From positions 62,001 to 126,000 of the forward strand of contig BDGG01000005.1 of NCBI GenBank assembly GCA_001949185.1: a stretch of DNA of 64,000 nucleotides, given 5' to 3'. This document shows, piece after piece, positions 1-64,000 of the stretch. The stretch comes from Ramazzottius varieornatus. Lineage: Eukaryota > Animalia > Tardigrada. The notes beneath the pieces are model-generated. The model was not told the origin of the DNA, made no database searches, and was given only the letters and a program-made list of their open reading frames with translations. Both the position numbers and the translations under genes were made by a program. Numbering within the stretch: position 1 is the stretch's first letter; every line of letters starts with the position of its first letter.

Positions 1-119
1 TGAGAAGTGAAATCGATCCTAGAGCCTGAGCCCTGCTAATTTCGACTTTTTGACCGAAAGTTTCTGGCCGAACATTCAAAACTTGCCACCTCCTTGATGC
101 AGCTTGGCAGCGTTAGAGC

Positions 120-3100
120 ATGCCATCATCCAAATCGATAGCAGCCAAAGATCTTCTAGATTTAGCTATCAGTTCTGCAGAGCCCGGAATTGTTAACTTC
201 AACGTTGTGCGAAAGATATTGGACATATTATTGCGCGAAGCCAATTTATTTGAGAAACCCATCGACCTTGCCGATCCTGCTGCCCTCTTAGCAAAACCCA
301 ATCCCCAGCCCAGTCCGCCATTACTTGCACCATCTGGTCTCGCCGAGCGTATCAGCAAGCTCGAAAATGCCGTGCAGAATATCGTCAGTCTTCCCACTAA
401 CCAGCAGATCCTGGAGGCAGCCGAGGCTGCGGCAAAGGGACAGAACTCGATACAGCGACACTCGGTGGCGGAGAGGTATAACGCAATGCTCATAAATGGC
501 AAAATGGAAACACTGGAAAGTACAGTGGCCAAAGTGGCCTCCTTAGTTGACGATATTCTCGACAAGGAAACAAAAATGACACAGACAGCACGAGAGATGG
601 GAACCCATGTCACAGATCTGGAGTACAAGTTAAAGCAGCTCGGTACACCGGACGTAGCCGAAGGTAAGCTGGCTACTTGGGAGGGACTCTACCAAGCTGT
701 TGAAGGCGCAGCCGACAAAGCTCTGGAGAAGATGCAGTCAAAAACTAACATAGTTATCGTGACGGACGAAGTGAAGAAAAAATCCCAAGGAGCCAATACA
801 GACCACAGTCCATCGCGTCAGGACGTAAGTAAGAAGAAGCGAAAGTCCGAAGCCAAACAAGGAGCTTCGGAGAAAGTACCTCGGCCCACCACACCAGAAC
901 CTGCAACTCCTCCTTCTGCCCCGCTTGACGAGATTAGACCTGTAAGAAGCACCGTTTCCGTAACAGTCACTCGCCCATCAGACACACCTGGCATCCCAGC
1001 GTCTTTAACCGAGGAAGCTCCCTCATCGGCAGAAGCTTCCGCAGCATCCACAGCACCAACAACACCTGCGACACCACCAACCGCAGCAGTAGCGACACCT
1101 ACAGCTGCAGCACAGCCGATTACTTCACCGTCGACACCAAGAACCTCTACGCCTAACGGTACTTCACCTGCCCCGAGCCCAGCAAGGCCATCTTCGGCTG
1201 CTCCTCCTTCTCCCACTGGCGCACAGCCCACACCGGCGGTACCAGCAGGGCCCGCGCCAACTGATCCCACAAAGATTCCGGCAAAAGATAACCAAGACCA
1301 GCCGAAAACTTCAGTAGCGAAAACGAAGGAGAGAAAAACAGAAAAGAAGGCCAAACTAAAGGTGGCTCCGTTGAGTGCAGATCGGCCGCGGTCTCCTGGT
1401 TCAAGCGAGTCGGGTGAACTAATGCCCGTGGATTCTCAACAATCGCTAACGCCCGTTCTGCGAGATATGCGCCAAGGTGTCGACAAGATCAAAGACCTCG
1501 AAGCCTTGGTGGACACCAAAGCGGACAAGAAGGACATGAAAGACGCATTGGGACGGATAGACCAGCTCAGCTCCGACTTGATCACTTTCTCTAAGCGGAC
1601 AGAAGATTTATTTACAGAGCTTCGTACACTAAGAACAGATCACGAGACACTTACCAAGGCTTTCGACGATTACGCCGCTTCTCGTCGTCACACTATCCGA
1701 CGTTCGACCGGTAGTAGTTTCACCGGAAGTGGCATTGGGGTTGCCGGAAGCCGTGCTGGAGGAATGGGTAGTCTGGCTGGACAAGGTGGACAGGGTGGTG
1801 GACAGGGTGGTGGACAGGGTGGTGGACATGGTGGTGCTCAGGGATCCCTATCCAGCACTGATCAAAATATGGATTCGCGAAGAAGTCAAGGCTGCACGGC
1901 GTTTGGGTCAGCTATCCCAGGTGGCGCCCCCAAGCATAACCACACTGATGGACGTGACGGTAACTGTCCAGTTGGCGCCCCGTTAGAGCCTGTTGACCAT
2001 CCAGTCGATCCTCGGTTAAATGCCAGTTGCATCAAGCTCCAAGGCTCCCGAATCGACGCCATAAACGAAGAAATGGAAAAATACAGAACTAACTTTGAAG
2101 ACTTGAGAGCCTACATCAACGAACAAATACTGATGTTATCGGAGAAACAGGTAGTATGTTGAGTGATTGGAACCTGCATAGCGAAGTACTTACGCTTGGC
2201 TGGTTTTCTAGGCGAGTTTGGAGGCGGATATTGCAGAGTTGATCAAGATGTTCAAAGAGCGCAGACGACCCACACTAAAGGTTGCCACTCTAGACATGAA
2301 TGTAGTGGAGAAGATGCTCGACGACTACGAGCACATTATCGAAGATATGAAGACCTACGACTCCTTCAACACGCAGCTCAGCCAGAAGACCGACCGCCTG
2401 TTCTACCTGTGTGACGAACTGAAGAGGAACAAGGCCGATGGGCGGACTGTTCGCGAGGCGCTAGAACTCAAAGCCGACACCGAAGACCTTCTCAACAAAG
2501 CCGATAGAATGGTCATGGAGGAATTCACTCGGAGTAACACCATGCAGATCGAACAACTCATTCGCCAGATGCAGTGCAACGAGTCCCTCGTACGGAACGA
2601 ACTGGGCAAACTCCTGGAAACCCTCAGTACTCGCGCATCGCAGAACAGTGTGGAAGAACTGCGTGGACAGTTCCGCGATGTGTCTCAGACCGGGAAAGGC
2701 GGATCTGGGCAACAGGCTGGAGGAGCTTCGGTCAAGTTCGCAGCAGGTACCAGTTGTGCGCTGACTTGCCTCAGTTGCGGAGACCACGCCTTCCAAGAGC
2801 CTGCCCATGAAAGATTCCATCCAGCGGGCTTCCCTCCCCGAGACATGCTGGCGCCCTACACAACATATGGAAGAAATCGTGAAGTGGACGCTTCCTACTG
2901 TACGACACCTCGAAGAAACAGCTGCTCGCCTGGAAGACCTGTCGGTGGTGCCTACACGACCATGATCGACCAGCATCATCAAGCCTTGAGGAAGCATAAG
3001 GGTGGTCTGGGTTCTGAGAACCAGTTTGAAACTGGTGGAGCCACTGGTCGCTTTGGGCAGACAGCAGTCATGAAGCCGCCCCTTCTGGATCCGACCGACG

Positions 3101-3207
3101 TTCCCTTGTCCTCAGCGCGGTCGCAGGTGGATGTGATCGCGAGTAAGATCGCAGCGGTGTCCAGGCCTACAACAGGCAGGAAGAAAACTGCGAAAGGCAA
3201 ACGATAA
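120..3207 (+). CDS. QRICH2/C16orf96-like protein (DUF4795 family), 2 exons (120-2150, 2212-3207)
   Basis: ORFs 120..2162 and 2218..3207 join in frame across a 61-nt GT-AG intron (2151-2211). N-terminal LLDLAISSAEPGIVNF, a Pro/Thr-rich middle, coiled coils with KAD motifs, and C-terminal CLSC and RPVGGAYT motifs resemble the QRICH2/C16orf96 family (recognised from memory). Confidence 0.7.
1780..1835 (+). repeat. Coding 12-bp tandem repeat (GGACAGGGTGGT)n encoding GQGG
   Basis: Three perfect units plus degenerate flanking units are visible; they translate as GQGGQGGGQGGGQGGGHGG. Confidence 0.85.
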
Positions 3208-3543
3208 CTTCCGCTTTTCTAGCTTTCTGCTCACTAACTGTTTATGTTTTCCTATCTTTCTTTGGGTATGAAATGTCATTGCAGCTCTTTCTAAACTTTT
3301 ATGCTGTGATTTTGAATTCAGTCCACTATTTTATTGTTGGATTCGAGTTATGTTTACTGTAGATAGGCCAAGATAACACATAGGGGATATCTTTAAAAAG
3401 TACAAAGTGATAAATCGAAATTATCGACAAAATTTTAATCTTGTTCATGTTCACCGAGCAAGACAAAGAAAACGTGCGCAATAAGAAACTTAAAAGATCA
3501 AAAGCCGTTTGGTCAGCTATCTGTACAAAAGGAGATCTAATCA

Positions 3544-6312
3544 CTAATTTATCGTCGATAACCTGGTTGGGTACGGCACGTATCGAGCGGAAGGATCGTA
3601 GTAGCCAGCAGCGTAGGAGGATACCACCGAGGGTGGATGCTGTGTACAGTAGACTGACAGGTCCTCCGCCACATCCTCGTACTCCGTCGCCGATCCTTCA
3701 CCCTTTCCCCTCATGTCCGGACTCTTCAGCAAACTTTCATGGACGAAGTTGTGGTTGTTGGACAAGGAGGTGAAGGACTTTGGCGATGGTGGACCGGAGA
3801 AGGGTTGCGAGGCACTTCTGGCACAGACAGCGTAGTCGTAATGTCCGACACCTTCGAAAGAAAAAAACAACAGAACATTACTCTTTGACAATTCGCTGAA
3901 GGCTGATATAACTGATGGATGTTGTATTGTAAAAATTAAGCAGCCTTCGATCAACTAGGACGTGGGCAAAGGAGCTGTACCAGATCAAGTGGCGCACGTT
4001 TTCATTGTTACTGGTTGAAGATGCGCGCCACTTAGAAAAAAACGATCTGGGTCAAAGCATTTGCCCACGTCTCAATCCTGATAGATAATATTCTGATCGA
4101 GGTACCTTCTTGCTGGCCCGTAATGACGTAGTCCGGTGCTACTGGTCTGCGGAATGTCGACGAGGACGTCTTGGTGGCCAAGGCGTCTTCTTTCTCAGAC
4201 ATACAGCAGCATCCTCGACAGATGCAAAGACACAACAAGAGTAACACGATGGCTACAACGGCGGCTGTGCCACCAAGAACGTAAATCAGGCCCTTCTTGG
4301 GTCTTTCCATCGAACTTTCGTCGGGAAGACTGAGGCGCGCGTCAAACGCCAACGTTATCACCTCGTTGTCCTTCAGCTGGGAGCCGTCTCTACCCTGGAT
4401 GCTTGTGTAGCACATGTAGGTACCGACATGTGAAGCGTTGAAGTTGGCGATGTCGAAGATACATCGATACCAGTTGTCCCCACTTTCGTAGCGGCTACAT
4501 CCCAGCATGTCGATCTTCTTCTCAAAGTTGGGATCATCAATGGCCGCCTTGTGCCACTGCAGAAACGAATATTGATAACGTAATCAAGAGAATTCAAAAG
4601 GTTTTTTGTACTTTACAGGTTTGAACCACTACTTACGCCGGTAACTGTATGGGATGGCACGCAACTTTTAACGAGACAGCTCAGCGTGGTATTTCCTCCC
4701 GGCATCACTTTATTCAGGGTTGCGTCAATCTTCACAATCTGAGGCTTGATATCGATGCAATCTGAAAAGCACGAAGTGACAAATCTTTGTTCAGATGAAT
4801 AGAAATATTGGAACAATTTAATTCCTTCAAGCGTAAACCCACCATTGACTTGGACCTCGAAGTTATAACTGATGGACCCGAAAATATTGGTCGCAATGCA
4901 CGTGTAGTTCCCAGCGTCGTCACGTGTGATTTCTGAGATCACGACGCGGTGATCTGCGAAGTGCGGGGAAGTGTCTCTTGGCCGGTGAAAATTTTCGCTT
5001 TTCCGCTCCTGACTGATAGTGCGACTAAAGTAGTCCTTCCCATCTTTCAGCCAGCGGTAAGTCACCTCGGGAGGTCCCGAAGCTTTGCACTTCAGCTCGA
5101 TCCGCCCTCCTAACATTTCCCGCACTGTCGTAAGCATACTTCCGGGTCTCTTAAAGCTTGGCACGCCTAAACAAACAGAAGCTTTTTACACGAAAGCGAA
5201 AGATAATACCGGTGAATGAAAAGAAACGAACGCCAACTTTACTTACTTCCTTTTCGAGCCCTCTGAGGATATTCCAAGAAAGCTTTTCTTTCTCCCTCGG
5301 GCAAGAGGCACACATCTGACCCTGCAAGAAGAGCGAACATTTGCAACAGCCGTTCTTATTTTCAAGTATCATCGTGTCTTGAAAGGAAAGAGAGCTCAAA
5401 GAAAATGAGGCAGGGAGGCTTGAGAAACTGTAGCTACAGTCTGAAGTATTCCAGCCTTTCAAATCTGCTCCTTGTTCAGCTCTTCATTACTTTCCTTTCA
5501 GCGTGATTATTTTCTTTATGCTGATTGTTCCGTCAGTTCTGACCACCTAAAGTGTAGCAAGGGAAAGGGAGGCAAAAGCTATTATGTGCAAAGGTGTGCT
5601 TGGCGACATGAAGAGCGAGCAGCAAGACGTCGAGTGTTTGACCAGACGAAAGGGGATTCTTGAGTGGATCATGCCTCGTCTTTGCCTTGCTCAAACACAA
5701 AATCTCAGCCATCCCAACTCTTACCTTTAACGATCAGCGTCACATTGGCATGTTTTGGACCATGACCAAAGGCCGCCGTGCATTCGTACAATGCCTGATC
5801 TTCCTCCGTCACATTGCGAATGTAGAAGCTACCTTTCCGACTTTCCTTGATGGATCGCACTCGCGAGTCTTCTTTGGCCGGACCTTCCGTTTCGAAAGCC
5901 AGGCCGTCCTTCTTCCACGACACATCGACGTTCCCTCCAACCTTCAGCGGACAATCGATTCGCAGTCTTTTGAATCCTTTCAGCACCATGATGTGTGATG
6001 GTGGAGGGCGGTCTTTCTCGGACTTCGGGCTTTCCAATTCCGCACTGTCGAGAGGCTCTTCATCGAAGCTCGCGAAACTTTCTGTGGAATCTGTAGAGGA
6101 AGAAGGATACATGCATATAGAAACCGTTAATTCTTGGATGTGTCATTAATATTCAGCAATCACTCACATAGTTCGCCATCACGGCAATAGGCTTCGGAAA
6201 CAGTTTTCTTCCGTGCTTTGCTTTTCTCCACCTTTCTGCGTTTCTGACTGTCTGCGAGGGAAATGACACAAAGCAGAGCGAAGAGAAGCATTCTAATCCG
6301 AGTGGCATCCAT
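3544..6312 (-). CDS. FGFRL1/nou-darake-like receptor: signal peptide, 3 Ig domains, TM helix, short kinase-less tail; multi-exon
   Basis: Signal peptide MDATRIRMLLFALLCVISLA (ATG at 6312). Ig1 has IDCP..VSWKKDG..DQALYECTA. Ig2 has PSFKRP..LKCKASG..WLKDG..DAGNYTCIATNIFG. Ig3 has LSCLVKS..VGTYMC. TM is LIYVLGGTAAVVAIVLLLLCLCIC. The Tyr-rich last exon ends at the 3544 stop with no kinase motifs. Confidence 0.7.
3958..4072. mobile_element. Palindromic MITE-like element, family A (copy 1, intronic)
   Basis: Terminal inverted repeats GACGTGGGCAAA / TTTGCCCACGTC, inner CCAGATC / GATCTGG and AAGTGGCGCAC / GCGCGCCACTT. Confidence 0.75.
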
Positions 6313-8082
6313 CGTTCTCTCGGTACTTTGTTCTGGAGGTCGCAAAAAGCTCTGGAAAGAAACGTCTGTCTTTGTATGTGGTCACATATATGATTTTTCA
6401 CAAGATTAATTGTAAAATTTGTACCGTGAAATTCCCGACAGTTTAGAGTGATATATTTGAGGAGCGTACATGAAAAGCCCGAAATGTCTCTTCTCATCCT
6501 AATCCGGCTTGGAGCAGTCGCCGAATTAAGACAGACATATTTACTGGTCGTAAGGAGCAAAAGATCAACAAAGACGGGAGAGGGACGTATAGCGGCACAG
6601 CACTCAATCACCGTAATCCGATGCGGCAGAATGTGTTGACAAGAGTTGGATTTCGCGGGAAATGGACCGAGCAATTGCCAGAATATTCACCATGTCAAAT
6701 TACACCTGATTGCAACTATCCAAACACCGAGGCCCAGGTTATGATCCGGAAGATTCGAAGGGGAAGACGGCGGTAACAAAAGCATGCACGGAGTGGGTTG
6801 GTAGTTTGGCATGCATGATACGAAAACACGAATTGGAAATTTGACATTCACAATTCACGTACATGACATGACACACCATACATTACAACATTGTCGGATC
6901 ATGTCCTACCGCATAGAGTGAGCCGGTAGGACGAGAACACACCGAACTGTTTCGTCTAACGAGTACCACTTGGAGCTCTTGCCGCTTGCCGCCTTCGCGG
7001 ACTCTTCCGAATCTTGCGCAATATTCTAATTTTTACAGTTAGCTCAGGTAGCAGAATGAGCATACCTGGCGGCCGCGTTTTCCGAATTTAAACTGAAACT
7101 CAGCAAGTAGATCCGTCGCAGCAACAATAAGATATCCGAACCATGGAGTGCGATACTGATGGCCGCCGGATAGAGATTTGGCATACCCTGGTCCAGGATT
7201 ATTCCGGCAAGAAGCCGCTTGTTCGATACGGGATCCAGAAAGGCACAGAATTGTAATTGCTGCCCAAGTTATGATCACAATTTTGAGATTTCTAGCGTTC
7301 TGCGTCTTTGCCGTCTGGAGTAGACTGGAAGGCAGCTGAGCAAAGTCTTGATGAGAGGGGAGTGAGTGCGCAGGTGGAATTCTCAGCTCTGCACGCTTTG
7401 CTGGTAGCTTCTGTCAATCAAGACAAACGGAAGGCGGGCCTACCGTCCGGTCAAGCCAACCAACGACAGACCAAGCGACCATGGCCAGTCAAAAACATGC
7501 TATCCAAGTGGTCAAGCCAACAGCCGCGCCCCATCAATTAAACGCTCGTTGGGAAGCAAATGGACGATCAGGCGAGACATGTTGTAAAAGCCACAATGCT
7601 CCCCGTAGGCACCGAAATATGACAAGAATGGAGGCATAATCACGCTGAGGACATGTCCGAGCCATGCAGTCCTTTATTCAAACTCAGAAGCTCTTAACAC
7701 TATTCAGCATGGGAAATATGTCGTGTCCAGATGGAATCTCGATGGGCCAGCTCTGTCACTGCAAGTCTGTGCTCTGTCCAGTGCACGTAACGTTTCGATA
7801 ATGAACTTAGAAGATCGAGTAACCACTTACAAAATGTGGAAGAGGAAATACGGTACTCCGAACCACACAAAAGAATTCCGTTTGCTATTTTGATACAAGG
7901 GGAAGAACGGCGAGCCAAATATGGTTCCCCCAGGAACGCAGGGCTGAAGCTTCTTCACTCGTACGTTTACATCGAACGTGCCCAGTTAAATTTAGGCGAC
8001 AAGAATTCATGATTATTTTCGCCCTCTGGTAGCAGTTACGCATTTCAAAGAATGCTACCAGTTGGAATGATGTAAGAAAAGA

Positions 8083-8230
8083 TGTTGTTGTTGTTGTTGT
8101 TATGCTTATGTCCCATCACTATCTCGGATGGTCGGACCTTGCTTCCTAACCGAGATTCCAACTGACATTGAGAAACATGGCCGTCAAGGAACGGCCTAGT
8201 CTATGGAGGTCCCCACACCACTGCGTTTCC
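8083..8230 (-). repeat. (AAC)n microsatellite, possibly the 3' tail of a truncated RTE-like non-LTR element
   Basis: A (GTT)6 tract at about 8084-8101. On the minus strand it is preceded by CCGACC...GATGGGACATAAGC, which recalls RTE 3' ends. No RT coding sequence is visible. Confidence 0.3.
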
Positions 8231-8519
8231 ACTCGAATCTCGTCAGGGACGAAGGACCATACTGACATTAGAGAGGTTGATATTTGACTTGATCAGTGTT
8301 TAGCACAGGTTTAACACAGTGAGCAAGCTCCGCCCCCTGGCTACACTAGACCAGCAGAGTTTGCGACTTGCATTACGCAAACTCGTGAGTAGCATACCTC
8401 ACGTACGTACGCGTTCGATAGATTTTTAATTTTGTTTTTCGCCTTACCATTAACTGTAGGTTTGCCCTACTTTCAGTCATTCACTGTGTAATTTTCCTCG
8501 AAAATTGTAGCTCTACACC

Positions 8520-9117
8520 ATGCCTCTCCGTAGCGGTCGTGTCCTTAAGCTTCCCAGAGAAAGGTCGACAACGGTCCCTTCTAAGAACAAGGAAGAGCCC
8601 AAGAAGAAGAAGCAAGGTACAACCCCTGTTGAGCCGGCCTCAGCTGTCAGCCCTGTACGTTCGCCTTCTCCGCCGATAGTCCTTCCTTCCCCACCTGCGC
8701 CTGTTTTGCCTCTTCCCACTGCTACTGCTCAAACTATCCCCGGAGAAGAGAACGTCCCACCTCCGGTTGCTTCAAAGCGGTTCAAGCGTCTCAACGCAAA
8801 AGTGACGAAAACATGGTAAGTCTATCTGCTGTACATACATTAATTGACGGTGTTGTCTGAGTACGTTTCGCAGCGCAGACAGACTTACCAACCTTTCGTC
8901 ACTTAGGCTTCTGGAAATGTTTGAGCTTGACGCGTCAACCGACGTAGATCGTGATGGCGCCATCGACTGCTTGTTTCGTCATTGGCTCAAGGAGAATTTG
9001 GAAGAACAGAAGGATCAGTGGACCAAGAAAACAGTCCACATTCTGGCCGCCAGTGTCAGGTTCAATATTCGACTCGTCTTCGCACAAGCAGACTTCGTCA
9101 GGAAACGGAAACGGTGA
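8520..9117 (+). CDS. Uncharacterised ~180-aa basic/Pro-rich protein, 2 exons, possibly transposon-borne
   Basis: ORF 8520..8819 splices at GTAAGT (8816) to a TTTCGCAG acceptor (8873) into the frame of ORF 8917..9117. NLS-like motifs KKKK and RKRKR are present. Confidence 0.45.
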
Positions 9118-9649
9118 CGAAAACAACTTCGTCGTGTTCGGCCAGCGAACACCGCCGTGGAAATTATGCAAGAACGTGAGTGCTTGTGTTCTACGTTTGA
9201 TGTCACTCTGTATTTTGACAAATCTCGCCTTCTGTATTTCCAAATTTCCCTGGACATCCTTTCTTGATCGAAAAATTTGGGTGAAGAAACTTCTAATTTG
9301 GTTCTGGTGCTCAGTAGAGTGCGTTTTAGAAACGTCCTTTGATCTAGTGTTGGCTTCTCTCGTCTCTGACAATCTAACATGCCACCTGGACCTGCAATAA
9401 ATGTGCTAAACCTAGCATTCGGATCATTGATGTGCCCAGATCAAAAGCTACAGTGCAGGCTACAGTTAATATTTAACTGCAAATCCAACAAAGCAACAGT
9501 TGAGCCTACAGAGAAATCCAAAGTAAACGCAACAGTGAAAGCTAGGGTGAACGGTACAGTAAAGGCTACAGTCAGGATAACAGTTCAACGTACAGAATCA
9601 GAAAATCAGCGAAGAAAGATGCAGTTAACCCCGCAGTTGAGGGTGAGGT

Positions 9650-10623
9650 GCGGTGATTCCTGCTAGATATTCTCGTAGCGAGGGTGCCAACACGCCGAAT
9701 CTTTTTCCACACAGCTTCCAAAGCTACGTAGACAATGTACTGCTTCGCAACAGCTTCTGTAGCAGAATTTTCTGATTTTTGTGAAAGTCCGTGAAGGCAA
9801 ATTGTTGCACTACTTTCCCGAATGACCCCTCTACAGCTACTCTCATCTGCGCCAAGATTTCGCTAGAACGGATTTCACGCTTCCGCTTCGCATTCCGATG
9901 TGGTGTTATGAGAAGATCGCTCAGTGAGTAGGCTGGATCGCCGTACAAACGGAACGTTTTACCGATGGTAGCCATCTTACTCTGTAATTATTCCAGCAAG
10001 CGACTTTCCGGAAACATGTGCGAATCGTGCCTCGCTTCTTCGACAGGTCCGGCCAGATGCATGACGATTCCATCAGGCGCCGTAACTGCCTGATATTTCA
10101 AAGCATGCACCCGATCTTTTTCATTGTACACTATCCTCTGATCTTTCAATGGACGGCAAACAGGACGAGTTGTTCCGTCGATGAACGCCCATATGTTCAG
10201 AGGTTCGCTCAGGCTGTCGGTCGATTCTGCTTCGGCTCGGCAGTAGTCTTCCAGTCGTTCGGACGTGAGATAGGGGCTATCCAGCGTGGAAAGTATGCTA
10301 GCGGTTTGGGAATATAAGAAAACCCACGCCAATGTTGAACATGTTGGACAGAACCTCCATGTCGTCGGAATCGCTCTTCTAAATCCACCAAACGGCACGG
10401 GTAGGAGAGTCGGTTCAGCAACAAGCAGAGGACTTCTTCTGACACACACTTTCTCTCCGACATCCTGCTCAGCATGAAGGGATTCTTCTTTCACAATCTG
10501 GTTCTTCGTCTCTGACTCCTGTAAAGGAGAATAAATTCCAAGTCTGTTAATGATGCTGTGGCATGAGCCAAAATCAGGAATCGGGACATCTTTCCTCAAA
10601 AATGATTTCTCAAGGCGAAGCAA
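9650..10623 (-). pseudogene. PIF/Harbinger (HARBI1-like, DDE_Tnp_4) transposase, frameshifted
   Basis: Motifs LLNRLSYPCRLVDLEERF, WAFIDGTTRPVCRP, HALKYQAVTAPDG, GPVEEARHDS, LYGDPAY, RVAVEGSFGKV and a terminal FGVLAPSLREYL are spread over several frames with an internal stop at about 9988. Confidence 0.9.
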
Positions 10624-10741
10624 CTAAGTACAGTTTGTCAAAAATCTAAACACGCTGTTTTTACGATGACGTCGTTACCGAGAGTTATGTTCAAAGCTAC
10701 AGTCAAGGCTACCGCTGACGTTCCCATGCGTCTTTTGCTCA

Positions 10742-10870
10742 GGCGTCGCTGCGAGGTCCGAAGTGTCTAAGTGGGCGAGACTGGCAGGGGGACCCACATG
10801 GATTCTTTGTGGTTAAACAGCCATCAAGCCTGCCCGCTAACTTAGATACTTCGGATTCCGTAGTGACACC
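10742..10870 (+). other. Long hairpin (31-bp stem) between the Harbinger ORFs
   Basis: Arm 10742-10772 pairs with arm 10840-10870 at 29 of 31 positions, including 5 G-U pairs on the + strand. Confidence 0.7.
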
Positions 10871-11113
10871 CGCGTGTCCTTGTGGTTAGCATGTTAAAGC
10901 CGCAGTTGGAGATGCTGTCTCTAAGTAGCAGAAGGCTACAGTTGACTTTTACATTGAGACTGGGAATGAAGCTGCATTTCAGCATACACTGCATAGCTGC
11001 AGTTGAGCATACAGTGTAAGGCTGCAGTTAGCCTCAAAGTAGAGCCAAGTACCAAGGCTACAATTAAAGGCCTCACAGCAGTGACAGCACGTAGAATTCC
11101 ACAAGGCTGTACA

Positions 11114-11176
11114 TAAAACTACAGTTTAAAACTACAGTTTAAAACTACAGTTTAAAACTACAGTTTAAAACTACAG
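11114..11176. repeat. 13-bp tandem repeat (AAAACTACAGTTT) x ~4.8
   Basis: Directly visible perfect tandem units. The core CTACAG also recurs at 9448-9575, 10696 and 10933. Confidence 0.95.
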
Positions 11177-11200
11177 ATTCACCATAACACACTGAAAAAT

Positions 11201-11996
11201 TCATCTGATCATCCAATCAAGGCAAAATTTAGGTAGCAGTTGTACCTGCGGGAAGCTCACGTATCTCCAGTTCTTTCCGCCGTATCTCTTACTCTCCTCC
11301 AGCCTGATCCGTCTCTCTAGTCTGCTTTCCCATTTCCATTTGCGTACAATGGCAGCTTTAATATCTACCTTCTTTCTCTTTTTCTTCATCTTTCCCGAGC
11401 TTTCCGAGTAGCTGTCACTTTCGGTTGAAGAGTCATCATGAGTAGCCATCGTTATGTGCCTTCTTCCTGCTATAGATTTCCATGGCCGTCTGTCGGATCT
11501 CCTTCCCTTTCTCGTTGTCCTCGAGTAGTCGCTTCTCCTTGAAAGCATGAGCTGAAGCTGGCCTAGCACAGGTGGAAGGAACGATCTTCTCGTCCGTAGC
11601 AGCGTTTTCGATGTCAGCGTCACGGTTTAACGCGACCAGATTCGCCAGGCCCACCTTTAGCTTGGTGACACTTTCTTTCGATCCACTCTTCCATCTTGCT
11701 TTGTTGTCTTTGGCTTGAAACTTCTTCAGTAAGTTATCGTAGTGAAGCTTGTAGCATCGAAATTCTCGCTGGAATCCGTTGAAGGCGTCCATAGCGATCT
11801 TGACATCTTTCCAGCCGGCCTGAGCGGTATTAAATATCGGCTTCTTCTCCTCGATTTCGTTGCATAAAGCAATCTCTTCTTCCAGACTGAAGTCCGTCCG
11901 TGGTTTACCTGAGCTGGAAGTTTCTGCTATAGACAGGTCATGAGCGTCTGACCCATCGACAGGGATCGACTCGGCCAGCATTATCACTGATATCAA
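11201..11996 (-). pseudogene. Harbinger ORF2 Myb/SANT-like DNA-binding protein, frameshifted
   Basis: KPRTDFSLEEEIALCNEI..P..WKDV..REFRCYKLHYDNLLKKF fits a Myb/SANT-like domain. It is followed by an acidic/basic tail (SSTESDSYSESSGKMKKKRKK) in another frame and lies next to a Harbinger transposase on the same strand. Confidence 0.75.
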
Positions 11997-12147
11997 AAAC
12001 TATGGAAATTCACAGAAAAAGTTTTAAAGTTTCCGTTCGAAAATTTCGAAGTTTTTCCGGAGAGTAGACGACGGTGAAAATTTACCGTGTTGCACCAAGA
12101 TTCGTGTTACCGACAGTAATTTATGCCCCGGAGAGAAATAGCTGAAT

Positions 12148-12220
12148 TGCTATGCAAGCTCCACTAAACATCGGAATAGCGTCCCGTATGCGCTATGCAA
12201 AGTTTAGAGCTTGCATAGCA
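12148..12220. repeat. 14-bp perfect inverted repeat TGCTATGCAAGCTC / GAGCTTGCATAGCA, probable transposon terminal region
   Basis: Arms at 12148-12161 and 12207-12220, with a third partial copy GCTATGCAA at 12192. Confidence 0.6.
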
Positions 12221-12821
12221 TAGTGGGTTCAATCGGTTCAAGCCCGCCTCCGTGGTCTATTCCGATTGGCGCAGCATATCATCGCAGCAGCGAAATTCCC
12301 ATCAAGTTCAGACGGTTTTGTGGCCACTAAATGAACAGTACGGCTTCGCTCCAATGACCATCTCAGGGGCCTTGAGACGAAACAAGGTCCTCCTGCATGC
12401 ACAACAGCCGATCGGGAACACGAACCGGAAACTAAGGGCGAGAAAGGGTCCAAAGGGAATGAAGAGATGCAGCAGTTTCCAAAAGTACACGTACTAACAT
12501 ACATAGTTCGAGTAAGTACTTCTCGGACCAACAGCGCCGGTATGTGACTTCCGGTGTACGTGCCTGACTATAGTACTTATTACTTTGACCGTCTGAGGAT
12601 GGTGTTGATTGATTGACCACCCATACCGCTCTCTTGATTGAGACGATCGTCTCATAGTCTCGTTCTCGTTTTACGGAATTACGGTATCGTCGCAGATTTT
12701 TCACTCCCGTCAGACCACCAAGAACCTGTTCTTGTTCTCAAGGTGATCAGGTCGGAACTAGACGGAGCTGTTGTGCATCAGGCTTCAGACTATTTGAGGG
12801 GAACGCGAGAGTGGCGGGAGG

Positions 12822-14068
12822 ATGGATTTGCTGGCTCACTTGAAGCCGCGTGTGTTATGCAAGCTGTCACCATTTAGAATATCTCACTGTATTTCTAGGA
12901 CTCGATGGCAGTCCACATCTCCAGCTTCGGTGACGGGCGAAGCTATTCGAGAAGCAGCGGAGGCGGTCACGGACAGCTCAGAGCCGAACCTGTTGACCAC
13001 CGTGGACGAAGATGCTCCTCCAGTCCACGTTACCGAAGCAGGCGAAGTGTACGATGCTGTCCGTATAGCCCGAGACGTATCCAGAATGTATCCCCATGTC
13101 AGACAGAAGATGAAGGATGTCAAAAAACCACCGCCTGTCCTATTCGAATTCCAGAAAGAAAAGCTGTACCTGAGGAAGACTTATGCACGCTACGGCAGGG
13201 AGAGCGGAGTTGATCCTGGTGTCATGTGGCCGAGCAAGGAAGAAATCCGGCAGATGATCAAACACGATCGAGATTTGGGCATTCCCACCTTGCAGGTATC
13301 GTACTATATTAACAGAACATCGAAGTTCAACTCGAGCTGTTCAACTCGTAATGATCTTGGTACGTCATACATTAACTTGGCGTTTGGAACTGGTCGATCT
13401 AAGGTGACCGGAAGTGGGTAGTTTGCTTTTAGGCCTGGATCGCTGTCCATGTCTTTCCGCAAAGCTTATCCACGTATACTCTTTTTGCGTCTCGGCATGT
13501 ACGACGCAACGTGGGCTAAGTGCCCGCTGCCTGCGATGATCGGTCTGATAGATTTTTGTACGAAATCGAGACTCCAGACATATTCACTTCCAGTGGGGCT
13601 TGTGCAGTGGGCTAACTGTGTATAAGCTACGTGTCAACTAAAGTAATACGTGGCTTAGCAGAATGTGAGGTTTGATGATTGACCAATAAAGTTTTTCTTT
13701 TGAAGGAATCTTGGGTTCGTGTCCTTGACAAACGGAAGAAAGAATTGGAAGACCGAAGAGCGCGTTTTGAGAAGGTTAGCAAGAATATGGCAAAGATGGA
13801 TGCCGAAATCAAAGCCTTCCACGATCGCAAACGCAAGGCGGATGAAGCACTGCAAGTGGAGAAAGAGAAACGCGAAAAGCTGATGGACGAAGCCAAAGAG
13901 CTGCTGGGTTTCCACGTCGATCCGCGGGATAAACGGTTCCAGGAACTCCTCGAAGCCAAGGAAAAGGAACAGAAAAAGCTCCAAAAGACGCAGAAGAAGA
14001 AGGAGAAAGAAGCGAAGCTTGTAGCCCGCTTAACTTCTGTGGATCAGTCGTCTTCTGACACAAGTTAG
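12822..14068 (+). CDS. GADD45GIP1: Growth arrest and DNA damage-inducible proteins-interacting protein 1 (CRIF1, mitoribosomal mL64), 2 exons (12822-13295, 13706-14068)
   Basis: Mitochondrial-type N-terminus, the motif YLRKTYARYGRESGVDPGVMWPSKEE, and C-terminal EAKELLGFHVDPRDKRFQELL with a Lys/Glu-rich coiled coil. The phase-0 GT-AG intron spans 13296-13705. Confidence 0.9.
13410..13629 (+). ncRNA. Candidate structured intronic RNA, 7SK snRNA-like
   Basis: 5' GGAAGTG pairs with CACTTCC (13585-13591) in an extended stem with G-U pairs. Paired GATC/GATC motifs lie at 13438 and 13538, with nested internal stems and a 3' hairpin after the closing stem. Confidence 0.5.
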
Positions 14069-16634
14069 TCCAAACCGTTCTCGTATGAACGTCATGTTGG
14101 CTTCCCGATTGAGAATAGAACTTATGATAAACTTGCAATTCACAGTTCCCTCGGTTGGGTGCCAGTGCCACCTGCCACTCCCGTTTCATAGTATACAAAA
14201 GGAACGGTTGATACAAGACAATTTCTCGTGTTAATGAAGTTGACACTGCTCGTACCGTAAGTGAAACCACTCTGGCGATAGGCATTGCTGTGGTGGCAAA
14301 CGGGGTCTGGCTCATCTCCAAAGATCTGCGGTTCAGGTTGCTTCCTAAGATCAAAGCTTTTTGCTAAGAAGGCCGTCCTTCGACCAACCTAGCGGCCCAG
14401 CGTGGGTATTGAAGCGAACTGAAGTTCTTATCAACGGGGACCCTCGCCAAGTAGGCAGTGGAAGATCTATTCGTCATTACAGCCGGAACTGCGTCTCGAT
14501 GTGGCACTCCAGTTGGAAGGGCACATCACTCGGCGAATTATGAAAACCTGTACCCGTGCACATCGTTTCACAAGCGGAAGACCTTTTCTGAAATAGACAG
14601 CAGCATGTCCGAAGCTTGAGTGCCTCCACCAGGAACTGTACGAGAGTCCCTTCCTACTGGCAAGACATCAAAAATGCAATAAAGCATCAAATCCTTAGTT
14701 TTGGAACTTATCAACAGAGCTTCTGCGTGTAAGGACACTTCGACAGACATTTCCTACAGGTGTCTCTTTCAGAGTCCGATGGGAATGTTGATCATCTGCA
14801 TAAAGTATCAATACTAAAGTGGATAAGAGAACCGTGTACGAAGCTCTGCGACTACTCTCTGGTGAAGTCTTTTCATTCCTGACGCCTGAACTTTAGGCGA
14901 TGAGGAACTCGCTCGACTGATCGGTGGCCACCTTCTGCACACCATCATCGGTCGACTGCAACAAATTTTAAAAGCCTGCTCCTCCAAAGACCTATGCTGG
15001 CATAGGAATCTCCTAAGGCAATTAGCATATTCTTTGTTTTGTTTCAATAATATCTTTATTTCGTAAAATGACTCTACGAGTTCCGATCTCGACGCAATTA
15101 TGCACATGATCATCTAGTCCAAGATGGCGCAAGACTTTCTGAGCATTCCTCTTTACAGTGTGCGGACTTTCCGGAACTATGCATGCACTTTTCGCGTTCT
15201 GTAATTCGGTGTCCTCTTTGGTTTGGTGTTTCGCCTCCGTATTCGTGGATCTCTTTCAGAACGATAGCGTTCGACTGTTGTACAGCGAAGAACAGGTCAT
15301 ACAGTGGTAGTACTCGACGTAACGAACGGTCATTTTTCTAGCTGGAATTGGTCGGAGGACCTAATGGTGCTGACCTATCCCGAGTGACACAACTCGTTGT
15401 GTCCACTGAGTAGACTCATAGCGCTCTTCAAGGACTTCATGGTGGAGGACTGGAAGGCTGAGTGTGCTGACCAGTACCATCAGTATGTACGCCGACGTGA
15501 TTACTTAATACCCATTTCTGGTCAGTGCAATGCGAAGATGGTAGTAATTTTTAGCTACGCTTGTAGATACGCTCAGGGATCCCGTCGGACTATGGAGCAT
15601 GGCAGTCTTCGTTCTTGTATTAGTAGCCGTCCTTGTCCGCCGTCGTTCAAAAGAAGAGGATGAAAAGCAACACTGTCTACGTCGTTTTCCGGCTCTCCGG
15701 AACCTAAAGCCGAAAAGATCAAACAATGAAGACTGAATTATTCATGTGGTGTTTACAAACGACCAGATGGCGCTTCGCTCCGTCTGCCACCGGTATGGCG
15801 TTTCTGCGGATCCTGATTGACTTCAATGAATTTTTGTTCAGATTTTGCGACAGCGTTGACGTTTTCTGCTCGTGAATATGTGCCAGGATGCTTTTCTACC
15901 TGTTTTTTATGTCAAAAATGCAAGCTTGCTCGGGACCTGCTACGCCGTGACTTAGTATGTCATGCCGGTGGCAGACTGACCGAAGCGTCGTCTGGTTGTA
16001 CCATTAAATTTGTCCGAAGTGAAAGTCTTTGTCGAATTTCTGCGGCTTTGTGCCTCTGGTTTCGAATTCCTTGCTATTCGAGTGGGCTATAGATCTGGTG
16101 AAATTCACAGATATTTTCGGTTTTCATCCATATTGTCAAGAACCACGTTTAGCACGTGTGAGAACTAAAACCCACAAGGGAACCTGGTCAGTCGCCAGTA
16201 ATGATGGTAATGAGGTGGTCAGTAATGATGGTACTGAGCTGTAAATCAACGATGGTTACGACACGTTCAAGACACCGTGAGTGGAGGGACTTCGGACAGC
16301 CGTAATGGATGTGGGCCGCGATTACGTAATCGTAAAACCTGTCCGCGAAGGCCGCTGATCCAACTGGTCGGCCATGCAGGGGCCTATCAGATCCTGCGTG
16401 AATTTCGGCGGATCACAGTGTGCTATACTGTACAGTGTACAGCCAACGGTGTACGTACTGTACTTCGAGTCGGTATCCATTCAACGATCGTGATCCCGCC
16501 CCATTACTGCATGGTCAGTCGCTGTACAGAAGAGCTTTACCGTCCGGTGTATCTACGCCGAAACAACTTTTCCAGCATCTTGCGCGTTATCTAGCGGAAC
16601 CATGGTCGATATCAAGTTGGATTTTGTGACGGAG

Positions 16635-16665
16635 CGGTCAATTCAGTGTTTATAAGTAGTTTGGT
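16635..16665 (+). promoter_or_regulatory. Putative core promoter/initiator (TCAGT) of the nephrin-like gene
   Basis: TTCAGTG at about 16641, about 165 nt upstream of the inferred signal-peptide ATG. It matches the invertebrate Inr consensus; the short motif is weak evidence. Confidence 0.3.
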
Positions 16666-16808
16666 GCTTGGAGCGAAGAAGAAATTAATCAAAAGTCAAC
16701 ACAATTTCCATCAAAAGAGGCCTGTCAAGCTGCCTGATCAAGACGCAAAGCCGGACGATATCATCTGCTGCCCGCAACAACACGCTTTCGCCGCGCTCTT
16801 CTTCCATC

Positions 16809-19800
16809 ATGCCTTCATCCCGACCCACGGGATCTTCGTCATTCCCATACGTCCTTAACATCCTCTTGTGTGGATCTTTACTTCAACTTCAAGGTAAGCC
16901 CTAATGCGGGATAAATAGCTGTGATTAATGCGAAATTATCCGACCGTCTTTGCTGGTAGATCTTCGCAGTTTCAGTCGGGACCTGCCTATGGCAGGCCGA
17001 ACTGGACAAACTGGAATGTGTAATATTTCCGGGTTCGCCGGTGATTGATGAATTTGTGGTTGAGTTTTCGTGGTTCGGTATGAATGAAGGGCTTCTCCAG
17101 CTTCGGAGAAATGCCGAGAAAAGGTTTTCGGCAAAAATTTTGCGGGAGTTCGTCCTTGATTGGGGATTTGATGGATGGCTTGCTGGTCGTTTGATTGACT
17201 GGAGAGGGTTCTTCCCGGTTTGACGTGTCCGTAGTCGCAGGTGTGTAAACGAACCAACTATATACCTTGATGGCGGTATGCATCGACAGTGTCATTGACG
17301 TTTGTTTATTGGAAAATTGAAATGACGAGAGGAGGAAAAAAGCGTGTTGGTGCTATTAAAGGGATGTCAGTTAGGAAGGCTAAATAACGCGTGTGTGCCA
17401 AAGATAAGCAAACGAATCGTTCTAACAGGTCTCTGACAATTGGATCAATATTCAATATATACTGGGTCTTGTGTGGATGTCAAAGACCAGTTTTTTCGTG
17501 AGATCACTCCGCAAGTAAGCACTGGTGGAATTTGCGAGAGTTTAGAGAAGCGTACTTATTCAATAAGGGAAAAAATTGGCTCAAACTAATTTCCACAAAG
17601 TGACTCTGTCAATTTGATTTGTCGCATACGGCTGGTTCATTCCAGCGAACCCACTCTCGTCGAAATATGGTCCGTCGAATACATATATTCTTCCTGCCCA
17701 GCTGAGACCCAGAAGAAAATGGATTGACTTGATTGTTCGGCCATTCTCTGTTTACCAAAGGGTGCAACGAGCGCTGCTAACCAAAGAGAAGAGTGCGCTT
17801 CTTCCTCTTGTCCCGCCGATAGATATATTCTTTACACAATAAAATATTCGTCCCCGTCCGCATCTTGCCACATCCTTCTTTTCGTCTCTTCCCTATTCTT
17901 TGAAGCTGTAAATTGCCTTATAAATGACAGATTGTGCCACCGCAAAAAGAACTTGTGATCGGCAGCTGTGTGGAAAGAAGGAAGCTGAAGTTGAGCCATA
18001 AATGGGATCCGCGACAAGAGAGGACAGGACATGAAGGAGTCAAGGAGGAAGAGGACAAACGGCGCCTTAACGAGCAGAAAGTAAGTACGGTGAGGGACCC
18101 GATGGTGGTGCTGTATTGGGCAATTACCACTTTAGTGTCTGATTACTTTACGATGAAAGATCTGATTAGCGCCGTCGTGTTCTTCCTGCTTTATCGCACT
18201 CAACGCCCAACACATGCTCTCCTTCTTCCACATTCCTAAGATTACGGTCTTTCCTCCAAATCCCCAATTCTTTCTCCGCGTTTCCAAACAAGGAAGTTCG
18301 GAAGGTTCCGTACGAAAAAAGTCGGTGAAGAGTTGAGAAAGATGCGAGGGAATCTCGGCCTTGTCTGGCTTGCTGGACAGTGGTAATTTCATTGTACGCT
18401 TGACTGGCTCTAAAACTTGATGGACACAGACAACAAATATGTTTATAACTGTCCGAAGCATGGACATTATGCGATTTGAGTCTGGGTGAAGATGGGGCCC
18501 GAAGACGCTCGCTCATCTTTTGCTTTCCTCCTTCAGATAGAAAAGCTTTCAAGTCTGTCTTTATATTACAGGCGTGCATTTAGTTTGTGTATGATGAGGA
18601 AGAGCGCTCTGACGCCTTTTACTTTACATGTCCACAGAGGATCCCACAAATAATGTGATAGGCATGTTCAATTTTCCAGCAGTAGTCAACGGGAAAGGAT
18701 TAGGATTTTCTTTCTGACATGACGGTGGTGGTTGAAGTTGAAGACGCTGTGTGAAAAAGGAGGCAGGCGTGATCATGGCCGGATCGCTCCGTCTTACGCT
18801 CACAATGGCGTTGATCAAGGCAATCTGATCCAATGCCAGCTAACACGTACGCAGCATCTCGCGTTTCCGCCGTGGCTTTTCATCGAGAAGACGCGACGAG
18901 TTTTTATGTTTGCCAGCCGCTCTCGCAATTGACCCAAACGTGTAAAGTTGTGACTTGTGCGCCACTTGATGGAGGTGCGGGCGAAACCGGCCACGGGTCC
19001 TTGTCAAGTGCTTGCGGAGGCTGCGTGGCGTACTCGCGTACGTGTGATACTCGCAACAGGCGAAATACGAGCTTTGGTTCCGCACAAAAAAAGCCCAGTA
19101 AATTTCATAACGAACGAAGAATAATTCCTAGATGACGGAGTCACTTCGTTGCGAAGAAATATTATTGCGCGTGGGGAACTCGCGGTGTGGGCGGAAGGAA
19201 GAGCGCTTCGAGTAGTTATAACTATATCGCCTCATTGCTCATCTACAAACGAAACAAAATGCAAAGTACACAAATTACACCACGCAACTGTGTAATCTGC
19301 CCCGTTGAAATCGATATAGTAAAGTCCTCGCGCCAATAACACGTAACAAGTTTCCATCCCTAAGCTTGGGCGTTATACAAATAAACGTATGCAACACTGC
19401 AGAGGAAAATTTGGTGAAGTGACCGCTGGACTGTGGGTTGGACAAGACATGAGTCCCAGACTTGTTTTGAATTTTGCATAGGCTGGAAGGGAATATGTGT
19501 GGCTCCAATTGCAGGCGGATATGCTCTAATGGAAAGCAATCCAGATTTTAACGATAACGACTTCCAGATTTGTCTGGCTATGTACTTGCAATGAGTAATA
19601 AATCGCCCAATGTTGTGACACAACGCTGGTCGAACCCACTATGAAGCCATTTTTGATGCGGCCAACGTACATTTAATTCTGATGGGTCCGTAGGCGGATT
19701 AATGTAATATCGAAGGAAAGCTCTGGAATGGCCTTTTCATCGGCAAAGTGACTGCTGGTCAAGATATTGCGCATTCTCGAGAGCGGAGAATGTTTAAGTG

Positions 19801-22800
19801 CAGAGCGCGGAGAGGCCATATTTCCGCAGTGCAAATTTCTGACAGACACTTGACAATATCCAGTCATGGATAGGCTGTAATTACTCCCGTGGCAGCTAGC
19901 CTTCAATCCATTATGCGTTTCAAGACTTTTTCCCCTCCTGAAAGAGAGGTGCCACTGCTTCCGTCCCTTCTTGACTTGTACGTGCTTTCCTTTGATGAAT
20001 TTGAGCGCTCTTCGGTTCGAGCTATATTTAACCACTCGAGATAGATCTCATTTACAGTCCATGCCGGAGTGGACTGCGGAAAATATTTCCGAAGCCCGCG
20101 AAGGAGGAATTTGAGGGACAAGAAAGTAAGGTATGATCGGCTACTGTACGTTCTAACGAGCGCCGGTTTGAAACAGTCGGTGGGCCATTTTCATAAGCAG
20201 GATGTGTCTCGTATGGAATCATCTGTCTCTTTATACCTTTAGTAGGGGTATTGTTCAGCTAATGAAAAGAGGAGGAAGAAATATCACAGACACAAATATC
20301 CATGGTCCAGGTGTAACACGAGAGGATGCAGGAAAGATATTGTGCCCGATATCGAACTCCTGTTGATATGTACGGGAGACTTTTGATGTGAGGTAGGATC
20401 GTGTAGCAATTATGAGTGATATGGCCGGCTTGAATGGAGACTTTTGATGGGGCGCAGCATTTACAATGTTGCAGTTTCGGGACAAAAGATCAAACGCCAC
20501 TTAGCGCAGTGTTGTTTCCCCTCTTCTCCCGTTTATGACCAGTATATTCCCGTTTTTACTTAATGCCTCCCTGTCGCCGGGCCCAACCATGATGGCTGTT
20601 TGCATTATCCCGAACACACCTCGGACTCTCCCTGTGGAGTGGCCGGTCGTCTGTTCGAGATGCGGTGCATCAGGGATTTAGAAGTGACAATATTGAGTTT
20701 GAAGGACGGGTATCAAAGTGAAGGGCTCGTCGAGATGTCCACGATCGAAAAATCTGGAGTAGGTAGACCGAATGCTAAAAATTTCATGCACCTGCATACA
20801 TGGCACTGCTCGTTTTCAATGACTAGGCTGTATGCAGGTATATGAATGAAGGGCGTTTTCCGTCAGCCAGTCTCTCGTTTGGATTCTGAGCTGCTGGCAA
20901 GATAGATTGATTCTTGAAAGCGGACAAAAATCATGGCCTGGTTATTGAAATTAATTCAAATGTCAAAAATCCCCAGCTGTACTAGTTTGTCGTGTGATTT
21001 ATAGGAGACGGAAAAAAATGGTTCTAGACCATTTGGTAACGTTGTGAAAGCACGTATGGCGATGTGTGCGATATATATGCTTATCGCCTCGCTGATATCT
21101 TCTCCGGGGAGTGTTTAGAAGCATGTTTTGGTGATCTAGTTTTGGCTGAGAAAAATGAAGCAGGAAGGAATTTACGACGGGACGAACCATGGGGAGCTGT
21201 TGAGTTTTCAACGGAGCATAATTGATAATTAATCATGAATATTCATAGGCATTCAAGCTCGGCTTATCAGGTGTAGATGTGTAAGGCCCAGACTATAGCG
21301 CCTAGAGAAACTTGGTCAAGAGACTCATTAAAACCACATTCTATAAATAAATTTGTCGAGCTTTTGCTCTTCATGGTGATGCCCGCCGTTCTGTGCCGCA
21401 CTGTATATTCGTTGCTACGAATCATACTAGCTGCGGAGATAAAATGTGTGATTTCGGTGTATGGGGCAAATGAACAGTAGATTAGGAAAGCTATTATAAG
21501 GATGCAGAAAAGGGACGATGGAAGCATTGGAAGAGCCAGCGAGGAAAAGTGTGTCAGTAACAAATTGGCTTTGTCTGCCATTTTTACGGCTGGCAAATTT
21601 CCGGCATATGCAGCTCGTTATAACAATGAAGGCGGATTCGGGCCATGCAATATTGGCTATACTGTATGGCCGAATGTGCAGCTAGCTCTAATTGAAATGT
21701 ATTGGTACTGTGCGGCTTGAAGAACCGACATGAAAAACGGCGATAACGGTGAGCAAATAGAGACGTGTGTTAAGAGCACCTCCTGGCGTTGCTGCACTGC
21801 TGATGCTGATTCTTGGCCGCGGCGTTAATCAAAAGTTGATGGACAAGAGATGCGAATAATCGCTCTTGTATAGCATGATGGAGGCTTTATGCATTGAGAT
21901 GTGTGAGCGAGCTGACGGGTCTTGAAGCTTTGCCGAACGAGTAGTGAAAGAAACAATGAAGTTGTTATCAAAGGACCACGAGGGCCTGCCATTCAAGTTG
22001 GGATTGTTACCGCAAGAAAAATATTGAGAGTTTATGGTGGAAGGTCCGAAGAGAGCTGAGAGGGCTTGGTCAAAAGTTAGTGATCGTTGGCTATGAAAAT
22101 TCATGCTGACGTTTGTGTCGGGAAATTCTTCAAAGTTACGCTTTTCTTCAGAGACCGGTTATGTGGAATTTGCAGAGGAAAAAGTGTGGCTTTGTGGTCA
22201 CGCTTGTTTGTTCAAGGAGAAAAGAAGAATCCATTTATCACAATGAGATTTCTTTCACTGTGAAATCGGCATCGAATTCATGATAATTATTGTTTTCATT
22301 TGCTGAAGACAAATTTTGAAAGTGATCTGGAAACTTCTGAGCCGTTTGTTTAACTAGGTAATATCACCTTGTGTTCTGAAGTTACGCCCTGTTTGATTTT
22401 CGCGATGGAAATTGAATGCCGTTCATGAGAGCGATAAAGAACACTCGAGGGGCATGTAGCACGGTGTTTTAGTGCGAGCACCTGAACGGTGTGACAAGTG
22501 AACATCTTTTAAATTGTACAGCGATGCTAATCAAAAGTGCAGGTACTCAAGGTAACCTAGCTTTGAAGCGAAGCGAGAGATACTGGTTAACCTCTGATCT
22601 TGCAGTTCATAATGCGACGGCAAACATGGCGGAGAAAAAAATCTTGAGAAGCAGCACAGCGTATAGCGTGCCTTAATGTTCCTCTTGACAAAAAAATTAG
22701 ACACGCGTAAAAAAGTGATCATGACACTCGGATGGAGGCTACTGTAGAAAGGAAAGATGAGTGAGTGGAGAACAGAAATGGCAGAGCAAGCGAGGAGATT

Positions 22801-25800
22801 AGCAGCAAAAAAACACATGACACGAGCGATTACGGTCTGCGGCGACATGGCAATTACAATCCACCGCAGTTGTCTTTGCAGTTCTCGGACCATAACTGCG
22901 CCGTCTTGCCTTCCACCGGCTTTTAGCTTATGCGGAATATAATAAGCCTTGTCCGCTCGTTTGTTGTCACGTCAGGGTCTCCGAAGAATTCTCGCAACTC
23001 TGCTCATCCATTCTCATTTAATATTTTCCTCGTATGATGATGGAGAGCAACATGACATGATTAGAGCACTCCACGGAACCAACACTGTAATTTGCCACTG
23101 TATAATGCGCCTGTCAGCTGCGTCTTTTTGACGACCCGAACTAGCCATAATAGGGTTTCTTGACGATCTGTTGGGCGTGGACACCCCACTCAACCGGCGC
23201 ACAGTCACGCGCGAGTTCAGCAGGGCACATCTAGTATGCGGACAAGAATGTTCAAGACAACAACTTTTTGCGCGAGATGATCTGGGTCTGTTGTTCTTGC
23301 TTATAGAATTCTGTTCGACGAGTTGAGGTAAGTATGAGCAAGAACCTTTCAGTTCATAGTATGGCTTTTGGATCTTGGTTTGTCGGCTTGTTCTGCTTGA
23401 CTAGTCTCTACGCAGTCAGCCTTGAAATATTGGGAAGTCTTCAGTGATTCGGAACTTAAGTCGCCTTCACAGTGAGAGTTCGTCGCACTTGACTCTGACA
23501 GATATTTGAAAGAATAATCTTCTCGACTCGAGACTGAGCAATTAAAATTGTGAGACAAGCGAGTGCGATAAGGAAAGGTTATCGCCGTGGGGAGCCAGGA
23601 GACAGTTTGGCCTAGGGAGTCTTCGGTCAGTCTGGTTACGTCTTTGCTTGTGTGCGCAGCGTCTGTTGATACTTCATACTCTGTGGTATTGTGGGTCGAT
23701 CTTCCGGTCAATCTCAAAGTCAGTTCGCTGTTGCTCATGTCATACCTCCGTTAACAAATATTTCTCAAGGCTATGGCAACTAATCAGTAGAAATGTCAGA
23801 TGGAAAAACAGCACGGAATAATTATTGTATTTCGCTCATGCCGGCATGGCTGCCATTGAATATTCTCCTTGGCAAGAATGTCAGCCATGTTCGTTCAACA
23901 TGGGAAATTTGCGACTGTGTTGAGTTTTAACAAGCAATTAACATGTCTTAATAGGCCATGTCGGACATTCTTCAGAGAGTCTGACGAACGCTCGATCGCC
24001 TGGAAAAGTGGCCAAAAAAACATGTTGCACTGGGGAATATTCACATAATTTAGACGGAAAATAACAACCAGTTCTTTTGTTGTTTAGCTATTGCGAAAGA
24101 AGAGGGCTTCTCGGTGGGAATTGAACAAACAGCTTTGCTCGCTGTTTTTGCTCGACGAGCGGCAGATTTAGCGAGCTTACTTGTGCAAGACTCGAGAGGC
24201 AAATCCTTAGACCCAGATAATCTCAAGCTCCATTTCATTCCCTGTCAAAAAGTCTTGACGTGAAGCCTTTTCAGCGATCGGCGGTATAAAAAGGCTAGTT
24301 GGTCATTTCAACGGCTTCCGAGGCTGAAGGAGAACTGTACGCCGCTGAAATCCCGTAATCGATTCTAGAATGAATGCAGAGATGAAAGGCTGAAGTAAAA
24401 CGGGCGGGTAGCGCAGCTGTCCTTTATCGAGCTTTTCCAGTCCACCGGAGCGTAGAAGGCCTTACTCTGCGCCAGTCCAAAGTTTACGACAACTTCTGTG
24501 GTCTAGGGTGATGGACGAAATTTAAACTGGATTTTTTTTATAGTTCGAGGACAATAAGGAAAGGTCGGAATAGGGCGAAGTGGGTCATAAATCAGGTCTG
24601 GCGTTACACAGCCAGGCTTTAACAGCTTTTACTGACCATCATGAAGATTGAATGGATTCTCTTGATGATCCTGGAGACAGTTTAGGCTTTTACATTATCG
24701 GTCCTTGTGGCGCGCTTTCCTTGATGCGCCAAAGACCATTAAGGAAATCAAGCGATAATTGAAGTTATACCTGCACACACAGACTATGGAATGCTTCGCG
24801 GCGGGAGACCGACCGAAGACGAACCCTTGCGAATCCATCCTTAGAAAATTATCCGAATATTCGAAGAAGATTCTGAAGATGCGAGGCGGGCAAAGCACAA
24901 GAGGGAAATGGCGACCGGTGGGGGGTAGAAGAAGGAATTGTAATTCAAGTATGTGTGCTTTGGGGGATTCAAGATGGGCATCTGAAGGGGTTTCCCTCTT
25001 GTGAAATGACCATACGTGCACCATCACGCCGGGATGCTCGTCCATCTGTCAAGTAGAATAACGCTAAGGTCTCTCCAGACCTTTTACCCTGAAAGAGCGC
25101 CGGTCTAGCGCATCTTCTGCTCGTCAGCTATATTCGAACTTTATTAGCGCGTACGCAAAAGAAAACTTTACATAGAATGATAGAATATTCGAAAAACGAA
25201 GCAGAAATTGTGAGAAAAATCTGCACTTGGTTTAGAAGAGCTTTAAAAAATATTCTGGGATCGCAGTTGAAGATGGATGATCTACGAAAATCTTCTTGAG
25301 GTTCAAGCGAAGGTATTAGTGAGTGTTATCAGCAGGCACCAGTGGGACTTTGAAAAATAATGTTGAAATATTGAAAGCTCTTGATAGATCGATCGCCTAG
25401 AGTGCTAAATGAGTTTTTTCTTATAGGTGTTTATGCTTCTCGTAAAACCGACAAGGAAGCCTGCTGATCGAAATTGTCGCTACTTGAGCTTGCAGATATA
25501 ACATTTTGTGTGTAAAATGACTCGAGAATGAGATACAGTTTGCGAAATTAAGTGAGCAACAGCGGCTATTTTATCGTCCATTTTGGCTTTTCATGGCGAT
25601 GCTTGAGCTACGACGGGCCGTAAAATATTTATGAAAGACACTGGTGCCGTAAATTTCGTTGGGTCTGACATTTCGTTAGCCTTCTTGTCCCTTCATGACG
25701 GATGAACTCGTTAGGTGCTGCACCTCCAAGACGTTCGCTCGTGTGAGAACGCGACGAATATTATTTTGCACAGGGAAAAATTGTAAGTGTACCTCCGGGT

Positions 25801-28800
25801 GGTTCCCGAGACAATTATCTTTCTTACTCACGTAGGGATGTCCATTCTTTTAGGCATGTCTAGTGATGAGAGGTCGGACAAAATTGGAAGGCTTGGTGGT
25901 GTTATTATATGACTATCAAAAGATTACACATTGGGACTCGAACTGAATAGAGTCTTGCAAACTGTTCACTTGTTGATGGCAGTCTTTGCAAGTTGCGTGC
26001 GTGTTCAGGCGCTCCTGTAGGTGCTTATCGATTAAATAACATAAACATTGGAAAGCTGTCTGAGGAATGTTTTGAAAGATTACTTTTCAGCACGAGACCT
26101 CCTTTACTCTATCCTAAACTGGTGGCGCCACCCAGAGAACCGATGTCTACCTGCATTCGTGTATACCATGTCATCTGTCGGCTTGATGCAGGCAGGTAGA
26201 TGTCTGCCGGTTTTTCGCTTCGAGGACGGCGTTTCCTGGTCAGATTGGGAACGAGTCCAGGAGCGTGGAAAAGAAGATAGCTGATGGTGTTATCTCTTTC
26301 GTTGCAACAGTCATATTCAGGATTAGGAAATGACCAGGTGAACAGCGGCCATTGTTCTGTCGATACAAGATAACGCCCGACATACTGTCCTCTCATTGCT
26401 GGTGTCTAAAGGATAACATGACGGTAATCGTTGATAATCCCCATAAGTCCCTTTTGTTCACACTAATAAAAGAAGCAATCTATGGTAACACCCCATTGAC
26501 CATCTCCTCTCTTCCACGTGAAGTGAGCTCACTTGGAAGCTTACTGACCGTTAAATCTTCCCAGATTTGACAGATTTAAACTCACTCCGCTTCTCTATCA
26601 ACTTTAGTCTCAACAGTTGTATGCGGCTACCAAATTCTTGGAGGTAAAGTGATCACATATTTTTGATCGCAGCTATAATTTTGATTGCATTTTCCTGCGG
26701 TTCGAACAGAGAGAATTGATGGGGAAGTCTCTATGTGTAGAAAAATATTCACAAATTTTTACACAAACTGGATTTTAATAATCGATCTGATAATATTTAT
26801 TTGACCTCCGTTACCACAATGACATGGCTGGAAGCTAGAGAAAGCTTTATTTTAATCGATAGGAAAGGCGTTTACCGGTCTTACGGTGTGAGACCAACAA
26901 GTAAGGTTTCAAAGGAAGCAAGTTGGCTGCAGCTTTAATCTTGAAGGAGTTATTTCCTTTTGGTGTGAAGGCTCTTGAGGCACTGGCGTTTTTCACTTGA
27001 GGCTCTCTTGGAAAATCAAGTAGTGCTTGCCACAACAAAAGTCTTCAATTTAACGCGAAATTTATGGATTATCCCATAGAATACACTCCTGAGAGAAGCA
27101 CGAAGCCACTTGAGTATCTTGCAGGGATGGTAACAACATCCCAAGGTTTGAAATACAATAGTCACCATCTAATCAAAATTCCCCTCCACAAACAATAGCA
27201 AACTATTTTTGACCGTCATTTTCAAGGTGAAATCCCATTAAGCCACAGTGAAGTATCTTACATAAGCGAAACATATGGATCGACATCTGGGAGGCTGGAA
27301 ACCAGCCTCCGGAAGATCGTCATTTCTAGTGGTGAAGTTTCCCTTGCTATTGGCTGGAGTGATGCGCCACTTGGGATGACGATCATTGTTGCCGGCCTTC
27401 CATCTGGACTGCGAAACCCTTGAGAAGCTCTTCAGTCTTTTATGATGTTACGTGGCATCTCAAAAGAGATTTTACATGGAACAACATTGTCGGAAAGCAG
27501 AAATGATTTGGATGGCCGGTTGCATAACCGTGTATCTTCTCATTGTGCTCACTGTCCGCGATGCACCTCATCTGGCGTGTGGCACAAAAAAGCACTGTTA
27601 ATTTGGACTCTATTCTTGACAATCACGTATACAGATAAGTTTTTCCTGAAGTTCCTCAAGAGGTTCCGGAACCTTTGGAACCCGATGGCGCTTCCGGTTT
27701 GTACGGCTCTGGTCTTCGCTTTGTGTGAGTTGTTGTATAGAGGGTCGCCATGTTTGTTTGGCCAATTAGATGGGTCGAACAAGGCAGCTTGACATGAACT
27801 ATGATCTTGATCATAATATTGTTATTCATTGTTTTGCGCTTGAATAGTTGAATGGCATTGTTTTGTTGGCGGCGAAAGATGGACGTCCTGCCGTGATGAT
27901 AGGGCCGTCATCTCAGTCCGAAGTGATGGACCTCAGTCATCGATCGCCACATCGATAAGCGGACCTGAACTTTGTTCTTTGCTTACAGTGCAAGACAAAA
28001 TTAACCGTTAAAATGGGCGCAACATTCAAGCTGGAGCTTACTTACCCCTTAGCCAATGAGAATTAGGTTTTGCTGTATGCGCAAATTTCATTGGCTGTAG
28101 CCATCTGGCTTCATCCAACACCCATTTTTAACGGTTTATTTTGTCGTACACTGTACTTGGCCTTCGATCGTCTAATACCATTCCGGGACATCTGGCAATG
28201 ATAATCCTCAGATAGGACATTTCCACACAGACTATAATTTACTCATGACATGACTTGGTATTTTATTAACCTTTTTTGTCTACAAAAATTTTGTTTCGCT
28301 TGGTAATTGCTGGTTTGTACAGCGCTGGGCAGCAAAGTTCAGTGGCAAAGTGCTTGCAAAGTGCTTGTAATGGCGGATCTCTGCGTCAGCAGCTTTTCGA
28401 GCCTCCTCGGTCATTTTACTGTGTCACGTGAACAATATTATTGGTGGAGACTATTGGGTCGCCGTGGAATAAGTCCAGAAGAACCACGATGGGACAATAC
28501 GCAACATGCTTCCCCATGACCTTAAGGGAGCTGGGCAAATGAATTGAACCAGATTGCTATCTCAAGCGGCGCACGCTCTCAATTCAATACAATGTGAGCG
28601 TGCGCCACTTGGGAAAACGATCCGGTTCGATTCATCTGCCCACGTCGCATAACCATAAGATGGAACCCTTAAGCAAAAGGGGCCTTTCTGAAAAGACTGA
28701 TGGTCGGAAGGAGGAATAAAGAATCAGAGGCGTTTATTCCTTGGTCGATTGAGGTTTCGAAGCTACTCGTTATGCAAATCGGAACTACTGAAGGCCGGTC

Positions 28801-31800
28801 CGCACCGTGTCGAACTTCCTGGTTGTCTTGCCGAAGGTCTGTGGTTCAGTTGTCAGCGGAAGATAAATTTACGGTATCTTATTCCGACCCTACAAAGAAT
28901 GTCATGGTGAAGTCGGTTGGCTTTCGGCGATAGTGCTTGTACGCTGTCAGTAATTAGCTGGTCATTGCGGATATTTCGCTTTGACAAGAGCCGAGAAATT
29001 GTTATTAAGAGATGCTGCCGACAATTAATCACTGCAGCAAGAATGACCACAGTTCACTTTAATCAGTATGCACCCTGTGTTGTCTGAATGTTCTTTTGCG
29101 AGAAATAATGTCTCGTGAAAGAGTTCTCTGTCGGAGCTGTCGAACCTTGACACTTTCGTTCGCAGCGAAACGAGCTGTGAGACAGTAAAACAGATTCCGA
29201 TTTGGTCTTTTTGCACGTCTTGCAGCTTGTAAGATTTCTCCTTGTGGGTCGACACGTGCCGGTGGTAATGCTACCTGTGCTTGAAAGGATGGCTAATGAT
29301 GTCAAGGGTTTGCGGATGAACACATGAAAAAAGATGACACGAGACGATGGGTGTGTAAGATGGATAAGTGCCCGGTGCAAAGACTTCGCAATAATATATG
29401 TAGGGCTGATGGAGGGATGGAGAAGAGGGCTTTGCAATGCACCGTTGAGTGCCTAATAAATTATTACAAATGGCGGTATTATGGCGCAAAGGTAAATAAA
29501 CGTTGCCAATCTTGTGTCAATAAATTTGCCAATGTGGAAGCGCGGGAGGGAATGTTAGCTTAGGAACGTGGTGCGTAAATTTCGAGCTTGTGAACTGTAT
29601 CTAAACTTGTTTATGATGGAGCAAGAATTGATCTTGATTCTCGCTCGATCAATATTGAAAGATGGCGCAACGTACAAATATTCGGCTTGCACGTTAATGT
29701 TTGTGCGCTACTTCATCGGGGTGCCTTTGAGTTCTCCGTTATTAGGGGTTGCCTCTATGGTTAAATTACTTTCACGCTGGAATAATTTCATTGATGGGCC
29801 TAGTATTGAGCATGGTCATACTTTGCAGGAAAATGCAGATTAGAAATCAATTTAAAGTCAATTTGAAGCGACGTCGTGAAAGTTATCCGATTACAGAAAT
29901 AGATTGGTGCGTATGCGCAGCTGTGGACGTCCTGTTGTGAAAACGTTATGGCGCCGTTCGTGGACCTCCAAGGACCTTCTGGAGGAGCGAGGTTCCCGCT
30001 GGCTTTCCCTGTTTTCTTTCAGCGAAAGAGCTTTTTCTTGCCCTCCTTGGCCTGAGGTGGTAAAGTCCTTGAAGCGTATTGAATTTCCCGACGTGAAATT
30101 GTTTCACGACTGGGAGAAAGTGCGGGCGTCACTTGATCGAGGTCACTGCGTCAGTTGAACGGGGCTTACTGTTCCCTAATTACTCTGTCATGAGAGGGAT
30201 TTTGTCCAGATTTTCGTGATTGCGTGATTCTTGTTTCGAAGAAACATAATCGGGTGACTACTCTTGTCCGTGTTTGGAAGGATATAAGGAACAAATGGAC
30301 AGATGAAGCGATAATCAGATGGGGAGGGATTTTCATGGTGCTCAACTTCGGACGCGGGACGGTGATGAGATGGTCAGCTGCTACTTGGACGCGTGGACAT
30401 TCGCTCAACTCTTGTGCTTGTCAGTCTTTGTCCTGACTTGTCCCGACTTGACGGAAGCCATTGCAAATCCCAGAAAGTAAGCGAAGAGTGAACTGAGTGG
30501 TCAGACTAAGCGGCGAAAATTGAGTTGAAAATTCCTTGGACCACTCTTCAGACTTGACAGTGCTGATAGAGATTAATGAGGAAGTGGAAATGGCTTCCGT
30601 GTCGCGACAGGCCCTCGTTTGCAGACAAAGAAAAGCGCCGGGACTTTTGAGACTAGTTTTTATTTACGGCTTCCTTTGGCAGTTCGAGTTCCTCCAAGAC
30701 TTCTTCCCTGTCGTGGATCTCGTGAATACGCTAATAGAGGGCTCGTAGAGTACGCGAAGTCGGCTCTTGAAGTCTGACGTATGAAGTACTTCCGTGTGGG
30801 TGACAATGAGGGACAATCAATCACCATGATACGATGACTGATCAAGCTTCTGCTGAACATGTTCGTGGAAGGTTTCTTGATAGGTTTTGGCCTTGAGGGC
30901 AACACTTTGCTATTACAGATGGGGGTTGCTTTTGATGAGGCAAGCTGTCATAGAGACTTTTAACTGGATGTTGTTCAGTCTCTCTTGCACATCAGATGAC
31001 CAACTGACCGTGTCCGGGCTTCGTCATTTCCCCTCCAAATCCCAGAGGGTTTGTCATTTCAAACTATTATAGCGATAACAAGAAAAATGATCATCGCCTT
31101 GATGTGCTATAAACGCCACTCAATTTGAGGGAACGCTTTTGAATACAGGCCCCACATTCTTTAGTAAAGTCTTTACATGAAAAGATGATTCAAGTCACGC
31201 AACAAGTATGAATTATTCTCGCCTTAAACATCTTAATTACTGAAGAACTTGACATCAATAGGATGAAACATCCAGAGGGAGGAGAGCATGTTTTGCTCAC
31301 TCACAAAGGATGGGCAGTTCGTCACTTTTCATTGCATGCACGATTTTTTTCCGGGTCTGGTTTTTGTCCATTCGGGTCTAGATTGTTCTTCGGGATAATT
31401 TCTGTCATCATCGTAATATTTGGCAAATCTGGCAAATCCATCTCGTCCACTCTCACAGACCTTCTTGATGAGACTCAAGTTTCCATATCCTGTCAAAGTA
31501 GATAAGATCAGCTTGATCAGAGACTTTGAACGGGTCCAGAAGAGTAGTGCGAATTGAGCGGACACTGGTCGCTATCGCTGTTGGCGTTTCCTCCTTCCAG
31601 CGCGCCGAGCACTTAGCTCTTTTACATCAGGGGCAGGAAATTAATGCTAATTTCATTACAGACTGTAATCGGGACATGTTCAGCGGAAATGGTAGCTGAG
31701 GAGGGAAGAGCGGTCAGGCGTGCTAAATACCGTCACAAGCGAACGTATTTTCCTCTGCATCCATTAGAAACACTTGTCACATCTCCTCTACACATATTTT

Positions 31801-34800
31801 AGGCAATTAGGGCGATTACAAGATGGGCGTTATGATCCTGAGAGCGAACCTGGAAATTATGTTCAGGAATGATTTTCGCGAAACGGAAAAATAAAAACAC
31901 TGCCGGGTTTCTCGTGATGAGCAGAGCTTCTTGGAAATATGAGCCATTCGTCTTCTTCTTGGGCGTGTATCGATTTCTCGTGTGACCCAGAAATTTTAGA
32001 AGGATCAGGAAGGAATAAAAGCAAGAAAGAGCTGCTTATTATTTTATTGCGTGTAATGCAAGGCATACGAGAGGCATAGCCTTCTCAAAGGCGACCCATA
32101 ACAATGGTTGATTCATTTTTAAGTCGAAATGGAGACGTGGGGAGGCTTAGGAAATGATATCAGAAGACGAGAGCCTGAACTAGTTTGAGGGGTTATTGCG
32201 AAAATGATCCGTGTGATGGAACTTTGGGTCCATTGTGCGGTGGGTGTAGGAGATGCGGATGGTCCAGTATGGCTTACGCTAAAGCCTTGTTCGTGTCTCT
32301 ACAGATTTCCTTCACAAACATTTCACATTTGATCCATTTTATGCATCATTGACCAGCAAAGTCTAATTGTGCCTCTATGTTGGCTACTTTACAGCGGATT
32401 TTTCAAATCTCGGTCAGGCATTGATCTCATCCGATTGCCGTGGCGGCACCGCCGATAGCCGGCTGCTTGAAGCCTTGCTCGTGCCGTTAAAAATTGACCG
32501 TACGTCGTTGGATGAGGGTCAAATGGTCAACGCAAGCCATTTCCGCCACCCAAAAATCCATACATAAAAAACCCACCGAAGGACTCCTTTATTTCGTGTC
32601 GTACGTGGCGCTACCGGTCAAACTGGAAACGTGAAAATATAGCTGAAAAATCCAATTATGTGGCTGAATAGAAGAGTCTCTAATATTTGTTTCCAGTGGG
32701 TGCGTTTGATAAACTTGTAGTAATAATATCTTTGGAGAGAAGTGAATACACCGCCATGTTCTGGATGAATGAAGTTTAGTGTGATGCGACCGGACATGGC
32801 AAATCTATCCATTGCTTTGACTTTGCTCCGCAGGAATCGCCATTGAAAGGATGGAAGACATAATTATGTTCTAGTAATGTTTGCCTTGCGATATGGTCTT
32901 GGCTGTAGGATAAGGATACAGATCAATGATTTGGCCGCATTCTAGTGTCGACAAATTTAACTTTATCACACGACCCTTTCCTTCTATCCGATGACCATCT
33001 CCCGTGAAATTTGCTTGTTTGCAATCACGAGAAACACGCTCGGAATTGCTACTTTCATTGCTCTTCCACACCGTCGCTAAAAATATGATGGCTCAAGCGG
33101 CTGTCAAAAATTATCGGTTGGAAGGGCCCGAGAGTGTCATGAAATCGTTGCGTCAATATTTGCGTAACACAACATAGACATCAAAGAGCACTTGATAATA
33201 GCGAAGGTCAACCAGCAAACGCCGTTGGGTTCTCGCTCAAATATCCAGCCATCTTAATTTACTTGCATTTTTGGAAACGCTGGCAATATTACAAATGTAT
33301 AATTCCTGCTAGTGGGAAATGGAGACGTATCGTAGCTTCCGGTTCTCGCTATATTGTGAGGTGCGCTGACGAAATAGGCATGACATGACATACACACATG
33401 AGTCATGGGCGGCTGATCACGTAAACTATAACAAGTTTTCAAGCAATCAGTGGTACGGTTCCCATTCAGCAGCCATCCGCCGTCTGTTCATTGCGGTGAA
33501 ACCTGGGAAATTCTCTTGCTTTCATTGCGGCATGCTTTAGTTCAGAACTTCGGAGTTTAGCAGAGTCTGGGCATGAATGCCGCATGAACATTCGATCTCG
33601 AGCGAGAACGAGGACCGTAGGAACCATGATCCTCCTCCGTTTCCTAATGTTACCGTATCTTGCAGGTGCAATGGGACAGCTGATACTTTCTCGGATGGGC
33701 AACATAACCGTCCACGCTGGCCAGACCGCAACGTTCTCTTGTGATTTGCTCAACGCTGGTGCATCTGGATGGAATCACATAGAGGAAAATGTGTATCTGA
33801 GAGGCGTCGCAAAGGCAACCACGGATTTCTCCAAGTTTGACCCTCACTACTCCTTCGAGGATCCTGGACCGACCGGCACGCAGCGCATGTCCATCCACAA
33901 TGTCTCGGCCGTGGACAGCGGTTCCATTACGTGTTTCGCAGCACCTGCTGCGCAAGCAGAATGGATTAAGACAATTGCATTCCTGACCGTCTTAGTTCCC
34001 CCGAAGAACGTCACTGTCCTGAAGTCAGCTTTAAACAGCGAACGACCGGAAATCAGAATGGACGAAACTGTCAACTTGACGTGTCTCGCTTTCGAAGGAC
34101 AACCAAAGCCGAAGCTCATATGGTATCGCGGCTCTAAACAAGTTTCGGGTAAGTGAATGAATAGCCTTGTCGTTATAAACTTCACAAGACCTCTTAAGAA
34201 TGCCCTTTTTCTCCTTGCAGAAGATTTGTTCCACACGTTACGAGAAGGCTTCGAACCGAAGGGAAATATAACATTCAGTTCTCTTCTCTTCAAAGCAGCT
34301 CCGGCGGACAACCAAGCTGACTTCACATGTCAGGCCGAAAGTCCTGCATTGCCGAATCCAGAATCGCGTACCGTCACTTTGGACATTCAGTGTAAGACCG
34401 CTGTTAGGAGCTCGGCAATATCGTCCTTTCAAGTGGCGCACCTTCTAACTTATACCGACTGGAGGCGTGCGCTACTTGGAAAAAAGGATCTGGCCGAGTT
34501 TGTTTGCCGAACTCCGTTACTGTAGTTTCAGTTGTCTTCCGTCAACCCTAATTTCGATTCTGATTTTTGATGCGAAATCTGCCGTTGTTTTGCAGATCCT
34601 CCGGTGACCCCGGTGATTCAGAACTGTGGAGAGCGGAAGGCCGTCCGTGAAAACGACCATGTGTTTTCGCTGACTTGTGTAACGGACGGTGGTAATCCGA
34701 CACCTCGTCTGACATGGTTTCGTAATGGTCATCAGGAGGAGAGTAGCACCGACAGCTCTCAACTAGGTAGCCCACGCGGTCGTGCTACCTCCGTTCTCAC

Positions 34801-36497
34801 CTTTGTGCCACGAAGGGCCGACAATGGAGTGGTGCTGAAGTGCGAAGCCGTCAACGACTTGATGCCGCGAGGCGTCGCTGTCCAAACCATCTTGGACGTC
34901 CACTGTAAGTTACCCTTCCTACCTTGAACCATCGAGTCAGTTATAATTGTTCAATTGTCTTGCAGTTGGCCCGGAGAAAGTGACGCTTGAAGCCCCATCC
35001 AAAGTTAATCCCGGAGATACGGTTGATCTCAAGTGCAGCTCGACCGGCAGCAACCCGCCGGCGGACATCACTTGGACCATCAACAACAAACCCTACACCG
35101 AACGAAGCAAGCATACCCAACCCTCTTCCGACGGTGAGTCCTCCGACCGAAATAGCTTTCGGGGTGGAGTACAATGTTAGTATAACATTTCAGTTATAAC
35201 CGAATTGCTTTCTCAAGTGGCGCACGTTCTCAGTGTTTTCGACTGGTAGCATGCGCGACTTTCGAGAAACTGTTGTATTGTTTTTGTCTACAGTAGTCCC
35301 AATTCGCGAGAATCAGAGTTTTTTTGACCGGAAGTTCGAACTTCGTTCAAAATCCAAGTCCAACAATGAGGCTTTTGGTTGCAGGGTCTTTTGTGACGAC
35401 GTCGACAGTCAAGTTGGTTCTTCGCTCGGACGAACACTCCGACATCGTGGTGGTCTGTCGTGCGAGTAACAAAGCTATCGGCGAAGTGGCGAGCTCAACG
35501 GCCATTGTGACCGTAGCTGGCTCGACGGTACTTCCTCCCACTCAACATACACCTAACAGATTCTCCGTCTTCGATCAGGCCGGAAATGAGCTTCTGGAGT
35601 CAAACAGCACGGACTACGCTCCCTCAGATGCCAGCCTGATTGCCGGAACGAAGCCAGAAAGTTGGACCATGATTGTGGCCATTGCCTGCTCTGTCGGTGG
35701 CGTAGTCTTTTTCGCACTGATAGGTTGCCTGATTTACGTCCTCATCCGCGGCAAAGCCAAGAAGTTTGAAGGTATCAAGTAGTCTTTCACCAATGGAAAC
35801 TGATTTCTTAGGTTGTCGAATATCAATATATCCTTTCCAGAAATGGCCAACAGCGATAGTTCCGGCAGTTCAAAAGGCCACACGGAAGTCTGCAGTCAGA
35901 ATGGCCTGGAAGCTGTCGATTCTGGCATCTCCGAGATGGATCATCATAAAGTCTCCCACGACTATCTTCACCACCCCAAAGGTCCTGTTTCTCCTTCTGC
36001 AGTTCGGACCAACGCTGCTAGCACCTATCTTCTGGATGAAGCCTACCATAGTCCTTATGGAACCTACAAACACTGGACCGCTCCTGAACCCGGTAAGTAC
36101 TACAGCATCACTTTCATGTGCCTGCATACAGGGTATCTGTATATACGGCGCTTTGGCCCAAAGTATGCAGTCTCACAAACCACGGTTTGGGAATTAGGAA
36201 AGCCTTGAATGGAACTCTTACCATGTTTTCTTCCCAGTGCATCATGATATGTACAACGAGGTTGGAGTGGACTACGAAGGTGAAGGAGACTACACGGAAA
36301 CCCTAAGACGGACAGCCATGCAGTCGCTGATGCCGCACCTGCATAACCACAGTCCTTCACCCTTACGCCCCATACCCATGCACATATCCTACGAGCCCAT
36401 CCACAAGACATCGATGTTGTCCACTTTCCATGGACAGCATATCCCAACCTACAGAGCAGAAGCTTTAGTAGATGAGCTGAAGGGTCATTTGGTGTAA
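16809..36497 (+). CDS. Short nephrin/Sns/SYG-2-like Ig superfamily receptor (signal peptide, 4 Ig, TM, tail ending GHLV); probable exon 1 at 16809-16893, remaining exons 33666-36497
   Basis: Ig exons: ATFSCD..DSGSITC; VNLTCLAFEGQPKPKLIWY..DNQADFTCQA; LTCVTDGGNPTPRLTWF..DNGVVLKCEA; LKCSSTGSNPPADITW..VVCRASN. TM is MIVAIACSVGGVVFFALIGCLIYVLI and the C-terminus is ELKGHLV. The exon at 33666 starts in phase 1, matching the signal-peptide exon at 16809-16893. The exon-1 assignment is less certain than the rest. Confidence 0.7.
27289..27401. mobile_element. MITE-like family A copy (degenerate)
   Basis: GATCGTCAT..AGTGGTG..TATTGGCTGGAG..TGCGCCACTT..ATGACGATC..TTGCCGGCCTTCC. Confidence 0.55.
27986..28153. 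mobile_element. Tc1/mariner-type MITE (168 bp), TA target duplication
   Basis: Flanked by TA on both sides. TIRs are CAGTGCAAGACAAAATTAACCGTTAAAATGGG / CCCATTTTTAACGGTTTATTTTGTCGTACACTG, with an inner inverted repeat AGCCAATGA / TCATTGGCT. Confidence 0.85.
28526..28648. mobile_element. MITE-like family A copy
   Basis: TGGGCAAATGAATTGAACCAGAT..AAGCGGCGCAC..GTGCGCCACTT..ATCCGGTTCGATTCATCTGCCCACGTC. Confidence 0.75.
34407..34515. mobile_element. MITE-like family A copy (intronic)
   Basis: TTA|GGAGCTCGGCAA..AAGTGGCGCAC..GTGCGCTACTT..TTTGCCGAACTCC. Confidence 0.65.
35201..35275. mobile_element. MITE-like family A core (degenerate, intronic)
   Basis: TTTCTCAAGTGGCGCACG..CATGCGCGACTT; the outer TIRs are not recognisable. 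Confidence 0.5.
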
Positions 36498-37383
36498 CTG
36501 TGATTTCAGGCAGACAGTAAAGCAGCACTAGAGAAGCACTTCCGGGTGGTAGATGTAGGGAACTGAGCAAGGACAAAAACCTGTATTGGCGATCCCCGCA
36601 AGAGTCACAAAGTTAGATTTCATGAGCTGGACCTTAATTTTACCAAAGATGTGATGGGTAGTGCACGAGGGAATAGCTTCTCTCCGCTACCGTTGATTAA
36701 TACAACAAGTGTTCGGACAAGGATAAGTTTTTGGCTGTTGTTTTCTTCATTTTATCCATATGGAACATTTTACTCTTTTAGTACTGCTCTAGTGGTACTT
36801 TTGACCAATTAGTATCGGAGAGATTGAATTACGAAATAAGCTTACTTGCTCAATTTATCCTCATACTTGTAATAAATGTTTTTATGTTGTTGGACGGTTT
36901 TCTCTTATGTTCACGATCATTTTTTGTGGCCTTTTTGTACTTCATGGACAGTTGATAAAGGTTTTATCGCAATCGGTGTCAATTTATGATCCAAATTTCA
37001 GGGCTTGTGTTTACTTCGCCAGAACGGAAACGGCCACGGGTCAGTGGTATACACGCTGCGAAGTGAGATGTGACATGACATGACGATGCGGCAGCGTAGC
37101 GTTTTCCCAACCAGTTCAGATGGTTTGCGAACGGCACTAAAACATTCGGCTTCTGAGAGGCGGAGCGACACGTGCGGTTTTCCAGAAAAAACATTCGGAC
37201 CAGTTTATTTTCCGATTTTCTTGAATTTCTTCTTAACTCTTTAGTTCTCCTCGCCATTCCCGTTTCTCTCGATTGCTTTCACTTCGCTACCGCTTCCATA
37301 TTCACCTGCTTTCTGTAGGAGGAGGTCTTTGGTAGTTTCGGGCTTTGGGAAGACCCTCCTGCACCCGTGGAACCGGTGCAAGA

Positions 37384-38972
37384 ATGGTCGGAGTGTGCAG
37401 TGGAGTCGTATACTGGCACGAGCAAGCTGCCCTTCCGGGCCCAAGATTCCAGCAGAATCCTGGTATCCTACTTTCCGTCGTTCCCATCAAGCACGTGGAG
37501 TCGATTGGTGGGCGAAATCTCCAGGAAGGCAAGATCTGCAAGGCTCGTTCCCGAGACACCTACTATCCGTGTATCCTTCTGCAGATCCATCCAGGTAACA
37601 TTTAACTACAAGAAAATTAGCGGCAAATTCTATTTTTTCTTCATGCCTTGGCTACGACTTTCTGTGTCCAAAGGTTTCGAGCCTCATGAGCTATGGTCAA
37701 GAGTCATCCGCGAGCAGAACTTCTTGGAAGAAATGGGTGCCGAACTGGCACGGGAACTGAATGGAAGTCAAGATGTCCCGGTAATTGTGTGTTCAACTTC
37801 ATGTCGATTGATTGTTGATTTGTTCCTGTCCATCTTGATGCTCTTGTCCTACCAGGAAACACGCGTTGATCTCAGCTTGCCCTCTGATGTGGAGAGCAGC
37901 GGTAGTAACAATTCTTCGTTCACCACGCGTCGTCGGGAAATCATGCTGTTGAGCGCGATGCAGCCACCGAAGGTTGGTCGGGGAAGCATGACTGACACCA
38001 GCTTGGAGGAAATGGATACCGATAACTCTGATCGGGACGGACGAAAGACGGCTTCTCCAACTCGGCTATCGACAGGAAACAACCCAATCAAACGGCGTCG
38101 CACGAAGCGAAACCTCGACTATGACTTCTCGGGCCGTACTTCGCGCGTTTCGGCTGATCCGAAGATGCCCATGCCGAAAATCCGAATGAAACCAGGACCA
38201 AAGGTAGATCAGCTCTTGCTTTCTTCTTGTATTCTTTTCCAACAGTGGTGAGGTCTAGCTGATCCCTTCTAACTGTTTCAGCCGGGTCCTCGAGTTTCTA
38301 GAGTTGCTCTTCCCGTTGCCAAGAAAGCTCCTCCCAAGCGTTACATGTCTCTGCCTCCGGTAATGTCAGTCTCAGCTATCCCTGACGTTCTCATGACTCA
38401 CCGTGGTCCCGTAAAAACAGAAGCGCTCTTTGTAAGACTCGTTCGTCTCTTCTTTAGTGTCTTCTTCTTCAGCAACCAGTAATTCCTGCTGTGTTGATTT
38501 ACAGAAAACGATGATGGACGAAGATTCGTGGCACAAAGCTTTGAAGTAAGTCGTTGAAGTGATTCGTTTTGTTCGATCTAAGCGGCTGAGCAGCATGACG
38601 TTCCTGTACTTTCAGACTGATTATGCAGCTTGTCTTCTCGAAAGAAGACATCGCGCGTTCCGTTCCCACTCCTCAACGAGCGAAATGCCATCCCGGGTCG
38701 AAACTGTATGACCAGTCGTTAATGAGTGCCATCTTCGGTAAGATCTCTACTTTAAGTTTCAATGGCAATTAAATTCCTGCATAACCTTCTGGCTTTCCAT
38801 TTTCCACTGTCCTGTCTTTTGATTTTCAGCTCTAGTTACGCGCTATTCGGACGAGAAGGCTTTGGTGTTTCCGCCTGACCGCTCGAAGATCCTCGTTGGT
38901 ATTTGCAGCCTGAAGTCGGCTCTCAAGAAGCAAATAGCCGAGGCGAAAATGCTACAGAGTCTCAAGACATAA
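37384..38972 (+). CDS. BEN-domain-like protein, multi-exon
   Basis: Inferred exons give an N-terminal VVYW..LSVVP..EGKICKA..YYPCILLQI module and a disordered basic middle (KRRRTKR). The C-terminal LIMQLVFSKEDIARS..YDQSLMSAIFALV..KILVGICSLKSALKK resembles the BEN consensus. Stop TAA at 38970-38972. Confidence 0.5.
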
Positions 38973-39335
38973 ACGACCTTTTACTTCTTGTCATCCACTG
39001 TGTTTCTTTCAACTGTTTTTGACTTTTGTACTTTGTCTCGATGTTCTCCGTGCTGCCGCAAGCCGAGTCTCAAAGTTGTAGAGATTACCCATAGCACTCG
39101 TTCTGATGTCACATTCCTACTTCTCGATAATCGTTCCGTTTTAGTTCCTTGTTATCGTTTCTTGATGTTTACGACCAATTTCCAAAACTTTCCCGATCAC
39201 CTAGTTTTTCACGTGAACACCTAGCGATGCTCCTTAGCGAAAGCTTCCTACCTTACCAAAGCGGACTTGTAGCAGGATGTTTTCTCTCGTCAAATTACTA
39301 GTACTACTGATTTTCAAAAACTGTTCGAAGATCGT

Positions 39336-41210
39336 TTATATAGAAAAATGTTCTGAGGACGTAGGAAATTCAGTTCGCAGACAGAAGGGATCATGCTGTC
39401 GGAAGAAACCTCGAACTCTGGGCCATTCTTCTCTCATAACACAACAATATTCGTCGTGCGTTAACGGAAAAAATAACACCTGCTGGAAAGGTTTTCAGAC
39501 TGCCAAAGCTGCTTTGAATTGGCCCATGGACAGCTGACACAGCAACTCGGAAATCTGCATGGTGATGGTCATCTTGGTTGCAGTGTCCACGTCGCCAGAA
39601 GGGAAAATGTCGGTGGCAGGCCAAGAATCTCGCAGGAGTGTGCCCGTTCCAACTAACTCCAAGAAGCGCCTATGAAATTTCGACCAATGAAAACCAAACG
39701 GACAGAGTCGAATGGACATGCAACACGACGACGCAAACTCAGCTATAAACCTGAAAGCGATCTCAATGGGCAAGATGGTTCCGTCGGCCGTAGCTGTCGC
39801 GCAAAAGTGAGCCTGGAATAGAAAAGCGGACATGAACGATGAACCTTATCTCCGGTCGTACAAATTATCCATAGAAACTGAAACGAATCGGGACATTCAG
39901 GCATGCTGATCTCACCAAAAGATCGATGGCAGGATCCTTCAGTACGTTGAGGGTCGGAATGCGTTCTCGAAGATCCGCAAGCAACCGGACGAGGCCTTTG
40001 ATGCTGCAAAACAAGCATTGACAAACCCAGAAAATCACCTCTCGAATCGAGTGCAGTATGACATACTTTGTCGAGGAAGCGTTAGCGGAGAACCAGGAAG
40101 ACTCGTCAATGAGTCTCAGGCTGTTCTCCAGCTGTTCAAGAGGGACTAAAAAACAAGCATGGATTAAACCGCGATACAAACTCATTCACACACAGTGAGA
40201 ACCACAATGAGAACAACTTCCCTCATTCTGACTTTGACTATTTACACTTCACTTACGTGCATTCGGAGGCGCTTTTTCTGTATCACTCAACAGTTCCAAG
40301 TTCTCTGACGTCGTGGCGATGTGTAGGGTGACAACAGCCCCGGATGAGCTGGATATCTTCAGGCCAGTCTCCGCCAGTAAGAACCCGTAATCTGTATAAG
40401 CTTTTGTCTTGTAACTCAGCACGAGGCACACATCCCAAAATGTTCTTCCTGATTTCCAAGGCATATCTTACCTTCAGCCGGATAGTTCTTAGAGAGATCC
40501 GCCAGTATCTTGATCGCCAGAGCGTTGACCGAAACCTCTAAGACAGACAGATAACCTGGATGAGTTCTACAGTGAATCAATTAACTGCGAAGTCCTCATC
40601 CTACCCGTCGGCATCGATTTCAGCGTAACAACCATGTCTCCGAGTAATTCGCGAGATCCGCTAATCACGACGTCTTTCTGGTACTGTCCCACCAAACAGA
40701 AAGTATCCACCATCTGCAAAGAGTGCAACACTCAGACCAAACAAGCTAATATGGTAGTAATTAGCCTGAACCGGGAGAAAGCGCACGAGTTGAGCGAGGT
40801 AGGGTAAGGCGTAGACTCACGCAGTCGTCGAACATCCCACCGGCGTTCTGGAGAGTGATACCTTCCAGAACATTCTGCAGCTTCGATATCAGACCCTGCA
40901 CACTTTCCTTCGATTTAGCTGGAACGTTTATAGCAAACAACCGCTGAAAAACGGCAGCTTTGAAAGCTTCAGCACTGTATGCTGGGGCGCTTTCATCGGT
41001 GGTTTCGGGAGTGACCGTGAGCCGTTGATACTCTGTCGCAGGCACCTACAAAGACAGACCGAATGGTACTTTAAAAGCATTTCCTATGAGCCAGTGTCTA
41101 CGACGGTGCACGGATGGAACGCCTTGTAGACTACGAAGCTTCCACAGCCATGTTCGTTTGCTGTGACTGCTGCCCTCGCGTACCTGGTAGAGATCACAAG
41201 CTGAAAACAT
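39336..41210 (-). CDS. Uncharacterised multi-exon protein-coding gene
   Basis: A chain of minus-strand ORFs (40761..41045, 40249..40464, 39865..40185, 39495..39833) is bounded by GT-AG-like sites and has globular composition. No family was recognised and both ends are uncertain. Confidence 0.4.
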
Positions 41211-41798
41211 GTTGGATATGCCAGCAAGAGACAAACTGGATGATTAAGTCAGACGAGAAGAGACGATGCTTCGTGGATGTATCCGGGAGCGAGAATGAAA
41301 CTTTGATGGACTTCGAAAGCCCGAATGAAGATTTCGATCCTGTTCGCACTTCGCAATCGTAAACGAGTGAGTCATGACGTCATCAGACAAACATTATAGC
41401 TTGATCGGCCACATCACTAATGTGCTGTCCAGTGGCCAAGTCAAAGTGGGAATGCCTAACCTATTAGTCTGTAATGGTCCTCGAATGAAATGTGGAGCAT
41501 CCTATTTTCACTCTAAAAAATTTACTTTGAACAGCCAAAATGCAGGAAGAACCAGTTGAAACTCAGTTCTCACGACAGTAGACCAGTGCACGAATGTTCC
41601 AACAGAGTCTGGTTCCAACGAGGATGTGCTCGACGTACGTTTGTAAAACCGTAACATCAGCTCGACATCAGGAAACCTGACTTACCAAAGTATTACATCG
41701 AAGACTGCAAGAATACTTATAACGGAGTAGTAATTTAGTAACGCTTCATATGACACGGACGACGACACATCCTAGGGAAAACAGGGAAACTGCGTCGC

Positions 41799-42470
41799 TT
41801 ATGTCGATTGCGTATCCAGAGAACTCTTGGCAGCTTGCTCGATGAAGTTCGCTAGCTTGATATCTCTCTGCGACAAGCCGTTCACATCGTGGCTGCTTAG
41901 GGTAATCTGAACTTTGTTGTACACGTTGAACCATTCAGGATGATGATCCATCTTCTCCGCGAGCATAGCGACGCGCGTCATGAAGCCGAAAGCCGCATTG
42001 AAATCCTTAAACTTGAACTCCTGCAAGGACGAGGCTGCTGTTCAACACCTGACTGCAGGACGTTTCGTACGCGATCTTCAGCACACCTTACCTTGGTGAT
42101 GGCATCCCTCTGGTCCACGAGATTCCAACCAGCTGACTGCAGCGGCGCCAGGTACTGAGTCCGGTCTTCCGATGACAGCTTCGGGTATTTGTTCGCCTAA
42201 AGAAAGCCAAAGAAGAAGCGTTCTGCAGTGTACATGATAGCTATATAAGTGATTGCAATGGTGTACACCGTCTGCACCCACAATTCAGACAAACTCCATG
42301 TGTCTTACCATTCTGGGTTTGGGCGCGGATGCTATGCTACCGTAGCAAGCGACCCAAGGAACAAGGATAGTGTATCTCCGAGGAGAGATATCCGTCCACG
42401 ACAGGGGAAGAGTTTTCGCTGATCGTACCACTGCTCTCGACACGAACGCGGTGTAGACACAAGCAGTCAT
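41799..42470 (-). CDS. PCBD: Pterin-4-alpha-carbinolamine dehydratase (PCD/DCoH), 3 exons (42309-42470, 42092-42196, 41799-42020)
   Basis: [29 protein letters not shown]|[61 protein letters not shown], containing the diagnostic [13 protein letters not shown]. Confidence 0.95.
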
Positions 42471-42902
42471 TCCTCCAGCGTCTTGCCGATAGGAGTGATA
42501 GGTAAGACAGGATCATGATATATGGCAAACTGCGATCGATCATTGATGATAACAAGCGAGATGAAATCAAACATCAGTTTATCTGAAACCAGTTGAATAA
42601 GCTGATGCTTGAGCAGCATAACGTCATCGCGGACTGAACCAAGCAAAAGAGTAAAAGAGGGACATTCAATAAAAACCGTGGCATCATGCACTTCACCGGT
42701 GATAAACGTGGGCCAAATTGTCGCAATGTTCTCAGTGCTCGCAAGTAGCAAGTTTCATTGTTCTCGTGTTTTTTAAACGCTTGTGTTCTGCCCGGACCAA
42801 GGCTAGGTTACCGTTACCACATCTACGCTTCGCCAAAGCTGAAGATCTGGAGCAGCGAGAGTTGTTCCTGTTGAGACGGTAAAGGACGAAGACGTCTCCG
42901 TC

Positions 42903-44675
42903 ATGTCCAACGATCTGCATAAGACGGATAGCGTGCCCACCGTGTCGCCCTCAGCTGGGCTGGATGGATGTCTGGACGAGTTGGATCCGGAACTCCGTCA
43001 ACTAAGCCTGTCGATCTGGATACGTCCGGAGCTAGCGTACGAGGAGTTCGACGCTCACGATGTCTTGACAGCGTTTTTGGAGAACAAAGGTCTCACTGTT
43101 ACCAGACACTATTGCCTACCTACTGCGTACCTGGCTGAGTATAGGAGCCCCGGTTACGATCCAGCCCTTCATCCTACCATTGCGTATCTGTCCGAATATG
43201 ACGGTAAGTGGAAGCTTCATTGAAGCCCTTCGACCGCTTCGACATTCGCAATGAAGACATTGGCTTAGTTACACTTACACATACAGTACATACGATGACG
43301 ATCCAACCACCTGTTGTTTGTCCGTAGCTCTTCCTCAGATTGGACATGCCTGTGGGCACAACCTGATCGCAATCGCGGGAGTCGCAGCTTCTCTAGGTTG
43401 TCGGAGATTGATGGAAGACTCTCGGAAGGCAGGAGAAGCTCTTCCTGAGCGGGTCGAAGGACGTGTATGTTGCTTGTAGCAAGGTGCATCAGAGTTTGTC
43501 TGATTGTCCTTCGGCGCATGGCATGGACGTGTTCGTCTTATCGGTGGTCCTTTCGCCTGCTAGAAGAATCTGATAAGAACTGGTATCTTTCTCGCAGATT
43601 CTATGTGTTGGTTGTCCCGCTGAAGAAACTACGGGTGGAAAGATCGACCTCTTAATGATGGATGCTTTCTCCTCGGTGGACTTTTGCATGATGGTTCATC
43701 CATATGGCTATAACATAGCTGAGCCGGAAATTCTTGGACTGCTAGAGGTACGTACACACTTCGGACTTGGTTGCCTTTCGGTGTTTAATACATGTTTCGT
43801 TTTTCAGTGTGAGGTCGAGATTCACGGAAACGAGCTGGACGCAGGTCTTTCGCCTTGGGAATGCGGCGCGGCAGCTACGGATTGCGCGGTGCTTCTGTAC
43901 TCATCTTTATCGCTCCTCCGGCGAACGCTACAGCCGGGAAATCAGATCCACGGGGTTATTCTGGAGGCCGGTAGGCCGCAGTCTAATCGGAAATCATTCG
44001 CAAAACTGCACTTCTATTTGCGCACACGGACCACTTTGGCCATGGATCGTCTGAAGGCGTTCTTCTTCAAAGCTCTCCAATCTGTAGCTGATCTTTACGG
44101 TATTTCTGAACTCCATTAGTAAGTCACTGAATGATGTTCGATAATGATTACCGTTTCTCCGTAGATTGCACGTTCGAAACCAAGTTCGCTGAAGACCCAT
44201 TTGAAGGCCTCGTCAGCAACAACGCTATGGCACGAGTATACAGGAAATACGGAGAACTTTTGGGTAAGTCAAGCTCAAATATGCGACGTTTGCGAGATGT
44301 GAAGCTTAGATTCAGAATGCGTTCATATAGTGGTAGCGCAAGACAGTAATGATTTGTATTCGGCCGTTAGGGTTGCAATTCCCACGGCTCCCGCCCACCT
44401 GGGGAAGCACGGATATGGGAAACGTTAGTAATGCCGTTCCTTCCATTCATCCGTTCTTCGCCATCGGCGACCCATCGCTGACACTCCATACTAAAGATTT
44501 CCAAGTCGCATCTGGAACACCAGAGGCCCACCAAGCTACAGTACAAGTCGCCAAAGTGATTGCACTGGTGGGGTTCGACTTGCTACGCGACAAGTCTTTG
44601 CAAGCGGCATGCAAAACCGACTTTTACAATTCGCCTGCAAGTTCTTCGAGGAACAGATCTGTCAGACCAGAATGA
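42903..44675 (+). CDS. PM20D2: Peptidase M20 domain-containing protein 2 (ACY1L2-like), multi-exon
   Basis: Motifs PELAYEE, SEYDALPQIGHACGHNLIA, GCPAEETTGGKI, MMVHP, GSTDMGNVS.AVPSIHP and LHTKDF occur in order across exons. Confidence 0.9.
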
Positions 44676-44797
44676 CAAGCAGATGACAAGCAGACGTCAT
44701 GTGTCTCCATGAAGAATTTTTCTGCTGGTTTAAAAATGGTTTCTGGTTCATAGTTAGTTGAATTCGGACCTGAAAGCGAAGCTCAGCTAGGAACTGT

Positions 44798-47700
44798 TCA
44801 CGTCATTTCGTTCTCAATTTCTAACGCGAGAAGATCTTCATCGTCTTCCATATCAGACGTCGCGTATCCCGCCACTACAACTTTCCAATCGATACAGTTC
44901 GGAAGTTTCCGTACGGGGATGTACCGAAACAGCAGTGAAGTGTCATCTGGAAAAAAAACTCCTTCTGGCTTAGCGTGCCAACTTCAGCTTACCGAAAGCA
45001 ATGGTTGCTCCAAATACTGTACTAAACAGATGGCGATACTGGCGATGGGAGAATTTACCATTGATTTCGACGCTGTTGCGCCACTGCAGCTTTCCACTTT
45101 CATGACTGGAGGCTTTCGAGACGGTGTCACCCTCTAGATCGACGAACTTCTTCTTCCGGTTGACAAGTTCTGCAAAACAGACAGTACATAGCATACTTTT
45201 TCAGTCGACTAGCGGTGTCATGCTCTCTGTGAAGAATGAATGTATGTATGTCTACACACTATGGTAGATGTTCTGAAGGGTGGAGAAGGCCACTGTTACG
45301 ATGTTCATTGGCGGCGGAGTGACCGGTGCAGTGTCCATGTTCATGACGAGCTTGGACCTGCCGTACTTCCACTCAAGGTCCGATCGAGCTTGAATGCGTT
45401 GGTAGGTGTCGGACAACATGGCGATCAACAGGTTGATCAAGACTACGAGAACATGTATGTCAAGAACTATCTTCTGACTTATTAGATATTGGTCGAAGAT
45501 CTGCGGTCCGCGCGACCTTCCTGGATACTTACCGACCATCGTGGCTGAAAAAATAAAAAAGTTTATTGAGTTATCATCCGGAGTAACTTTTGCGAGCTGA
45601 ATGAAAAAGCGCGATGTACTTAGAAGGTAAACCGCAAAGAGTAAGACGATCAGTAGTGGTGCGAAGGAGGGTCCGTATTTTGCATCCGGAAGGTCTGGCG
45701 GGTTCACAGTCCCGAACAGCGCAAAGTACAGCAGCACGAAGCTGGCTAAAGGATCCACTGCCATATTCAATATGTGGGCGTCCTCGTACTCATAGTCTGG
45801 TGGTGGAGGATAGACGTCTTTGTAAAGTGATGACAGCATGAAAGTGAAGCCAACCATGAAGAGAATCAGAATCACCAGGAACCGAAGAAGGTCTTTGATA
45901 ACATCCCGAATGATAATCGCGAAGGGCCTAAGTTACATCACCGTAGGTTGGTTTCAACTTGAAGACAATGGTGAAAAGATTTGCATACCCGAACATTTGG
46001 TGAAAACTCAGGTAGCTGCAAAGATGGTGTTATCTTCCCAATGCAAATATTTCACTTTGAAATTTGTCGAATGGAACGTAAGCAAATGAATTGAGCCAGA
46101 TCGCTGGCTCACTGGCGCATGTTTCCGTTGTTATTGGCTGGAGGTGTGCGCCACTTAAGAAAACGATCTGATTGGGTCCATTTGCCCACGTCCTAAATTT
46201 TTACCTGATTATTTGGATGAAAGCAAAGAGGCTGGCCAGCGCGAAGATCTGATTTCGAGCATACAGTACTTCCGTCGTTTTGTAGTAGTCACTGTCGGCA
46301 AAAGCGAAGGCGATACCGTGAAGTACCACACCCATCAGGCACAGCACAATGATGACCACTCGAATCAGTCCCAGTCCATTCCGTTCTTCCTTCGTAGTAA
46401 ACTCGTGCACAATCTTCCCAGCGATCCATATAAGTAGAAATACTTCTACTGCTGTGGGTGCTACGTTGCGAAATTCGTATAGCTTCTCGAACGAGGCCAT
46501 AGCCGCCAGCAGTAGCAGTAATATGAAGAACATGTGGCTGACTATGTGCGACATCAGCTTGACAAAGGGAATATAGTTGTACTTGTGTCCCAGAGGAAGA
46601 CTCGCGAAAAACCAGAATGGAGGAAAGAACAGGAAACCCAGAAAGGTGACGAAGCTATGCGTGTCACTCCAGTGCTGGTTACCGTGCCAAACCGCCGTCA
46701 GGTAGCGCTGAACGGCGGGAAGTGCCACCACTTCCTTGTGCTCGCCCTAGAAGTAAAACCCAGTTAAAGGTGCGAATTCAGTTCCAGATACGGGAATGTA
46801 TGAAGTGAAGAAATGTGCAATATTCGAACAAATGATATACGGCAAACGAAACTTACAAGATCGTTATCTCAAGTGGCGCAAGCTTTTGCTCTTATTGGCT
46901 GGAGCATGCGCCACTTGAAACAACGACTTTGCACGTTGATTTGCCGGCCTCCCATACTTCTTGTTAGAAAAGATTACTAGTAATACAGCAAAGCTTTTAC
47001 CTCGATCAGGATATTCATCAAAGACTTGTCCGTCGAATCCACAGCTCGGAGGATGACAGCCGGGTTGAACTTGTTGCAAGAGATAACCAGTAAGTCACTG
47101 GCCAAAGATTCGACAAACTTCGCGGCCAGGTTCAGATCTCGTTCTTGCTCCTTTTCTCGCCCAGCCAAGTCTGTGTAAAACCGAGAGATTTTTAGCCCGA
47201 TTTCCACTGGAGATGCAGAGTTGATAATAAAATCTTGCAAGGGACGATTCTGTTCCTTTCGACCACACATCATCAAGTCGAACAAGAACGTCCGGTCTTC
47301 CATCAGTGAGTATGCATCGTAGGCTTTTGTGACGAGGAACAAAACCACCTGGGCCTTTGTGGCTCCTGCTGCTAGTCCCATCGGGATCTTTCCGTCCTTG
47401 TTTTTGACCGAGGTGGCAGCACCTGACTCAACCAGGTACTTGACCACTTTTAGATGACCCGAGATAGCAGCAAAATGTAACGGCGTCCAGTCATTCTGCA
47501 AAACAGTTTGAATAGAAAAATTTATTACGAAATTTTCTGTATGCTGCAGTTCGCCCTTGTAAGGCTCACATTGTCCAGTGCCGTGATGTCCGAGCCTTGG
47601 CCGACCAGCAGCGTGACCATTTCCAGGTGTCCATTTCCGGCTGCGAGCATCAGCGCCGTCCTTCCCTTCTTGTCACGGATGTCAATTTTCGGTCCGATTT

Positions 47701-50700
47701 TACTCAACAGCAGTGAAGCGACTGGTAACTTCCCATTTCTGGCAGCTGTGTGCGTGAGACAAAAGATGCGATTAGACTATCCTGGATGACTTGAAACTTG
47801 GAGGGTACAGTACAGACATTTCTAGTACCTAAATGGAGAGGCGTTGTTTCGGTCATTGTCGTCGCTGCATCCGCCATTACGCCGGTGACGTTAAGTAAAA
47901 GCCGAACGGTATTTTCTTGACCAGAGTGTGAGGCACCTGGAAAACCCATCCAAGGATGAGCTTGCACGGCGTATAACGAGAGCGGTTATGGCGTACAATG
48001 CAAAGCTGTCATTCCAGGCTCGATCTGGAGATGCTTGACCAGGGGATTGTTGGCGGTGGGCTGTTCCGACAAGGTGGTTGCAGGGACATCGACCAACAAC
48101 TCCCGCACAAAATCACTTTGTCCACAAAATGCAGCCTGATAGAGACGAGAACTCGATGAAGCAAGAATCTACACGGAAGCTTCGCTGAGCTTCTAAAAGA
48201 CCTTACCAAGTGTAGCGGTGTCAGTCCTGTCTGGAATGACGTAAGGTCAGACAGGTTTATGGACCGTTAGTGGTTCTAGTCGATCGATCATAAGGTGACT
48301 TACTTTTATACTGCAGACGTTCAAAGAAACTGCATCCCTCAGAGCATCCAGAATTTTCACGTGTCCGTATCTTGCTGCAAGATGTAGAGGAGTAAGTCCT
48401 TCCTGGAATACATCCCGATAAATTTACGAAGCAAGATTTTTCAAACGAGGTTATTACCTTGTTTTCTTCGGCAACAGGTGCGCCTTCCGCGATCAGCATT
48501 TTTACCATAATATCGCGACCGGTCGCAGCAGCGATATGCAACACTGACGACTCCGTAGACTGTAAGCCCCACAAGTTAGTTCACAACTACAAGTTCCATC
48601 TGTCGCAGCTTATCGTACCTTCACTTTCGACGACACGACCAGCTCTCTGTTATGAGCCAGGAGCACTTGAATGACGTCCACGCACCCATTTTTGGCGGCC
48701 TAAGTGACCAAGAACCTCAGCTTGATGTTGCATGAGTAATGAGAGAGAACCCACTGATAAATTTACCGTGTGAGCGATGTTCAGTCCCTTCTGCAAGAAT
48801 ACGACGTAAAAGATTACTCAATATACCAGGTCGCACGTTGGTTGTGTCGCATTGAGTTTTACCATGTCGTAAATATCGAAGAAGTCAGTATCTCTGAGGG
48901 TTTGGAGGAAAAGTTTCACTATGTTCGCATGATTTCCGGTAGCTCCCAGATGGGCTGGTGTGCGACCGCCCCCATCTTTTGCCAAGCCGTCGGCACCAAG
49001 ACGCAGCAGATGTTCACAGATGCTCAGCTGACCGGCTTGTGCAGCTAAGAATACACTCTCGTCGAAATTTTCCTTCCAGTTATAGTTTGACTATGGACTT
49101 CATGGGACCATTTCATACCCAAGTGCAGCGGTGTTTTTTTCGACATTGACACGACGTCTGTGGCTGCTTGGTATTTATCGACCAGCAACTCCACGATGTT
49201 CGAAGCGCCTCTCTCGGCTGCAACATGCGCTGCGGTGACGCCATCTTTGTTCTTGGCGTTCACGAAAGCCTTGTGTTGTAGCAGGATGTCCACCACATCC
49301 AAGTGGTCGTTTTCAGCCGCCAGATGAAGGGCCGCTCGTCCTTCCTCGTCGAACACGTCCACGCGGGCGTGGTTCTTGAGTAGCACCCGAACAATGTCGG
49401 CGTTTCCTTGTTGACTGGCCGTGAGCAACGGCGACCAACCGTTCTATGAAAAATACAGAACTACAGGTGCAGAAAATTCTACTTGAAATTTTATTCGTTG
49501 ATATTAATCGACAGAGAAGGCCCTCTACCTTGTCCTGCTTGTTAATGCCGGTAGCAAGCTTTTCGGCACCAAAGTAACCGATAATGGTCGAGAGGATTTC
49601 AAAGTTTCCATAACGTGCACAGTAATGGAGGGGAGTTTCCAAAGACTTAAAAACAGAAACAGACCGATCGAAAAATATGACTTCAGCAAGAGAAGGCTCC
49701 CTATACCTCTATTGTTGGGGCGTTTGGGTCACCGTGAAAATCCAGCAAGAGCTGAGTTAGCATTTGGTCCTCTCCGGGAAAATGTTCCTTATCCAAAGTC
49801 ACTTGGGCCACTAGAGGAGAAATACAAAATTATGAGACTTTGGTTCACTGAGTGTTGCGGTACAAGGAGGAAACTAACCATGGTGCATTGCGGTTTCACC
49901 CACGTCGTCTGCCACGTTCACCGCTTGGGCAGCAGCGTCGCGGGACTCGGTACGGGTGATGAAGTCCAACAGTTCCCTGACCACGTCGTAATTGCAGCAC
50001 AATGTCGCAATGTGTAAAGGGGTCTCTCCGCCATGGTTTGTGTCGTTGACGCTGGCTCCTTCAGCCATCAAGATCTTGACAAGCTTTAGCGAACCCGCTG
50101 TTACAGCAACTACCAAAAACCTACGGTAAGAGTTATTCGGATAAGGAGCGGGCTGATAAACTGCTTACCGTGTAACGGAGTGGTTCCATCAGTCATGCGA
50201 GACACAGGCCTAGCTCCAGATTTCAAAAGGTACTCAGCGGACAGATCTCCGTGAGATGACCTTGCTGCAAGGTGTAGGGGACTTTCTTCCAACGGGCCAC
50301 CTGTAAAAGAAGAACAGAGACGGACGTGTGCGTCCGTGCCAGTAATGGCCATTCGACGAAGCGAGCAAGTGTGGACTGGAATACCTTTAGCATTGACCGC
50401 AGCGCCCCTTCCTATCAGAACCTCCACGACATTGGGGAATCCCGCTTCCACAGCTCTGAAAGACACAATTGAGGTGTACGCTGCATTATGACGCTATGAG
50501 ATACCCTATAAGATTTTTACATGTGCAAAGAAGTGAAGCCCTCCTTCGTCGGCGCGTCGACCTTGGAGCCGTTCTTCAGGAGAACTTGCACGACATCCGC
50601 ATGACCTAACAACAAAAGTGCCAAGTTAAAATCGCTTTTCTGCTGGAATCTAGATTACGTACGTACACGCACCGTTCTTGGCTGCCACATGCAAGGCGAG

Positions 50701-52740
50701 ATTCCCTTCCTTGTTAGGCATACTGACCGGAACGCCTCGTTTGATAAGCAGCTCCACGGTAGCGGCGTGACCGGCCAAGGCGGCAATATGCGCTAAGGTC
50801 GAACCGTCCTTGGTTCTCGTCTTCAGAGACCCACGGAAACGTTCTACCAGCGTGTCCACCACGTTGGTCAGACCCTTCTCAACAGCTAAGCTCAAGGCCG
50901 ATCGCCCTTCATTGTCCAGTATGTTCGGATCTGCACGCTTCTCGTACAAGAGGTTGACCGCGTCGATGTGCCCGAGCCTAGTTGCGAGGTGGAGCAAAGT
51001 CTCTCCATCAACCTATGTTTAGAATTTTCAACATATTTCTCCTGTGCAAACCAATAGGCTTGGATGGCCTTTTTAGCCTTACATTCTGGTTATCCAGAGG
51101 CGCTTCTTTTTCCAAAAGAATTCGGAATATCTCGGTGTTTTTCTTGCGGATCATGTAGTGAGCCAAGGTGTCTCCGTTCTGTTCCTGAAAAAACATATCG
51201 ATGGTCGCTACGTCTTCCGGGTACACGGTCATGATGTTTATGTCTGCGGGAATGCGGAAGCATAATATACGAACTGGATTTTGATAACAGAGTTGCTGAT
51301 GGGCGTCCTCTGACAGCAGTCCGTGGATGACGTGAAGGTTGCCGTTTTCCGTTGCGCGCCACAACGGAATAAACCCTTCCTGCAAAACATCCGTTTGAGC
51401 ATAACTCAATAAGGAAATCGTGTACAGTCATGCAACAGTAGTTTAATTTGTTTGATCTTCCTCACCTTGTCCATCGTCATCTTTCCTTCCGGTCCCGACA
51501 ACGGGAGGAGAAACTGCGTGATCGGCCAAGCTCCGAACTTCCGCATGACGGAAATATGGATTGGCAATTGTTCCAGTATCTACAACATACAGCAGACACT
51601 TATGCACAGACTTCGTTGTTCTCCGATGATGTGAGAACATAACCGATGACTTTGGAGTTTCCGCAGAAGCTCGGTGAAACAAAGAGATGATGGCTAAACA
51701 GTACTAACTCCTCCTTTAATGGTAGCATCCGCACCCAGCTGGATGATCAGGCGGACCATTTCTTCCTTGGCTTCTCTCGCAGCAATGTGAAGTGCTGTCT
51801 CCCCTTCCTACGCAGAATGTCAGATTTCACTGAGATGGCTGGCAGTTGGCGTTGAAGACTTACAAACCTGGTTTTTCGCGTTGATGTCGGCTCCTAACTT
51901 GACTAGCATTTCCGCGGGCACCGGTCGACTTTCTTTCGCACAAACCATCAATGGCGTCATTAGGGTTTCCTACAACGGAAGGAATATTGGTCGGCGCTTC
52001 TGAAACATTAGAACGTGGGCAAACGACCTGAACCAGATCGTTTTCCCAAGTGACGCAGACGATCAGCCAATAACAATGAAAATGTGCGCCACTTTAGAAT
52101 TAGATCTCGTTCAATATCATAGCTCGATAAAGTCCCGTACCTCTTCGGCGAAAGCAATGGCCGCGGTGACCTGCTCCTGCTTCTCCGGATAGCGATTCGC
52201 TTTCTCCAAGAGCCGAAGAAGGTTCTCCAGAGACGTCCAGCTGGAGGTCTGACATGCTTCCATAACCAAGAGCCCAACGTTTTCCGGCAGTTCCGGGTTT
52301 TCCAGCATGTTGCCCGATCTCGGTGACGGCGACCGTCGGAAGAATTCGCCTTGTTCTCGATGGCCTTGATCCTCTCTTCCGACGTCAAGTTCATCCCCGT
52401 TCATGCTGCTGCCTGGCCTTTCCTCGTTCCTTGAGGACAGTCGCAGTCCTTGTGCCAGTAGCTGCTCTTGGGTCGCCATCACTGATGTGGACTTGGGTAC
52501 TTTCCATTTCGCGGTCGTAGGAAGGAACTTGGCGTGGGCTGATTGAGACTTCACCTTCGAGACATCCGTTTGAGATGGTTCGACAATCTTGACATTGGTA
52601 TGTTCGTCGGTAAGAGGCGATGGTGGAGGGGGAAAGTCTTCGGTCATGCCAATGTGATAGGTCCCGTTCTGGGAAGGAGCAGGTAGAGGAGGCAAGACGC
52701 GAACTCCCATAAAGTTCTTCCTCTCGTGAATTCGCGCCAT
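44798..52740 (-). CDS. nompC: TRPN/NompC mechanosensitive channel, paralog 1 (complete, many exons)
   Basis: Long ankyrin array (e.g. ETPLHYCARYGN, ARVDVFDEEGRAALHLAAE, HKAFVNAK), linker FLFDLMMCG..SASPVE, S1-S6 with LYFALFG pore, LINLLIAMLSDTYQRIQARSDLEWKYG and terminal IDWKVVV. Stop TGA at 44798-44800. Confidence 0.92.
46073..46193. mobile_element. MITE-like family A copy (intronic)
   Basis: GGAACGTAAGCAAATGAATTGAGCCAGATCG..TGGCGCA..GTGCGCCACTT..CGATCTGA..TTTGCCCACGTCC|TAA. Confidence 0.75.
46835..46953. mobile_element. MITE-like family A copy (intronic)
   Basis: GGCAAACGAA..GATCGTTATCTCAAGTGGCGCA..TATTGGCTGGAG..TGCGCCACTTG..TTTGCCGGCCTCC. Confidence 0.7.
52011..52115. mobile_element. MITE-like family A copy (intronic)
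   Basis: TTA|GAACGTGGGCAAACGACCTGAACCAGATCGTTTTCCCAAGTGACGCA..CAGCCAATAACAATGAAA..TGCGCCACTT; the spacer is in the opposite orientation to the copy at 46073. Confidence 0.7.
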
Positions 52741-53265
52741 TGAGCTCGTGCACTATGCTGCTCGCTCAAACTGGGAGATCGGATCATAGAGTAAGTGAAA
52801 ATCTCTCACCGGGTCTTTATAGCAAGTGTTAGACGCAGTGGGCTTGCTTGTTCGTGGTTATGAGGGATTCAACCCGGAAATCGAAAATCTGTCGAACTAT
52901 TATAGTTCGGCAGGTTTTCTGGACTGTTTACTTATGACGTCCGCAACAGCGTGCATGACTTCCGCATTGTTCTTGAGCTTGGTTTGTTTGTGTTAATACA
53001 TGTGTATGCTTGAATGAATATCTTGAGTCCTTGCTATCCTGTGCCTCGGTTGTCCTGCGCTCAAGCTCAAATGGTTGTTTGCGATCTCAAAATCAAACTA
53101 ACCAGCCTGCAGACTACGGGCAAATGAGACTTTACATGAAAGTTATTAGATGCAAAGAAGAATAGACTACAGTAAAAGTCAAAAACGCCGTCGGAAAAAA
53201 ATTGCATGCATGCATATGGTTCGTGAAAGAAAATAAATTATTACTCTACCTCAAATATCGAGCTA

Positions 53266-56200
53266 TCAAATCTCCTGCTCAATGCCGAGAAGCACCGCGG
53301 TATTCTCCAGCTCATAATCGGTTGCAGAGCCTCCGCGATACGCAGATACCACGGATTCCCAGTCGATCACATCGACCAGCCTTTTCACAGGCACCTTCTT
53401 GAAATGCGCCGAAGCGCCACCTATCATGTGAAATACACATTAGACCACACCAACGGAAGCCTCTCTTTGACCAGTAAACCGATCACGTGAATAACACTTC
53501 CCGTGCAAACAAAGTGTACCTTCTCCGGAGTCTTGGAAGCTTTTTCGCCAGCTTAGGACATGCGAACCTTCTCTGCTGGTCTTGCCACTCGGCGCGAGCT
53601 CTTCGGTCGACCCAGATCCGCCACCTCTACGCATACTCATACACTCTGGAAACATGACACGATATTCTTCCTTGTAAGTGTTGCACCACCGAAATCGACT
53701 AAGATATTACTTTTTAGACCCTTATAGGCATAGGTCGCGGAGACGGTAATCACATTGAGAGGCGGTGGGCTGATGGCGGACTTCTGAGTATTGATGATTA
53801 GCTTGGCGCGCCCAAACTTCCACTCAAGGTCCGATCGAGCTTGAATACGCTGGTATGTGTCCGATAACATGGCAATCAACAGGTTGATTAGTACAACCAT
53901 GGTCACTATAAGAGAGATGTTATCATTGTTATGAGGCCTTGTCGGTACGAATAGTTCGTGATCTAGAGGCCGGCAAACGAACGGTCGCCTTAAGTGGTGT
54001 ACGCGTCCAGCCTATAGCAATGAAATGTGCGCCACTAGAGGTAGCAATCTCGCACCTACGACCTCCAGCTCCAGTTAACTTTTGTGTTGGTCGACGGTGA
54101 AGTTGGGGACTTACCCATGAGGAAAATCATAACCAATATTTTTATAAGCGTGCTTGAAAACGGTGGACTGTTGGGCGCCGCTGGCATGTGCGTGGGATCC
54201 TACAATAAAACCCAGAAAATTTAGAGAAATAAGACATTTTGGTAATGTACAGTACTTACCACGAGGCCGAAAAGAGCGAAGTAGAGATATTGAAAGCTGA
54301 CGAGCGGATCCGAAGCCATATCGATGATAACGCTGTGCGGATAGTAATAACCGCTTTCCGTCATGTTAGGCTGCTGAGTATCCAGGAACATGGCGGACGA
54401 ACTGAAGGAGAAGCCGATCATGAACAATGAAAGCACAACCAGGAAGCGCATTAGGTCCTTCACGAGGTCTTGAATGATGATTCCCATGGGACCGAACATG
54501 TAGTGGAAGGATAGATAACTAAACAACGAAAAAGTAACTTCTCACTACACATCCGATCGGCGTATTGATTGGTTTCTGCTACAATGTGTTAAGCATCTTG
54601 CTTATGAAATATGAATTTCGGCCTGTTTCCGTACGATTCTTAACTTAGCAATGTTCTACGGCTCATTAGTCCCTGGAACGTCTTCAAGGACTTACTTCAC
54701 AATCTGAATGCAAGCAAACAGTCCCGCGGTAGCAAACAGTTGGTTCCGAACGTACAGCAGGATGGTTGCCGTTGTGCCGGTAAACGCGAAAGCGATGCCA
54801 TGCATGATGATACCCAACGCACAAAAGCCCAACACGATAATCCGGATCCATCCCAGTCCGCTACGTTCTTCCGCTGTGAAGAACTCATCGATGACTTTTC
54901 CGATTAGCCATACCAGCAGCAGCCATTCCGCCCATTCCGGTAGCGGATCTATTCGATCGTACAGGTTTTCGAATGGCGAGAGGAAAACAAGGATGAGTAC
55001 CACGATGAAGAACAGATGGCTGACAATGGAACTCATCAGCTTCATGAAGGGTATTTCGCTATAACGCCCAATGGGCAGCGACATCACCAGCCAGAACGGC
55101 GGGAACAGCAGGAATGCCAGGAACATCATGGTACTCTTTCCATCGGACCATTCCTGGTTGCCGTACCATACATCACTGAGGAAACGTTGTACCTGGTTAA
55201 CAGATAAATTCATGTGACAATATTGTACATGCTAGAGCCATCTGCGTACACCTGCATACACCTGACTGTGCAGTTACTGTATCAGGGAGTATGCATGTGA
55301 ATGAAAAAGTGTGAAAGTCATACCGATGGCTCAGCTACGACTTCTTTGTGGCTTCCTTCCACCAAAATGTCCATCAGAGACTTGTTGTTCTGGTCGATAG
55401 CTCGAAGGACCAAGGCAGGACCGAAGCGGTTACAGGAAATGGTCAGCAAGTCATTTCCCAGGGTCTCGCAGAACTTGCTGGCCAAGATGCTGTCTCGCTC
55501 AAGCTCTTTCTCGCGTGAGGACTGGTCTTGGTAGAACCTGGATAGTTTCAGTGCGATTTCCACGGGTGAAGGCGAGGTCGTGATGAAGTCTTCCAGGGCT
55601 TTTTGGTGGAACATCTTGCCGCAGTTCATGAGATCGAACAGGAAAGCGCGGTCTTCAAGGAGCTTGAATACGTCGTGATCTTTCAAGATTAGGTACGTCA
55701 GGACATCGGTCTTCAGGGCATTGGCTGCATAACAGAGAGGAATCTTTCCATCGGAGGTTTCGCTGACTGGAGAAGCTCCTGCTTCAACCAGCACTTTGAC
55801 CACTTTGAGGTACCCGGCTTTCGCAGCATGGTGCAATGCCGTCCATCCATTCTGTACAGAACACACGAGTAAAGATGACCGTAGAAGAGTGAGCAGATCG
55901 AAACTCCCAAACACTCAAAATCCTTCAACGTTGCCTGTGGGCAACTGAAACATTCTACCTATCTGGAATTCCGGAATGAATTTCATCTTTTTACAAAATG
56001 CAAAATTGTCATCTACGGTAGCTATTTGTATGGTCATGTTGTTTACATTGTCTTCCGAAGCGACATCGGCTCCTTGCCCAAGCAACAAGGAAGCCATTTC
56101 CTCATGGCCATTGGCACCAGCTAGCATCAGAGCGTTACGACCCTTCTTGTCGCGAGTATCGAGCTGAGCGGAGGACTTGCTAAGAAGCAAACCCACGATC

Positions 56201-59200
56201 GGAAGATGGCCATTGAGAGCAGCTAAATGAAGAGGAATCAAGCCGCTAATATCAGCGGCTGCATCCACCTGCACACCTATAAAGACAGAAGGATACCACT
56301 GCATGTTCTTACCGAAAGGCTGAACTTATTACCTGGGTAGTTCAACAGTAGACGGACCATGTTCTCCTGCCCACTATGAGCAGCGAGGTGCAGCGGAGTA
56401 AGGCCTGGTTCGCCACCAATTTCTTTGACGATGGCGTTGTTGATTGTTGGCTGATCTGATACAATGGTTGCTGGTACTGTTGTGAGCAGCTCACGCGCAA
56501 ACTCGACTTGCCCATAGAAAGCTGTAAAGCGGCAATTGAATATATGTATGAGAGTCAGTTCAGCAGGCGGAATGAAAGGTACTCTGGGATAAGTTACCCG
56601 CTAGGTGGAGGGCCGATAGGCCAGTCTTCACACTGGATAACTTTAGCGAGATGAGTTCTTTCAGGATCTCGAGGACGGAAACATATCCAAATTTGGCTGC
56701 GAGATGAAGAGGTGTCATACCGTCAGCGTTCTCTTCCACCGGCGACGCCCCTCCTTCCACGAGGACCTTGACTACTTCTGCATGACCTCCGGCTGCCGCC
56801 AGATGGAGTGCCGTTGAGTCGTCGGTCTACGACCAAATTTAATCGTAATGTCTTTGCATAAATTTGATACTGTTAACCCAGCCAGGAGTAACTTGGACCC
56901 ACCCGGATTTTTGCTGTGATAACTTGCTGTTTGTCGAAGCTCATCAAAAGGCGAACGACCTCATCGGATCCATTTTGGGCTGCAATATGAGCCACAGTAT
57001 ATCCATTCTGGAGAGGAGAAACTTCCATCATTGTGGGACGAGACATAGTGAAGAATGCACTGTACCAACCTCGTCTACCATTGTCATAGGATTTGAGTCT
57101 GCTTGAACTTTCAGAAAAAGCTCCACGATGGAAGAATGATCGTTTTCGGCGGCCAAATGCAACGGCGTAAGCCCTTTCTGAAGTAACACTAGACGGTAAA
57201 ACATATCTCTCCATACAAGCAAAGCTTCGATCAAAGCTGCACACCTGGTCTTTGGCGTTCGGGTCGGCTTTCATCCGTAACAGCACATCGCAAATTTCCA
57301 GTTTCCCGTACTGCGCAGCCATATGGAGAGGTGTTCGTTTCGCCTACCAAAAGACAGTTCAGTCTTTGATTTCACACGATTTTGACGGGGATTTTAGTTT
57401 CGTACCAGCGACAATGCATCGATAGCGGCATCGTACTTTTCCACCAAAACCTGGACTATCTCGGTCCATCCCTTCATGGCCGCCAAATGTGTGGGAGTCA
57501 AGCCTAGTTTACTCTTGGCGTTGACGAAAGCTTTGTGGTGAAGCAGCAGGTCGACAATGTCCAGGTGCCCGTTTTCTGCTGCGATGTGCAAAGCCGCTTT
57601 TCCTTGCTGACAGAGACATATGGATACATATACGTGGTAGAACAGAAGGAAAACGGGTGTGCGCACTGTACCTCGTCGAACACATCAACTCGCGCGTTAT
57701 TTCTCAACAACTGCCGGACAACCTCTTCGTGGCCGTGTTCCGACGCAGTCAGCAGCGGCGACCAACCGTTCTGTTTCAATAAAAAAACATTTGAGTTCCC
57801 GACCGATAGTTTCCGAGAGGCCAAACTCGTCACGAACCTTCGCCTGTCTGTTCAACGCGACTTGCAGTCGACCAGGTCCTTGATGCTTGATAATGGTCAT
57901 GAGGATATTCACGTTCCCGCATCGAGCGCAGTAGTGCAGCGGAGTCTCATTGCTCTTAAATATTGCGGCCAATTGTGTCACACATACTAAACATGCGAGT
58001 CGAAGTAAAGAACAATCGAACCATTTTGGTTTGTATGTTGACGTCGGCGTTATAGTCCAGGAGAAGTAGAACGATCTTGACATCTTCCCCCTCGGAATGG
58101 GCCATATCGGTGGTGAGCTCCGTCGCGTAATGAAAGCTAGTTTCTCCTTCCTACAAGATACTCAAGATGTGGTTTCAGCCTTCGAAGTAACCAAGAGATC
58201 GTCGTACACTAGTTTGATCCACTCACCAGATTCTGCGCGTTGACCATGTTAGTGGCATCATTGCGCGACTGCTTGTTGGCCACATGCTCGATCAGTTCTT
58301 TGACGACAAAGTAATTGCAGGCTCGTACTGCAACGTGGAGCGCCGTCTCCCCGCTCGCACTGGTGGCCAGTGGGTTGGCTTCTTCCAACAGGAGAATCTG
58401 TACCATCCGAAGTGCTCCAAACCTGGCTGCGACATGCATGGCCGTTTCCCCGTTCTCCATTGTGTTGTTCACGTCAGCGCCAGATTTGATCAACATCTCG
58501 GCACAGAGCTCCCCATTGGGTACACGAGCGGCAATATGCAGCGGAGTCTCCCCCGCAGCGCCCCCTTTCACGTCCACTGAAGCTCCGTAACCGAGCAGCG
58601 CCTCCGTCACCTGCGGCTTCCCGTACTCCACTAAAAACAAGAAACGTTTTCATAAAATCCAAGCCTGAAACTAAACTTATTTTCTGCTTGGATGTAGAGA
58701 AAGAGAACGTTTCATTCTTTGGGATAGATGCTAATTTGAGATTTGCTGTTTTTCCAGATCTCGATGAACTTCCTCCTTTTTCGGCGGCGCTACTTCAAAC
58801 TTAATCGATCAGTCGGTGGACGAATTCGCCAGTTCACTACGAATGTCTCTTGTGCTAAAATCCAAAACCTTGGCTTGCTCGACTTGCCTGCCAGATGTAA
58901 TGCCGTGTAGTTTTCGTTTGTTTTCGCGTCCACAGGCGAACCGTTCTCGATCAGGATTCCGGTGACTCTGACGTGGCCTACGCGAAACAACTTTCAGTGA
59001 CTAACTAAGAGGCACACGCGTTTCTACCGGAAGTGTACCTGTTCGAGCTGCGGCGTGGAGTGCCAGAGCTCCAGACTTGTTTGGCATATTTAGTGGGACA
59101 CCGCGCTTGAGGAGTGCGATGGTGGCATCGGGATGTCCAGTCAAAGCGGCCAAGTGGGCCAACGTACTACCATCCTGCAAAGTACTGGAATGTGTGCTTT

Positions 59201-61387
59201 TGCAAACCACAAAGCACGTCCGTCCGATCTTGAAATCAATGGTCCAACTACGCATATCGCGCTGAAAGGGAGACTGATCAATAAAGCTCGCTGTATACCT
59301 GTGTACGAGCCATAATAGATCCTTTGAATTTCTCCGTCAAGGTCTCCACCACATTCGTCACTCCGTTCTCCACAGCCAAATGCAGAGCGGTACGTTGATA
59401 CTGTGAAAATCATAGATTCGAATACCATCGTTTGATACCAAAAATCACAATCCATTAACAAACTGGGGCGTCGGTCGGCAAACTACTATAACCCAGCATG
59501 GTCGTCATTTTAAGTGACGCACATCTGCCTTGTCCTTGGCTGGAAGTGTGCGCCACTTACGAAGACGATCCTGCTCAAGTCGTTTGCCAACATTCCGAAC
59601 GTATAATCTTCGTACTCGGTCTGCAATTTCCGGGTTGGCTTTGTAGTCGTGAAGTAGTCCAAGCACAGAGTCGTTGTGGGTGTGGGTGGCAATGTGCAGT
59701 AAAGTTTGGCCATCGTCCTGGGAATAAACTCGTGGAAGACCCACTCGACCAAGTCTAATATGGCATCTTGATCAGAGCACAGAAATTCTTACATTCTGAA
59801 TATCGACCGGACCGCCAGCTTCGATCAGGATTCGCAGAAGCTCGCTGTTATTTTGACGCAGCACGTAGTGCATCACAGAGTCCCCGTTTTGCAGCTGGAA
59901 GGCGTACCATCTATATCGTGAATGTGTGCTAATGAATGAAACACTGCGAAAAAGTTCGTACCTTGTTTTGGTACGATAGCTGCTGGGGCGCTAGTGCCAT
60001 GAGAAGTTCTTTAACGACATGCGGATTGCCTGCTTCCGCGGCGCGCCAGATTGGCATGAAGCCATCCTTCAATCACAAAACGTCGTGACACGGTATGTTG
60101 GTTGTTCAGAATGCTTTTGGGCTTTCGAACGATTTCCTACAACCAATTCACCAGATGTTACCTTGTCCAATGCAAGTCTGCCTTCTTCGCCGGACACAGG
60201 CAACAAAATCTGTACGATGGGCCAGGAGGCGACTTTACGCGAGCAAGCAATATGTAGAGCCAGCCGTCCAGTAGCCTGGAAAACAAGAAGAATTTAAGTA
60301 GTGAGCTGCACACATTTCACAGAAGTCTGGTTTCAATTTCTCTGGTCCTCTGGATACCTCTTCCGGGACCGTTGCATCGGCTCCAATATTTACAAGTAAC
60401 TGGACTACGTCATCTTTGGCGTGCTCGGTTGCAATTGTCAGGACGGTTTCCCCAGCCTGAAAAAAAGGCCGAATGTTGTCCAACTCAACAGTGCGACGAA
60501 CAAACAATCAACCGCCAAAATCTCCTCCTTGTTGACTCACCTTTGATACTGCGTTGACGTTAGCTCCAAGTTTCGTCAAGATTGTGACCTCATGTAGTCT
60601 GCTTTCTTTAACGCAGAGCATCAATGGTGTATACCCGGTTTCCTGATAAAGACGAGTGATAGAGACCTTCGATAAACCAAACTTGACTTTGGTATTTTTA
60701 GAGTGTTACCTCTGAAGTGGTGTTGACGGCGTTGACGATTGCTTCACGTTTTCCATCAAATCTGAAGGCTTTATCCAAAATCTTTAGCTGGTTATCCACT
60801 GATGTCCAACTCTGGGTCAGACAGGATTCCAGCAAGAAAGTTCCGATATTTTCCGGAAGGTCAGTTTCTTCATTGGAGAACTCCATGATGGATTCTGGCG
60901 GGTCCGGAAAGGGTACATGTGCAGCTGGCGTCTCGTTCTCTGAGGCTTCCATCCTGGACGCTAATGAGATCGGATGCGATATGGGGATATTCGGCAAAGG
61001 GGCGCCAGCAGACTGGTTGAACGAGCTGGGAGAGTCGAAGTACTTGGAGGACGATATGCTGATGATGTTGATGGGCCGAATCCGAGGAGAGCTGGTGTTT
61101 TCTTCTTCGAGAGCTTCTTGGACAGGCTGGAGAATCGAGGGCGTGTCGGTGTTTCTCAGTTCTCGTCGGACATCTCTGGACAGCTGGAGCTTTGTCTTGG
61201 GTTTGATCAACCGGACGGCGAACCCTGGTGATGGTTGGACCAGTACGCCACGATTCTCATCAGGAAGATTATCGGGTTGGGTTGATATGTTTTCGGGTGG
61301 AGGTAAATTCTCTCGGTTTTCCGGTAACGTGTCGGTCGACCAGAACCGAGGAGAGGAAGAGGGTGTATTATTTCCGGAATACGACAT
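53266..61387 (-). CDS. nompC: TRPN/NompC mechanosensitive channel, paralog 2 (complete, many exons)
   Basis: Ankyrin array with NompC-typical EYGKPQVTEALLGYGA, ETPLHIAARVPNGELCAEMLIKSGA and AFVNAKSKLGLT. TM domain has YLYFALFGLV, LINLLIAMLSDTYQRIQARSDLEWKFG and terminal IDWESVV. Stop TGA at 53266-53268. Confidence 0.93.
53966..54066. mobile_element. MITE-like family A copy (degenerate, intronic)
   Basis: GAGGCCGGCAAACGAA..AAGTGGTGTAC..CCAGCCTATAGCAATGAAATGTGCGCCACT. Confidence 0.6.
59465..59596. mobile_element. MITE-like family A copy (intronic)
   Basis: CGGCAAAC..GTCGTC..AAGTGACGCAC..TTGGCTGGAAGTGTGCGCCACTT..GACGATC..GTTTGCC. Confidence 0.65.
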
Positions 61388-62075
61388 TATTCCAGTTGGA
61401 TTAGTCTATCACCAAAAACTGTAATTTATTCGAAAAATTCGATATTGGGAACGTGCCACAGCAAAATGTGGAATCCCCTAAGTGCCGTAGTCTCGGTAGA
61501 TCTGCTGGATATCCGTGTGCGTCGATGCTAGGTCCTGTTTGTCAAGAGTGCGTAACAATAGTTCGCGGAGTGTTTAGACATGCATTTCCGGTTCGCCCAA
61601 AGTAAAGTTACTTAGAGGAAGTACTGGGTGTGAATAAGCCAAATCACGACTGACAGCTCTGCTTCATTTTGCGAACCGCTGGTGGACTTGTATATGGAAG
61701 AAACCCTGCATAACGGAGAGTGCCTTTACGGTATAGGCGGCAGATAAGAAAAAGCACCTTCACCTTTGTGGTACCCTAAAGTGAAATGGATCTACGTCTA
61801 TTCCCGGAGACTGTCCCATGACGCAGAACCAACATACGAGCAAAACACACCACAAAGCCCAATGTACCCAGAAAGCCACGGAAGCCGCGATGAAAACTTT
61901 TTTGGGGAAAAAGGATCCAGAAGGACGAGGTGGATAAGAAAGTACAGAAGGAACCATCACCACCCGGAAATGAAAGTCACAGTAAATGGGTAGAGCGCTC
62001 ATATCAGTTTGAAACAAGGAAGAGGTCCAACCATGCATAACATATTTATGCACCAGAAAATCGAATACACAACTT

Positions 62076-64000
62076 TTAAATCTGACCGGCGAATTCGGCC
62101 GTATCTTCGCCCTGTTGCATTTCTCTCTTGTTTTGGTTGTTGTAAATACGAACAACGTCTTTCCAGTCGATGACGTCCACGATTTCCTTCACGGCCGTGG
62201 GTTTCCCAGCTGCAAAGCGAGACAGTATCAGGTACGCAAACGTTACTTCGAGGACGTTTGCGCGTTACTCACTGGATAGGTTTGATGACAGTCGGGAACT
62301 AGTTCGTCTGTCCAATCCTGAAGCTGTACGGGAAGTTGATGCGGACACGATGGCGCTGGAGTCGCAATCTGGAACATTCACAAAACGTTTGCAAGAGTGT
62401 CTCATCACCATCGTCTTGGTTCTTCAGCACTTACATTTGCTATACAGGTATCTAACCCCGTTCACAGCGTACGACACGAGGTTGAGTGGCGCCGGCGTTC
62501 CTTCTGAGATACTCAGGCCGAAAATCAGTCTAGCTCGGCCATACCGCCATTCCGTGTCCGAAGAGCGCTTGATCCGTTCGTAACTGTCCACCATCATGGC
62601 AATGAAGAGCTTCAACAGTACGACCCAAACCACTAAACGAAAGACGGGAAACATGATTGTGGTATATGCCTCTGTAAAGAGGCCAAACCTTACGTACCGA
62701 ACAAGTACACACCGACCAGAATGCGCAGCCAGACATTGCCCGCATTAGGTATCTGATCTTGGAGCGGCAGTGGATGCAAACTCCGGTAACTTTCTTCGGT
62801 TGGATTTTCCATAGGATCGATCAGCTGAAACAGAAAAGCCAGTCAGCTGTATTCGGACCATTCCGTTTGTGCGCCTTTCTGCAAGACCTCACCATCCAAA
62901 TTCCCCAGATCATGTATTCGAGGCTGACCACGGGGTCTCCCACGCGATTCCTGAAGCAAGCACGAAACGCTACGTTATCTAGTTGACAAAGCCGAAGAAT
63001 CAGCGCTTTCTTCATTGGCTTACAGTATTGGACCCGGCCCAGGATAGACAAAATGAGCTTCCGGCCAGAAACCATTGTCCTCGTGCTCCTCCCCTCCTCC
63101 ATGCTCTCCTGCACCTCCATGACTACCTTCATGACCACCACCGTGCCCCCCTTGTCCGTGTTCTGCCTGACCACTGTGGCCTGACGCGGTACCATGCCCC
63201 GCATCTTCAGCGCCATGAGATGGGTTTTCAGACCCGTGCGCTGCTGGCTCATGGTTCGGTTCTTGATGGCCTGCCTTCACCGGACTAACATGTCCTGTCG
63301 AAGGGTGCGCCGCAATCGTTCCGTGACTTCCGGACTGCGGAGCACTGTGTGATACCTGGCGCTTCGGTCGCTTGTGATGGGCTTGTGCCTCGTCAGTCGC
63401 GGTGGCACCAGGTGGGCTACCGACCAGACCATCCTCAGCGGACAGGCGGCTTGTATCCCGAGCTACACTGGCTCGACCGTGGGGTTCCTGGTGTGACGCT
63501 GCTAATGCGGGTCCGTGCTGGCTGGTAGCAGCAGTCGTAGCATCGAAGAGAAGCGGACCTCCATGATGCCGATGTGCCACCTGACCGGCCTTGTACACCT
63601 CGCTGTACAGTGCGGAAAATGCAAAGGTAAAGCCGAGCAAGAAACAACCCAGAAGTACGAGGAAGGTAATCAGGTCTCGGAAGATTTCACCAATCACAAT
63701 ACTCAGCGGACCGAAAAGTCGATGAAACGCCATGTACCTACGTACAAAAATTGGTTGGACGGAAGACTCACTTCATTTTTTTGTAAGCGAGAGAATCGTA
63801 CTTACGACAAAAGTTGGATATGCGAAAGTAGGGACGCAGTCGCGAAGAACTGTGCTCGGATGTACAACAGCGTGACTTGGGTACTGTTGGGGAAGGGGAT
63901 GGCACTTATCTGAATGATGAATCCAATCACACAGAGAATAATCACAAATAACTGTAACCGCCCAAATCCAGTCCGCTCTTCCTTCCTGGTGAACTCGTGA
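62076..64000 (-). CDS. Divergent TRPN/NompC-like channel, paralog 3 (3' part only; runs off the window)
   Basis: HEFTRKEERTGFG, LYIRAQFFA, FHRLFGPLSIVIGEIFRDL, LLKLFIAMMVDSYERIKRSSDTEWRYGRARLI, PAPLNLV and terminal IVDVIDWKDVV are collinear with paralogs 1 and 2. Stop TAA at 62076-62078. Confidence 0.85.

What the first reader, a model, noticed from the sequence alone, without database searches (positions are those of the whole stretch)
63023..63592. TRPN paralog 3 has a ~175-aa histidine/glycine-rich insertion in the extracellular pore turret
Seen: between S5 (..ALYSEVY) and the pore helix, paralog 3 has about 190 residues in one open exon, where paralog 1 has about 14 (PPPPDYEYEDAHIL). The insert has about 25 His, many in GH/EH/SH units (GHGGGHEGSHGGAGEHGGGEEH). 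Established: the S5-pore loop of TRP channels is extracellular, and His-rich tracts bind Zn/Cu/Ni and titrate near neutral pH. Inference: a NompC-derived channel that gained an extracellular metal/pH sensor, plug or matrix tether, an architecture I do not recognise from described TRPN channels.
Basis: partly seen in the sequence, partly recalled or inferred. Interest (0 to 1): 0.9.

Follow-up and report, generated by a model that had tools for sequence, protein, structure and literature searches.

The report
His-rich pore-turret loop in tardigrade NompC paralog
One of four tandem NompC-type channel genes of the tardigrade Ramazzottius varieornatus encodes a 190-residue histidine/glycine-rich loop over the outer pore mouth, and an unrelated CNG channel gene in the same genome has the same kind of loop, but I could not get transcript evidence.

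Summary
On the minus strand, window 63024-63592 is the last 190 codons of one 714-nt exon (63737-63024). The exon first encodes the S4-S5 linker and S5 of the third of four tandem TRPN/NompC genes of Ramazzottius varieornatus.

- **Composition:** 25 His, 34 Gly, 27 Ala, no Cys, no N-glycosylation sequon.
- **Reading frame:** it is the only open frame of six, and it joins the pore-helix exon in phase across a canonical 73-nt intron.
- **Gene state:** the gene looks intact. All homology blocks link in frame through GT-AG introns, including a 24-nt micro-exon.
- **Size:** S5-to-filter distance is 213 residues, against 32-48 in thirteen other TRPN sequences.
- **Not unique in length:** some TRPN-like database fragments have long turrets that are not His-rich.
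- **Nearest His-rich case:** a Paramacrobiotus TRPN has a shorter His/Glu-rich turret, and the tree says it arose separately.
- **Second case:** a CNG channel paralog in the same genome has a ~370-residue His/Gly-rich turret. This scan had flagged it on other DNA, and I verified it. It also carries convertase motifs in its middle.

Best reading: a disordered, titratable, metal- or proton-binding collar on a derived pore subunit. No function is shown.

The parts
63593..63737 (-). First 48 codons of the exon: S4-S5 linker and S5 helix of TRPN paralog 3
   Evidence: Aligns to NOMPC residues 1419-1461. AF2 gives a helix over residues 4-57 with pLDDT above 90. The acceptor AG lies just upstream, after a 68-nt intron.
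63024..63592 (-). 190-codon His/Gly/Ala-rich turret insert, same exon, same frame
   Evidence: Composition and frame statistics. No similar sequence elsewhere in the genome or in 1.84 billion representative proteins. pLDDT 38-50 and no secondary structure.
63563..63574 (-). Small His cluster (HRHH) a few residues after S5
   Evidence: His positions 6, 8 and 9 of the insert.
63359..63370 (-). Single R-x-K-R motif (RPKR, followed by Gln) in the middle of the insert; candidate proprotein-convertase site
   Evidence: Insert residues 75-78. Only 38 of 5000 composition-preserving shuffles contain any such motif.
63080..63211 (-). Dense His/Gly/acidic cluster with His every 4-7 residues, including HGGG units, ending about 25 residues before the pore helix
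   Evidence: His spacing list and segment composition: the last third (insert residues 128-190), which contains this cluster, has 9 His, 20 Gly, 10 Asp+Glu and no Lys/Arg. The only DNA micro-repeats, of 9 and 12 nt, lie at 63096-63139.
62951..63023 (-). 73-nt intron with a canonical GT donor and AG acceptor, at the position of the turret intron of paralog 4
   Evidence: Splicing gives an in-phase junction and a residue pattern matching paralog 1 across the junction.
62893..62950 (-). Pore-helix exon; the usual Phe-Gly at the filter is Trp-Met here
   Evidence: Comparison with NOMPC and the paralogs.
62698..62824 (-). Exon for the post-filter loop and the first half of S6
   Evidence: flanked by introns of 68 and 65 nt.
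62427..62632 (-). Exon for the second half of S6 (Lys where the paralogs have Asn) and the TRP box; 3' boundary not fixed
   Evidence: Weak Pfam Ion_trans match.
63806..64000 (-). S3-S4 exon; it continues to 64064, beyond the window edge
62076..62200 (-). Last coding exon, with the conserved C-terminal motif shared with the paralogs, and the stop codon; 5' boundary approximate

Best explanation
Shown: window 63024-63592 (minus strand) is coding sequence of an intact but fast-evolving TRPN/NompC paralog of Ramazzottius varieornatus. It adds a 190-residue, Cys-free, predicted-disordered loop between S5 and the pore helix. A tetramer would therefore carry four such loops (760 residues, 100 His) around the outer pore mouth. 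Inferred: the loop acts as an extracellular His-based collar. Its calculated net charge flips from about -8 at pH 7.5 to about +9 at pH 6 per subunit. Its His-Gly units resemble known Cu/Zn/Ni-binding peptides. Protons or transition metals would thus change the charge and compaction of the vestibule, and with it cation access to the pore. The single RPKR motif in the middle suggests cleavage by a furin-type convertase in the secretory pathway. That would turn the closed loop into two membrane-anchored arms. Because the filter (Gly to Met) and S6 (Asn to Lys) are also changed, the protein more likely works as a modulatory subunit with its canonical neighbours than as a NompC-like homomer.
For: Coding status: the frame is the only open one of six, and 0.9% of shuffles leave it open. 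Codon-position GC is periodic. It joins the pore-helix exon in phase through a 73-nt GT-AG intron, and all five TM-region introns are 65-73 nt. No consensus-type donor lies inside the exon. Gene integrity: it is collinear with residues 104-1649 of a 1657-residue Hypsibius TRPN. A stop-free GT-AG path of 1139 codons runs upstream. A 24-nt micro-exon has canonical sites. This holds despite a terminal branch of 1.3 changes per site. Bias at the amino-acid level rather than the DNA level: His uses CAT 13 / CAC 12, Gly uses all four codons, and only two tiny DNA repeats are present. Disorder. Charge switch, pI 6.7, no sequon, no hydrophobic segment. RPKR is unlikely by chance (38/5000). Independent parallel: a CNG paralog at G000:C2 5107181-5111472 has a ~370-residue turret with 44 His. 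It carries two R-x-K/R-R motifs in the middle (6/5000 shuffles) and a Gly/His/acidic cluster just before its pore helix. Its tandem neighbour has a ~20-residue turret.
Against: No public protein contains this exon, although R. varieornatus proteins are in the library. This is weak evidence, because only paralog 2 of the four genes surfaced. No ortholog carrying the insert was found in Hypsibius or Paramacrobiotus. The turret is the most variable part of TRP channels (PMC9242649), and other TRPN-like sequences carry long inserts that are not His-rich, so length alone needs no function. The paralog has lost conserved pore residues and may not conduct. Metal binding, cleavage and gating effects are all untested.
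Confidence: 0.4

Rival explanations
1. Neutral low-complexity growth. The turret tolerates insertions, and a duplicated, fast-evolving paralog under relaxed constraint accumulated a disordered segment with no specific role. In this reading the His/Gly bias reflects mutational or compositional drift.
For: The turret and re-entry linker are the variable parts of TRP channels (PMC9242649). TRPN-like sequences P0013, P0008, P0009 and P0021 have S5-to-filter spans of 92, 145, at least 100 and at least 178 residues with 1% His or less. Paralog 3 has the longest branch among this genome's four paralogs (1.32; only the Paramacrobiotus copy P0003 is longer, at 1.39) and altered pore residues. The Paramacrobiotus copy with a His/Glu turret lacks the S6 end and the TRP box in its RefSeq model.
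Against: The insert is not a DNA repeat: synonymous codons are mixed, so the His and Gly content is held at the protein level. The convertase motif is improbable by chance. The same three-part design recurs in an unrelated CNG gene without DNA similarity. About 300 kb of other sampled loci showed no third coding case.
Confidence: 0.27
2. Not part of a working protein. The gene is unexpressed or a young pseudogene, or part of the segment is removed by non-consensus splicing, so the mature protein has no such loop.
For: No transcript data could be obtained. No public protein model includes the exon. Short in-frame, stop-free introns do exist in this gene family: paralog 4 has a 66-nt one in its turret.
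Against: The gene keeps an uninterrupted frame over about 1770 codons and roughly 24-25 exons (19 upstream in the scored path plus six in the TM region; the C-terminal junctions were not solved), with canonical splice sites. This includes a 24-nt micro-exon and holds despite high divergence. Its introns are 55-90 nt as a rule, and the 570-nt segment has no consensus donor and no pyrimidine-rich acceptor inside. Codon-position periodicity fits coding sequence.
Confidence: 0.15
3. Matrix or cuticle tether. After convertase cleavage the two His-rich arms bind extracellular matrix or cuticle around a sensory cilium, through metal-bridged or quinone-type His links. This would give a NompC-type mechanosensor an outside anchor.
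For: The position is extracellular. The arms are long and flexible. The RPKR motif is present. From general knowledge, His-rich Gly-rich proteins act as metal-crosslinked structural proteins in other invertebrates.
Against: No adhesive or matrix domain and no Cys are present. A CNG channel, which needs no mechanical anchor, has the same design. No partner is known.
Confidence: 0.1

Closest known systems
Drosophila NOMPC (PDB 5VKQ), the reference TRPN channel
   Same: NOMPC is the only solved structure matched. The linker-helix to S2 exon scores E 2.3e-25 and S5 scores E 4e-5. It shares the ankyrin array, TRP box and S1-S6 layout.
   Different: NOMPC has about 45 residues from the end of S5 to the filter glycine, against 213 here. 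NOMPC has Phe-Gly at the filter where this gene has Trp-Met. This gene has Lys at the S6 position where its paralogs have Asn.
Paramacrobiotus TRPN-like protein XP_055354606.1 (P0003)
   Same: It is a tardigrade TRPN in a tandem array, on the same contig as two other TRPN genes. Its S5-to-filter span is 76 residues, rich in His (5), Glu, Gly and Ser. It has a dibasic site and a derived filter.
   Different: It is much shorter. The tree puts it in the paralog-4 clade (100/99), and joining it to paralog 3 is rejected (AU p 0.015), so the resemblance arose separately. Its model lacks the end of S6 and the TRP box.
CNG paralog of the same genome (G000:C2 5107181-5111472, minus strand)
   Same: It has a His/Gly-rich, Cys-poor insert at the same topological site, between S5 and the pore helix. 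It has the same three-part layout: a His cluster after S5, a spacer with R-x-K/R-R motifs followed by Gln, and a Gly/His/acidic cluster before the pore helix. It also has a tandem neighbour with a short turret.
   Different: It belongs to a different channel family (best solved match TAX-4, E 1.3e-14). Its insert is about twice as long and richer in Ser/Asp. There is no DNA similarity (best E 0.22), and protein similarity is only modestly above composition. Its unusual filter is shared with the short-turret neighbour, so there the filter change is not tied to the insert.
His-Gly metal-binding peptides (prion octarepeat HGGGW units, histidine-rich glycoprotein, His-rich loops of ZIP/ZnT transporters); from general knowledge
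   Same: High His density with His-Gly units, disorder, and extracellular or lumenal exposure.
   Different: There is no regular repeat unit here. No binding data exist, and the segment is embedded in a channel pore loop.
Furin-processed channel ectodomains (ENaC inhibitory tracts); from general knowledge
   Same: An R-x-K/R-R motif in an extracellular segment of a pore-forming subunit, where cleavage changes gating.
   Different: ENaC is unrelated in fold. Cleavage here is only predicted from the motif.

Membership tests
TRPN / NompC channels | Long N-terminal ankyrin-repeat array | tested here: met
   Pfam Ank families score E 5e-31 on one 249-residue exon. The gene is collinear with residues 104-1649 of a 1657-residue Hypsibius TRPN. 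A stop-free spliced path of 1139 codons lies upstream of the TM region. The repeat number was not counted.
TRPN / NompC channels | Linker helices and S1-S6 closest to NOMPC among solved structures | tested here: met
   5VKQ is the sole hit for both exons tested. The gene lies within the tardigrade TRPN clade with 100/99 support.
TRPN / NompC channels | TRP box with conserved Trp directly after S6 | tested here: met
   Spliced translation of exon 62632-62427.
TRPN / NompC channels | Canonical pore: aromatic-Gly at the filter and Asn (Gln in fly) in S6, part of the 12-residue TRP fingerprint of PMC9242649 | tested here: not met
   Trp-Met replaces Phe-Gly, and Lys replaces Asn. One pore-helix Phe is Ile. 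It is a family member by descent with a derived pore. NompC-like conduction should not be assumed.
TRPN / NompC channels | S5-to-filter segment of ordinary length (32-48 residues in 13 sequences) | tested here: not met
   213 residues.
His-rich metal- or proton-binding disordered segments | His density of 10% or more, with His-Gly units, in an exposed disordered region | tested here: met
   13% His. 11 of 25 His are followed by Gly and 6 are preceded by Gly. pLDDT below 50.
His-rich metal- or proton-binding disordered segments | Measured metal binding or a pH-dependent effect | not testable with these tools
   Only a calculated charge curve exists: pI 6.7, -8 at pH 7.5, +9 at pH 6.
Proprotein-convertase substrates | R-x-K/R-R motif in a lumenal/extracellular, accessible segment | tested here: met
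   RPKR at insert residues 75-78, in a disordered region, with 38/5000 shuffles. Actual cleavage was not testable.

The most novel reading that the evidence does not exclude
Tardigrade sensory P-loop channels of two unrelated families (TRPN and CNG) have each acquired a convertase-cleavable, His/Gly-rich disordered collar at the S5-pore-helix turret. This would be a modular way, not described before, to make tetrameric cation channels respond to (or conduct) transition metals or protons, or to plug them during drying and rehydration.
Probability: 0.2. Interest if true: 0.85.

Novelty: new variant of a known kind. Interest (0 to 1): 0.6.

Why it matters
In TRP and CNG channels the outer turret is usually short and treated as a variable spacer. 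A 190-residue loop with 25 His per subunit would put roughly half-molar imidazole in front of the pore. That figure is my estimate from polymer scaling, not a measurement. If the loop is expressed, it gives a natural, removable module for testing how an extracellular disordered polyampholyte controls ion access. The same design in a CNG paralog argues that it was selected and did not arise by drift. It would also give a handle on tardigrade sensory physiology, which is almost unknown at the molecular level. If instead it is neutral, it is a clean example of how far a pore turret can grow without destroying a gene.

Tried and rejected
- **Contigs of related proteins.** Contigs of the Paramacrobiotus, Hypsibius and unnamed hits could not be fetched, so the organisms behind P0008, P0009, P0013 and P0021 stay unknown.
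- **Homologs of the insert.**
  - The word-indexed protein search with the exon found nothing.
  - phmmer against 1.84 billion representatives matched only the S5 part, at E 3.6e-8 or weaker.
  - The ESM Atlas gave no usable hit.
  - The exact ORF is not in the collection.
- **Copies in the same genome.** There are none. The CNG insert likewise finds only itself.
- **P0003 as the ortholog of paralog 3.** Rejected by the tree and the AU test.
- **Common DNA origin of the TRPN and CNG inserts.** Rejected. The best blastn E is 0.22. The protein score is 128 against 102 +/- 10 for segment shuffles, which is mostly composition plus His-Gly spacing.
- **An intron hidden inside the exon.** No consensus donor is present, but only reads can exclude it.
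- **More His/Gly turrets.** A scan of 60 loci around Ion_trans and cNMP-binding matches found only the TRPN and CNG cases. This sample is limited.
- **Literature.** Searches for tardigrade TRPN, His-rich turrets and the RvY gene identifiers found nothing on this feature.
- I replaced it with an HSP- and coordinate-based splice path.
- **Joined model.** The spliced protein model was used only inside local scripts, for translation, the tree and composition. It was not sent to any search or folding tool.

Full report
**What is there.**
The gene runs on the minus strand. Window 63737-63024 is one stop-free exon. Its first 48 codons align to the S4-S5 linker and S5 of Drosophila NOMPC, residues 1419-1461. 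They hold 25 His, 34 Gly, 27 Ala, 17 Ser, 16 Pro, 14 Glu, no Cys and no N-glycosylation sequon.

**Is it coding?**
- Of the six frames only this one is open; the others have 3-11 stops. Only 176 of 20000 dinucleotide-preserving shuffles leave it open.
- GC is 0.78, 0.58 and 0.46 at codon positions 1, 2 and 3.
- The exon ends at a GT donor. A 73-nt intron leads in phase to the pore-helix exon (62950-62893), and the residues across the junction match paralog 1.
- The five introns of the TM region are 65, 68, 73, 68 and 65 nt, all GT-AG.
- A scan of the exon for consensus-type donors found none, and a 570-nt intron would be far outside this gene's range.
- One caution: paralog 4 has a 66-nt intron in its turret that is in frame and stop-free. 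An open frame alone is therefore not proof.

**Organism and gene.**
The genome is 55.8 Mb in 200 contigs. A GenBank protein of Ramazzottius varieornatus, RvY_09867-2 (GAU98761.1), maps at 97-99% to window 54695-56528. Its contig length equals that of C5. So this is R. varieornatus, and paralog 2 is RvY_09867.

Four TRPN genes lie head to tail on the minus strand. Their TM regions are at about 46400-45260, 54900-53700 and 64650-62430, and the fourth lies 8 kb beyond the window.

Paralog 3 looks intact:
- It is collinear with residues 104-1649 of a 1657-residue Hypsibius TRPN.
- A scored path of GT-AG introns links every homology block upstream over 1139 codons without a stop. Some of its junctions are approximate.
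- A 24-nt ankyrin micro-exon has canonical sites on both sides.
- The TRP box and the C-terminal motif are kept.
- Its terminal branch is 1.3 changes per site. A frame kept over about 1770 codons at that divergence argues for purifying selection.

**Family.**
NOMPC (5VKQ) is the only solved structure matched: E 2.3e-25 for the linker-to-S2 exon. The tree puts the four paralogs with the Hypsibius and Paramacrobiotus TRPNs at 100/99 support. The pore is derived. Trp-Met stands where the others have Phe-Gly, and Lys stands in S6 where the paralogs have Asn. Both positions belong to the conserved TRP fingerprint (PMC9242649). Earlier notes of this scan said the same, and I agree.

**How unusual is the loop?**
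The distance from the S5 tyrosine to the filter is 32-48 residues in thirteen TRPN sequences and about 45 in NOMPC. It is 213 here. Long turrets do exist elsewhere:

| Sequence | S5-to-filter span | His content |
|---|---|---|
| P0013 (clear TRPN, E 1.9e-67 to NOMPC) | 92 | 1% or less |
| P0008 | 145 | 1% or less |
| P0009 | at least 100 | 1% or less |
| P0021 | at least 178 | 1% or less |
| Paramacrobiotus XP_055354606.1 (P0003) | 76 | 5 His, many Glu, Gly and Ser |
| Paralog 3 (this gene) | 213 | 25 His |

P0003 lies on a contig with two other TRPN genes. The tree places it in the paralog-4 clade, and a clade with paralog 3 is rejected (AU p 0.015). The two His-rich turrets therefore arose separately.

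No sequence like the insert exists elsewhere in this genome or in 1.84 billion representative proteins. That also means no public protein model contains this exon. Only paralog 2 of the four genes surfaced in my searches, so this is weak evidence against expression.

**Anatomy of the loop.**
It has three parts:
- a small His cluster just after S5;
- a Ser/Thr/Ala/Pro-rich spacer with one RPKR motif followed by Gln (63370-63359);
- a cluster with His every 4-7 residues, much Gly and Glu and no Lys/Arg (63211-63080), ending about 25 residues before the pore helix.

The RPKR motif appears in only 38 of 5000 shuffles. His uses CAT 13 times and CAC 12 times, and Gly uses all four codons. The only DNA repeats are two tiny ones at 63096-63139. 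The bias therefore sits at the protein level. AF2 on the single sequence gives a confident S5 helix and no structure in the loop, with pLDDT 38-50. The calculated net charge is -8 at pH 7.5 and +9 at pH 6, with pI 6.7.

**A second case.**
I located and checked it.
- At G000:C2 5111472-5107181 (minus strand), a gene whose best solved match is TAX-4 (E 1.3e-14) has about 370 residues between S5 and the pore helix.
- That insert holds 44 His and much Gly and Ser. It has two R-x-K/R-R motifs close together in the middle (6 of 5000 shuffles). A Gly/His/acidic cluster lies just before the pore helix.
- Its tandem neighbour has a turret of about 20 residues.
- The two inserts share no DNA similarity (best E 0.22). 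Their protein score is 128 against 102 +/- 10 for segment shuffles. They are parallel designs, not copies.
- A scan of 60 further channel loci found no third case.

**Reading.**
The best-supported view is a real, exon-encoded, disordered extracellular collar whose chemistry is dominated by His: a proton- and metal-titratable layer over the pore mouth, possibly opened into two arms by a convertase. Given its altered pore, the subunit probably modulates heteromers with its canonical neighbours.

Which steps are shown and which are not:
- **Shown:** the sequence anatomy, the frame, the splice context, gene integrity, uniqueness, and the CNG parallel.
- **Inferred:** extracellular topology (from the NOMPC structure), disorder, the charge switch, metal binding, cleavage, and any effect on gating.
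- **Rivals:** neutral turret growth, no expression or partial splicing, and a matrix tether.

**Limits.**
- The spliced protein model was used only in local scripts. The joined step was left out of all search and folding tools.

Noticed in passing
G000:C2:5107181-5111472 (L036/L037), minus strand: A CNG channel paralog has a ~370-residue His/Gly/Ser-rich insert between S5 and the pore helix, with two R-x-K/R-R motifs in the middle. Its tandem neighbour at C2:5103141-5105560 has a ~20-residue turret. Both lack the usual TIGE-type filter.
   Followed up: yes
window 62893-62950 and 62427-62632, minus strand: Paralog 3 has Trp-Met in place of the filter Phe-Gly, and Lys in place of the S6 Asn. The pore may be non-conducting or have changed selectivity.
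   Followed up: partly
L005:7250-7822 (window-equivalent 71250-71822), minus strand: Paralog 4 reads through a 66-nt in-frame, stop-free intron in its turret. Comparison with the Hypsibius and Paramacrobiotus orthologs shows those 22 codons are absent from the proteins. Short open introns can mimic inserts in this genome.
   Followed up: partly
L005 about 4015-4038 (window-equivalent 68015-68038), minus strand: A 24-nt ankyrin micro-exon of paralog 3 has canonical splice sites on both sides.
   Followed up: yes
proteins P0008 and P0009 (unnamed ENA/Logan fragments): These TRPN-like fragments have turrets of 100 residues or more that are not His-rich. Each also carries an R-x-K/R-R motif, so long TRPN turrets may often be convertase substrates.
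   Followed up: partly
protein P0003 (Paramacrobiotus XP_055354606.1): The RefSeq model with a His/Glu-rich turret lacks the second half of S6 and the TRP box. It is either a mis-model or a decaying copy.
   Followed up: no
window 44800-64000 and beyond: Of the four tandem TRPN genes, only paralog 2 (RvY_09867, three isoforms) surfaced from the public R. varieornatus protein set in my searches. The array may be under-annotated.
   Followed up: partly
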